DNA of 58,016 bases, counting the filler, from Sphacelaria rigidula (taxonomy: Eukaryota): assembly GCA_964200075.2 (NCBI GenBank). It is 6 parts of 6 records of this genome, joined end to end, with 100 filler letters (N's around TTAATTAATTAA, not from the genome) between each part and the next. Parts side by side here need not be neighbours in the genome. Positions count along the whole stretch, not along the records: positions 1 to 9,587 come from CAXNAA020008147.1; 5 more parts are not named here. One strand, 5' to 3'. Below are positions 1 through 58,016 of the stretch, in pieces (position 1 is the stretch's first letter; each line of letters opens with the position of its first letter). Both the position numbers and the translations under genes were made by a program. Below the pieces are notes generated by a model. It saw nothing but the letters and a program-made list of their open reading frames with translations, had not been told where the DNA came from and did no database searches.

Positions 1-1095
1 ACTGTTTTAGGCTTGAACCTCATCTCGGAGTTAAACCTCAATTCGCACAATTTGTTGTTTTTTGACGGGGTCCCTCCAGGGTCTGGGAAGATCTTGGGAG
101 GGTTGAGGCCAGGAAGACACGCCGTTCTCGACATAACACGGGTCGATCAAACCCAAATTTTGCACAGTGGCGGCCAAGCATATGATAAAGCACATGGCAT
201 CACCGTCCGGCCACTAACATCAAAGTTACCCTGAAGTACTGCGTTCGCGGTAGGGTTATGCGGGTTCGGGCTGCAGTCGAAAAAATGGGGACTGCCGCAC
301 AAAAACATCGACTCCGACACTCACCAAATGAATCAAGAAGATTCCACTTGCCCAGATGCTTCCACACGTAGTAGCAACGGCTCTCTCCACTCCATGCGGT
401 CTGCAGTCGGGTGGTGCTACGGCGATGGCTGGTGGAGTGCGGACTGGCTGCGAATGCGATGCTGCTCATACCTCGCACTTTTTGTCATGTTCTATTCTCC
501 CGATCCCGTGATGACTGCGTCATAGCCACTTTCTTGATTTTTCTTCTCATATAAATTTTTATGGGACATTCGGAACATAACCAAGTACACACGCTATGCT
601 CTTTTGTCATAACCTCTGAGGACACCAAAATTAAAGCCACTCCCCGCGTAAAAGGCACTTTTGATATATAAACAACGTGCCCCGTAGACCATGAAGATAC
701 AGGGAAACTTCAGAGTACAAATCGCGGAACCCCCTGAAAAATGAAAAACTCGCCGCACGCGTACGTCAGCGTGCCGCATTTGCTGTGACGAAAAGCAACG
801 GTATGAGACTAACGCACAGCAGTCATGTTTCTGTAGACTGATCAGAAGTCGACAAGAGTTCTGCAACAGCCACATAGATTCACGAAGGTAAAAAAACAAC
901 AACAAAATATCTTCGTTACAGCCTTCATTGTATATCTAGCGACATACCGTGGTTTTCCCGGGAAATTGTGTGCCATTCCTCTTGTCCCACTGATGCCCCC
1001 CTCCAAGACACTTGCTTTGACCCAGAGCACGCCTCCATTAACCCCGGGGATGGTAAGTTATGGTCCCATGAATCGTAGTGATACCTTCCCGGGAT

Positions 1096-1129
1096 GAGGA
1101 CACCTTTAAACAAGAAAATAAGTGTCCCC
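1096..1129 (-). terminator. Short hairpin immediately after the phytochrome stop codon; possible 3'-end signal
   Basis: On the minus strand TAA is followed directly by GGGGACAC-ttattttcttgtttaaag-GTGTCCTC, an 8-bp stem with one G:U pair and an AT-rich loop. Confidence 0.25.
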
Positions 1130-2917
1130 TTATGGCGGGGTCGACTGCATCCTCTTTATGCGCGTTTTCACCATACGGGTGCAACAATTAAGCAACTCTC
1201 CCTTCGCGAAAGGTTTCGAGAGGATGAAATCGGCTCCAGCATCCAACAGGTTATCCCTCGAGGAGTCCGTGAGGTCCGCGGTGAACCCCGTTATCGGAAC
1301 TTTCGGTAAACCATTCTCCGACTCGTAATTTCTGATGTTTCTTATGCACTCCACACCAGATGCGACGGGCATGTGATGATCCATAAGCATACCATCGATG
1401 GTATCGTTCGATTCGCTCATGGACTTCACCAGTTCGTACCCAAGGAGGCCGTTCTGTGCCGTCCTGATCACCGTGGAGTCTCCCATACATGTCCTTATCT
1501 GTTTCGTGACGAGTTTCAGGTTTATCTTGTTGTCGTCCACTATCATGAAGGTGGTCACATCGGGTACCGATTCCACTCCATCCTCCTGCGAGTTTCCCGA
1601 GCTGATTTTTGTCGACGATTCCACCAGACGGTCGGCACTTTTCATCGGTATAATAACCATGATATATGTCCCCTCCTTGACCGTGGAAGCCAGTGCCATT
1701 TGCCCCTTCATGGCCTTTACGTTCAGGAGGCATATGTGAAGACCCAGACCAGTTCCTTGATAGTTCTTCTTCACCCCGATCGAGACCTGTGTGTAAGGGT
1801 TGAAGAGAATCGTCAGATCCTTCCTCGAGATTCCGCACCCGGTGTCTTGAACAGATAGACACACCCATATACATCCACTTGTTTCCCTGTCCGAGATTCC
1901 CTCTTCTACCACGTGGGCGGCTTCGTAGGGACCAAAACATTCCTCTCGGTGTTTCAGCGCCGAACCTAGACCCTCGAAGGACCTGGATATCACCCTGACG
2001 GATCCTCCCCTCTCCGTGAATTTTATCGCATTCTGACATAGGTTGTCCATGATGTGTTTTATCTTGAGAGAATCTCCGTAGACCAACGGGGTCTCCCCCA
2101 GTCCATCGTCTTCTATGATTAACACGCCATTCTTCGAGCCGAACGACCGCATGCTCTCTATCGTGGAATCCAGGACCCGGCTAATCTTGATGACAGACAT
2201 ATCAACCGCGTTCTTGTGGTTTCCCTTGGCGATGTTGAGTATGCTGTCTAGCGTGCGCATCATCGTGTTTCCGCAGTCGAGAGCCGTCTTCGTGAAGCTC
2301 CTTCTCTCTTCAGGGTCCATGTTGATGTTGTCGTTCAGGATGTTGAGCGCGCTAATCACTCCGTGGAAAGGGGTTCTGAGTTCATGTGACATGTGAGCGA
2401 AGAGCTCGTAGTCCTCTCGGGCCCTCCTCATTATGCTGTTGTGCTCGGAGTTGTGACCCTCCCTAACCTGCATGAAGTCATCCAATATGTCGATCAAATC
2501 TCTGTCGAAGCTCGTCCAAGATCTAGGCCTCTCCTTCCCCTCTTGGATGTACTTTTCGAACGATTTCCTCGGACAGGGCAGACCGTCCTCCTCCACGGAG
2601 GGATGTAACTCGTCCGGGTTTCCTCCCCAGGAGACGTCGTTACAGTCCGGCGCACGCGTCAGAATTACCGCATTTTGTCCTATTTTAACACAGGCGTAGG
2701 ACCGCAACGGGTTCTCGACGACACCCAGGTGTACTCCAGGGACAGACCCTCCCTCGTCATCTTTTATCGCCCAATCCATATTACCCGCACTGTAGCACGT
2801 CCCCGCCTCCTCGTCCTTGACAGCTAACGATTCCGCGTCGAAGATGGACAGTATGTCCTGCAGGTTGTCCCTGAAAACATTGCTGAGGGGGTCCCTCTTA
2901 TTGTCGGTGCTCATCAA
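1130..2917 (-). CDS. Phytochrome C-terminal half: PHY domain, histidine kinase and receiver domain (first ATG at 2914)
   Basis: PHY tongue WGGNP...PRKSF...W. H-box SHELRTPFHG, N-box NLCQNAIKFT, G1 DTGCGI, F-box FNPYTQ, G2 GTGLGL. Receiver motifs VDDN, MDHHMP, TAD, KPF. Confidence 0.93.
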   Translation of the reverse strand: MMSTDNKRDPLSNVFRDNLQDILSIFDAESLAVKDEEAGTCYSAGNMDWAIKDDEGGSVPGVHLGVVENPLRSYACVKIGQNAVILTRAPDCNDVSWGGNPDELHPSVEEDGLPCPRKSFEKYIQEGKERPRSWTSFDRDLIDILDDFMQVREGHNSEHNSIMRRAREDYELFAHMSHELRTPFHGVISALNILNDNINMDPEERRSFTKTALDCGNTMMRTLDSILNIAKGNHKNAVDMSVIKISRVLDSTIESMRSFGSKNGVLIIEDDGLGETPLVYGDSLKIKHIMDNLCQNAIKFTERGGSVRVISRSFEGLGSALKHREECFGPYEAAHVVEEGISDRETSGCIWVCLSVQDTGCGISRKDLTILFNPYTQVSIGVKKNYQGTGLGLHICLLNVKAMKGQMALASTVKEGTYIMVIIPMKSADRLVESSTKISSGNSQEDGVESVPDVTTFMIVDDNKINLKLVTKQIRTCMGDSTVIRTAQNGLLGYELVKSMSESNDTIDGMLMDHHMPVASGVECIRNIRNYESENGLPKVPITGFTADLTDSSRDNLLDAGADFILSKPFAKGELLNCCTRMVKTRIKRMQSTPP

Positions 2918-2923
2918 CTCCTT

Positions 2924-3928
2924 TCACTTTTGCCCGCGTAGATGTCGGGTGTTTCGGTTGTGACGCATGATCTGCGACGCCGCCACCGATGCTAGTAGCT
3001 CGATCATGATGCGTCGTTCCGGGGAGGGCCACGTGGGCTTGCCGTATGAGTGGTAGGCCACGAGACCCCATAGGTTTCCGTCGACTACTATCGCATTGGA
3101 CATCGACGACACCACGCCCATCCCTTTAAGGTACAGATTGTGCGGACTGACGCACCCCCTCAGGAAACACTTTGTAAGGTCCACTCCTTGATCCCCGACG
3201 AGGATACACGGGTCTAGTTCGACGTTAGATATTAATCGGAAGTGGTTCGACAGGTAAGCCTCCCTGACATTCGCGGATATGTCCCTAGCTGGGAATCTCA
3301 GCCCTTTGTACCTGGACCGGATACTGGTCCGTACTTTCTCATGTATGACTTCTCCCGAGTTGTCTTCCAAGAACCTGTACACCATACCTCGGTCGTAGTC
3401 GGATTCCTCCAGGATGGAGTCGCAGAGTGTGGAAACTACCGTCTCGATGCTCTGACATGACGTGATCTTCTCCGCGATCTCTCCCGTTTTCAGTATGCTG
3501 GCATTGGTTTTGGACTGCATGTTTGCATCGACGGGTTCGAATTCTATCAACAACGTCCCGGACGGTGACGACGAAACGGTCATATGCACGTCGGTAACCA
3601 TGCCATCGCCGGAGTGAAGGAGACCTGCCATCCTCTGATATCTATATACGTAACCTTTGGTGCGGTTTGTGTTGGTGTCACTCGCCATCACCACGGAACG
3701 CATTGTGGATTCCATCGTTTCGACGACAGTGGGTTCGAAGAGGACGTGTAACGATTTCCCCAGAACCTCTCGGGTGGGCAATTGCTTGACCCAGGACCAT
3801 TTGTGCAGGTTGTTCGAAACAGAGACGATGCTGAAGTCGGACATTTTCACGGCCAGAACAAGACCGATGTCCTGTATGTACCCGATGCGTACCACGTCCT
3901 GTTCCTCGCATCTTTTAAGAGAAGCCAT
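2924..3928 (-). CDS. Phytochrome photosensory N-terminal half (PAS-GAF), 334 aa
   Basis: LKRCEEQDVVRIGYIQDIG resembles the BphP N-terminal motif LxxCxxEPIHIPGSIQPHG. GAF motifs: DRGMVYRF, SGEVIHE, GLRFPARDIS (FPASDIP), LRGCVSPHNLYLKGMGVVSSMS, LWGLVAYH. Confidence 0.92.
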   Translation of the reverse strand: MASLKRCEEQDVVRIGYIQDIGLVLAVKMSDFSIVSVSNNLHKWSWVKQLPTREVLGKSLHVLFEPTVVETMESTMRSVVMASDTNTNRTKGYVYRYQRMAGLLHSGDGMVTDVHMTVSSSPSGTLLIEFEPVDANMQSKTNASILKTGEIAEKITSCQSIETVVSTLCDSILEESDYDRGMVYRFLEDNSGEVIHEKVRTSIRSRYKGLRFPARDISANVREAYLSNHFRLISNVELDPCILVGDQGVDLTKCFLRGCVSPHNLYLKGMGVVSSMSNAIVVDGNLWGLVAYHSYGKPTWPSPERRIMIELLASVAASQIMRHNRNTRHLRGQK

Positions 3929-4611
3929 GATGCAAATACCGGATATATATATATGTATCTATTGGTACTCTCGTCCGCTGTTGAAGAGCTGAGAATCGCA
4001 GGATGCTGACAGGCGGGCGTCGGGCTGGAGACGAGAGTAGGCTCGCGACGCGTTAGGTGTCGACGCGTAGAAATGGCCAAGCACCGTCTTCGAGGGCGCG
4101 AGAAGTGCTTCCTTACCCTTGCGTACCCCAGTCAGCAGCAGGTAGTTTTTCGAGATGTCCCGCTCAGCTGGTGAGCAATAGGCAGAATTCCTGTGCTTGG
4201 ATACCTTGCGCCGCTGATGAAGCTACGCGCTTAGAAAGTCATGGGCTGAAATCCAGCTATCGCCCTTTCCTTCTTCCCCTTTCCGAAGAGTGCTGCGACT
4301 TGCTGCGCAAATGGGCACAGGGAAACGAATGTCGTCGATCAAAATCGAGATTGGTGGCTGTGTGAGCACATTCAGATCTGAGACACTCACCAAGCCCAAT
4401 TCCGTACTGCTCCGTCTAAGTGTAAGAATCTGTGACAGCTATTAAGGGTGAAAATCCGCAACTCGCTAGCAGTGCTGCATAGAGCGGCGGGATTCGCGTT
4501 TCGGAAAACTGTTCAACGAGTTTCACGATGTATGTGTTGGAGCAGGGGACATTTAAGTCGTGTACTGGGCATTTTTCAACCACGCATCAGTAGCAGATCC
4601 ATGACCGCTCC

Positions 4612-4800
4612 ATGAAAATGAACCCTGTATTTCTGGAGAGGGTTCTGCTGCTGATGGACCACGCGTGCGGGTATAAATTTGCCACTACGGGCATACGTGT
4701 GCTAAGTACGACACAGACGGAAGTGCACAAGTGCTGCTGGTGGCATGTGTCCAAGGCAAAATATTCCTTTGCTCGAAAATTAAGGCGTGACAATCGATCA
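4612..4800 (+). mobile_element. Possible degraded MULE-type transposase fragment
   Basis: LLLMDHACGYKFA...HKCCWWHVSKA resembles the second catalytic D followed by the CxxH motif of Mutator-like transposases. The fragment is short and isolated. Confidence 0.3.
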
Positions 4801-6844
4801 CATCAATCAACCGAGAAAAAACACTCGCTGTTGTACGTCGTAGCGCAAATCGGTGGCTGGTACAATCCCGATAAGTTGTGTGGGAGAGACTAGGCCCTAT
4901 TGAACAGACAAGCTCGTCACATTGCCGACGTATATTCGACGCTAGTATCTACACTTTCCCCGTCCCATGAGCTTGCGCAGTTGCGGTCATAGTGCACGAA
5001 CAATCTCGGGACCGTCGATGAATGGTTTTCGGAAATTCTGCATGTCTTTCGGGGCCGTCGATGAATGTTCTTTGGGAATTCTGTATGTCCTCGCGTTGTT
5101 AATATTTCGGAAGAGATGCATTTTTCTCGCTCCGGTTCATACTGCTTCTCCTCTTACTTTAGTCGTTGTCCGGGAAGGTCCAGGCCCATCTTCAGGACTT
5201 CCCACACCCCGATTGGAAGGTGCTGACAACAATCAAAGACACCGCTACCTGCTTGCACATATTGAAGATTGTGCTCTTTGGCACCGAGCAATAATGTCTC
5301 TGTATTTTTCTCCTCCATTGTATACTCTACGCCAAACGTTTCTGGACACAATAGATCCGAACGTACGGTGAGCGTCCACGCAAACGTGACTGCACATGCT
5401 TCGCGGAAAAGCAAGAATACTAAAACTACAACGAGTATAGAGTTGCAGGCTTGAGACGTCGGCCTCCCACATCAAACACGGTGAGTGTGGGGGGTAGCGG
5501 AGACGATGAAAAGGTCGCGATGTGTAGGATTCAAGATACTGCCATAGAAAAATAATAACGATAGTGTTCACCCAGGGGGGCGTCAAGTCCGGATCTGTGA
5601 CACCACCGTTCCCCACCAATTCGTTTTTGGTCATGGTTTGTTTTGAAAAAAGGCTGTTTCGTGTAACGTGTCGTCAATGTGAGCCACGTTGGTCGCGGAG
5701 TTCATCTAGAGGCAAACGTTAAGCATTTACAATCGGTGTATACGTGTGTCGATAACAGTACCACCGGGGGGTAATGGGGGCGAGGAAGCTCCTCGACCGT
5801 GTCTTTTTTGTGTCTTCCTCCCGCTATTCCTAATTGGTCGAGAAATCGGCATCAGGTTACCACCACACACACACCTCTTGCCAGCCCTTCCCTCGGCACA
5901 AAACCGCAGGCGGTCAGTTGTACAGTTCAATATACAATAATATATAGATATGCGGCTTGGCTTGCCGCATCTTGGCTGATGTGCTCGTGCCTTTTTTGTC
6001 GCGCTGACCAGTGCAACGATCGATTTCTTCCTGCCTCTCGTTTTGGACGGGACGTGCCTCTGTGCGCTATAGAACACGCCATCGGAAAACAGGGCGGTGT
6101 TCCCGTCACCGCTACCGTTCTCACGTACACACGTACGAGCAATGACAGTTGCGCGAAGATTCAATGGCGTGTGAGGGGTGCTATTGGAAGTATCGTGTAA
6201 GAGTTGCCGCAAGGACAGTGGTACAGGTTACGATTCCTAGGGCCGGAGCTCATAATAATAGGGTGGCGCGTGCACTACGCAAAGAGGACAGGGGGCTTAC
6301 GTGGGTCGGATCTCCACACTACCTTGCGCAAATCTTGCGGACGCTCAAGGTGCCTACCCCATATGTCTGCCGGGAGGCAGTCTAGCCGAGCCTCCGGGTA
6401 ATCGGCACATGAATCCGCTCGCGGGGTAATTGTTGGCTCAGATTTCTCCCTTCCTTCAAGGGAATAAATTGTGATGTGGTTATGGCAATGTCGCATGGAA
6501 CCCACGACCACAGAGACATTCTCGGCATGCTTAGTGAAATAAGATCCACGTAGCCGCGGCTCAGCTACTGGCGTGGCCCACATGGAGGCTGGCATATACT
6601 GTAAGCTGCCAGCTGCGTGACGCGTTTTTTTACGCATTCAATGCGCTTTATTGGCAGGGGTGGTGCCTTCCATTTTTCGATCGTCCTTTACTCTGCCGAG
6701 GCTACCACAAGCTTTTGCCTGACGCGGATATGATTCCACCACGAGCAAAGGGCGTTTCCGTGACATATGGATTACTTGCCGTTGCATTTGTGGCTCATGT
6801 CGTCGAGTGCTGACCAAACAAGTCTTGTCTGAGATACCGTAAGC

Positions 6845-8270
6845 TGGAGCTGAACCAGGGGATTCTTGTCATTGCTTTTGTAGTTGGCGATTGCAAGCAA
6901 GTTTTTGCGTGGCATCACTGATCCCAGTGGACGTTTGATTCCAAAAAAACGGGAGATACCTGGCATCCGCTCCATATTCCAAAGTAAAAACATCTCTGCG
7001 CTCAATATTGAACGACTTAGGGACTAACCGGTCTTCGGGAGTCCTGCGACTCCCCAGGCCCAGGTTCTGATACTTAAAACACTTTGCTCGATTAAAGCAA
7101 TCCCGATCGTTCTCGCGAAAAAATGGAAATACGTTTGTTTCAATTCTCCCTCCTCATTGCGCTAGAGCAAAAACACTGTGTTTTATTACCTTCGAAAAAA
7201 CTGTGTTTTTTTACCTTTGACGGTCGATAACACCCCCTGATGAACGAGTTCCTTACTCTCTTTCTGGCAGGGAGCCACACTAAACCCTCGTCCTGACTTT
7301 CGCAAGAACGGAAGCTCCCGCTGGGTTAATATACCACTTCTCCGAAATGGTGCTGCAGACGAGCGTTCATATCCGCCCAATGGACTACTGCTACGTACTC
7401 GTCGAGACTCCCGCGTCCAAATATTATACCGACTCCGTACCACCCTGATAACAGCAGCTTGAGGATTGTGCCGTGAGCACCACCTGTTTCTTTTCCCGAT
7501 TTTGTTCGACGCTAGGACTTTCGAGTGCTTAAGATGAACACTATACGGGAATATTCAGGAAAGTATCCAAATACGAAAATTGCCCAACCGAGCTCTGAAT
7601 AGCACAGGGGAGGTGAACCAACCCCAATCGATCTCGAGAATATTTTCGTCCGCCTCGTGTTGTTTTTACTCCATTCATCGCGCTAGAACGGAAAGGAATA
7701 TTTTTGAGGACCAACAACAGTCAGTGACACTCCCTGTCAATTTCTTAGTAGGGCATCTTCCTGAATGTTATCGTGTAGTATATCCTTAGCACTCGACGTC
7801 CTAGCGTCGAACGATACCGGGAGAGAAGTTGGTAGTGCTCACGACACAATCCTCAAGTTCGTGTCATCGGGGTGAGACGGAGTAAAAATCTCATTCCATC
7901 AGGAGATGTTATCGACCGTCACTGGTCCAAAAAACTTCGGCTCCAGCCCGATGAGAAGGGAAAATTTGAGAAAACTCAATTTCCATTTGTTCACGAGGAT
8001 GATCGGGTTTTCTCCAATCGAGCAAAAATACTCAGAAGTCAGGAGCCGGGGCAAGGGTGGTCGCAGGATCCCGAGGACCGGTCAGCTCGGAAGTCGTTCA
8101 GCATTGGAGAAGGAGATGAGGTTTGTTTCAGAATATGGAGCAGATGCGTAGTATCTCCCGATTACTAAAGTTTGGATCAAACATTCACTGGGATGAGCGA
8201 TGGCACGCGAAAACACTCTTGAAAATCGTCGACTACAAAATGATTACAAAAATCCCCACTCAGCTCGAAA
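6845..8270. mobile_element. About 1.4-kb foldback element with long diverged inverted arms (approx. 6845-7570 and 7750-8270)
   Basis: cttgaggattgtgccgtgagcac (~7458) pairs with gtgctcacgacacaatcctcaag (~7835). gttcgacgctaggac pairs with gtcctagcgtcgaac. atcccagtggacgtttgat pairs with atcaaacattcactgggat. A related arm occurs at ~48460-49235. Confidence 0.8.
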
Positions 8271-9029
8271 CTACTGTAGCTTGGGTTGGGTTTCAAGGAG
8301 CGCAGCAGCAGGTAGCCGAGAGAGATTCCCCCATTGCCTTTTCGTTTTTTTTCATAGCAGGCTTCATACAAGCAAGGAAAAATACGTCGGGTGTGTGTCA
8401 CGCGTAAGGAGAAGGCGCGGCTCTATTTACACAAGCCTACTACCGGACAAGTATCGTGACATACGTGCGTGATGCTCAGGTAACCGTGTTGTCGCGACAG
8501 GTTCCTTGGTTGGTGGTTAGACCCTGCGCCGCCAGAGACGTCATGCTCCCAGCAGCAGCTCAGTTTTTCACTTACAGCGCATGCTGTTGTTCCCTTCTCT
8601 ACGGCCCATACATTTCATTGTCGCTGACGGTACGCCGCTGATGATGTGCGGTGACATGCCAAAGTGTTCGTGTGTGTAGAAGGAGGATGTATAGAAATTC
8701 AACTAAAGCTGTTTTGATACCCTCAAAACGGGTGCCAAAAGCTTAGAGAACGCGCTTTGCCCAGCTTCCCAGATGCATGAAGGAAAACTACGCTACAGTT
8801 TCTTTCGAGCCCCTACGCGTGAGACCGGGAAAAGACAAGATCATTATTTCAAATCCTCCATTTTTACCCCCTGTGACACGCATCCAGCGAAGAAATTTTG
8901 ATCCCGCAACAAGGCAAGTGCGCTTTGGTTCTCCTAAATACATTCCCCTATATAACTAGTACGCTTCGGGCCGAATAATCCTACAAGAATGTATTTCACC
9001 CTTAATGCCACTCGCCGAACATATCACGG

Positions 9030-9150
9030 CATTCGGCGCTTGGTGATTACGAGCCTGGTTACGCAATTACCAGGGGAACTCCATCCCGGTTTTGAATGGA
9101 TGCGAGGTCAATGGTCTATGACTACGGCGTTCAAGATGATCATGAGTTCA
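9030..9150 (-). repeat. Dispersed repeat; related copies in the opposite orientation at ~29530-29645 and ~42578-42700
   Basis: Shared core gtactca..cttgcatgccgtagtcatgNgaccattgaYctcgca...caaagccgg. Confidence 0.7.
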
Positions 9151-9153
9151 CCG

Positions 9154-9515
9154 GCCGGTCGCCCTGGTGGCTCTGTTGATCACCTCAAATCCTTCTGACG
9201 GTTGGGTGGTGGGTTTGAATCGCGGTGAAGTCACCTTATCTAGGATTTTTTCTCACACCATGCCCAATAGTGGAGAACGACTGTGTCGTGGGTACTCAGC
9301 ATTCGACGTCACGGTCGACAAGGGAAAGTGGCTGCTAAACCCCTCTAGCGATAAGAAAACAAAGGCAAGCACCGCAGAATGAAGGCGGAGTACTAAAACA
9401 AGATGACAAACCATCCTGTGTTGCCCTTCCTCATGTGTGACCACGGCTGATGCACCCATGTTTAACGAAAGGTGTAGACTGGCGTCCAGGATAGATGGAA
9501 TGACAACATGCACAA
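9154..9515 (+). mobile_element. tRNA-derived SINE (family A), near full length
   Basis: Head ccggtcgccctggtggctctgttg (A-box-like) and ggtttgaatc (B-box-like). Body and acaac-type tail are shared with many other copies in the window. Confidence 0.8.
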
Positions 9516-9587
9516 TATAACCGCCCCCCCCCCCCCCCCCCACCCCCCCACCCCCCACCCCCCCACCCACCCCCCCCACCCAGCACC

Positions 9588-9687
9588 NNNNNNNNNNNNN
9601 NNNNNNNNNNNNNNNNNNNNNNNNNNNNNNNTTAATTAATTAANNNNNNNNNNNNNNNNNNNNNNNNNNNNNNNNNNNNNNNNNNNN
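9588..9687. other. Artificial contig-joining spacer
   Basis: N44-TTAATTAATTAA-N44, which places stops in all six frames. Confidence 0.98.
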
Positions 9688-12029
9688 CGTACAAACATAA
9701 CGATACAGACTTGTGGGACAGAGGAAGTATTGTTGCTTCAATGTCTCCGAGGATATTTCAACAGAACATATATTGGAAGGATAATATTTTCGCTGTCTCC
9801 ACTACAAAAAATTGGCATCATATTCGAACATATTGTGTTCGTTCAGGGTACGAGTAACAGCATCCGTGACCAGAGGGTGCCAAAAGGCGCGTATCGGCCC
9901 GCGTTTTCTGCCGTCGTATTGTCGAGCCAAAGATATCTCACATATTGTGAGGGGGATGGGCGACACCGCGCCGGTGGCCACATGGGTATCAGAAGGCAAT
10001 ATGTACCGGGTCGCCTCTTCTGTCACCATATTTTCCGGCCAATATATATATATATATATATACATATCAAACTCATTCGACAACTCTCCGTAGCCATGCC
10101 TGCGATTTTGTGCTGCTTCTTTTTGAGTCGTTTCCAATCTGCACGGGCTCCGACATCCATCGCGTCTGAATCCTTGTCATTGCGTACATAATACTCATAA
10201 TATCCAATTTATATATATATATATATTGACCGACCAATACATGTAGACATGTTAATCGGGGCCAAAATATACAGGAAAGTTTTGCAAGAAGTGTCCGGGA
10301 TCTTCCTGACGGAAAATCGCACAAGCCAATGAGATGGGACTGATACGCCCAGTCGATCGGCGAAGAAGCGAATGGGCCGCCCGGTCGGTTGGGAAAAGAA
10401 GCGCACAAGGTCATCTGCACCCATGACACGCACACGTTCCTGCTGCATTGCATCACCGGTACGGTCTGTTCATCATTCATTTTCATGTCAAAACTATTTT
10501 CATGTCAACACAGATGACCCGCCCTGGGGGTGCCCCTCTGTATAGGTTGAGACAAAGCCGATCGAAGAGGCATTGTGAAGTGCAGCAGTGGAATGCTTTA
10601 CATTACAGTGTATTGTTGTCTTCTCTCTCCCACCGGTTGCGTTCGTTCCGTTCGTCTATGGGTACCACCAAGGATCAGACTACACGAAACTCTCCGACAC
10701 CGTCATCCCTTCCTGCCTCTAGTTGCAAAAAAAGTCCTTGGGCTGCGGTGGGCATTCATTTTTGAAGTAAATAGTTCTCCCATGACAAACACAACTGACC
10801 CATCATGAGGTGGCTGCTCTCTGTGTAGATAGACAAAGCCGAAGTGCACCGTACAGCAAAGTACGATCAGTACAGCGCAGCGCAGTACAGTACAATGTTA
10901 TCTTCTCTGTACCTCCCGCCGCATTCCTCCCTTATTTTGTGGGTATCGTCGGGTATCAGATTACTCCTTTGGAGATCGTCACTCTTCCCGCCCGCTCTAA
11001 AAGTGACGCTTGATCGCCAGGATGATGTCTCGTGTTCATTTTTCAAGTCAAAATCTCTGGGAACGGTCGCCAATTTCCACAAATAACCGGCTCTGAAGTT
11101 GAACTCTCCGGCCCCGTTTAGGTCATTTGGGTTTAGCACTCATTTTTCAAGTGAAAATTATGCCGATAGGACATATGCCCGACCCTGGGTTGAGTGAAGG
11201 GTGAGAGACATGTGTCGTGTATTCCCAATGTACGCGCTCAAGTCGCAGCGGACGGCGGCAGTAGACGCGGTACGGCGAACATGGCGGTACCAATACAATC
11301 AACGCCACAGACGAAGAGAGCAGAACTCGGTGACCATGATGCTGTCTGCTCCAGTACACGCAATGTTTTTCACCTCGGGTTCCTTGTGTGGCTGTCTACA
11401 CATGTGGCGGGGCTTTCCTCAGCAGAAAATGTATGAGGGTATCATATTTGCACATGCGTACGCACCGAAGTAAAGTTACTCCTCGACCGATTCAGATCTG
11501 CCCCTCGACGTTTCCCCCCAAGCCCCTTCTGGCTGTGATTTTTTTCACTTGAATTTATTGGGGACGATGCGTTGCTCAGGACATACTCCATCGGTTGATA
11601 AGTTTAATTCGGGCGGTTCTTCATGCTCATGTGTGTGATTCGAGTGCCGATTGTTGCGTTGGGTGCTCCCAAGCTCAATGCATCACACTGCAGTGGCCAT
11701 TTCAGGGCACGTCCCGCGATCAGATCAGTAAGCTGGAAATTGTATATTTTTTTCAGGTTTAGAGGGTTCGCCTTCGAAGCGGTAGGACAAGGCCACTGCT
11801 ATCGGGTGCGTGTGGATGGTCAGCAACAGGATGTAGGGTGTGCACAAGGAGGGTATTGCTTGCGCCTGCGATCAACCCATCAAGAAATTGGATTGTAAAA
11901 GTAAGTTTATTTGAGCGAAGCATCCCAGGACAAAAAAAGAAAAGGGGAATTATTTTCTGTGGTCGTTGTGATTTCCTCGAACAGCCCAGTCACTTTTTTG
12001 TCCCCGATTAGCACGTCTAACACTGGCAC

Positions 12030-12300
12030 CCACGCTGCCCCAACATATTTTGACTGGTAAATATATTCTCACCAATGCAACCCTAATATATTGATCGTGC
12101 AATATCTCGTTGCCCACATTGCCCCAATGTATATTGATGGGACAATATGTGTGCAATTCCACGGTACCAGTATTGATTGGGTGGGCAATATGTATGTAGT
12201 CCCACGACACCAATACATATTGGGCGCGCAATTCGTGTGCAGTCCAAGCGTACCAATATATATTACGCCGGCAATACAACGCAATATTTCATTATGATCG
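12030..12300. repeat. Degenerate minisatellite, unit of roughly 40-45 bp
   Basis: The motif ccaat(a/g)tatattg....gcaata recurs about 5-6 times. Confidence 0.55.
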
Positions 12301-12369
12301 ACTAATATATACAAGTAATACATTTGACATTTTTCGCCGTTGAAGAGCCCTGGATGCAGGTGCACTTTT

Positions 12370-12560
12370 CACTTGATTTTAGAGTACGGCTAAACGGAGT
12401 CATTCCGTCGTTTCCAGGAGCTCTGAGAGGCCAGCATGTGCTCACACTTGATTTTAGAGTACGGCGAAACGGTGTCATTCGGTCGTTCTCAGAAACTTGG
12501 AAAGGCGAGCAGTTGCCCTCACTTGATTTTAGAGTACAGCGAAACGGGGTCATTTCGTTC
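12370..12560. repeat. 75-bp-period tandem repeat (about 2.5 units, plus a degenerate copy near 12722-12783)
   Basis: cacttgattttagagtacRgcKaaacggNgtcatt starts at 12370, 12445 and 12520. Confidence 0.85.
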
Positions 12561-13288
12561 TCTCAAGCTTTGACAAAGCAGCATTGCATGATTCCCCTTC
12601 AGGAGGTTTCGGGAGCATCGCTTCCACGGCAGTGCTCTGCATGGTGTTTTCCGCCTTCTTTCCTCGCCATGGCGGTAGACCCTCCGTACGTCCATGTCAC
12701 ACCCTACACAGGACTGCCAGAATCGTTCCCAGGGGCTCTGAGACAGGTGCACTTTTTCACTTGCTTTGAGAGAAACAGGGTCTCTTTGTGACACTTTGAC
12801 CGCCGGAGATGCCACCTCTTGCCGTATACAGGTCACTTGAAGATTGAATCATAATCATGCTCAGTAGTGATATCTCAAACTCGGCTCCTGGTATCCTGGT
12901 TTGTTTTGTTATATTTTTTCAAGTGAAGGTGATGCCGATTCATCAGATGATGTGACCCTTTGACCGCCAGGTCAGGTCCTCCTATGAAACGCGGTCACTT
13001 TCACTTTAAAAAATAGTACACAACTCAGAGCCAGCGAATAAACCAGGACACCAGCAGCCGAGTTTGAGATATACCTCTAGTTGGATAGGTTGTGCGGAAC
13101 GACTCTCCGTCCAATCTCGGCGCACACGGAAAGCGTGTTGTGATCTTACCCGCATGTCAAATCGTCTCGACTGCACTTCCCTTTTCCTGTCTCTGGACTG
13201 CTGTTGTTGTTGCTGCTGCTTCTGCTCTGCCATATATGCGTTTTTTCGTCATGAGGCGTCTTCTATTGTTCATATTTTAGTCCGCAGA

Positions 13289-13880
13289 CGGTCGCTCTGG
13301 TGGCTCAGTTGGTAACCTCCAAACCTCATGGTGGTTGGGTCGTCGGTTCGAACCTCAGTGCAGTCACACGATCTGGAATTTTATCTCACACCATGTTCAA
13401 CAGTGGATAGCGACTACAATGTTTTCGTGAGATTGAGAGTAGAGCGCTGGTTGAGAGTGGCTTCGACTATTCGCTTCAACGAAGCCAGTTTTTCATTCCG
13501 TGCGTGCTTTTCTTCGCCTCTAGCACTGACGTGTGCATACAGCTACCCGTGGATATCTTGCTCACAGTAGACTTCACCACTCGGTAGTTGACAGATAGTT
13601 TTCGGAAATTTAAAGTCACCTCCTTCCTCAGGGGTATCAAGGGTCTCAGTGGCGAGCTCCTACAGTATTGGAGCATCTTGAGCCTCGTGGAGGGGCATTT
13701 CGGAACTGAAACGATTCATTGACTAATTGACCGCTTTTCACTCTCAATCGTATCTTCTATTCTCATAATTCGGTTTCACGGTCGACGAGCGAAAGGGACC
13801 GCTGAACCCCTCTCGCGATGAAAAAATAAGGCGACCACCACAGAATTTCCTGTGTTGACGTCCCTTCTGTGTTACACGGA
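13289..13880 (+). mobile_element. SINE family A copy split by an insertion of about 320 bp (13431-13749) that has inverted ends
   Basis: The head with tggctcagttgg and ggttcgaacc lies at 13289-13420 and the body resumes at ~13768. The insert ends are gattgagagt and actctcaatc. Confidence 0.7.
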
Positions 13881-14223
13881 ATCCCAGAAACATGTGGTTT
13901 GCACGCAGGGGCATTTCCATCAATCGGTAATACTTGCTACCGTGCTCAGTCCATGAGCTTACACAACGCACACAGCTATCACCGGTGCTCATGTACCTTG
14001 GCTGTCGATCCTGGTCGATCCACTGATCGTGGCGGCGAAGCTGGAGAAACGCCACGTTGCGGTTGTCGCGTGCTCAACTGTCCTGCTATTTCTGGAGCCC
14101 GTTTCGTACAATGGGTCATGTCTGTGATGTTGAATCCGGGGTTGTCCGTGTTTCGTGGGATATCGGTCGCTACTGTTGGTCGATTGTTGCCTTACTTCTT
14201 CCGTTTCTCTTATATATCCACTA

Positions 14224-14961
14224 CTCCCTCTGGGCGGATTCATAAGCAAGGTTCGGAAAAACGGAATATAAGCAAGGTTGGTATGATATGGCCCCGAACG
14301 GGTCGTCTGGGCACTGTGGACCATCGGACAACGTTTGTATATGATCAGGTACCACATCGGGAAGAAAAAAAACCCGATGAGGTTGGGGGGGGGGCATTGT
14401 GCGTAAAAATCCCCTGGTCAGTCATTTCGGTGGAGATCCAGCTTTTTTGTACCCAGCGACGGATAAACAAGCCCCGTCACAGGTTTCACAACCCGGAATA
14501 CCCCGTATAAATGGGGCACGACATTTGATGCAAAATAATAGTGTTCCCTCTCGAAAAAGGGGGAATATTTCATTATCATCCCCGGTTTCGGGCACCGTAG
14601 ACCACGCTTCAGAACCCCATCGACGCTGCGCGTCAATAGGTACCAAAGGACTTCTTCTCTCTCTGGATTATCCAAATTCTTGCGTTTTTGCCCCTGAGAG
14701 GCGTTCTCAGCAGCAGACATGTCTCACCAGCAGATGGGAAGGCTTTTGGGCGGTGGTTCAAAGTTGGGGTGGTGATTTCGAGCAACTTCTGCTGGGGTGT
14801 GATGAACTTTTTCGGTGCGACCTCTAGAAGACAGCGGTTTTGCGCGTTCCGCAGCAGCGGTCCAAAAACAGCAACAAAAAACGGTTCGAAAATAGGCCTT
14901 CATATGCCCGAGTTAGACCGCTTTTGGTCCGAACCTTGCTTATAAATCCGCCCAGAGGGAG
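14224..14961. mobile_element. Tc1/mariner-type (Stowaway-like) MITE, 738 bp
   Basis: TIRs CTCCCTCTGGGCGGATT(C/T)ATAAGCAAGGTTCGGA with one mismatch. TA flanks both ends (14222-14223 and 14962-14963). Confidence 0.9.
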
Positions 14962-16639
14962 TACCAAGACGCACTCGAGCACGCCTCTGGTACCTGAGCT
15001 GGACCAAAGAGCCAATCGCCACTGACTTGATGACACAAAACCGCGTACTCTCGATACCGCAGCCAAACGCAAGAATCAAGGATCGGCTTTGACAACTCCC
15101 AACCACCAGGCAGTGCAGTGAATACCCAACCACGGATCTAAGCGTTTGCAGTTGCAGCTGCCGTAGCTGAGTGTAGAGCGGAGCTTATCGTAGGTGGATG
15201 TACGGATGTATACAGCCCACAAAGCAGAGGTTATAACACGGGGGCTGTAGCAGCTCGGTGTATCTCGGATTGAAAAGATGAAAGTGCGAATATGTCTTCG
15301 TTCTTGCCGACTGGCTGCCGGGTCAGGTTAGGGCGAAGACATGGCCAGGATACCGTGGGGTCACGCTCGTATTCTCTCGACGTCTAGGCTACTAGGACCC
15401 AGGAGCCCTCTAGCTTCCAGACACTCCAGAAGACTTCAGGGACCATGAGGAACTTTCCACAACGCCCTAGAACATTCCCACAAATCTACGCAGAACTCAC
15501 ATTCCAAAACCATGCTCCCGACCAACTGTCATACACACCAAGCACGAAGAAAGGTCGCCTGGGCATCTGCGCTAGCGCAGAGTTTCGGGCTAAATCTGGT
15601 GCAGCGCAGGGCTTGCCGCACATGAAAAATTTAGGCCGCAAAATTTCACCGGAGGCGTAAAACAGTTTTGCGGAGGTGCTTCCGCCGGTAGGCGCTAACA
15701 AGTTGAAGGCTATGTTTTGCGATTTTTTTGCATATCTTGACGTGGAAATCTTGTACTTTTCGCCTCCGGCGGCCCCTTCGCGGGGGGCGGGCCTTCCGCG
15801 TGCGGCGCCCTCCGGGACCCCTCTCACCTCCGGCTCTCCTCGGCGCTAGCGCAGACGGAGTCCCTTCAACTTTTTCCCACCCTGCTGGTGTACACTGCTA
15901 TCGGCTACTTACGGGATACAGTTCTGTCACCTGTTGAGGGACTCGAGGAGCATCGTACGCTACACTTCTCAGTGTTACCAGCATCACATTTATAGATATA
16001 CTACGGGGCTGCGGTGAACGCGCAGCTTAACGGAGGAAATAACTTGACACAGTCCCGCCTGTACACATTCTAGTGGATTACTTCGCTGATCCCAATGACT
16101 CTGCACTACTATTTTACCTACTTTACTTTCAGCTACTGTTGCTGTTGCCGTCTTATCCGACAACAGTAGCAAATATAATCTGACTGCCTGCTGCTATGGT
16201 ACTTGATGGCATGTGACGCATTTCATATCCTGCGGACATGCTTACCTGCGCCATCGTGTTATCCGATAATGACACCATCCGGCTACTTGGTGTCCTGGCA
16301 CGCACTACAGCAGTATAATCTCCAACATCCGGGTCATGCCGTGCAATTCTGGGAACGTTTCTTGTTGCCATAGTACCGTGACCTATGATGGCTCTTGTTT
16401 GATGGCCAAGATTTTTGTGCTTCCGTGCAGATACCTTTGCTACTTGTATACACACTTGATCTCGCGAAGATGTTGGTAGTTGTAAAATTCACGTCTCGGA
16501 CGTCGTATACGCGGCTGAATTTTAAAGCTGCTTTCTATTGCGCCCTTGCGCGACCGCTGACGCACTTCGCGTTCTTGTTTTCTGTTCGTGCTCCCTCTGC
16601 TCTCTTGGCAGACTCGAAGGCACTTCTAGGCAGAACGGC

Positions 16640-17680
16640 ATGCTCTCGATCCGAAGAAGGCCTCAGGTGATCTTCTGGTTGTGCGCGCTCGTCTTCGTTT
16701 TGTTCGGCAGCGATGTGGCACCTCAGATTCGAGCGTTAGCAACTGGTGAAAAATCCAGCCCAGGCTTAGCCGGTGATGTCGCCGAAGATGGCCAGTGCTG
16801 GATATTCACGCACTTACAGAAGTGTGGCGGGAGTACGGTGAAGGCCATAATAGAGGGTCAGTGGGGTAAACGACAGATGATCTTTGACACCAATCAGTGG
16901 AAGTCAGGAGAAAAGGTCACCGCGAAGTTTGCGAAGAGCCTGGTTCAGGAACGCAAGTGGGACGCGGTCGCGGGAGGATACACGGAAGCCCTGAGACCCT
17001 ACGTCGGCGACCGCTGCAAGTGGTTCATCATGTTTCGACACCCGGTGTCGCGATTGGTTTCCGCATATTTTTACTGTCAAAGACTCCCGGCCGACACGGC
17101 TTGTGGGTCGGGACGTCTGAACGCGAAGGAAGCAGATTTGGTGACATTTGCGAAGCACTGGGGAAACTTCGGTCTGAGGCAATTCGCGCTGGCTTTGGTT
17201 GACCAGAACGATGTGCTCGAGTCCGACTGGCTCGGCTTGTCGGGGGGTGATCCACGGGATCGTCACGACTCGGGATGGTACATCATGAAGAGGTATCTAG
17301 AAACGGAAGGACGCAAGCTCGAGGGTACGGTTGGTGAAGAAGACGAATCACTGCCGGAGGATAGGGCTATGGACGATATGCTGCAGCCGGTCCGTGATTT
17401 GCTGCGAGACAATTTCACGGCCGTGGGCATCTTGGAAAGCTTTGATGACACGCTCGAGCTATTTAATCGTGCGCTGGAAGTGCCGGGTCTGGACTGGCGC
17501 AGCCAATTCAAAGCACAAGGTAGTAAGAATGTGGATAACCAATACAAGGAGCGAGAAAAGGCAGCGCTGGCCGAGGCTTGGACTAACGCAGAAATCAAGA
17601 AGTATATTAATCTCGACCTCCTCATATACGAGCATGCCGTGGCCGTGTTCAACCAGCAGAAGAGGCTATATTCAATTTAG
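16640..17680 (+). CDS. Type II membrane (Golgi-type) carbohydrate sulfotransferase, 346 aa, single coding exon
   Basis: ATG at 16640 gives MLSIRRRPQVIFWLCALVFVLF, a basic tail plus signal anchor. 5'-PSB motif FTHLQKCGGST, 3'-PB motif FRHPVSRLVSAYFY, C-terminal NLDLLIYEHA as in the Sulfotransfer_2/Gal-3-O-sulfotransferase families. Confidence 0.88.
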   Translation: MLSIRRRPQVIFWLCALVFVLFGSDVAPQIRALATGEKSSPGLAGDVAEDGQCWIFTHLQKCGGSTVKAIIEGQWGKRQMIFDTNQWKSGEKVTAKFAKSLVQERKWDAVAGGYTEALRPYVGDRCKWFIMFRHPVSRLVSAYFYCQRLPADTACGSGRLNAKEADLVTFAKHWGNFGLRQFALALVDQNDVLESDWLGLSGGDPRDRHDSGWYIMKRYLETEGRKLEGTVGEEDESLPEDRAMDDMLQPVRDLLRDNFTAVGILESFDDTLELFNRALEVPGLDWRSQFKAQGSKNVDNQYKEREKAALAEAWTNAEIKKYINLDLLIYEHAVAVFNQQKRLYSI

Positions 17681-17954
17681 AGCACAGTTAGCGTATTCGT
17701 GAGATCGCGTCGTGGCTGCTACGCCTCTCGTGTGTATAGTAGATGCAATTTGGATGCAGTTTTTGAGGATTGGGTGCGAGTGTGTGCTTTTGCGAAATAT
17801 CAGTAGTTGCACCGAAGCGGTGTTGCAAAGGCCCCCCTTTTCTATTCTTCGTTTCGTTCGTATTTCGTCTTCTTCTCCTCACTTGTCTACGCTGTTTGTC
17901 TTTTCTACTTTCATGTTTTCTTCAGTTTTCTCCTGAGCGTGCTTTGCCTGGCTA

Positions 17955-18026
17955 CATCTCGGGTGCGTCTATCACGTGACCACGGTTGGATCTCTAGCTA
18001 ATCAGTAAGTGTGCGATAATCAATCA
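17955..18026 (+). repeat. Probable 3' end of a non-LTR retroelement with an (AATC)n-like tail; related copies at ~20410-20500, 23185-23260, 24105-24195, 55885-55960 and 56125-56200(-)
   Basis: Shared consensus gtacgtccat...gaccacg..tggatccct...gatca...gtgcgacaatcaaatc. Confidence 0.6.
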
Positions 18027-18879
18027 TGAAATCGAGCTGTCGTAGCATGTGAGGCCTGTTATTCCCCCGCCACAGTGTGGGACAGCTGCACGGAGTGAAT
18101 CATGTACAGAATAATGTCCGTTTGCACCGTCCGTACATCGCGCTCGGCACCAGGCTACTCCACGAACGTAAAGTAGCTCCATGATTGCAAAGCTGCCCTT
18201 GAGCCCAACGGACGACTCCACCACGACTTCGTACAGAGCGCTGCCGGCGTCGCCGAGTCGTTGTACTACGTGGTCTTTTTTCAACGCTGGTCTGATGACT
18301 CAGCATGAACCACGCCACGACATCGAGCAGAAACGGATTGTTGAAGAATATATCCCTGCTGCTTTCGTTTTGCCGTTATGTTGGTTTATACTTTGCTTGC
18401 AATCCGAGGTAGTGCGATTTGATGGTGGTATAGGTGTGATGTAGGGGGCGATTCAATGTGGGTTGCCTCACGTGTGCAGGCGTGCGATCCTTCATTCCGT
18501 GTGGCGGATGCTTGACTCGGTGTTTTTGGTGATCGTCGACATCAAATTTGTGGTATTCATCGTGGTGATGTTACTGGCTTTTGAAGAGGCCTGTGCTTAA
18601 CGAATCCGTCAGTGTTTAGAAAAGGCAACGTCTTCTATGTGTTTGATGAATTATTGCGTAATGCAGTGCTTGATTTTTTGTGTTTCGCATGTGTAGGCGG
18701 TAGAGTTTGTTTGCTTCTCCGTGTGCTCCGTGCTGACACGAATATGACCTTTGTTGATATTCTTATTTGGCCTTGTGGCGGTTGAAGGGCGCAAAGTACA
18801 GATGAAACCCTGCCTTTCTCCATCTGTTGTTGATGTTGTCGATGTTCGGTGGTCTCTCTGTCTCCTGGTTTGTGTCTGT

Positions 18880-19080
18880 ACCTGCTTCATCGGACTCCAT
18901 CTGTGTAGTCTTTTTCTTCTCTGCTTCCCTCTCTTTCCCTACTTCTCCCTCTCTCTCTCTGTTATTTCCTCCCGGTGTGTGTATGATGCCAGTCGCGGTT
19001 GGGTACCTCGCTTCCGTAGGTTTCATGGGTGAGAGCTCATACCCCAATCGTGTGGCTGACGTAGATGAGCCACAATCTGT
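18880..19080 (+). repeat. Dispersed repeat; related copies at ~55480-55680(+) and ~56450-56700(-)
   Basis: CT-rich tract followed by ctcgcttccgtRggYttYatg in all three copies. Confidence 0.6.
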
Positions 19081-19273
19081 CCCTACGGCTTCCTGTTCTG
19101 TGAACGCGTATGTTGTTGCGCAAAGACCTTTTCCACCTGAACCCGTATTGCAGAGACCGACCATTTCTAGTTATTTCCCGGTCTACTTCTTGTGTCGGTT
19201 CTGTAATGCGTGAGAGGACCGCGTGCTTAGAGGACCGCATCGGAATTTGAGTACCCCTATGGTTAGGGTTAGG

Positions 19274-19373
19274 NNNNNNNNNNNNNNNNNNNNNNNNNNN
19301 NNNNNNNNNNNNNNNNNTTAATTAATTAANNNNNNNNNNNNNNNNNNNNNNNNNNNNNNNNNNNNNNNNNNNN
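19274..19373. other. Artificial contig-joining spacer
   Basis: N44-TTAATTAATTAA-N44. Confidence 0.98.
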
Positions 19374-20867
19374 GATTTCAAAAACTTTTTGCTCAAACTG
19401 AACACTTATTTCTGAGCCTTTGGGGCGCCAGTGCTCAGCAAGACGTTCCCGGAATGGTATAGACGGAGGTTTTTGTTGTTTCCGATTCTCTGTTGAGCAA
19501 AACAGTGCCAGCAACGACTTCACAGTAACTTTTGTAGACGATGCGTAGACGAATCGCAAGTGTACGTGAAGTATGTATGCGTCGGCAAAAGTTGACAGTT
19601 GAAAAAAACAAACCCCGTTCTTGGGCCACGTACGGTAGGGGTGTGTGGTCGGCTCGTCCTCCTTAAAGGCACGTCTCTCCGCAGAAGGAAGAAGACCATC
19701 AAGATCACCGCGCGCGGTACTCTCAAACCTATACATGTAATGACCGCCATCGCGTACACATCTGTATACTCTCGACACTGGCTACTTTGTAGACTGTACA
19801 AGTTCGGTTACACATTGAAGTGTATTGGCCATACACAGACAAGGCATACTTGACCTATGTATGTACTCTTCTTGAGGAGGGTTTCCCTGGCTGGGTCGCT
19901 ACTACTTGATGTGTACTTGCCGGGTTCGCTTCCGTGCTGACCGCGTTTGTTTTGGTATGGAGGAGCACAACTATTTACGTGCTCAATATAAAGCCCTGAG
20001 TGTGCATGGTCTGAAACCCATACAAAACAGATATAGACTATATAGGGTGTAGAATAGGCATACTAAATAGTACATAGTGTAATATCAATATACGTTTTAG
20101 TGTGCCCAGTCTAAATGCCATACAATAGAACAAATTGCCCCCCCCCCTCCCCTCAATCAGCCCCAAATTAAAAAATGTGAAACGGGTATAGTATCTACTA
20201 CTGTGTCTATTGCAATAGACAATGGATTCCATACTGTAAGCAGTACAATTTCCTGACATTAAAATCTTCAGCCCAGGATGTGAAACGGCACACGGTATCA
20301 GCACATAACACACGTTTTCTTTCGTTTTGTTTCTCTTGGTTTTGGTTCCTCAGTTGTTGACTCACTCCTTTTGTTCCATCTCGACCGAGCGTTTCCATTT
20401 TGTTTTCATCTCGGGTACGTCCATATTCTTTATTTTATGGAGAATGACCACGACCAGGTCCCTCACGGATCACTTTGTGTACGACAACCAACCAACCGAA
20501 CACGCAAGTTGCTCTTCATATCCACACACTTGCATACGGCGCAGTCAAGCGGCAGTGGTACTTGTCATAAACTCAACAACATAAAAGTGCAGCATTCCCC
20601 CCCCCCCCCCCCCCCCCCCACCCCCCCCACTCGCCATCACCCGCACGCCCACGTCCCCCACNNNNNNNNNNCCACCACCTGGCTACGGGCCCGTCAAAGC
20701 GGGGGGGGTCCGTGCCTCAAATCCACCACAAAAAAACGCAGAAATCCCCCCCCCCCCCCCCCATGCGAGGCCAATGGCCTTACGACTACGGCAGGCATGA
20801 TTAACGGGTACACCCCACCCCCACCCCCACTCCCACCCCCAACGCATTTTCGGGGTTTTCATCACAC

Positions 20868-20987
20868 CTGTTGGTTAACCCGCGCAGAAGCTTGCTGAAC
20901 GTTTCGAAATCCTTGTCGCTCAGCTCCTCCCCGGCCCGTTCCGCCTCCCGGGCCTTCTCCAACTCCCTTCCGGTTGCGTACTTGTAC
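20868..20987 (-). CDS. U2SURP: U2SURP/SR140 exon (start of the CID domain); gene is partial
   Basis: Acceptor tgcag|G, donor AG|gtgtga. Encodes YKYATGRELEKAREAERAGEELSDKDFETFSKLLRGLTN, resembling the SR140 LEEILRGLT segment. Phase 2 matches the previous exon. Confidence 0.8.
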
Positions 20988-21091
20988 CTGCACACGGTCA
21001 TTTGACCCATCACCGAGGACCGTGGTACGAAAAAAAACAAGACAGTCGATTCATTTTTTTTTTACAATGACAGCACAATCATTAAAAAATT

Positions 21092-21360
21092 TCAAGAGTC
21101 GGACGAGTCAATGATTCATTAGTCTGGAAATTACTCGATTATAGTGTGAATGATTCGTACAGGACGAATCAATCGTCAGGGCTTTGATTTCAGCGTTGCA
21201 ACCCAGGTGCGGGCAGGCGGCCCGGGGACGTGGAATGGCGCAAAAGTTGCATGGAGACCTTCATGACCAGCGGTAAACGTTTTTCTCTCTTTCGAGCAAT
21301 TACGCCTGAGAAATCTGTTTTTAATTATTTGAACCGGCGATGATGCGTCCAAACCGTGAA
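21092..21360 (-). mobile_element. MITE family B, about 270 bp; other copies at ~22421-23080, ~26280-26518, ~46610-46866 and an end fragment at ~25310-25370
   Basis: Imperfect TIRs tcaagagtcggacg and cgtccaaaccgtga. Shared body tgcaacgctgaaa..aag.c..gggattgattcgt...gtaatttcca. Confidence 0.75.
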
Positions 21361-22167
21361 AAAGTTGCTCCGCTCGAGTACGAGGTTCGTTCGTTATCTC
21401 GCTACTCCACCAAGTATTTCGAATATATATGAATATATATGAATATATATATATATATATCCCAAAAATGGCCTGCACCGCTGTTACCTGTTACTACTCT
21501 GTGTATACACCAGTACGTGGCAAGGTAGTCGGATTGATCGTACGCGGGGACTTTATATATTCTAGTAGGTATCCTGTAGTTCAATCGGTCTTGTATGGAT
21601 CTATCGCAGTGCAGGTGCCCTTTTTCGTGTGATTTTTTTTTTGCCTTCCTCTGCGGGCTGTTTGATTCATGGGTATAGGCTGTATGCTCCTTGCACTCTG
21701 TGACCACGGGTTCGAGAGATCGGGCTGATGTGACGAACATAATAATATAGACACGAATCATCCAAGATATCCGCAACACTAACTCCAACCCAAGGCGTTC
21801 GACAACCCTCGGGCAAGGGGGACGCAGACGTTGCCCTAGGCAAAGTGTGCCTTGGCAGACCTCAAGTCGGCGCCTGCCGATTTGATTTGGACAAAAATAC
21901 ACGTTCTGGGCAAGCCAGGAACACTCAGTCTCGTCTCAAAACCCGGACATCGGTGTTCAATCCAAAATCAAGAGGTCACACATCCGGTCAACCATGGATT
22001 TTCGACGAAGCTTAACCCTTAGACCGCGAAAGTAGTCCATCTGCTGGACTATGCACACTTCTTCCAAATGAAATTGATGCCGATTCAACAGATGACCTAC
22101 TCTCGCTGTCCAAGTGTTATTGTCATACTCTAGTGTACCCCTATCCTGGATAATGACAATAACACAC

Positions 22168-22364
22168 CTGTCACCGAGAAGCTCCTTCTTTCGGCGGATC
22201 TCTCTCTCCTTCTCCCTTTGCTTCTCCCGCTCGAACTCATCGTCGCTATCATCGGACGACGATAACGGCTCCTCCGGGGGAATCCACCACGGACCATCGG
22301 GCGTCATCTGAAACGGTCGAGAGAGCCACCGGTCTTCTCGATCTCCCATGGCCAGCGAAAAGAC
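22168..22364 (-). CDS. U2SURP: U2SURP/SR140 exon downstream of the SURP domain
   Basis: Acceptor ttgcag|GTC, donor AG|gtgtgt. VFSLAMGDREDRWLSRPFQMTPDGPWWIPP matches the SR140 pattern YSxxxGDxxxxWxxxxFxMxxxGxxWxPP. Confidence 0.88.
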
Positions 22365-22457
22365 CTGCAACCAACGCGAACAATCATCACGGCGGCAAAA
22401 GCTCGAGAAATTCAGAGTATTCAAGAGTCGGACGGGTCATCGCTGGTTTGAACCATC

Positions 22458-22830
22458 ACATCTACGATTTCTATCACTTCTACGATTTTTATTAAATGTA
22501 CGATTTTTACTAAATCTACGATTTTTACTAAATTTACGATTTCTATCAAATCTACGATTTCTATCAAATCTACGATGTCTATCAAATCTACGATGTCTAT
22601 CAAATCTACGATGTCTATCAAATCTACGATTTCTATCAAATCTACGATTTCTATCAAATCTACGATTTCTATCAAATCTACGCTTCCATCAAATCTACGA
22701 TTTCTATCAAATCTACGATTTCTAATATGTCTAGGATTCCGATCAGATCTACGACTTCTCTCAGATCTACGATTTCTATTAAGTCTAGGATTCCGATCAG
22801 ATCTACGATTTCTATCAAATCTACGATTCT
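22458..22830. repeat. 18-bp minisatellite (aaatctacgatttctatc, about 21 units) inside a MITE family B copy
   Basis: Read directly; it produces the spurious LRFLSN, IEIVDL and SIKSTM periodic ORFs. Confidence 0.95.
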
Positions 22831-23502
22831 TGAGGTCCATCACTGGAAAGAGAGAGAAAATAAAAATAAAATTTTGACCGCGAGTAAAAACAAACGTCTC
22901 TGTGGTACACACGAATTTTGAGCAATGTCACGTACGTGTCTAGGGTGCGCGTACTATACCTGGCGTGCAGTGCAACGCTGAAAACAAGGCCAGCCCAAGG
23001 ATTGATTGATTGATTTTGTACGGTACGAATCAACTACACAAAAAGTAGGTACTTTTCAGACGAATTATACTGTTCATCTTACCGTTACAGTACTTCGACC
23101 GTTTTTTTCCATCTTTGCCGACAGCAACAGTTTGTTTCCCCCTATTTTTTTTCAGCGATTGTTTCAGTTAAGTTCTTGTTTCGGTCAGGTACGTCGATCT
23201 TATGGATAATAACCACAACTAGATCCCTGCGGGATCAGCTCGAGTGCGACAATCGAAATAAATTATTGCTATTAATATTATCATTGTTATTTCCGCACAT
23301 TAGCCCGATCTCGCGAACCCGTGGTCACAGACGTAGGCTCGAAATAAAACAACAAATCAATGAGTCAATGAATCACCAAATCACCAAATCAACAAGTCGA
23401 TATTTTTAATGAATTAATTAACCAATGGATCACTCACTCCCCCTCTCACTCACGCACTCCCTCAACCGACCAATGAACTGTCATACAGTTGAGTACGGGT
23501 AC

Positions 23503-23589
23503 CTTCCAGCGGTAGTACTGCCCCTCCTTCGACTCGTAGTCGAACAGAAATGAGAAGTCCGGGTTGTGTGCCTCGCGGTCCAAGAGCCG
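23503..23589 (-). CDS. U2SURP: U2SURP/SR140 exon, second half of the SURP (SWAP) domain
   Basis: Acceptor ccag|CGG, donor AAG|gtaccc, 87 nt. Encodes RLLDREAHNPDFSFLFDYESKEGQYYRWK, matching the SURP consensus NPxFxFL...YYRWK. Confidence 0.9.
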
Positions 23590-24249
23590 CTGGATAATAA
23601 CAAACAGCAGCAAAGAGAGAAAATGCAAAAAGAGAGAAGAGATGAATCAACTGTACACCACCAGTCAAAGCTTTTTTTTCCAAACAAAAATCCGATTTTG
23701 GGAGTTGATACAATCGTGAAATGCATCTACCGAGGAGAGCAGCTGGATTACGACACAACAGACACATACGCCAGCACCCGCATTTATCTCACCTGGGGTG
23801 GATCATATGTTGTACACTCTGGACAATGACAACAGACAACATTAGCAAACAAACTGTACTGCGTACAGCACCGAAATGTTCATCTATCGTATTCGACAAT
23901 AGATTCGATGATGCTACGCAGTACACTTTTCATCACAACAGCGTTGTCTATTATCATTCTCCGATGTCGTTTCTTTCTGTTCTTTTTTGTCCGTTCATTT
24001 ATTTCTTCCGTCCTATTTTGTGCGCCTTATTAGTCCTTTTCTACTTCTTGTGTTTTCTGTTTTTTCTTGTCCTTCCGCGAGCGTTACAGCCTTTTCAACT
24101 CTTGCGTACGTCCATCACACGACCACGGCTGGACCCCTGTGAGGTCAGTAAAAGTGCGACAATCAAATCAAAACAAAACAAAATCAAAATCAAACGTGGT
24201 GATACGTTGCCGAAGCGCTTGGGAGGAAAACACCGTTGTACTCGATGAC

Positions 24250-24600
24250 AACCCGTTTTATCGTCGTGTTCAGGAAGCGAACAGTTTACCCATTGAACCA
24301 GTGAACGCATACTGGGTCAATGAGTAAACTGCTCGCTTCCTGAACAAAATATATGCTTTGTAGTCCATTCCGGCATGACACTTCAGTGATCTCCGGGACT
24401 CTTTGCCCCTTGCAAGTTTAACCGTTCATCACATGTCAAATCCATTCCTTCCACAAACGGTCATGCCACGGGACTCGAACCGCATATTTTTTGTTCAAGA
24501 AGCGAACAGTTAACATTGATCCAGTAACCGCTCACCGGTTCAATGGGTAAACTACCTGTTCGCTTGCTCAACACATCGGCAATGTCGAGACGGGCTATTT
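24250..24600. repeat. Nested palindromic (double-hairpin) MITE-like element
   Basis: Hairpins of about 80 nt at 24267-24346 and 24492-24573 are related to each other, and their inner flanks are also inverted copies. Confidence 0.8.
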
Positions 24601-24789
24601 GTTCCGAGTCCGTCCCCGAAATACTGTAGCCAAAATGGCCGAATTTTCACCAAATTTGGGACACACGATTTTCTTGACAAAAAGTGAATTGCTTTCAGCA
24701 TAGAACCCATTGCCTATTGCAATATACGCAACAGTCAATACTCTACGGTGTACACTTTTCGAAAGTCTAATCTTTGGTCCAGGATGTGA

Positions 24790-25285
24790 TTTTTAGTACG
24801 AGCTGAGCCAGCAGTAAATCCAGCATTCGCTTTCCGCACCACAATTCTCAAGTTTTTCAAATCAGCGCGACTCGAGCATATTACTGTGAGGTGCAGACCA
24901 ACCTGGTAACACACGGCACCGCCGCTGAGTTGAAAAAAAAAGAAAAAAAATATACTGCATAATATACCACCTGAACGAAAGACGAAGAAAAAAGAGAATA
25001 TGTCGGGATTCGAACTCATGACCTCCATAATTGGAGTTTCCTGTATCACTTGAATCAAGGGGGGCGCGGCCGTGTCACACGAAAAGTGCGATGCCACGCT
25101 CATTTTGAGGTATTTTGACAGAAACTCTACCAGAATGTCATTGACGCGAGTGCTCGCACTTCCAATAGTGTTACGCGGGTTCATGATAAAAATGTCGTGT
25201 CAAAATTTCAGCGTCCACCTCTTCGAGTGAGCAATGGCATCTCCACTCTTCGTTGAAAAATCACTGTCAGCTGGCCCAGCTCTTA
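24790..25285 (-). mobile_element. Dispersed repeat family C (about 500 bp) with an internal tRNA-like B box; second copy at 36278-36320 plus 37739-38297
   Basis: Both copies share gtgcagaccaacctggtaacacacggcaccgccgctga, gtcgggattcgaactcatg.cctccataattggagt and aatcactgtcagctggcccagctc. Confidence 0.8.
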
Positions 25286-25361
25286 GACCTCCAAGGGTTA
25301 ACCAACCGAGTAGTGGAGATATCGTGGATTTGGTGATTCGAACCGGCGATGATTCGTCCGA

Positions 25362-25458
25362 ACCGTGATCTATGGTCAATATTCATGGTGTGGAACCGTG
25401 ACCTATTGTCATCATTATCCAGGGTGTAGAACCGTGACCTATTGTCATTATCCAGCCA
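25362..25458. repeat. About 33-36-bp tandem repeat, 3 units
   Basis: aaccgtgaYctat(t/g)gtca occurs three times. Confidence 0.75.
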
Positions 25459-25562
25459 ATCGGACCTCGGAGCCCGACTGGAGAAAATGCCAAGGGTGTG
25501 TATTGTAGGGTGTTCTCTACTGGTTGAAATTCCGGTATTTACCCAAGTACAGACACTACATT

Positions 25563-25901
25563 CGGTCGCCCCGTTAGCTCAGTTGGTAATCTCGAAACCG
25601 TCCGACGGTTGGGTCGTGGGTTCAAATCTCGGAGCGATCTGGGATTTTTCCTCACACAATACCGACCAGGGGAGAGCCACTATGTCGTGGGTACACAAAA
25701 TTCGACTTGGCGGTCGACGAGTTGAAGGGACTGCTGAACCCCTCTCGCGATAAAAAATAAAGGCAAGCACCGCAGGAGGAAGGTGGAGTACCATTAAAAA
25801 CTCCTGTGTTTGGCCTTCCTCCTGTGTGACCCCGGCTGGTACGCCCATAAATACCGAAAGGTGTAGACCGGCGTCCAGAATAGATGAGACGACAACACAC
25901 A
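25563..25901 (+). mobile_element. SINE family A, full length
   Basis: A box tagctcagttgg, B box ggttcaaatc, tail gacgacaacacaca. Confidence 0.85.
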
Positions 25902-26634
25902 GGGTATTTTCACTCATTGGAAAATACCATCCTGAACGACGCCGGATTGTTCGGAGCAAGGCTCGATACCCTGACCGACAATACCGGAATACCCGCTGCA
26001 TATTTTTCGGTGTACAGGGACAAGAACCTCGATCCCAAGCTCATGAGAGTATGCCGGCGCGTGCACTGCGCTAAGTTGACATGCGTTTCTAGTGGGTCCA
26101 ACTCCTACACTGCTATGGGCAAAGCTTTCCCAACACCCGAGGCGCGTTCCCCATATGATCGCTGAGTGAGGTGATCTAGCCGACCCTACGGGTATCGACA
26201 CACGAATCCGTTTATTGCGAGAATAGTCTTAGGTGAGATTTCTTCGTTCCTTCAAGGAAGGAAGGAAGAAGAAAAAAAAATCCCGGATAAGAATGACTAA
26301 AGTCACGATTCTTTGGCCTGATTGCCCAAAAGGGAGGGAAAAGTTGATCGCTGGTCCAAGGGGTATCCACGCAACTTTCGCGCCATTCCACGTGTCTGGG
26401 CTGCGTATACCTGTGCTGCAACGCTGAAATTAAGCCTAGGGATTGATTCGTCACGAGTCGAATCAAGTATACCGAAACCAAGTAATTTCCAGACGAATCA
26501 TTATTTATCCGACCCTTAAAAAAAAATCAAATACAGCAACATGCGCAGCGGTGTTACGTCTGTCAATGAAACTGTTTGCGTACATGGGGTGCCTGTCCAT
26601 TTGGTCCCCAAGAAAACGTGGTCAAATTACTCAC

Positions 26635-26715
26635 CTGCTCGAATGGTTGGCCGTCCTTGGCTACGTACCGTGCGGTCCGGTCCACTATGTACCGCCTCTC
26701 CTTGTTTTCCGGTAG
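26635..26715 (-). CDS. U2SURP: U2SURP/SR140 exon, first half of the SURP domain
   Basis: Acceptor cacag|CTA, donor CAG|gtgagt, 81 nt. Encodes LPENKERRYIVDRTARYVAKDGQPFEQ (SURP consensus IDxxAxxVxxxGxxFE). Confidence 0.9.
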
Positions 26716-26840
26716 CTGTGCGGAGGGAGAGCACGGGCAACAACAGTGGAAAATAAAAGCAAAAACGAACACTCAAGAGGCGAAGACAATTCAAAAGAGG
26801 TACGAAACGCGAGCAAGAAAGTGAAGGGATGACAATATAA

Positions 26841-27450
26841 GCCGGTCGCCCCGGTGGCTCAGTTGGTGATCTCGAAACCTTCTGACGGTTGGATCGTGGG
26901 TTTGAATGTCCGAGCGACCTAGGATTATTTCTCACACAATGATTGGTCGCCCCGGTGGCTCAGTTGGTAACCTCGAAAACTTGTGACAGTTGGGTCGTGG
27001 GTTCAAATCTCGGAGCGATCTGGGACTTCTCTCACACCATGCCCAACATGGAGGGCGACGATGTCGTGGGTACGCAAAATTCAACTTGATGGTCGACGAG
27101 GGAAAGGGACTGCTGAACCCCCCTCGATAAGAAATAAAGGCAAGCACCACAGAAGGAAGGTGGGGTACTGTACTAAAAACAGACAAGAAGAGAAAAGCTC
27201 CTGTGTTGACCTTCCTCCTGTGTGACCCCCGCTGGTGCGCCCACATATCCCGAAAGGTGTAGACCGGCGTCCAGAATAAATGGGACGACAACACACAACA
27301 CACACACACAATGCTCAACAGTGGAGAACGACGCTATCGTGGATCCACTAAAATTCGACTTCATGGTCGACGAGGGAAAGAGACTGCTGAACCCATCTCG
27401 CGGTGAAAAAAAGATAACTGCCGCAGAAGAAAGGCGGAGGACTCTTTGAA
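26841..27450 (+). mobile_element. SINE family A cluster: head (26841-26940), full copy (26944-27311) and body fragment (27312-27450), probably one SINE nested in another
   Basis: Two consecutive heads ggtcgccccggtggctcagttggt; the body resumes at atgctcaacagtggag after the CA-rich tail. Confidence 0.85.
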
Positions 27451-27475
27451 ACAAAAAAAGGAGAAAAAAGCATGG

Positions 27476-27610
27476 CTCTTCACGTTACACGTTACACGTT
27501 ACACGTTACACGTTACGTCACAAATGTGACATATAAAAAAATATGTTACGTCACAACATGGGTTTTCACCGGTACGTTACGTTACGTCACACTTGTGACG
27601 TATTCAAGAG
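27476..27610. repeat. Short element with (CACGTTA)n and inverted tacgtcacaa/ttgtgacgta motifs
   Basis: cacgtta x5 at 27481-27515; ends gctcttca and tcaagagt. Confidence 0.55.
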
Positions 27611-28057
27611 TAGAGGGCAAATGAACGCTACGTACGACGTTGCAAGGTTTCATGTACCGCAACTTGGTACGGGAGGTTCAAGGTGGCTACCTTGTTCGAG
27701 CATGAGGCGCGTTCTGCTCGCTATTTTGGCATGTAAGAATGTGTTTCAGCTAGTGTATCGCTCATGCGTCCTTGACTCACACGTTGCAATTTCAAGTAAA
27801 TGCATAAGTACGTTATTGATGCACGATAATCAGATAGTGAGATACCAAGATGCGCGCAGGCCATGGTGTACACATAAAAACGCAAGTATGTACAGATTAT
27901 ACGTTGGTGATACCTGGTAGTCGGGTGGCATTTCGTAGGATACCCAACACATAGCAATCCGATTCTGTATTGTTATAATTATTTGCTTCCTCAGCAGGGC
28001 GTGTATGCAGAAGATCTATATAATATATAATACACATAAACTGATGATCCGGTACGA

Positions 28058-28363
28058 AACCAGCCGGGGTCACACAGGAGGAACGCCAACACACGAGTTT
28101 CATCTCTCTTTTCATTTTTAGTTCTCCACCTTTGATTTGCGGTGCTTACCTTTTTTTTTTTTCATTACCGCGCGCGAGGTTCAGCAGTCCGTTTTCCTTT
28201 ATCGACCATCAAGTCGAATTTTGTCTACCCACGACATATTCGCTCTCCACTCTTACTGTTGAGCAATGTGTGAGGAAAAATCCCAGATCGCTCCGAGATT
28301 CGAACCTATGACCCAACCGTCAAAAGGTTTCGCGGTTACCGACTGAGCCACCGGGGTGACCGG
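28058..28363 (-). mobile_element. SINE family A, reverse orientation
   Basis: Reverse complement of the head (ccggtcaccccggtggctcagtcggt...ggttcgaatctcggagcgatctggga) and of the body. Confidence 0.85.
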
Positions 28364-28426
28364 TACAATATACACCGAAAGACACAAGGCCACAGGCCAC
28401 AGGCCAAAGGTACAAGGCACACGCAC

Positions 28427-28565
28427 CTCCACCTCAATCTTGGTGTCCCCCCTCCGGGGGCCATCCCTGTCTCTTTCCCTGCGCCTGCTGCGGTCTGGGG
28501 AGCGGCTGCTACTACGTCGCCTGCGGTCCCTGTCTCGAGAGTCACTGCGGTCGCGTCCACGCCCA
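28427..28565 (-). CDS. U2SURP: U2SURP/SR140 exon, RS/RD-rich linker before the SURP domain (acceptor less certain)
   Basis: Encodes GRGRDRSDSRDRDRRRRSSSRSPDRSRRRERDRDGPRRGDTKIEVE. The phase-0 donor GAG|gtgcgt joins LPENK to give IEVELP, compared with SR140 VKVVIP. Confidence 0.75.
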
Positions 28566-28959
28566 CTTCGCCCCCCACCCGATTGTTTTAGTATCGACAC
28601 GAGAAGGGGATGGGAGAGCGCGAAGCAACGAAAAAAAAAAAATGTCATATTTCCTCCGCAGATATACATGTATGCATGCTGATTTTTTTTCAACAAGATA
28701 AGAGGGTAGATGACGAAAGTCACAAAACGCCCGCTAGGTGTTCAAGATTGATTATTGATGATTGATGATTGGTGAAACACCGGTCCTCGGCATGGCCGAG
28801 GCGTCTTCTGCACCGTGTGTAGTGACACCACGGTCGTCCAACTGCCGCAGCCTCCTCTGCTGTAGTGGGTTCCTCACAACTTAAGGGGAGGAGGGGGGGG
28901 GGGCGTACTCATTTGTTGCTTGCCTTAGTCATTTGACCATTGACCACGCATCCCTTTCG

Positions 28960-29059
28960 NNNNNNNNNNNNNNNNNNNNNNNNNNNNNNNNNNNNNNNNN
29001 NNNTTAATTAATTAANNNNNNNNNNNNNNNNNNNNNNNNNNNNNNNNNNNNNNNNNNNN
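28960..29059. other. Artificial contig-joining spacer
   Basis: N44-TTAATTAATTAA-N44. Confidence 0.98.
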
Positions 29060-31402
29060 TGGTTTTTTCGTTCGTTTCTTTCTTGTTTTGGTGGTCCTCT
29101 GGTCTTTGGCTCCCGGGCCTGCGCCCCGTGGGGGGGGGGGGGGGGGGGGGGGAGGATTTGATTCCACGAAAGACAGGGGCTTACAGGTGTGTCAGACGAC
29201 CTAACACACTTGCGGTGCGCTTGTATTTGGGAAAAAACGGCGTCAAGCAATATGAATTAGTTTTATTTATCAGTAACAAGCGCGTTCGACCAACCGGTGC
29301 TGCTTTCAGCGACGATTTGAGCCGGGGCTCCGTGGAATTAATGGTCCAAAAGACGCCCTTCCCCCCCCCCCCGCTCCCTCCCCCCTCCCTATCGCAGCAT
29401 CACTCTTCCGTGACCTGAAACTAGGTATGCCTAGGGATTTTTCGTAGATCTAATGCCCCTAGATCGAGTGGACATTTCACCGACTCTGTACGCCCTCTGC
29501 GCTCGGCGTATGTATCATTTTGCCTCAACTTTGTACTCATAATCTTGCATGCCGTAGTCATGTGACCATTGATCTCGCATCTCCACAAAGCCGGAACGGC
29601 GCACGCCCGGTTTCCGTCGGACCAGGCTCGACTTTGGGGTGATGAAGCCATCATAAAAAAGAAACACTTTCCCTCAGCGCTATGGGCGTACAGAGTGGGC
29701 GAATGTCGCTGAAGACGTATCAACGCAATCGAGGAGCAATAGGAGTAGGCCGAGAGAAACATCATTGGCCATAGCCCATTCTTAGATCTAGACGAGGGGA
29801 AAGCGTCATGATGAGGTTCACCTCGTCGAAACGTTTGAACCTCATTTTCGAAAAAAAAACTCTGACTATCTCTTCGTACGAGTAGTATTGAAAAAACAGC
29901 GCGCAGAGGGCTTGTAATTACGCACGAAAATAGTAGAAGGACTTCCTGAGACTGAACAAAGTGGATATATCCCCTCGTGTGGACAAAATGCGGAGGACAG
30001 CCGAAACCTCATCGCCCTGCGATAGTGCTCGCGGCGTGAGGGGGGGGGGGGGGGGGGGGGGGGACCTCCATACTACGGGTGATGCGATACATGACTCGTA
30101 GTACGGTATCCAGGAATAGGAGCTTCGACCATAGACATTGACGAGCATGTGAGGGGTGGTATGTAATACGCTGAAGTGCAACCCTGCCCTCCTTGATCGA
30201 TTGTGCACAAAAAGTTTCCCGACCGTCGACGGGGGTGTAAGATGATGAGTAGGGGGTTCTTCCTCTTCTTATCTTGCACACTTGCCTTTGCCGCGAAAAA
30301 ACATATATTTGTCATGTGTGTTGTAACTGTCTGTCCGTGCCGCGAAACCACGCATGCATGTTTTATGTCTATACATAACGCATCCTTGGGAGGGGTCGAA
30401 GCCAGGGCGCACGGAATGGGGGAGACGGTTATTTACGTAACCCAATACGCGGAGAAAGTGCTCTCACTCTGCATGGTGTTGCTTGTTACGCAAGCAATCG
30501 ACGCGTAGCCATAAGCAGTAGTACCGCAGATGCCACAATAATATATATATATATATATGTGTGTACACAAGACGTGTAAGACACGCAATACGAGGTCAAC
30601 CGAGCAGGAGCAGGGACAAAGTTAGAGCTAGAGCTGGACCTAGAGTAATTGCTGGTGACGTGTCGTCGCTTTCTGGTGGACATTGGATTTCGGTACAGTA
30701 ATAGAGCGGCTCTTTGCAGAATCAATCAGTCACTCGCTTGCCAAAAAGACGGCGACGGTGACCTCTACACGCGCAAGCCAGAACCAATCGCCAATCAGCA
30801 TTATTCACACACACGTGCGCATATAAGCGCGCACATCGAGCACAGTGCCATGTGTGCCTGTTGAGATGGAGGATGGGCCGCATTGCCGGCGCAGCCTTTC
30901 AAACACAAGATTCAGATCTATCTATACACCATGTCTCCGACAAAAACAATACCATAAGAAGAGTATATTCATGCGTATTCATTCTCACCGCCGACAGAGG
31001 GACCGATTGCAAAATACACGCGCGGAGAATTCTCGCTGTGACCACAAAATGCGCCTGACGTGGTTTTATTCTATTTTGCATCCGCTATGAAAAAGTACGT
31101 GTGCAATAACCCTTGAACAACAAGAGCGGTCCGTCAACGAACATTCGGTTCGGCGGAAGTAAATTCCGATGTTGTGATGGCGGCATCACCCGGGCATCAC
31201 CCCCGCCGGTGGTTTGACGACGAATGAGAAGTTTAGGGGAAGAAAATATGGAATTTTCGTGAGACCACAACGGCTGAGAGGCAAATAGTTGGTCTCCTTG
31301 TAGTGCTTGCGTTCATTACTGTTAGCCAAGGAGTCTTAGATACAGTACCCCCAGCTCAGTACCGAATGCTACATTAGTCAACACTTAGATAGGAGCTTAT
31401 CT

Positions 31403-31404
<2 letters not shown>

Positions 31405-31443
<39 letters not shown>
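31405..31443. repeat. (GT)n microsatellite
   Basis: About 19 GT units. Confidence 0.95.
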
Positions 31444-31445
<2 letters not shown>

Positions 31446-33114
31446 CGTTTTTTGTTCTATGCAGCAACGGATAGAACTCGAGCGAGGACAAGCTCCCGTT
31501 GATGTCAAGTGGGTCCTTCATAGTGAAGCCGTGACGACTTATCCAACAACGCATTATCAAGCTCCAGCAACAATGTTTTCATCCGTATGTGCCCTGGAAA
31601 TATAAACTCAAACTTCGAAGGGAGTTGTATCATTGAGTACCAATATCAGCGCACGCTGACGCACGATTCGGACCACTCGCAAAGGACGCTCCGTCCCTCC
31701 TCAACAAACGCTCATGAAAGTGCTTCCCGTTTCCACTTCCTACATCTTCAGGGTGTATCGTGCACAGAGGCAGTCTCTGGCCGCTGTCACTGGTCGGCAA
31801 ACTCGTTCCACGAGAACTGCAAGACAGTAGTGGGTACGAGGGCATATCAGGTCCGACAGGTGTGTGGAAATGAAATTGGTTGTATATGGCTAAAACAAAA
31901 CATGTAAAAGGGAAATCGAAGGAACTTTGATCGCACTTTTGTGGTCGGCAAAATGTTGTGCCGATCACCCTCACCCGCTTTGGGCGTGTGTTGGTTTCGA
32001 TGGAAGAACTTCTTCTAATATTTCTTCTGAGACAGACCGCGGACGGCGGGGAAACATCGGCTCTAAGTGAGTATAGTTGCGTGGCTCTGCCTTCATTTTA
32101 TCTTCCGAAGATAGTAAGATCCCGCACTATTGAAAAAGCCTGTCTATTGAGGAGCCGTTATCGGGGGGAATTTTACTGTAGTATATACTCATGGAAATGT
32201 GACACAGTCAGTCGGTATCGATGTCCTCGACGACGTCGCAAGGATCCCAAGGCGTTGTTCAAGGCAACCAAGTGGGGAGCTTCGGCATGGCCGGGCCCGG
32301 GGGATAACTCCCGTACTGCAGCACCTACCGCATCGTCGTTGTATCATTTTTGATCATGCGAAGTCCTTGTTAGTAACTGCATCGGCGAAGATTTTACACG
32401 CGTGCGTACGCGCCGCTGGATTTGCAGCCCACATCGACGAAGAGGCGTGCGGGTAGTTGCGTGTGGGCATAAATAAAAGATGGTGACAGGCGAATTACCA
32501 CCTAGGGTAGTACTGACAACCTTTCATCAACTCGAATGTCTAGTATTCAAATGAGGATGGAAACTCAGAAAATTGGATACCCTGATCCATTCATCGGGGG
32601 GAGGTGTTTCTTGGGGGATACGTCGCCGAACCAGTCGAGGAGCCACTCGAATGGAATCTCTCAGGCACTGGATGGCTCCAACCCATATACTACTGTATTT
32701 TGTGTCATGGCCTCGTCAAGCAGCAGAAATCTAGAACTCCAGATTTTCAGATTGATTTGATCGATTGATCATCTGACATTATTAGCGGAATACAACAACG
32801 AGCAATGCTACGGTAGGGGTGCATTTTTTGCGCAAAATCTTGTCCAGTTCAGGGGCTCCTAAAGGTTCTGGATGCACAAGAATATGATGAGTCAGGGCAT
32901 CCACGTTTGCAGATTCATTCAGGACACCCTAGCACATTGGAATAGTAATCCTGGCGTGCTCTCACATATTTCGTAAGTCGTGTTTTGCATGAGATAAAGG
33001 GCTCCTAACAGTTCTAACCTCAGATAATATTTGTGCACCCCTACCGTAGCATCACTCTAGTCCAACCCGTGGCCAGGAGCAGCAAAATAAAGTCAGGAAC
33101 AGTTTTACGCCCAA

Positions 33115-33300
33115 AAAACCTCTCCAGGTCTTATACGCTTTCTGTAGTAGCTTGCCATTGAAGCCTCTGATATCGCTGAGTAGGATTTCGTCGTGTAGCC
33201 GTAAGCGTGCAACAAAGACCGAAACATTGGTCAAGTTAGAGCGAATAATGAAACTCGCTCTCAATAAATGCTCGACACCCAATCTGGCGAAAATGTTTTT
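33115..33300 (+). repeat. Dispersed repeat; related copy at ~41320-41540
   Basis: Shared ccaggtc.ta.ac.ctt..tgtagtagctt.cca..tgaagcctctgat and gaaaca.tgg.caag.ta. Confidence 0.65.
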
Positions 33301-34159
33301 CACTGCTGCTGTGGTCTGCATTGCACAAACTCCTCCACGACCCCCCCCCCTGCCCTCCAACCAATAACCATCTACAAAGAAAGGCGAGCAAAAGGCGAAA
33401 CAGCTAAGGCAGCGTCGTCATCGCCGTGTACATTTTCAGTTCACGTGCGTATGCAAGTACGTACAGCAATTTTGCCACTTTTCCACACCCTACGCGGGCA
33501 TCAATCGCTCGTGTTGTCAAGCTGCTTCTACCGTGCAAAATCGGCGATGTGGTAACGAAAGCACGATCGCAAACTGTTAGATTCACGAAGACGACAACGA
33601 CGTTACCTTCTTTATGATACAGGTATCAATGGGCTGCCTGTGAGGTCTGGGTTTGAAACTGCTTGTGCCATCACATGTCCCCTCCAATTCAGGTTTACAT
33701 TCGTACTCCTCTTTTACTATCGTTGGTGGAAAACACCCCATCTCCGTTGCCTTTAAAAAAGGCGCGAAGCAGCTTGTGCTCTCTCAACGTGCTACCAGAG
33801 GTGTCAAGTGTTCTGTCAACCCTTGAAATTACATCCGCCTCTTCCAACGCATGGTGCGTCTATGTCGCGATGACACATCTCCTGACATAAGAGCCTTGCT
33901 GGGTGACGCCTGTGCCACCGTTTGAACACTGACCTGTCTTCATCAGAGGAACTTCACCATTTTCACCATATATGGTCCAGGCCGGGAAACAAGTCTGCGG
34001 CGCTGGCCAGGGAAAACAAGGGGGGCTCATCGAGGGGCTTTCGTTCACAGTACTCATTTTTTTGTTTATTAGAGGAAATTCACCATTAGACCACTCAGTC
34101 AGCGCTGACTGACTGAGAGGTGTACTACTGAAGTTCCTCTGATCAAGAATCTGCGCTTT

Positions 34160-34500
34160 CGACATCAACTGTACCCTTCGTGGAGTTGAGATGACATCAC
34201 AGTATATTGTTGCGGTGCAATTGTCGCTCAACGATGATCGCAGCGGTAAGAGTGGCACAACGATTTCGTGTTATGGACTCCGTGATATGATGATGGACCG
34301 GCAAACCTCGACAGGTGGTATCTACCGTGGGACCATTCTGGTCCGAGGGGAAATAATGTCGAAGGCGCTGCGATGACTAGAAAACCACATCGACAAAAAG
34401 CAAGCATTGCTTCACGAGCGGATTTCGCGTCCAAGTAGGTCGAGATGCACGAAATGTACCCCTGCTTCCGCCGGTGAGCTGTCCATACCACGTGCGAAAC
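34160..34500 (-). mobile_element. Possible heavily degraded Ty1/copia integrase remnant
   Basis: Frameshifted fragments FVHLDLLG ... LLFVD ... SDN...YCD resemble the integrase core VHxDLxGP...FVDxxS...RTDN...YCD. Confidence 0.3.
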
Positions 34501-35377
34501 GTACCCCCGGGCTCACTTGATCAAGAGTAGCACAATCCATTCTGTACCTTCTATCATACTGGTAAGAAAAACTTCAACTGTGCGTTGAAGCTGTCCAGCA
34601 CTTCCGGAGGGTACTTTGCAGTATTAGGATAGCGATGGGAGACGCACTGCAGCAAAGTACTTGTGTGGTAGTATTGCTGTAGCTTCGTACGGTTTCGCTA
34701 ATTATATCTATAGCACATCATGGTCGCTGAAATATCCGAAGATCCAATCTAGCCGGCGTGCGGCGAGACTATTTGTGTATAGTACCGTTTCAACGTCAAC
34801 ATCTCATAAAAAACTCGCGCATCTTTCATGTCATCATGCTCCAGCTGGAACGGCGGTCGGTACCCTCATCTCTCCAAAAACTGCCTGGGACATTGAAAGG
34901 CTGAAGGCTAGGTGAAGCCCCTAAGTGATGCCGCGATACCCTCCCCCCCTCCCGAGATGTGTCTGGCTTGAGCAGGAAAAAATCTACGTGCAAATCACAA
35001 TGATGAAAGCTGGGCACACGAAGAAGCTGAGAACTGGCACGCTTGGGTCGTTTTCGTCATGCAGTGTGACCAGCTATCATGCGCTGTATGACTATTTTCT
35101 CTCGTGACAGTTTTGGGGCTGTTTTTTTTTGCGGGGGGGGCTATCGCGGCATCACTGTCGTTCTGTATTTCATGACTCGGAGAGAGAGAGAGAGTATGTG
35201 TATGTATGGCTACGGCTGATGCTGGTCCTACGCTTGGAGAAGATGATGGGCTTGCTTGGTGCTGCTACTTTCCGGCGTCCCTAACCCCACCAGGTAACGA
35301 AATAACTATGTGAGTTTCTGTTCGCAAACTGCTGATCGTTTTTGAAACATGCGCATTGATGTATAGTGTAGCATACG

Positions 35378-35532
35378 CAGAAGGAACGTGGGGTACTATA
35401 AACAAATAATAAAAAAAAAACTCTTGTGTTGACCTTCCTCCTATGTGACCTCGGCTGATGCGCCCACATATCCCGAAAGGGGTAGAATGGCGCCCAGAAC
35501 AAATTGGACGGCAACACAACACACAACACACA
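35378..35532 (+). mobile_element. SINE family A, 3' fragment
   Basis: tgtgttgaccttcctcctatgtgacctcggctgatgcgcccacatatcccgaaagg...caacacaacacacaacaca. Confidence 0.8.
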
Positions 35533-36320
35533 CTATCTCTACTTTCTGTTGTCTGATATTGAACATTGGTTGTACGGTACTGCAACAACAGTCTTGTAGT
35601 GCTATGCTTTATCGCCTGAATATCTGTCAAATCGAGCAGACAATAGTAGTACTGACTATTGTCTGTTTAGACTTCTTGCCTGTTCCGCTTGTCGTAGGAA
35701 GAAACGGGTCACACGCATACTCTCATCTCCACAATGGTACCGCCAAGGGACATACAATACTCCAGACATATTTGACGGGGTATAACACCCCCTCCCGAAC
35801 CAGATAATGGGCGGCTTACGCGCTGATTTTGTCGAAAGCTGAAGAGGTCTGCACCCCCTAAAACTACACCCAAAGATCCCATCGAGGTCTTTCGCCTTCA
35901 CAGAAATCTTGAATGTTGCGCGAGTGCAGTGTCTTACTTTACTCTGAAGTCATTGTGGCAAATCGGGGGCCAGTATACCACGAGTACCGACGAGTCATTT
36001 TTCCTGTTTCAGTCAGGGGTCTGCGCAAAAGAGACATCTCAGGATACGGAGGCCCCAAGATCGAAAAATTGAGTTTTTGAAGGGAGGGGAGGGGGCACCC
36101 AGCCTTCTGTCCCTAGTTATTGCCGAGGCGTTGGCGGATGCGGTCTACTGCCGTGTACAGAAATCCTTGGCACGGAGACCGCTGAGATGGCGGACACGCT
36201 GCCCTCCCCAAGCTCATCACTCATCATGATTACATTTATGGGATTATGTTCCGTATCGTGTTCCTCGAGTATCTGCCAGTACGAGCTGGGCCAGCAGTGA
36301 ATCCCGCATTCGCTTGCCAG

Positions 36321-37738
36321 CAGTGTTGAATATCGAACGGAAAAAAAGTTCGATACGATATTTTCAATGTATCGACCTCAACACGTCGATACCGATATTT
36401 TTTTCGATACGCGGAAAATGACCCGATACGTATCGATACTCGATACTGATGCTCGAACGATACGATACGGCTGTTTTGGTGGGGACACAGCTTGCAAGAC
36501 CTCACGGTACTACACTCACGCTAGCAACCTACGGGTAACCCGAAGTGGGTGCACGCCTGATTGTATGAAGGTACAGCAGCACCAGTATGTGATTTGAGGT
36601 TTATTATGTGACATCATAGAAGTGGCGGCACAACACGCGGCGTGATGCTTCGGTTTGACAAAAATGGTTCATCGTGCAAGGGGCAAGTCGCGAAAGACGC
36701 AGTTAATCACAACTCGAGGTGTGATGCATGATAAATAGTGTGTTGTTCAAGCCAGTTATATCCCAAAGTAGATTCCGCGGCCACTATTCCGTCGTGTTCC
36801 TATTGAATTTGAGCATTTACCTCGGCTCTGCGCACTGCTCACTGCGAACGCACTCGATATTCAATAACAAACGCGCCAAACGTCGAAACTCGGCGAAAGA
36901 TGTTGAAGGCAAAGGCGCGCTCGCTTTTTCTGTTCTCCATACCAAATAAGGGATAAGTCGGCAGCATAGATCCAATTTTTTCATTGTCGGCTACACAACG
37001 AAGTATACTATCCAGACACCTAAACGCCAAAGCAATATAATTCCAAAGCTTGTAGAAAAAACTGAATATGCTGAGAAGAGATGACCGTCTACCCTCCCAC
37101 GCGAAACACTCCCGCCGACTTGAAACAGTCACAGGGCATCCGAGGTACTCTTTCGCCTCCTTTCTGATGTCTGCACACGAGATAACGCTAAACTATCAAG
37201 TGCAACGTGCAAGCACTGTAGAAACGCCGGACTTCGCGGGTAACTCTGCTTGCCCGCTCTCTCCACTCTTGGTTTGAGGGCACTGGGGCGGCCACTGGTA
37301 CAGCAGCAGCCGCCGTAGCAGACAGATACAAACGGTTCGGCAGAAACGTCGACCGTAGACTCTGCGCTGCCGCCTTTCACAAAGCCGAAAGTCTGAAGGC
37401 GGCTCATGTTGCAGATCGGTGTGGTTCGCAGCAAGTGGCTGTGTGGTGTGTGGTGTGTGGTGTGTGGTGTGTGCTGTGTGTGTTGTGTGTGGCGGGTGGC
37501 GGGTGGCGGGGTGGTAGGCAGTGGGGTGATGGGCGGTGGTACGATGTGCTGTCTAACCGCCCCCGCCCCCCCCGGTAAAATATATAAATAAATATATCGA
37601 CCATATCAATATCCGATATTGATATTGATATTGATACGTATCGACAAATATCGGCTTGGGAAGCAGCGATACCGATACGCCATATCGACCGATATTTTCG
37701 AAATCGTATCGAGCATCGATATCCGACTTTCAACACTG
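36321..37738. mobile_element. Non-autonomous hAT-type element (1418 bp) inserted in repeat family C
   Basis: TIRs CAGTGTTGAA/TTCAACACTG; 8-bp TSD cttgccag/cttgccac; dense subterminal cgata/tatcg motifs at both ends; uninterrupted paralogous site near 24830. Confidence 0.88.
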
Positions 37739-38645
37739 CTTGCCACACCAAAACTTCTCAAGTTTCCCAAATCAGCTCGACTTGAGTGTATTGCTGTGAA
37801 GTGCAGACCAACCTGGTAACACACGGCACCGCCGCTGAATGAAGAAAAATAAATAAATATAACGCATAATATATAATCTTAACGACGGACAAAAAAGAGA
37901 ACAAGTCGGGATTCGAACTCATGGCCTCCATAATTGGAGTCTCCGGTATCGCTTGAGTTGAAGGGGCGCGGCCGTGTCACACGAAAAGTGCGACGCCGCG
38001 CCCAATTTGAGGTATTTTTGGCCGAAACTTTACCAGAATATCGTTGGCGCGAGTGCCCGTATGTGTTGGAGCGTCGTCGTTGTTTTTATCATTTTTTACG
38101 GATTTTGTAGCATTTTCCCTGTTTTTGCTGAAACTGCAACTCGCTCTATCTTCCTGTTGTTTTTCCTGTGCAACCCCAGTAGGGTTGCGCAGGTTGATGA
38201 TAAATATGTCGTGTCAAAATGTCTGCGCTTAACTCTTCGAATTACCAATGGCATCTCCACTCTTCGTTCAAAAATCACTGTCAGCTGGCCCAGCTCGTAG
38301 TCCGGGCAAGTTTGGCGAGGCGTGGGATAATGTTGCTACTTTGGCTACAGGCTGTTACGACCACCGTGCGCTCGTGTACATACAATATACACCATGTGAG
38401 TAGGCGTGGGCGGCATCTGAGGTCATCGGGACAGAGCGGGAAAATAAGGAGCAGAAGCAAATATACAAACCCCGCAGAGCCTACCAGACGTTTCGATTTT
38501 TGTCCCTTTTTTTTATCATTGATTTCTTGCAACAACAACAAAAAAACATGACAATTTTCGAAAAACGCCTTCCGGGAGGGGGGGGGGGGGGTACACATTT
38601 ATTTCTTGCCGTATTCGGTTGACCAGTGACCACGCATCCCTTTCG

Positions 38646-38745
38646 NNNNNNNNNNNNNNNNNNNNNNNNNNNNNNNNNNNNNNNNNNNNTTAATTAATTA
38701 ANNNNNNNNNNNNNNNNNNNNNNNNNNNNNNNNNNNNNNNNNNNN
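38646..38745. other. Artificial contig-joining spacer
   Basis: N44-TTAATTAATTAA-N44. Confidence 0.98.
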
Positions 38746-40607
38746 AGGCGTGATAAATGGCCAAACCCCTAAGGCGAGCAACAAATGAGTTCGCCCCCCC
38801 CCCCCCGCCCTCCCCTTTCTTCGGTTTGTCTACCCCCAATATCCCGAAATATGCTCACTGTTGATCACTCCCTGCCCCCCAAAACTCGTCTTCCACGCCG
38901 CGGCACGGCGGAACATAACACGAACTATCACGTCCCCACCGCCTCTTCAAGCGGCCTGGAGGGAACCCCCCGCACACAAACCAGACCCTATCGCGATGTC
39001 CAGTTGGTCTCGACCTCACGGCAAAACAACAACAAAAGTAGACACTGATTTTTCACATATGGTTGCTCGACGACAATTGCAGAGGCCCCAATAGAACGCA
39101 ACGGGCCGCGGTCCCGAAGAGTATGGCAAACGAATGCTCTAGGGGCGAACAGGATTGCTGCGTCACTGCTTTGGACGGGCAGAGTGACTTCTTTCTCAGA
39201 CAAAATCTCGAACAGTCCCGAACGGTTGCTACGCGCCCCGACATATCATATGTGAGGGCAGGTTCCTCATCCACTCCAGCCAGTAGATCATTTTTGACTT
39301 TCCACTTATTCGGGATAATCACAGATGTTGTTTGGCAACGACAATATTTGTAGGATGACACAACGGTCCTGGGCAATGTCGAGACAGACAGCACAGCCGA
39401 CCGCCACTCAAGCAGACCTATCGAAGAGCCTACATATGACGCACATGTGTATCGAACGTAAATCTTTCGCCACCGCTCCCATAATCGGCATGTTGTGTGG
39501 TACGGGCTTTCGTCAACATTGGATTGATATCGATTTCAGAGGAGAACAGGTAAAGCCCGTACCTGTATTCTGCCACTACCCCATTTTAGAGGGGATGGCT
39601 TGACTCACGTCTGTCCATTTTCCCTCCAAAAAGCTGAGTTGCCGCGTCTGGGATAGGCGTTTGAGCTGGGTTTCAATGAAAAATCCTGACGTCCGTGTGG
39701 GTTCGCGTAATTACAACCGTCCACAACCGCTGCAGCCAATGCGCGGGAAAACAATGTATTCGGGAAAATAACGGCGTGCTGTTGTGCACTGCGGTATGCG
39801 GAGTGCGGTAGACATACATACGGTAACCAAACAAGGAAGGGGGTAAACGTGTAAAATTACAGTAGTCGTGTGTGTACGCATGTAGGCTGAGTGGTACGAA
39901 GAATATGCTGTTCAGGATGCAAGGGTCCACGAGGACGGCGGCCTAGGGAGTAAAATACACCACCAATCATCAATCAGAAGAGTACAGGCAATATCCAACG
40001 AGATACAGCAACACCAGTACTGCTGCCTCTAAGGAACACTCGCTCTGTCGTACGGTGAGTAGTACGAAACAAGGACACTACTGCTGCATGTTGTTTCTGC
40101 AGCAGATTACAACATTATACTATACAGTGCTCGTGCTCCATTGCACAGTTGATGAGGAGTACGATACAGTAACACCACTTCTATCGTCTGAATACTATGA
40201 GGTGTTGGTACCTCTCTTTAGAAAGCGGCTTCTAGACGCACAATGGTCAATGTCTTCGGAGAGCATCCGCTCAGTCGAGCTTGCGCAGTGCTTGACTGGT
40301 CGCGAACACCGTGGTTCTCGGGTTGCTCGTCGCGGCCAGCCCTGCAGGCGTCATCACCGTGTCATCGGATCAGTGTCAGTGGTTGACTTATACTTTTGTA
40401 CTGTACTGAGGAATTGGGGGTGCGCGAGACAAAGCAAAACATCTAACTCACTGGTAGGTGGTGTCCCGCGTCCCACGTCGAGACAATTATTGTTCGGGCT
40501 TTTCGCTAGGACAAATAATCCATGACCTTTCGCCTGGGATCGTCGATTTTTCGTCTGCGAAATAAGTATGAATTTTTCATCGGATGTTTTATCTGTCGTA
40601 ACGGAAA

Positions 40608-41170
40608 CCGGTCGCCACGGTGGCTCAGTTGGTAACCTCGGAAACTTCTGACGGTTGGATTGTGTGTGCGCGTGGGTGCAGTCACGCGATCTGGAACTTT
40701 TTCCTACACCACGCTCAACAGTGGACAACGACCGTCGTGTGTACATGAAAATTCCAGTGCACTTATCGTTACACGTCACAAGTTAAGTGGCGTCGGGTCA
40801 GGCTGGTACTACGGTGGAGAGCCACCTTGGGGGGACTGATTTGACTTGCCTTGTAGAAACAGCACAGGCATTATTACCACGTGGTCCCCACCGTAGTATT
40901 AGCCTGGTCCGACGCTCAATTTGTGACGTGTAACGATTAGTGCCCTGGAAAATTCGACTTCACGGTCAACGAGGGAAAAGGATCGGTAAACCCCTCCAGC
41001 GGAATATAATAAGGCAAGCACCACAGAAGGAAGGTGGGATACCAAAACAAAAGAAGGGGGAAAATCCCGTGTTGACCTTCCTCTTGTGTGACCCCGGCTG
41101 ATGCGCCCGCATACACCGACAGGTGTAGACTGGCGTCAAGAATAGATAGGATGACAACACACGACACACA
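40608..41170 (+). mobile_element. SINE family A copy interrupted by a MITE
   Basis: Head at 40608 (ccggtcgccacggtggctcagttggt); the body resumes at 40956 (gacttcacggtcaacgaggg). Confidence 0.85.
40755..40947. mobile_element. hAT-type MITE (193 bp) with inverted arms of about 70 bp and a perfect 8-bp TSD
   Basis: Ends cagtgcacttatcgttacacgtcacaa and ttgtgacgtgtaacgattagtgccctg. TSD gaaaattc at 40747-40754 and 40948-40955. Confidence 0.93.
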
Positions 41171-41935
41171 TAACAAGTGGTTGAGACATAATGCCCGTGC
41201 AGGGAGTGACGGAATTTTTTTGTTGGTCATTTTGTTCGTCATGAGATGCGGCCTTCGCAGAAAATTACGATTCGATGTTCCAGAAATGGTCGATTAATGC
41301 TTGAGACGATTTCGCTACCGAAACTTTCTGCACCAGGTCCTACACACTTCATGTAGTAGCTTTCCACGGTGAAGCCTCTGATTCTCCTGGGTAGGGTATC
41401 GGCCGTTTAGCTGTAAGTGCCGACATTCACCACCAGCGAATGAGCACACACGCACAAAATGAAACACTGGACAAGCTAAAACGCATCATTAAACGCACTC
41501 AATCAAACGCTAGACTCTCAATATGGCGAGAAGGTTGTTATAGGAAGTTGGATCACCTCGCGTTTGTTATAAATGGCGTGTATATACAACCTTGGTTACT
41601 CTTATCGTGCCGACATGTACAACAACTCACAAGACAATCTGATAGTGTTCGCAAAATTTGCTCCAATGACAAACATAAATTGACCATAATAAACGTTGCC
41701 ATTGATTCGCAGAAAACAAGGAGAACGTTCCGAAGAGTTGTTCCCAAATGACAAAAACAAAAATATTTACATAAGTTTAGAGAAGCATTTTCTCCGGTGA
41801 ACAGGTATTTCGCGTGTGTTGCGCGCGATTTTCCAAGGAAAAAAAAGTTATCACGAATGCGGGTAACACATATTTGTAGACAGATAGATATTTTATGTAC
41901 GCCTCACACATGTGTTTTGAACGAACACATTCATG

Positions 41936-42300
41936 CCGGTCGCCCCGGTGGCTCAGTTGATAACCTCGAGGCCCGTCTGACGGTTGGGTCGTGGGTTCAA
42001 ATCTCGGAGCGATCTGGGATTTTTTCTTACACAGTGCCCAACAGTGAAAAGCTACTATGCCGTGGGTACACAGAAATCGTTTTCATAGTCGACGAGGATA
42101 AGGAAGCGCTGAATCCCTCTCGGCATAAAAAATAAAGGCAAGCACCGTAGAAGAAAGGCGGAGAACTAAAATGAGAACAAAAAATAAATATCTTCTGTGA
42201 TGGCCGTCCTCCTGTGTGACCCCGGCTGGTGCGCCCACTTACACCGAAAGGTGTAGACCGGCGTCCAGGAGAGGTGGGACGGCAACAAACAACACACACA
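41936..42300 (+). mobile_element. SINE family A, full length
   Basis: gccggtcgccccggtggctcagttg...ggttcaaatctcggagcgatctggga...caacaaacaacacacaca. Confidence 0.85.
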
Positions 42301-45300
42301 TACTCTCCGTGTGTTATATCTATATGTTATGAAGTGAACGGGTACTCTGGGAATGCTTGGCAGATATTTTTTGTTGCAGTCAGATGTCCCATGTGCCGTG
42401 TTTCTGCGCTGTTCGCCCGCACAGCGCAGTACTCTAGCCTGTGCATATTTGAGCATTTACTGTACAGGCAGTACAGACAGAGTATAGCCGTGAACTACAG
42501 CTGCGTAAACTATCGATGTAGTGAGGTACCCTATGTATAGCAGGGTGTGAATGCTGCAGTGTAGATGGGGGCGAGGGATGTACTCACGCTCTTGCATGCC
42601 GTAGTCATGAGACCATTGACCTCGCAACCCTACAAAGCCGGGACGGATCACGCTTGTTTCTCACAGGACCACGCTCGCCGTCACCAAGTGCGAAGCGCCG
42701 TGGTATTTTCTGCGACACAAAGGGTGATCTACAACCTGCCAAGATTCTTCAGCCCGAAGCGTAGTTTTTTCTTCTGGTATATTATTGTCAATTCCAGAGG
42801 ATAGCCACGGCCTACACACTGCCTCGTGAGTGTCCCACCATAAAACACCACGTAGTACGATCATCCCCTTCGCGCGCAGTTGCGTTTCTCCACCCCGCAA
42901 AATATTATCCACGTCCTCCACTAGCATGGTTACCGCAACAAAAACGCAAGCGAGAAAACAAAGCTGGAAGCCGGTTGCCTAGCTTACGCAACGACTAGCA
43001 TGTTCAATAGCGACATCGCCAACCGATGCAAACCCTTTGGAGTAGATAGGGGCCGGGGCGGGGGGGGGGGTGCCCAGCATGAGGAGCAAGATACGCGTCG
43101 CAAAAGTCACGGCTGAATATTATTTGGCACATACTCGGGATGCTCAACGTACAGTGTGCTCACGCTGATATTTTTGGATGCCTGGCTGTGCCTGTTATTG
43201 AAGGGTAGGGTCCATGATCATAGAATCTGTTTTTTCGGGGATCCCCGGAATGTTCGGCGCTGGCAAGGTACCTGACGACTCGCGCGTGCTTGCGAAGGAC
43301 ACGGCGTACACACAGGGCAGCTCTCCGAGGTGCTGCGATCCTGTCCGAAATTTTCGGATTTCTCCAAAAATGAAGCTTCGGGAAAAAAAAAGCCGATTCA
43401 TTCTCCGAGAAGTCTGACCGCAGAGTCCGAGAAGTCCGAAAATCTTGGAGACGTCTGGAAAAATTCATGTCCATAAGAATGGGCCTGAGACATGCATTCC
43501 GTCGTTGGTTGGAGCGTCCTGCTGCATACAAGTGCCATGCAGCTAGACATCGAAAGTCCCCCTGCATTGTGATACACTGCGTCTGGAGGTGTGCACAAGA
43601 TGCGCGTATATTGCACGCTGCTTCACGCTGTGCCTGGTCTTCAGCTGTACTGTGTTACTGTCTGTGGACCACCGTGGTAAGTTCGTATTTGCTCGCGTTT
43701 CAACTCCTCGAGCTTCCAGAGCTTTCGGTTCCGAGAACTCGACCTCACAGTGTCGGGAATCCTTGGATTCTAGCAATTGTCTGTCTAGATGATCCCTCTA
43801 TGATCCCTGGGCGCTAGAACAGACATAGTCAACGGGACACGTAACGGTTTCCCTCACAGCTATGCCTCTTCCTCCTACCCCTCGAGCAGCCTATTGTATC
43901 GACCCCCAAGAGGACGACTCACAGCTGTTCTAGCCACTTGCGGGTTTCTCATCGTCAAAGCAGTGCTTAATGTCTATCACTTTCTCACGGGGGAATAAAC
44001 AGAGTGCTTGCAGTTTCTTCCAAGGCAACACGGTATTCTACAGTCCATGCAGCGCCCAGGCACCACGGATCATTTCCTGGATAATGAGTTACTGCAACTG
44101 GGATATGATGGTAGAGTTCACCACAATCGAATACCTAGCCCACACACTCTTCGCTCGACTTCACCGAGTTAAAGGTTTTGGGGTTATGACTCCTGGGACA
44201 ATTTTGCTGTTTGCCCCCGTGCATTGATACGAACGTCAGTAAGCAGCCATACCCATGGTTGCGCGCGCAGGCGGGGCGCCATTGATGCGTTGTACCCTAG
44301 TAAACGAAATGCGGTTCACCGTGGCATTTCAACACTCATCTATGGTCTATGGGACAGCGCGAATCTGCACAATCCAGCACCCATGAATCTCTCCACTGCG
44401 CAACTTTGTAGTTCCCCGTTTGCGTGCAGAACGTATCACGAATCCTTTTCTGCCTCACCGCAGATTAGGATTTCTGCTCTGCACTTTACCATGATTAGTC
44501 AAACCCGCATGGTACAAGTATTACGAAGCATCCGCACCGTGCCGCATGAAAAAAGCAAGAAATCACATGAAGATAAAGTTGACGCGCGAGTACATCTAGC
44601 CCATACAGCACGCGTACGGGACGGTCCTGCCGACGCCAAAAATCGTGCCTTCAAACCACGCACACATCTACCCAGCCACTTTCCATAAATGATTCTGCGT
44701 GGCCTTCTTGTTTCCATAGAACTGTAGGAGACGCATGACGGTGGGGTTTCCGACGAAATTTTGAGAATCATTCCGCACACAGTCTCAAGATTTCCGACCC
44801 TTCCACCGCGTGATTTCTCGCAGGTCACTCGTAGGGTTTGACAAACCATATCGCTATTCCTTATCTCATCCCAAGGCACCATCCCTCCTCACCCCCCCGG
44901 AACTCCATAATATGTACATGAATGCGTACAGTGCACTTGTACGTAGGGCATACAGAGAGCTGCGACTAGCGGGGTGGGCGACCGAGGTTTCCGATCACTG
45001 TGGTGACCGCAGCATTGCAACTCTACCACCGTAGGAACTATAGTCGCCCGGCCCCGTACCGTACAGCACCGTCGTTTCAGGGACCCATGTGCCGTATCCC
45101 GAGCAAAACCAAGGGAATACAATCACCGCCCTTTATCGTCTCGCACTTCACCAGTACCGCACACCGTGTGCACTGCAGTGATGTCACGAAAGGAGCGTTG
45201 AACGGTGAACTACTCAGAGTCGCCTTTAGAGAATACAGGACAAAACACCGCGCGGTGTTCTTCGTCATCGCTTTTATCTAGTACTCAAACGTGCACTAGG

Positions 45301-48300
45301 CACTGCCATCAAGCACTCGCACACAAGCCCGCGGCTGCACCCTTGTCAGCAAGGGGGGGGGCGGGTAAAGAAGAAAGAGGACATACGTCACGAATCTGTG
45401 CTCGATTCCTGCCTCACCGCCGGGGGCTGGAGACGCCGTGTTCAGATGACAAGCAGTACGCGTTTTGCGGTCATATTAGTCTCAGTATACTTCCATGTAG
45501 CCCTCCCGCAAAATCCGGCGTCCCGTGTCTCCCTCCCGCATAGTACGGCGTTTTCAGGGCGGGGAATCCGCCGTTCCTCATACCCCCATCACTTGTTCAT
45601 CTAGGGTCCATTTGAGAACTCTAGCGTCAAAAGGATTACGCACAACATGCGGAGGTGAAGCTTGTTCTGACCTTCCGTGACGGTCGAAAGTCATCATTCA
45701 GCGGTCGAACCACCCCTCTCCCACGGTCACCACGGGAACTGACACACCAAATCTCCTCGGCTTTTGGCTGCTCACGCACAGGCGAACCCTGGGTGGTGAA
45801 GATGTTCTTCAATTGCGTATACTGGTCGAGAAACAGGACTGGCGCTTCTGCTGTACCTCTTCAGCATTCTGGACAGCCCGCGGGGGAGAGAGGGGCGTGG
45901 AGACGGGTTGGCCTGCGACTAGTGGGCCCCCTCAGTGATATCCCTTGTCGATCATATGGAGGTTATGGCAGGGAAAGGTGCACGTTCTTGTAGACAGAGT
46001 TATGTTCCGCAGTTTCAAAGGTTCTTGTGCCCAGAGGGAAGGTCATCATGGGAAGAGGGGTGGGCACTGTCAGCACCAACAGCTGGCTTCACGGACCACC
46101 CCCCACGGTGAAGAACGCCGCATCACGCGCGAGATCCATCACAGCACATATCGCAAGCGATTGCTGCTTAAACGGTATCTGCATACGCTAGAACAGGGCG
46201 AAGTTGGTGCACGGTTATCTAGATGCGGGCCCCACGCTGTGCGCATTGGTCTTAAAACACACATGTAGAATACACTGCTTGCCGTCTGCGTTTGACACTG
46301 CGTACCAACCACACCCGTGACGCCTTGGGCCGTACCACCTGCTCAATGCACAGCGGCGGGGTGCAGAGCGACAGAACGTCACATCCTTAGCCCATCTCTG
46401 TGCTGTATCAATTGCCTGCTATCTCATGCAGGTCGTCACAACATGAACGCAGAAGCGTGTACTGCAGCCGAGGTGTAGTTCGTGCAGCTGCCGTCTACAA
46501 CTTGGAGTATTGCCAAAATTACAGCAGGAAACGGGTTCCATATTATGCACAGTAAATATTTTTGCATCGTATACGTACCGACTGTAGAAACGTTTTGCCC
46601 AGGGCGTGGTGCAGTTCCGCATAAAATCATCACTACCAAGAATCATCAAATCCACAATTTCTTCGGCCTGATTGCCCTAAAGGGAGAAAAAAGTTGACAG
46701 CTTGTCCGAGGGGTATCCACTCAACGTTTGCGCTATTCCACGTGTGTGGGCTGCGTGTACCTGGGTTGCAACGCTGAAAATAAGGCTCAGGGATTGATTC
46801 GTACATGTCGAATCAAATATAATAAAAACAAGTAATTTCCACTAATCATTATTTGTCCGACCCTTGTAATCTAACGCGGTGACATTGTGAAAGAAACCGC
46901 AAGATGCGGGCGAAACGTAAGTGGAGCAATCGCCTACGTATTCACGTACAACCCCCCCCCGTGTGCTGTACGTTGATATTGATAGAAGAACACCACTACA
47001 ACCACCTTGCCGGCTGCCAGGCTGTCAGCAACTTGGATACGCTAGCATTGCAACTGTCTGTACGCGGGCGTTGAACTCTTGCCGGGTACACCGGCGAGGG
47101 TCCGTGACAGAACGCAGTGGTCGCGCGACAGAAGCGTAACCTTGACCTGTCGAGCAACTTCGAGCGGGAGCGTTCAGCCCTCAACCCTCAGATATAATAG
47201 AGCCTGAACGATATTTTCTTGCTGGGTATCTGCTGGCGTTCATCCATAGATGGGCGAAGACTGATGATGAGGTCGACAGGATTCATCGCAGTCTGCGAGC
47301 CCGACTGAGACCATACCCAGTATAATCGTCATCAGACAGGAAGTGCTAAATAACTATGTACTGTCACTTGCTGGTATCCACCGTTTCAGTGCAGACCGGG
47401 CCCTCAGCGCCTTGCGCGGCTAGGACTGTGCCTGTGAAACCCTGCTGTAGTACCAATCTACACATCCTCCAAGTTTCGGCGCCATCGCAACCGAAGTGCG
47501 GGTTATCTTGACGTCTAACCCTCCAAAATATCGCCTTCGAATCATCGGAGAGGAATCACACTGCTCTGCTACTGGACCACGGTACTCAATAACTACATAG
47601 ACAGCGTCTGGTCTTGTTCCACACGGCCGTACTTTACTGTACTGTACCTGAACGCTGCATGTATGAAAAGAACAAGGCCTATGTCGCAACTTGAGTCCGT
47701 ACGTAAGACTCTCTTGCTCGCTCCACGTCGGGACAACGACCAAGAGCGAGCAGTGGCGCGAATGTTGGGCCAAATCATTGAAACCAAGAACTCCGTGTAT
47801 CGACGGGGAAAAGCTGGTGTTTGGAGAACTTGACGCTACGGTAGAGAAGACTCGTACGGTTATGGGGGTGAATGGGGCCCGATTTTGGGCACTATATATC
47901 TGTAAAATGGGCCGACCACTATCCACTGCAGAAAAATGACCCGTAGTCGAGCCAATCGTATCAATCACAGATACAGACGTCATCTCCGAATGACGATCTC
48001 GCTCGTATGGAATAAACTCTAACTTGAGTACATATTTACAAGCCTGCGAGTGGTCGGTGTCGCGGAATTGTAGCTCCAGCGACGGCACCGATATAGTGTT
48101 GTGTGCTTGTATTGTTTAGCTGTTGCACTCGGGAAGCACATACCCACTACGTTCCACCCCACATTCACCGTCCTTCTCAACATCAGCAGTCAAGAACACG
48201 AAATGTGGCAGTAGTTGCGGGCGTCACCCACAACACCAACCCCACTTAACCCTTTTACTCACATATCGCAAAAACGAAGCAGCAGAGAATATTCAAACAA

Positions 48301-48331
48301 TTAGCTCAAGTGTCGAGTATCGTGGAACAAG

Positions 48332-48431
48332 NNNNNNNNNNNNNNNNNNNNNNNNNNNNNNNNNNNNNNNNNNNNTTAATTAATTAANNNNNNNNNNNNN
48401 NNNNNNNNNNNNNNNNNNNNNNNNNNNNNNN
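48332..48431. other. Artificial contig-joining spacer
   Basis: N44-TTAATTAATTAA-N44. Confidence 0.98.
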
Positions 48432-48459
48432 TTCTTGAGTTTTTCTCGAGTATTATTCC

Positions 48460-49235
48460 TGATTACTACTCAAAAGTGCTAGCGCCGGTAGATTTAGGGA
48501 AAAGCGTAGGCCGTGCTCAAACTGCATTGCGCAAGTTGGTGTTTTTGGGGCGATACGGCTAGATACCCCGTTTATCAGGAGGGTGTGATTGAACGTTTTT
48601 TGTCTAATAGAAACCGTTTTACGGCTCTTCCGCAACGAAACGGTAAATACTCAGATAAATGAGTATGTATACAATTATTCACCATAACGATCGAGATCGT
48701 GTTTCCCTCCTATACTGAACAGACCTCAGTCGAGCTTTCTGCGAATGGTCCCTTTCGGGTTTTTTTCGCATAACATTTTCCATGAGCACTCGAAAGTGCT
48801 AGCGTCGATAGTTTCGGCAAAATCAGCAGACCGTGCTCAAATCACAATGCCGAAGTTGGTGTTGTGGGGGCGATACCGAGTAAAGACCTCGTTCATCAGG
48901 AGGGTGTTATTGACCGTGAATGATCCAAGAAACATAGTTTTCCGGCTTTAGCGCAGTGAATAGGTGGAATTAAAAAAATACACCTTTAGAGTCTTCACTA
49001 ATATGATCGGGATCGAGTCGGTCCACCAAAAATACCGAAAAGCTAAAACCTGAGGTTACACTGTCGCAGGACCCCCGAAGATCGGTCAAGCCCGTAAGTC
49101 ACTCAAAATTGATCGCCGATATTTCTCCTTTCAATATATGTCAAGAGGATAAGAGTATCTCTAGATGCCCGTTTTTTGGCACCCAACGGCCGCTGTGATG
49201 AGCGATGGCAAGCGAATCAAATTTGGAAAATCTTT
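48460..49235 (+). mobile_element. Arm of the foldback family seen at 6845-8270, with an internal direct duplication of about 320 bp
   Basis: actc(a/g)aaagtgctagcg...ccgtgctcaaa...atcaggagggtgt occurs at ~48468 and ~48788. gtcgcaggacccccgaagatcggtca matches ~8060. Confidence 0.7.
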
Positions 49236-49453
49236 GAGAAAGAAAGAAATTACGAATTCTGCATACTTCTGATGCTGACAACTGTAGTAATAGGCCACCG
49301 CACAAAGATGCACGCCGGGTGATGATGCCTTATCACGCCCTGATAGTTGTTGGTTGTCGTCACACTAAAAACCGCTTCAATATCTGCGGAGTGCTCCTTC
49401 CTGAGCATCTGACGCGGGCACCTTCCGTGGTCACAGGCCAACTACCCCAAATA

Positions 49454-49486
49454 GGTTAGGGTTAGGGTTACGGTCAGGGTTAGGGC
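49454..49486 (+). repeat. Short interstitial TTAGGG-type repeat
   Basis: ggttagggttagggttacggtcagggttaggg. Confidence 0.7.
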
Positions 49487-49576
49487 TTGGGTAGGCAGTT
49501 CCAAAAAATAATCTTTAAACACAACGATGCGCTGGTCCCCGTCCTAACATCGAACGACTCAACTTTTACTCATTTA

Positions 49577-49827
49577 CTCCTCCCTTTTGCACTCAACGTT
49601 TCCATCCCTCTTCTTGGTCTTTTTGTCGTCTTTTGCGGTATCAATGGATGTTGCCCTTGAACTGTGAGACGCCATGGGAGACCCGTTAATTTTGCTAGGA
49701 CCGTGCTTCATTCCTGCACCAAGTTGAAGAATCGGTCGGTATATGCAAGCTGCCAGCCAGCAGTGTACAGGGGTTGACCACATGCGGAACATAAGACGCA
49801 AGTCGTCCGTCACCAACCACCAAGGCC
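49577..49827 (-). CDS. DGAT1/ACAT-like MBOAT exon (3' boundary uncertain)
   Basis: Acceptor gccag|GG. GPWWLVTDDLRLMFRMWSTPVHCWLAACIYRPIL aligns with DGAT1 DWWNA....YWRMWNMPVHKWMVRHIYFP. Confidence 0.82.
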
Positions 49828-51179
49828 CTGGCAGTCCACGGGGGTACGCGAATAGCGGGAATTGAACTTGTCCAGGATTCGAATGCGGCGACCATGCCGC
49901 ACAGTTCACGTAGTACACAACTTTCCAACAAACGTCCAACATGCTGCCCACGCCATGTTGAAAAACGTCAATCATTTGGGAGGTTCATGCAGTGATGTTC
50001 TGGCGCGAGTAAAGTCAGCAACCTGTACAATCTGGGCGCAGCGAGGAGAATGGAAAGGCGTGTCCAGCCCGCTTCTCGAGTTGTAGTCTACACCACAAGA
50101 AGCATACACCACGAACGCGTCATCGTGGCCGCATTTGAAATGCGAAATGTTGGTTCACGAAGCTAGGAAATGGACATGACGGAGTTTACTCACGTCGGAT
50201 TTCACACGGTGTTCCCGTGCTCCAAAATATGATCGGGAACTGTTGCGCATCTGTACTTCGTCTCTCAGCGTGAGGTATTCGGTGATTATGCAAGATTTTG
50301 AGAACATATCCCAACCTTGGACGGCGGCATAACACTGTATAGACGTGAAAATAGGTAACGCCCCCTTTTCACACTTTTGACATTTTGTAGATGCATGTGT
50401 ACAGAATTTCACGCCGTAACTCAGAAACTGCGACCAGGGGCTTGGTGGAACAATGATTTCTCCTTCATCAGCATAGTTCCCCGACAATGTTCGTGGATGC
50501 GGATACTATTTCTGCGCTGCGTTCGTTCTCTCCTCGTGAGGTCAAAAGGCGAGCTATGGAAATCTCGACGCTTGTGCGCATCGAAAAAAACACGCTTCTA
50601 CACCCCCACCACAGTGCCTACTTGTTTCACGGGGAAACCACCGGAATCATCAGCATTACTCCATACGGGAAGCCGAAGACACACTGCTGGATCTTGCCAC
50701 GGAACACACGATCTCGACAACTAAGCGCGCTGGCGCGAGAAACGGTGAGCTGTGTGCGGCGCACCACACGGAGAGAGCCGGTTTACTTTCCCGATCCAAG
50801 TCTATCGTAGTTTTGCGTTATTTCCCTCCGACCAATACACGCCCACGGCATGTCGACAAAACAGAGCCATATCTATTTCCGCAAAACACCAATGAATTGG
50901 GTGTACAAATACGGTTAGCTCGGGTGGGTTGTATAGAAAGAGGCGGGTCTATCGAGAACAAGCTACCCGTACTTGACCCCTGGAGTCAATCAAAACTCCC
51001 CTAGCTGCGCTTGGTGTGTCGGTGTCATACTGCCGAGCGTTTAACGCTGAATCGTCCTCCACTGGAGGCCACCATCGCACTTTTGTTTGACCGTAAAAAC
51101 CAATACAGGGCTCGTGTGAGATGGCCCCCCTTCCCAAATTTTCGTGGTAGTGTCGGCGCCCCGTGGGTCCCAATCTCAC

Positions 51180-51388
51180 CGTAGAAGTCTCGGTCCGGGT
51201 AGCCCCATAGCTCTGCCGCGGCAAGACATATGCAGTGCCAAAACGCATGGAACATGAGGAAATGTGACATCGCCGATAAAAGCATGCCCACGGAAAATGC
51301 AACGGTGACTGCTAGCCAGTATTGCACGCGCGAACCCTGGGCCCCACTAGAGAGCGCAATCAGCCACGATTCGAAAGTACCGTCGATC
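51180..51388 (-). CDS. DGAT1/ACAT-like MBOAT exon
   Basis: HFLMFHAFWHCICLAAAELWGYPDRDFY aligns with DGAT1 WLCMFYCFFHLWLNILAELLCFGDREFY. The phase-1 donor G|gtgaga matches the next exon. Confidence 0.85.
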
Positions 51389-52050
51389 CTGTCACATAAC
51401 GGTGAATGGCGGGTACAGCGGACAGGGTGGGAGGCGTACGGGGGAGGGAATCCATAATATTTCCACGTGAAGGCTGAACATATTTTTGATGTCGACTACC
51501 GAACTTCAAATGGGTTACATACGTGCTTGACTTGAAGTCAGTAATACAATAAAACGCACAAGTGACGTCGGACGTTTTCCTCACGTTGTTTACAGCATAA
51601 GCATCGCAAAAATCTGCACGTGTGTTTGGTCACCGTGTACTCTTCAGCACAGTGAGCAGCTCAAGGTCTCTTCCTAAAAACCGTCTTGGCACTGAAGGCC
51701 ACAAATGCAGCTACGAGCTGCTACTGTGCTCCCATAACGCAGCTCTTTTCATTGTAAGTTGTTGAGCACTACCAAACCCCATTGGAAGCCGCTCAATGAT
51801 CTCAAACCGACATATAACGTTCGACGCTTGTCATCCAAAGTTTGAGAAACGGGCGAAAAGCGCAGTGGTCGTAAAAGGGGTGGAACTTATTCGGATTATT
51901 CCAGACGCAACAGCTAAACAAGAACACCCTTTAAATGCAGCGAGAATTGACGTTGCTCATGGAAGAACAGGACGGTAAACTATACCACTATCACCAGTCG
52001 CAGAATAACAACACGAGCAATGAGTAATTTGTCGCTAGCCATGAACTCGC

Positions 52051-52430
52051 CTGTAGGATGACCAATCATGCGCATCCAGCCAGAGAAAGTCCTATGGCGG
52101 AGTAGCACCGCAGAACAGACTTGTCAGAACGCGTATCGTGGGAGCATATATGCCAGATGCCATCGTGTGCACCACGAGATAAAAAAGCAAGGCGTGGAAC
52201 AACTCGCGGGCCGCGTGACAGATCCGTCTACTCTTCTCTACACCAACACCTTCGACTGAAGCCTGAGAGAGCGTATAAATGAAAGTTTCGCTACATTGTT
52301 TCACCCAGCTCGGGACGAGGACCAACGAAGGCGTCAACAGAAGGAAGAAACAATACTCTCGGAGTGTGAATTGATTGCAGCTGTCTCTGAAGCAACCGCC
52401 GCGACGTGTCGACGCAACACCCGAGCACAC
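52051..52430 (-). pseudogene. DGAT1/ACAT-like MBOAT exon containing an in-frame TAG (52092-52094) and ending at a GC donor
   Basis: Acceptor acgcag|GTG. FTLREYCFFLLLTPSLV resembles YFxxAPTLCY. Ends ...TPP*DFLWLDAHDWSSY AG|gcgagt, phase 2, compatible with the exon starting at 51388. Confidence 0.6.
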
Positions 52431-53208
52431 CTGCGTAGAATGAGAAAAGGACGATTGGCGTAGGTTGGGGTGGGGTTTTCGGCATTCAGTTTGGCATGAT
52501 GCAGACGTAGGCTGGGCCAGACCAGCACATGTAACCGTGCCTACACGTTTTGGTCCGAAAGCGAGCTCAAGCAACAGTGTAGCGCGGGTCCTCTTTGAAA
52601 AGCCACATAAGGTTGTTCAAACACCCCCCCCCGCTTCACGCAAGCAAACCACTCCGAAGTTCATCAGCTCACGAATGCTCTCAAATATACTCCCTCGCTT
52701 GAGCCGCCACGGCGTCTTAGGCACGCTCAGGCGCAAGAAACATGTTTCCATGTTAGCGCGTTTTTAATCCACTTTTACCTCTTCGTGTCTTGTTGCATAG
52801 AATGGGGCGACCTTTTCCCCAGAGCGATACCAGATCGTCAACAATAATTTGGTGTGTATAGTCAAGAATCCACACCCGTCTGCTGCTTGGCTCGTGCTGC
52901 TAAGCGCACGCACGGCTCCTACATGGCAAACAACCCAACTTCATGTCACTACACTGTTTTTTTGTGATCGCGCTGTCATGGCGGTGTACGTGTGATGATT
53001 CTTCATAATGCCGGAGCCATCGAGGAGTAACGCAGTGGGAGTATGGAAGGATAAACCAAGTGGTCAGAACCGATTCATCGATGAAACGTCGTATTCTCCA
53101 TTTCCGCCGAGAGGAAAAACAAAAAACTGAGAGAAACTCGCCAAATCCAACGCCACAGTCTCCATCCGGTCTCACCCCTGTGTGCAAGACATATCTCAGC
53201 GCGCCCAC

Positions 53209-53500
53209 CTGTGCGTAGGACGTTGTCTTTAGCCCCAGACAAGCCCACAGGAGCCCTACACTCATCCCGGAGGCAAATCCCCACCGATACTGTGCGGAAC
53301 CCCACAGAACGATGGCAGTGCAGCCAAAAGTAGAGAGTGCAACCGAAATAATTCGGAATAGCAACGACCCATCGCCTACGGGCGACCCCTTGACCTTGCT
53401 GTCAGTGTTGGAAGCCTCAGCCGTAGTAGCGGGTGATGACGTGGTAGATGCCCATGAGTGAAGGGGGTAGACCAGAATGGATAAAGCAGTCATCGCCAAC
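53209..53500 (-). CDS. DGAT1/ACAT-like MBOAT exon (transmembrane region)
   Basis: Acceptor ttcag|G, donor CAG|gtgggc. FASGMSVGLLWACLGLKTTSYAQ aligns with DGAT1 FLSGVTLMLLTCIVWLKLVSYAH. Confidence 0.8.
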
Positions 53501-54428
53501 CTGAAGTTCTGGTTCGATTTGGGGTTCGAGCGGGGACATGCGGCGTGACTAATGGCAAAGGTGCAGAAACAAAACGAGTTCAAGACGCTGTACGCGCAGC
53601 GTAGAAGAAAAACACACAACATTCGGTACCTCTACCCGAGTACGGAGCACATGTGCAAGAATTTGGAGCCAAAATATCGACCGACCACGGTAGACCTGTA
53701 CTTCCATGCTACAGGATGGAGACGATGTCCGTGTATATAGTCTCAATAATGAATACCACAGCAGATTAGGCTCGATTTAACGTGGGGCACGTGGGATAGC
53801 GGACAGTCGAAGGGCATAGACTTGGGACAAACGTCAAGGTCTACGAATAGTGACAACACTATCGACTGTCGACAATTGGCACCGCAAGGTCTCATGCATT
53901 CCTGGCGCCAGGGCAATATCCTCCTGGTTCGTTACTGTGAACCAGGCCTATGCTAACCAGTCACGCGCCCTATCAGCACTTCGACTACAGGACAGTAGAG
54001 GAGCAACTAAACTTACGCTGCAGCCCGGGGGGAAGTACATACACCAATGTCAAAAAGTAGGATCCGTAGGACCAGGCTGACCCGTCTGTACTACCCGCAA
54101 ATAGTTCGACAAGGCGGAGGGGGGGATGGGGGTTCACGAGGTACAGCCAGCCGAAGCAACTACTACGGGAGTACGGCGGTCGACAAAAGGCCTACTAGCC
54201 GTTGGCTGCAAACAAAATGGGATTATCTACAGCAGAAACGGTCGTGGATGGACATAGATTGTCGAAATGTTCGTATTCTCGGTGATGGGCTCAAACTACC
54301 TCCACAGAATGATGTGTTGAGAATTTCCGCAATGCCAAGCTAAGCCAAGCCAAGCCAAGCCGCTTGATTAGAACCCTTCGCAAACAACTCGTATCACATC
54401 TGCCTGGAGGGCCGTGACCATTGCTCAC

Positions 54429-54617
54429 ATGCAAACCGAGGCAGATCCGAATCCCTGGAAGTGATTGGCTAGACAAGGCAGTGCCAAGCCGTGGGACAAA
54501 AAGGCCAGCCAATCGGACAAGGCTCCTTCATCGGGGCTCCCACTAGGCGATAAAGGAAGTGGTGTTGCTCCAGAGGCTACGACGGAAACAGCTATGAGCG
54601 CCACCAGTGCCACGGTT
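54429..54617 (-). CDS. DGAT1/ACAT-like MBOAT exon (first transmembrane helix region)
   Basis: Acceptor catcag|A, donor AT|gtgagc, phase-compatible with the exon starting at 53500. Encodes hydrophobic TVALVALIAVSVVASG. Confidence 0.6.
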
Positions 54618-57189
54618 CTGATGACGAGGTGATGATAGCGTGAGAACCAGCAGAAAAAAAGCCAAAGCAGTAGAAAACGGGGCAACAGTTGAAAAAGGCA
54701 GAGGAACACTGAAGCATTAGGGGAAACAGCGTTGACGTTTGTGTTTTGCGAAAACGAGAAAACAACATCATCGAGGTACAGTGGCGCCATCAAGGCCGCG
54801 GTTCTTGTTCCTGACACAGAAGAAAGGACGACCAGACAGCACATAGACGACAGCGAAGATGGGTGGTCGACAGGAGCATTGTAGTTCGAGCGAACTCAAT
54901 CTCCGGTCTGGTTGTGCGTGAGTAGCAATATACGAAACGACATAGACAAAGGGTCGGTGGATGCGGGTCACATTTACTCTGCAGTAAGGCACCTGAGTAT
55001 TCATCACTCTTTGCTGAGAAGTTTCGAAAACAGGACACTTTTCACGTGACCCGAAGCTATGTTGCACGGATGTGCTCACAGAATGCTGCGGTCCGAGACC
55101 TTCAACAGTCTGCGCATTGCCCAGAAGATTTTGCTGCGAGTGGTTGGAATCGGCATAATGGAGCGAACTGGCTACACGACTCTTTAGTACAAACATGTGC
55201 TCGAGGTGACCAATTGCGAACGTATCGAGACGGCCAGTCACAAGCGCCACCTCTGGTTCGCAGGGGCCCTTGCCCGGCAGGACGAAACACGTATTTCAAA
55301 AACGCATCATGTTCGGAACTTTAGCAGCACAAGGATCCACGCAGGTTGGCCGTCCCCTCATACACTTGCAGAACCGCCACCAGGAGAACGTATGCGCACT
55401 TGGAGCTTTTCCACGCAAAAGAGCGTGGCGGAAATGATTCGTCTTCAGTGTGAAGGTTGGGTCACTGTTGTACTGTGTTTACTGTTTGAATCGCTTCCAT
55501 TATCATTTCTCCTCTGTTCTCTCTTTCTCCCCATATCTCCCCCCTTTCTGTATGTGCGTTTCCTTCTTCCCGGCGTATACAACTCGCAATGTCTGAGTCT
55601 CGCTTCCGTAGGTTTTATGTGTGAAAGCCCACACCCAAAGCAACATGGCCCAACTAACTGAGGTGCGATCTGTTTCCCCGATTTTCTTGTTTTCAATTGG
55701 GTATGAGTGCATGTGCTTGAGCGCAAGAGCTTGTCTACCTGAACCCTGTCGCAGCGGTCGGCCATTTCCATTCTTTGTTTCAAGTCCACTAGACTTGTCT
55801 TCCCTGCCTTTCTGTTTTCTTGCGCTTTTCATGAGCAAGTATTGCCGTTTTGTTTACCAGTAACCTTGGGGACAACCTTGGGTACTGGACGTCCATCTCG
55901 TGATCACGTCTGGGTCCCTCCGTCATCACTCAATGTGCGGCAAACCATCAATCGATCACGTCCTCACGTTTTCAAGGATGGGGCTCAGATTCTGCTATAA
56001 AAATCAGTCCGTTTGTGTCGGGAATCGCCCCGCAACCCCTCGCCCTCACCGATATATGGATCGCCAATAATAACATCCAGGGCACAGCGGCTGCGGCTAC
56101 GGCTCATTGAAAAGCATGGTGGACTTGATTGAATATCACACGTTAACCGATCCCTCACGGATTCAGCCATGGTCATCATCCACATGATGGACGTGCCGGG
56201 AATAAAAAACAAAACTGAAATGCTCTCCAAAAAAGAGTGAATGAAGCAGATAGGTGAAACAAACAGAGTAGACTGAGAGAAGAAAAAATAAAAACGGGAC
56301 AGAAGAAAACAAAAAACTATACATGGCCGGCCTCTGCAACATGGACACGATGGAAAAGGTCTTGCCCAGAAAACACACCCATGACCAGTCGCAAAATCTA
56401 GAAAGCCGCGGGAACATAATGCGGCTTACCCATTTCGATATCACTATTTTGGGTTTGAAGCTGTCATCATCCATGAAGCCCACGGAAGCGAGGCACCAAA
56501 CGTTTATTTGCACACACTGCAAGAAGAGAACACGAGAGAGTCAGATAGACAGAGACAGACACAGAGAGGAAGAGATGGGGCAAGAAAGAGAAAACGGAGA
56601 AGGGGAGTACAACAGAGATCGAACTCAAAGGACACTAAGGTAGAGAAGAGAGAAACACACAACAGGGCACACCCACCGCAAACCTGCCGACCATGGACAA
56701 ATCAACAACCGGTAGAAAAATACAGGGGTACATGAGTTTCCGTGTTAGCCCATTGCCTCGTAGTCATCCCTGGTCGGGTACACAGGGGACCGTTCTATCG
56801 GTCATTTCCATCTTGGATTCCTCGTGAGCTGTTGCTGGTCTTGTGCTAGAGAGGGCAGCTCTCCGATCTGCGGCTATCGACGCACCAGCATCTTGTCTGG
56901 GGCGGCGATCCGATCCCCGCTCGTCTTCGCGTCCCCACACGGCGGTGGTGCGGTGGGTGTAGTGCTCTTGTCTCATTTCACGTGCAGCTGTGATCATCTG
57001 TGCCCGTGTTTGCAGACCGTTGGGCATCACGTACAGCTGTGCTCAGACGTACTCCAACTAAAAACAGCTGGCTCAGGGTCTATCGGTATCCGCACCTTTT
57101 CTGTTGGTATTACGAGATCTGTAAGAGGTTTGGGATGCATCCTCCCCCCCCCCCTTAGGGTAGACATCACTTTTTTGGGTTAGACCATC

Positions 57190-57390
57190 TTGTACGAATG
57201 GAAGGTGGGGAACATGTGCGCATCATGCTACATGAACGGAAACCGGAAAACATGTACGCTGGGTGCATCTCGTATGAATGGAAGGCGAGGAACATATACG
57301 TATGATTCATGCTGCACGAATGGAAAGGGATAAACATGCACCTGTGATTCATAGCGTATGAACGAAAGGTGGGGAAAGTGTGCGTACGAC
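57190..57390. repeat. Degenerate minisatellite, unit of about 35-42 bp, about 5 units
   Basis: Recurring aYgaaYgRaaRg...aacatRY.c. Confidence 0.7.
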
Positions 57391-57395
57391 TAATG

Positions 57396-57490
57396 CTAGG
57401 GCTGTGAACTGGACCAGTTTGTACTGGCAGTTAAACTGGAAGTGGAGTTTAACTAGAACTGGTGATGATGACTCCAGTTTACCCAGTTCA
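57396..57490 (+). mobile_element. Possible hAT-type terminus with subterminal aactgg/ccagtt motifs
   Basis: Begins TAGGGCTG and is followed by clustered aactgg/ccagtt; no partner end was identified. Confidence 0.3.
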
Positions 57491-58016
57491 TTCGAAATTT
57501 GCCATTACCGACTATGTTCATACCATTTTTAGTGTAGTGATGTTATAACAAGGATGCCAACATGATTACGAACAAAATATCAGCAAGATTGGGGTCTGCA
57601 GCTGACAACAGTACAGTACAGTACAGTACAGTACTCGTGGTCACTACACCTCGAAGTGATATTGCGTATATATGCCAGGTTTATCGTTTCATAGCACATC
57701 TGGAATCAAAAATAGCAAGCAAACGGTAGTCCGCGATCACAAAATACAAGCTACACCATGGCTTGCAATTCAACAGCATGCGCTCTTATCCCCGCGTGCT
57801 GCCAGCCTTGGCTTGTTTGCACCTTACGGAGAGTCTGCTGCTGCATACTAAAGATGAAACACTGTATTCGTGAGATTTACAGTGTAACATCGGAGTCAAA
57901 GTGAGACCCGAAACAATTGACTTTCCCGTCGATTTTGACATCACCACAGTTCGAGGGGTAATGCGCCCAGCTGGTGAAGCGGTGGCTTCAATGAAAGCTG
58001 TCACCTACACGGTCAA

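What the first reader, a model, noticed from the sequence alone, without database searches (positions are those of the whole stretch)
1130..3928. Intronless, probably virus-derived phytochrome hybrid kinase embedded in host repeat DNA
Seen: a complete PAS-GAF-PHY-HisKA-HATPase-REC frame with no introns across 2.8 kb. U2SURP and the MBOAT gene in this window have exons of about 80-380 nt and introns of roughly 0.7-3 kb. The same contig carries the host SINE (9154) and a foldback element found on another contig, so it is unlikely to be a free viral or bacterial contaminant. Known: phaeoviruses such as EsV-1 integrate into brown algal genomes and encode hybrid histidine kinases, including a phytochrome-like one, and brown algal phytochromes have been reported to group with them. 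Inference: this is an orphaned viral light sensor retained with no recognisable viral neighbours, i.e. a candidate domesticated or recently decaying photoreceptor.
Basis: partly seen in the sequence, partly recalled or inferred. Interest (0 to 1): 0.8.

Follow-up and report, generated by a model that had tools for sequence, protein, structure and literature searches.

The report
Virus-clade phytochrome gene with premature stop
A brown alga carries an intron-free light-sensor (phytochrome) kinase gene of the type found in brown-algal giant viruses, sitting in ordinary repeat-rich algal DNA, and this copy is interrupted by one stop codon, so it is an ordinary example of an already proposed virus-to-alga gene flow caught as it starts to decay.

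Summary
The gene is real and lies at 1130-3928 on the minus strand, with the domain order PAS_2-GAF-PHY-HisKA-HATPase_c-REC. The frame is not complete. One in-frame TGA at 2924-2926 (codon 335) cuts it between GAF and PHY.

The best database match is an NCBI Sphacelaria rigidula protein whose gene model skips the stop with an 18-nt "intron". An 88%-identical paralogue has Leu at that position. Every other relative is 35% identical or less.

In a 39-row IQ-TREE tree the two Sphacelaria copies fall in a clade (98/99 support) with the phytochromes of three phaeovirus genomes and an EsV-1-like metagenome contig. AU tests reject grouping them with the Tribonema/Ishige/Pylaiella-2 clade (p=3.4e-5) or with diatoms (p=0.002).

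No viral hallmark domain was found in the 54 kb to the right. High-copy repeats flank the gene, and a brown-algal sulfotransferase-family gene lies 12.6 kb away.

This copy also changes the near-invariant DIP motif to DIS.

Verdict: a new member of a known kind, probably a recently inactivated duplicate. The direction of transfer is not proven.

The parts
1130..3928 (-). Whole monoexonic phytochrome hybrid histidine-kinase gene (932 codons including one internal TGA; terminal TAA at 1130-1132)
2927..3928 (-). ORF 1, codons 1-334: PAS_2 (3611-3910) and GAF (2972-3448), the chromophore-binding part
3908..3910 (-). Cys7, aligned with the N-terminal Cys of viral, brown-algal and diatom relatives (Cys in 49 of 72 other rows; 15 of the rest are gaps). 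Presumed biliverdin attachment site.
   Evidence: the role of the Cys is recalled from the bacteriophytochrome literature
3275..3283 (-). D216-I217-S218: the phytochrome 'DIP' motif reads DIS here. The position is Pro in 71 of 72 other rows, and the paralogue P0003 keeps DIP.
2924..2926 (-). In-frame TGA, codon 335, in the stretch between GAF and PHY. The paralogue has Leu, and the column is Leu in 33 of the 72 other rows and Met, Ile or Val in 9 each.
   Evidence: a contig of run X7 (2903-3266, 0 differences) contains it
2910..2927 (-). 18-nt GT..AG stretch that the public gene model (P0002) must have removed as an 'intron' to skip the stop. Judged an annotation artefact.
   Evidence: no joint skipping it appears in the joint table
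1130..2923 (-). ORF 2, codons 336-932 plus stop: PHY (Pfam hit 2477-2674; WGG 2621-2629; PRKSF 2558-2572), HisKA (2219-2407; H515 at 2384-2386), HATPase_c (1640-2077), REC (1187-1546; D850 at 1379-1381)
1..59 (.). Edge of a very high-copy dispersed repeat at the window start. More than 100 contigs per DNA run diverge at position 59.
   Evidence: tables 2 and 7
5601..6000 (.). Second high-copy repeat on the other side of the gene (summed depth about 3.5e3-5.7e3, against about 60-140 over the gene)
   Evidence: table 2
16526..17677 (+). Neighbouring single-ORF gene of a sulfotransferase-like family. Named brown-algal members are 35-53% identical; the best unnamed hit is 58%. It marks the contig as algal.

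Best explanation
This is a nuclear, intron-free phytochrome gene of the brown alga Sphacelaria rigidula. It belongs to the lineage of phytochrome hybrid histidine kinases shared by phaeoviruses and by virus-like genes in brown-algal assemblies.

An intact protein of this type would work as follows. It would bind a bilin at the N-terminal Cys inside the PAS-GAF-PHY module. Light would switch it between two states, which would control autophosphorylation at His515 and phosphotransfer to Asp850 of its own receiver domain.

The gene exists in at least two diverged copies that arose by a segmental duplication which included non-coding flank. The window copy has since acquired a nonsense codon after the GAF domain and a Pro-to-Ser change in the DIP motif. 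It is therefore most likely a young pseudogene, and the 88%-identical paralogue is the likely working copy.

Shown: the domain architecture, the stop codon, the DIS change, the existence of a paralogue, the placement in the virus-associated clade, and the non-viral, repeat-rich surroundings on one side.

Inferred: bilin binding and photochemistry, loss of function, viral origin and its direction, and the timing.
For: Architecture and motifs. All six Pfam domains score above their cut-offs. C7, WGG, PRKSF, the H-box His515, the N, G1 and G2 boxes, DD798-799, D850 and K905 are all present. The best solved relatives are bacteriophytochromes, at E 2.5e-33.

Stop codon. TGA is at 2924-2926. The public model P0002 (99% identical) lacks exactly the six codons around it. 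A contig of run X7, from a different study than X1, covers 2903-3266 without any difference.

Paralogue. P0003 is 794/903 identical and has Leu at the stop position and DIP in the motif.

Segmental duplication. DNA runs hold two versions of several pieces: 0 versus 23 differences in 249-304 nt of coding sequence, and 0 versus 23 in 255 nt of non-coding flank at 4494-4748.

Past constraint. At 7.6-10% nucleotide divergence, random mutation of this CDS gives 16-20% amino-acid differences and 5.5-7 new stops. Observed values are 12.1% and one stop. Divergence is 7-13% within domains and 29% in the HATPase-REC linker.

Clade.
- The 39-row LG+C20 PMSF tree gives these supports: Sphacelaria pair 100/100; 11-row clade with Ectocarpus sp. 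6, Ectocarpus sp. 12, Pylaiella-1 and L008a 98/97; 19-row clade that adds L001, FirrV-1-H1 and the L002 group 98/99 (names).
- L008 is an EsV-1-like contig. Its RNR is 94% and its RFC 93% identical to those of L002.
- AU rejects Sphacelaria plus the Tribonema/Ishige/Pylaiella-2 clade (dlnL 56.3, p 3.4e-5) and Sphacelaria plus diatoms (dlnL 61.8, p 0.002).

Context. No viral hallmark domain appeared among the 305 ORFs scanned. Repeats flank the gene. A brown-algal-family gene lies at 16526-17677.

Literature. Sphacelariales are among the orders with multiple integrated proviruses (bioRxiv 10.1101/2024.02.19.579948, passages read).
Against: - No close viral relative exists. The best viral match is 31% identical (L001) and the best of all non-Sphacelaria hits is 35%, so the donor is unsampled or the event is old.
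- AU does not reject the tree in which the other 17 virus-associated rows form a clade without Sphacelaria (p 0.195). In that tree the pair is their sister.
- Within the 11-row clade, Sphacelaria branching outside the Ectocarpales sequences is also what vertical descent would give.
- The tree is unrooted with respect to donor and recipient.
- The AU tests used LG+F+G4 with fast searches, because the built-in PMSF test did not finish.
- The stop rests on one assembly plus one short contig that has only 21 nt on one side of it, below the tool's 31-letter bridging rule.
- All catalytic motifs downstream of the stop are intact, and there are no frameshifts, as expected for a working gene with an erroneous or polymorphic base.
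- In the small sample of 18 changed codons (7 synonymous, 11 not), neutrality cannot be excluded (p about 0.2).
- The excess of deviations in this copy at otherwise conserved columns is only 3 against 1.
- The nucleotide divergence used for the neutral expectation comes from three contig pieces only.
- The left flank beyond 1.1 kb is not visible.
Confidence: 0.6

Rival explanations
1. The gene is intact and functional in the alga. On this reading the TGA is a base-calling or assembly error or a strain or allele polymorphism, and both copies are working photoreceptors.
For: There is a single stop, no frameshift, and every kinase and receiver motif is intact. Amino-acid divergence and the stop count are below the neutral expectation. 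Contigs of two small runs guessed to be RNA (X5, X7) match the gene body exactly. TGA is one base change away from the Leu codon TTA; the paralogue has Leu there, but its codon was not seen.
Against: The TGA is present in the window. It is also implied by the public gene model, although that model comes from the same assembly. It is present in an X7 contig from another study. The same copy also carries DIS where 71 of 72 relatives have DIP. Among the differences that the tool listed, none is at 2924-2926, but 294 rows were not shown.
Confidence: 0.15
2. The lineage is an old brown-algal paralogue inherited vertically since before Sphacelariales split from the crown orders. On this reading phaeoviruses captured it from their hosts, and the Sphacelaria genes were never viral.
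For: Sphacelaria branches outside the Ectocarpales members of the 11-row clade, as the species tree would predict. Path lengths in this clade (about 2.5 substitutions per column from Sphacelaria to Pylaiella-1) are similar to those in the other algal clade (about 2.2 from Ishige to Pylaiella-2; read from the newick). No viral genes lie next to the gene. Some clade members lie on large algal contigs: Ectocarpus sp. 6 on 1.8 Mb and Pylaiella on 619 kb.
Against: The clade also contains the phytochromes of three different viral genomes, and one on an EsV-1-like contig that is nearly identical to 'Ectocarpus' proteins. The gene has no intron in an intron-rich genome type, a feature the literature treats as a viral signature (PMC6324907, passages read). 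A separate clade with Tribonema and Ishige already fits the vertically inherited lineage.
Confidence: 0.25
3. The stop is real but the locus still makes useful products. These would be a 334-aa PAS-GAF bilin-binding fragment and, by re-initiation at Met339, a sensor-less PHY-kinase-receiver protein, or a full-length protein by TGA read-through.
For: The downstream 597 codons remain open and conserved. An ATG lies four codons after the stop. Contigs of the runs guessed to be RNA cover both halves.
Against: There is no evidence of translation. The PAS-GAF part carries the DIS change. Re-initiation after a 334-codon ORF is not expected in eukaryotes (general knowledge). The paralogue reads straight through with Leu.
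Confidence: 0.05
4. The gene is a contaminant, or a free viral or bacterial sequence mis-joined to algal DNA.
For: It is intron-free, and the solved relatives are bacterial.
Against: The best hits are stramenopile and phaeoviral, and bacterial phytochromes are only 21-27% identical. Contig depths over the gene (27-39 per piece) match the unique flanks (24-31) in run X1 (table 8). Contigs run from the gene into both flanks (873-1251, and 3990-4207 with 8 differences). A brown-algal-family gene lies on the same contig.
Confidence: 0.02

Closest known systems
Phaeovirus phytochrome-type hybrid histidine kinases: FirrV-1-H1 of Feldmannia irregularis virus a (P0203, named), the ORF at L001:9980-12742 (a complete 154,641-bp IMG/VR virus record) and the ORF at L002:9527-12328 (a 335,593-bp record). 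From memory, these two lengths equal those of FsV-158 and EsV-1.
   Same: Same six-domain order, similar length (920-933 aa against 932), N-terminal Cys, single ORF. They fall in the same 19-row clade with 98/99 support.
   Different: They are only 28-31% identical. They sit among viral genes: RFC and ribonucleotide reductase next to the L002 ORF. The window gene sits among repeats with no viral gene in 54 kb, and it carries a stop codon and DIS.
Virus-like phytochromes annotated in Ectocarpales assemblies (Pylaiella littoralis P0010, Ectocarpus sp. 12 P0011, E. fasciculatus P0129, Ectocarpus sp. 6 P0190) and the first phytochrome of the EsV-1-like metagenome contig L008
   Same: These are the nearest sub-clade, with 98/97 support for the 11-row clade. 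They are 33-35% identical.
   Different: The branch is long (0.83 substitutions per column to the Sphacelaria pair). Whether those genes lie inside inserted viral regions could not be checked here.
Brown-algal/xanthophyte phytochrome clade (Ishige okamurae phytochrome P0186, Tribonema minus P0200, Pylaiella littoralis P0158) and diatom phytochromes (Seminavis P0016, Mayamaea P0142)
   Same: Same architecture and the same wider stramenopile phytochrome group, sister to fungal phytochromes as described in PMC4525182 (passages read).
   Different: Grouping with either clade is rejected by the AU test, at p 3.4e-5 and p 0.002.
Bacteriophytochromes (BphP) with solved structures, for example 9eut and 8u4x
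   Same: PAS-GAF-PHY photosensory core with an N-terminal Cys, plus a HisKA/HATPase output. Best PDB E-value is 2.5e-33.
   Different: They have no fused receiver in most of the solved ones, and are about 21-27% identical in the database search. The window gene is not nested among bacterial sequences in the trees.

Membership tests
Phytochrome (bilin photoreceptor with PAS-GAF-PHY core) | PAS_2, GAF and PHY domains in this order | tested here: met
   Pfam hits above the curated cut-offs: PAS_2 35.1 bits (cut-off 21.4), GAF 42.2 (22.4), PHY 34 (27, partial coverage of the profile)
Phytochrome (bilin photoreceptor with PAS-GAF-PHY core) | Cysteine for covalent bilin attachment (N-terminal Cys in the biliverdin-binding type) | tested here: met
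   Cys7 aligns with the Cys of viral, algal and diatom relatives (Cys in 49 of 72 other rows, 15 gaps). Chromophore binding itself is not testable here.
Phytochrome (bilin photoreceptor with PAS-GAF-PHY core) | Conserved DIP motif in the GAF domain (motif name recalled) | tested here: not met
   The window copy reads DIS. The position is Pro in 71 of 72 other rows, and the paralogue P0003 has DIP.
Phytochrome (bilin photoreceptor with PAS-GAF-PHY core) | PHY 'tongue' motifs W(G/A)G and PRxSF (motif names recalled) | tested here: met
   WGG at 434-436 and PRKSF at 453-457. W434 is Trp in 72 of 72 other rows and F457 is Phe in 71 of 72.
Phytochrome (bilin photoreceptor with PAS-GAF-PHY core) | One uninterrupted reading frame joining sensor and output | tested here: not met
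   In-frame TGA at codon 335
Hybrid two-component histidine kinase | HisKA with phospho-accepting His, HATPase_c with N, G1 and G2 boxes, receiver with phospho-accepting Asp | tested here: met
   Pfam E-values 2e-11, 5.2e-18 and 8.8e-15. H515, NLCQNAIKF, DTGCGI, TGLGL, DD798-799, D850 and K905 are present. Activity is not testable here.
Phaeovirus-associated phytochrome lineage | Phylogenetic placement with phytochromes encoded in phaeovirus genomes | tested here: met
   19-row clade with 98/99 support. Alternative placements with the other algal clade or with diatoms are rejected.
Phaeovirus-associated phytochrome lineage | Location inside a viral genome or an inserted viral region | tested here: not met
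   No viral hallmark domain among the 305 ORFs scanned across the window. The left side is visible for only 1.1 kb. Table S19 of the Phaeoexplorer paper, which lists viral regions, could not be read.
Vertically inherited brown-algal/xanthophyte phytochromes (Ishige, Tribonema, Pylaiella-2 clade) | Phylogenetic placement in that clade | tested here: not met
   AU p 3.4e-5, dlnL 56.3
Bacterial BphP (contaminant reading) | Nested among bacterial sequences, with a bacterial gene neighbourhood | tested here: not met
   Bacterial rows lie outside the stramenopile/viral group. The neighbour at 16526-17677 belongs to a brown-algal family.

The most novel reading that the evidence does not exclude
Sphacelaria rigidula may have no phytochrome of the Tribonema/Ishige type and may rely on virus-clade copies alone. 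That would make a phaeovirus-derived photoreceptor the alga's working phytochrome (true domestication). The window copy would then be a transcribed, truncated PAS-GAF product with a role of its own, for example as a bilin-binding modulator.

The only hint is this: both word-based database searches returned just these two S. rigidula proteins, whereas they returned members of both clades for Pylaiella. That is weak evidence of absence.
Probability: 0.1. Interest if true: 0.6.

Novelty: new member of a known kind. Interest (0 to 1): 0.3.

Why it matters
The finding adds an early-diverging order (Sphacelariales) to the brown algae that carry intron-free phytochromes of the phaeovirus-associated lineage outside any recognisable viral region. 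It also shows one copy with the first signs of decay beside an intact duplicate.

This fits the published picture that inserted phaeoviruses have fed histidine-kinase genes into brown-algal genomes (PMC6324907; bioRxiv 10.1101/2024.02.19.579948; passages read). That preprint's text does not contain the word 'phytochrome' (0 occurrences). The finding does not change the picture.

It gives a concrete pair of genes (stop-bearing copy and paralogue) on which domestication versus decay could be measured.

It also flags an annotation artefact: an 18-nt 'intron' hides a stop codon in the public gene model.

Tried and rejected
- The whole-genome search was not possible because no genome is held for the window.
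- Expression. No listed holder is on record as RNA. The runs X5 and X7 are only guessed to be RNA. Their contigs match 844-3583 and 3896-4207.
- No joint that removes 2910-2927 was listed, but contigs cannot prove that splicing is absent.
- The built-in PMSF clade test did not finish in two calls. It was replaced by IQ-TREE AU tests under LG+F+G4 with fast searches. The 73-row quick IQ-TREE run did not finish either, and FastTree was used for that overview.
- Pfam scans did not confirm U2SURP or MBOAT. ORFs under 70 aa were not scanned, so short exons would be missed.
- The N-terminal 147 aa alone found no solved structure at E of 0.01 or lower.
- Fortunato et al. 2016 (PMC4826011) is not held. 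It is cited only through PMC13150293.
- dN/dS against the paralogue could not be computed because the paralogue's DNA could not be fetched. A rough substitute used 19 listed differences and a random-mutation expectation.
- The L002 record is not held for whole-record search.
- Earlier-findings look-ups by place and by sequence gave nothing.
- Structure prediction and complex prediction were not run. The domain assignment did not need them.
- Papers. Five full-text searches were run. None turned up a paper that describes Sphacelaria phytochromes. Supplementary Tables S19 and S20 of the Phaeoexplorer paper may list this gene and could not be read.
Full report
**Observation**

On the minus strand, an ATG at 3928 opens a frame that runs to a TAA at 1130-1132 (932 codons). 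There is no frameshift and no need for an intron. Pfam places the domains in this order, all above the curated cut-offs (window coordinates):
- PAS_2 (aa 7-106)
- GAF (161-319)
- PHY (partial profile coverage, aa 419-484)
- HisKA (508-570)
- HATPase_c (618-763)
- Response_reg (795-914)

Codon 335 is TGA (window 2924-2926), so the ORF listing reports two same-frame ORFs of 334 and 595 aa.

**Organism and copies**

The best database hit (99% identical) is an NCBI protein named 'unnamed protein product, partial [Sphacelaria rigidula]' (P0002). Its sequence lacks exactly the six codons around the stop. That corresponds to removing the 18 nt GTGAAAGGAGTTGATGAG (2910-2927) as an 'intron'. This is far too short for a spliceosomal intron (general knowledge), and I read it as a gene-prediction artefact.

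P0002's contig length (9587) equals the distance from the window start to the first N-run. The window's own neighbour protein P0330 shows 9586. P0002 therefore comes from the same assembly and is no independent witness of the stop.

A second S. rigidula protein, P0003, is 794/903 (88%) identical. It has Leu at the stop position and keeps DIP where the window copy reads DIS. In a 73-row alignment that position is Pro in 71 of the 72 other rows.

**Reads**

One call laid Logan contigs of four runs on window 1-6000.
- The two DNA-type runs (X1, X3, from different studies) cover the whole stretch.
- They hold two versions of several pieces: 0 versus 23 differences over 1546-1794 and 3238-3541, and also over the non-coding 4494-4748. 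The duplication therefore included flank.
- Most listed differences inside the gene reproduce P0003's residues (15 of 18 changed codons). Codons 292-293 differ from both copies, which hints at a third copy or allele, and codon 284 is a synonymous change seen partly in X1 only.
- A contig of X7, from a third study, spans 2903-3266 without any difference and so contains the TGA. Only 21 nt lie on one side, below the tool's bridging rule.
- X5 and X7 are only guessed to be RNA. Their contigs match the gene body of this copy exactly, and also the paralogue's version (17 differences over 2862-3031).
- Bins 1-200 and 5601-6000 have summed depths of about 6e5 and about 3.5e3-5.7e3, against about 60-140 over the gene. 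More than 100 contigs per run diverge at position 59. Dispersed high-copy repeats therefore flank the gene.

**Surroundings**

Pfam scans found no viral hallmark domain: no capsid, polymerase, packaging ATPase, primase-helicase or integrase.
- They covered 20 single ORFs and two sets of 150 and 135 stop-to-stop ORFs (repeated at E of 0.1 or lower).
- No RRM or Surp domain was found.
- There was one noise-level MBOAT hit (E 0.058).

The longest other ORF (16526-17677, 384 codons stop to stop) belongs to a sulfotransferase-like family. Its named members come from Laminaria, Ectocarpus, Ascophyllum, Pylaiella, Undaria and Sphacelaria at 35-53% identity, and the best unnamed hit is 58%. The contig is therefore algal on that side. 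To the left, only 1.1 kb is visible.

**Relatives**

Outside Sphacelaria nothing exceeds 35% identity.

IMG/VR holds two full-length viral relatives.
- L001 lies in a complete 154,641-bp record, at 31% identity.
- L002 lies in a 335,593-bp record, at 28% identity. It sits between a replication-factor-C gene and the large subunit of ribonucleotide reductase.

From memory, these lengths are those of FsV-158 and EsV-1.

The metagenome contig L008 carries RFC (93%) and RNR (94%) almost identical to L002's. It has two phytochromes, one on each side of RFC, a Rieske oxygenase and a further PAS-kinase-receiver gene.

Cluster look-ups supplied further names:
- FirrV-1-H1 of Feldmannia irregularis virus a (P0203)
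- Ectocarpus sp. 6 (P0190)
- Ishige okamurae phytochrome (P0186)
- Tribonema minus (P0200)
- E. fasciculatus (P0129)

**Phylogeny**

A FastTree overview of 73 rows and a careful IQ-TREE tree agree. The IQ-TREE tree used LG+C20+F+G4 by PMSF, 39 rows by 915 columns, with supports given as UFBoot/SH-aLRT.
- Sphacelaria pair: 100/100.
- Joined to the group of P0181, P0007, P0004, P0006, Pylaiella-1, Ectocarpus sp. 12 and L008a: 87/77.
- With P0184 and Ectocarpus sp. 6: 98/97.
- With the L001/FirrV-1-H1 pair and the L002 group: 98/99.
- A separate clade (100/99) holds Tribonema, Ishige, Pylaiella-2 and unnamed sequences. Diatoms form another clade.

The 39 rows were my choice from the 73. Bacterial and plant rows and long-branch rows were left out, and P0239/P0246 served as outgroup.

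AU tests under LG+F+G4 gave:
- Sphacelaria with the Tribonema/Ishige clade: rejected, dlnL 56.3, p 3.4e-5.
- Sphacelaria with diatoms: rejected, dlnL 61.8, p 0.002.
- The other 17 virus-associated rows forming a clade without Sphacelaria: not rejected, p 0.195. In that tree the pair is their sister.

The placement in the virus-associated group is solid. The position inside it is less so.

**Constraint**

The 109 amino-acid differences between the two copies are spread at 7-13% over the domains and 29% in the HATPase-REC linker. Random mutation of this CDS to 7.6-10% nucleotide divergence, the range seen in three contig pieces, gives 16-20% amino-acid differences and 5.5-7 new stops. The observed values are 12.1% and one stop.

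Of 18 changed codons that could be read, 7 are synonymous. That does not differ significantly from neutrality (p about 0.2).

Both copies therefore look to have been under selection for most of their separate history, and the stop looks recent. These figures are rough.

**Mechanism**

By homology with bacteriophytochromes (best PDB E-value 2.5e-33), and as known for the family, an intact protein would act in these steps:
1. It would attach a bilin at Cys7.
2. It would photoconvert.
3. It would modulate autophosphorylation at His515.
4. It would pass the phosphate to Asp850.

All motifs for these steps are present. In the window copy, translation should end after GAF, leaving a sensor fragment without output. 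That fragment also carries the DIS change. I therefore read this copy as a young pseudogene (about 0.6) and the paralogue as the likely working gene.

**Comparison with what is known**

- Kabbara et al. 2018 (PMC6324907, passages read) reported that Ectocarpus histidine kinases, phytochromes included, are intron-poor and similar to genes of inserted EsV-1-like viruses.
- Li et al. 2015 (PMC4525182, passages read) found that the EsV-1 phytochrome falls outside the brown-algal ones.
- The Phaeoexplorer preprint (10.1101/2024.02.19.579948, passages read) reports viral insertions in nearly all brown algae, Sphacelariales included, and virus-derived histidine kinases. Its text has no occurrence of 'phytochrome'.
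- A 2026 review (PMC13150293, passages read) states that phytochromes in macroalgal viruses suggest acquisition through infection.

The present gene is thus a new member of a known kind. What it adds is an early-diverging order, a non-viral context, a diverged duplicate pair and a visible first inactivating mutation.

**Verdict**

- Observation: partly confirmed, because a stop codon was overlooked.
- Interpretation: partly supported. The virus-associated lineage and the signs of decay hold. The direction and age of the transfer remain open, and the host-gene neighbours were not confirmed.
- Interest: 0.3.

Noticed in passing
window 9588-9687, 19274-19373, 28960-29059, 38646-38745, 48332-48431 (also 20662-20671): Pairs of 44-N runs separated by 12 bases recur every 9,686 bp. 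The protein database seems to have cut the sequence at these runs (contig lengths 9586 and 9587). They look like masking or scaffolding marks and not biology.
   Followed up: partly
L008:691-13544 (metagenome contig, 14 kb): An EsV-1-like contig (RNR 94% and RFC 93% identical to L002) carries two different phytochrome hybrid kinases, one on each side of RFC, plus a Rieske/VanA-type oxygenase and a further PAS-HisKA-HATPase-REC gene. The first phytochrome is nearly identical to proteins annotated as Ectocarpus fasciculatus.
   Followed up: partly
window 3049-3054 (codons 292-293): DNA-run contigs carry Y292F and H293Y, which match neither the window copy nor the paralogue P0003. This suggests a third copy or allele with a change at a near-invariant His.
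   Followed up: partly
window 16526-17677 (+): A single-ORF sulfotransferase-like gene. The Pfam Sulfotransfer_2 hit is just under the cut-off (21.5 against 22 bits), and the family has 87 hits at E of 1e-5 or lower, many from brown algae.
   Followed up: partly
window 7206-7933: Nested inverted repeats (arms 7206-7242/7897-7933, 7432-7496/7819-7883 and 7494-7518/7798-7822) form a foldback-like element about 3.3 kb from the gene.
   Followed up: no
window 5006-5089: Two tandem 41-nt units (85% alike) lie between the gene and the high-copy repeat at 5601-6000.
   Followed up: no
L013:282-12952 (metagenome contig, 37 kb): A phytochrome relative is split into two adjacent ORFs (9977-11200 and 11297-12952). 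It lies next to long single-ORF genes with eukaryote-type domains (RING-Metallophos-EF-hand, NHL-BTB, pseudouridine synthase). The origin of this contig is unclear.
   Followed up: no
window 2912-2923: Directly after the TGA comes AAGGAG, then TTG ATG. In a bacterium this would look like a ribosome-binding site for a coupled restart. Here it is most likely coincidence, since the paralogue reads L-E-E-V-M through it.
   Followed up: no
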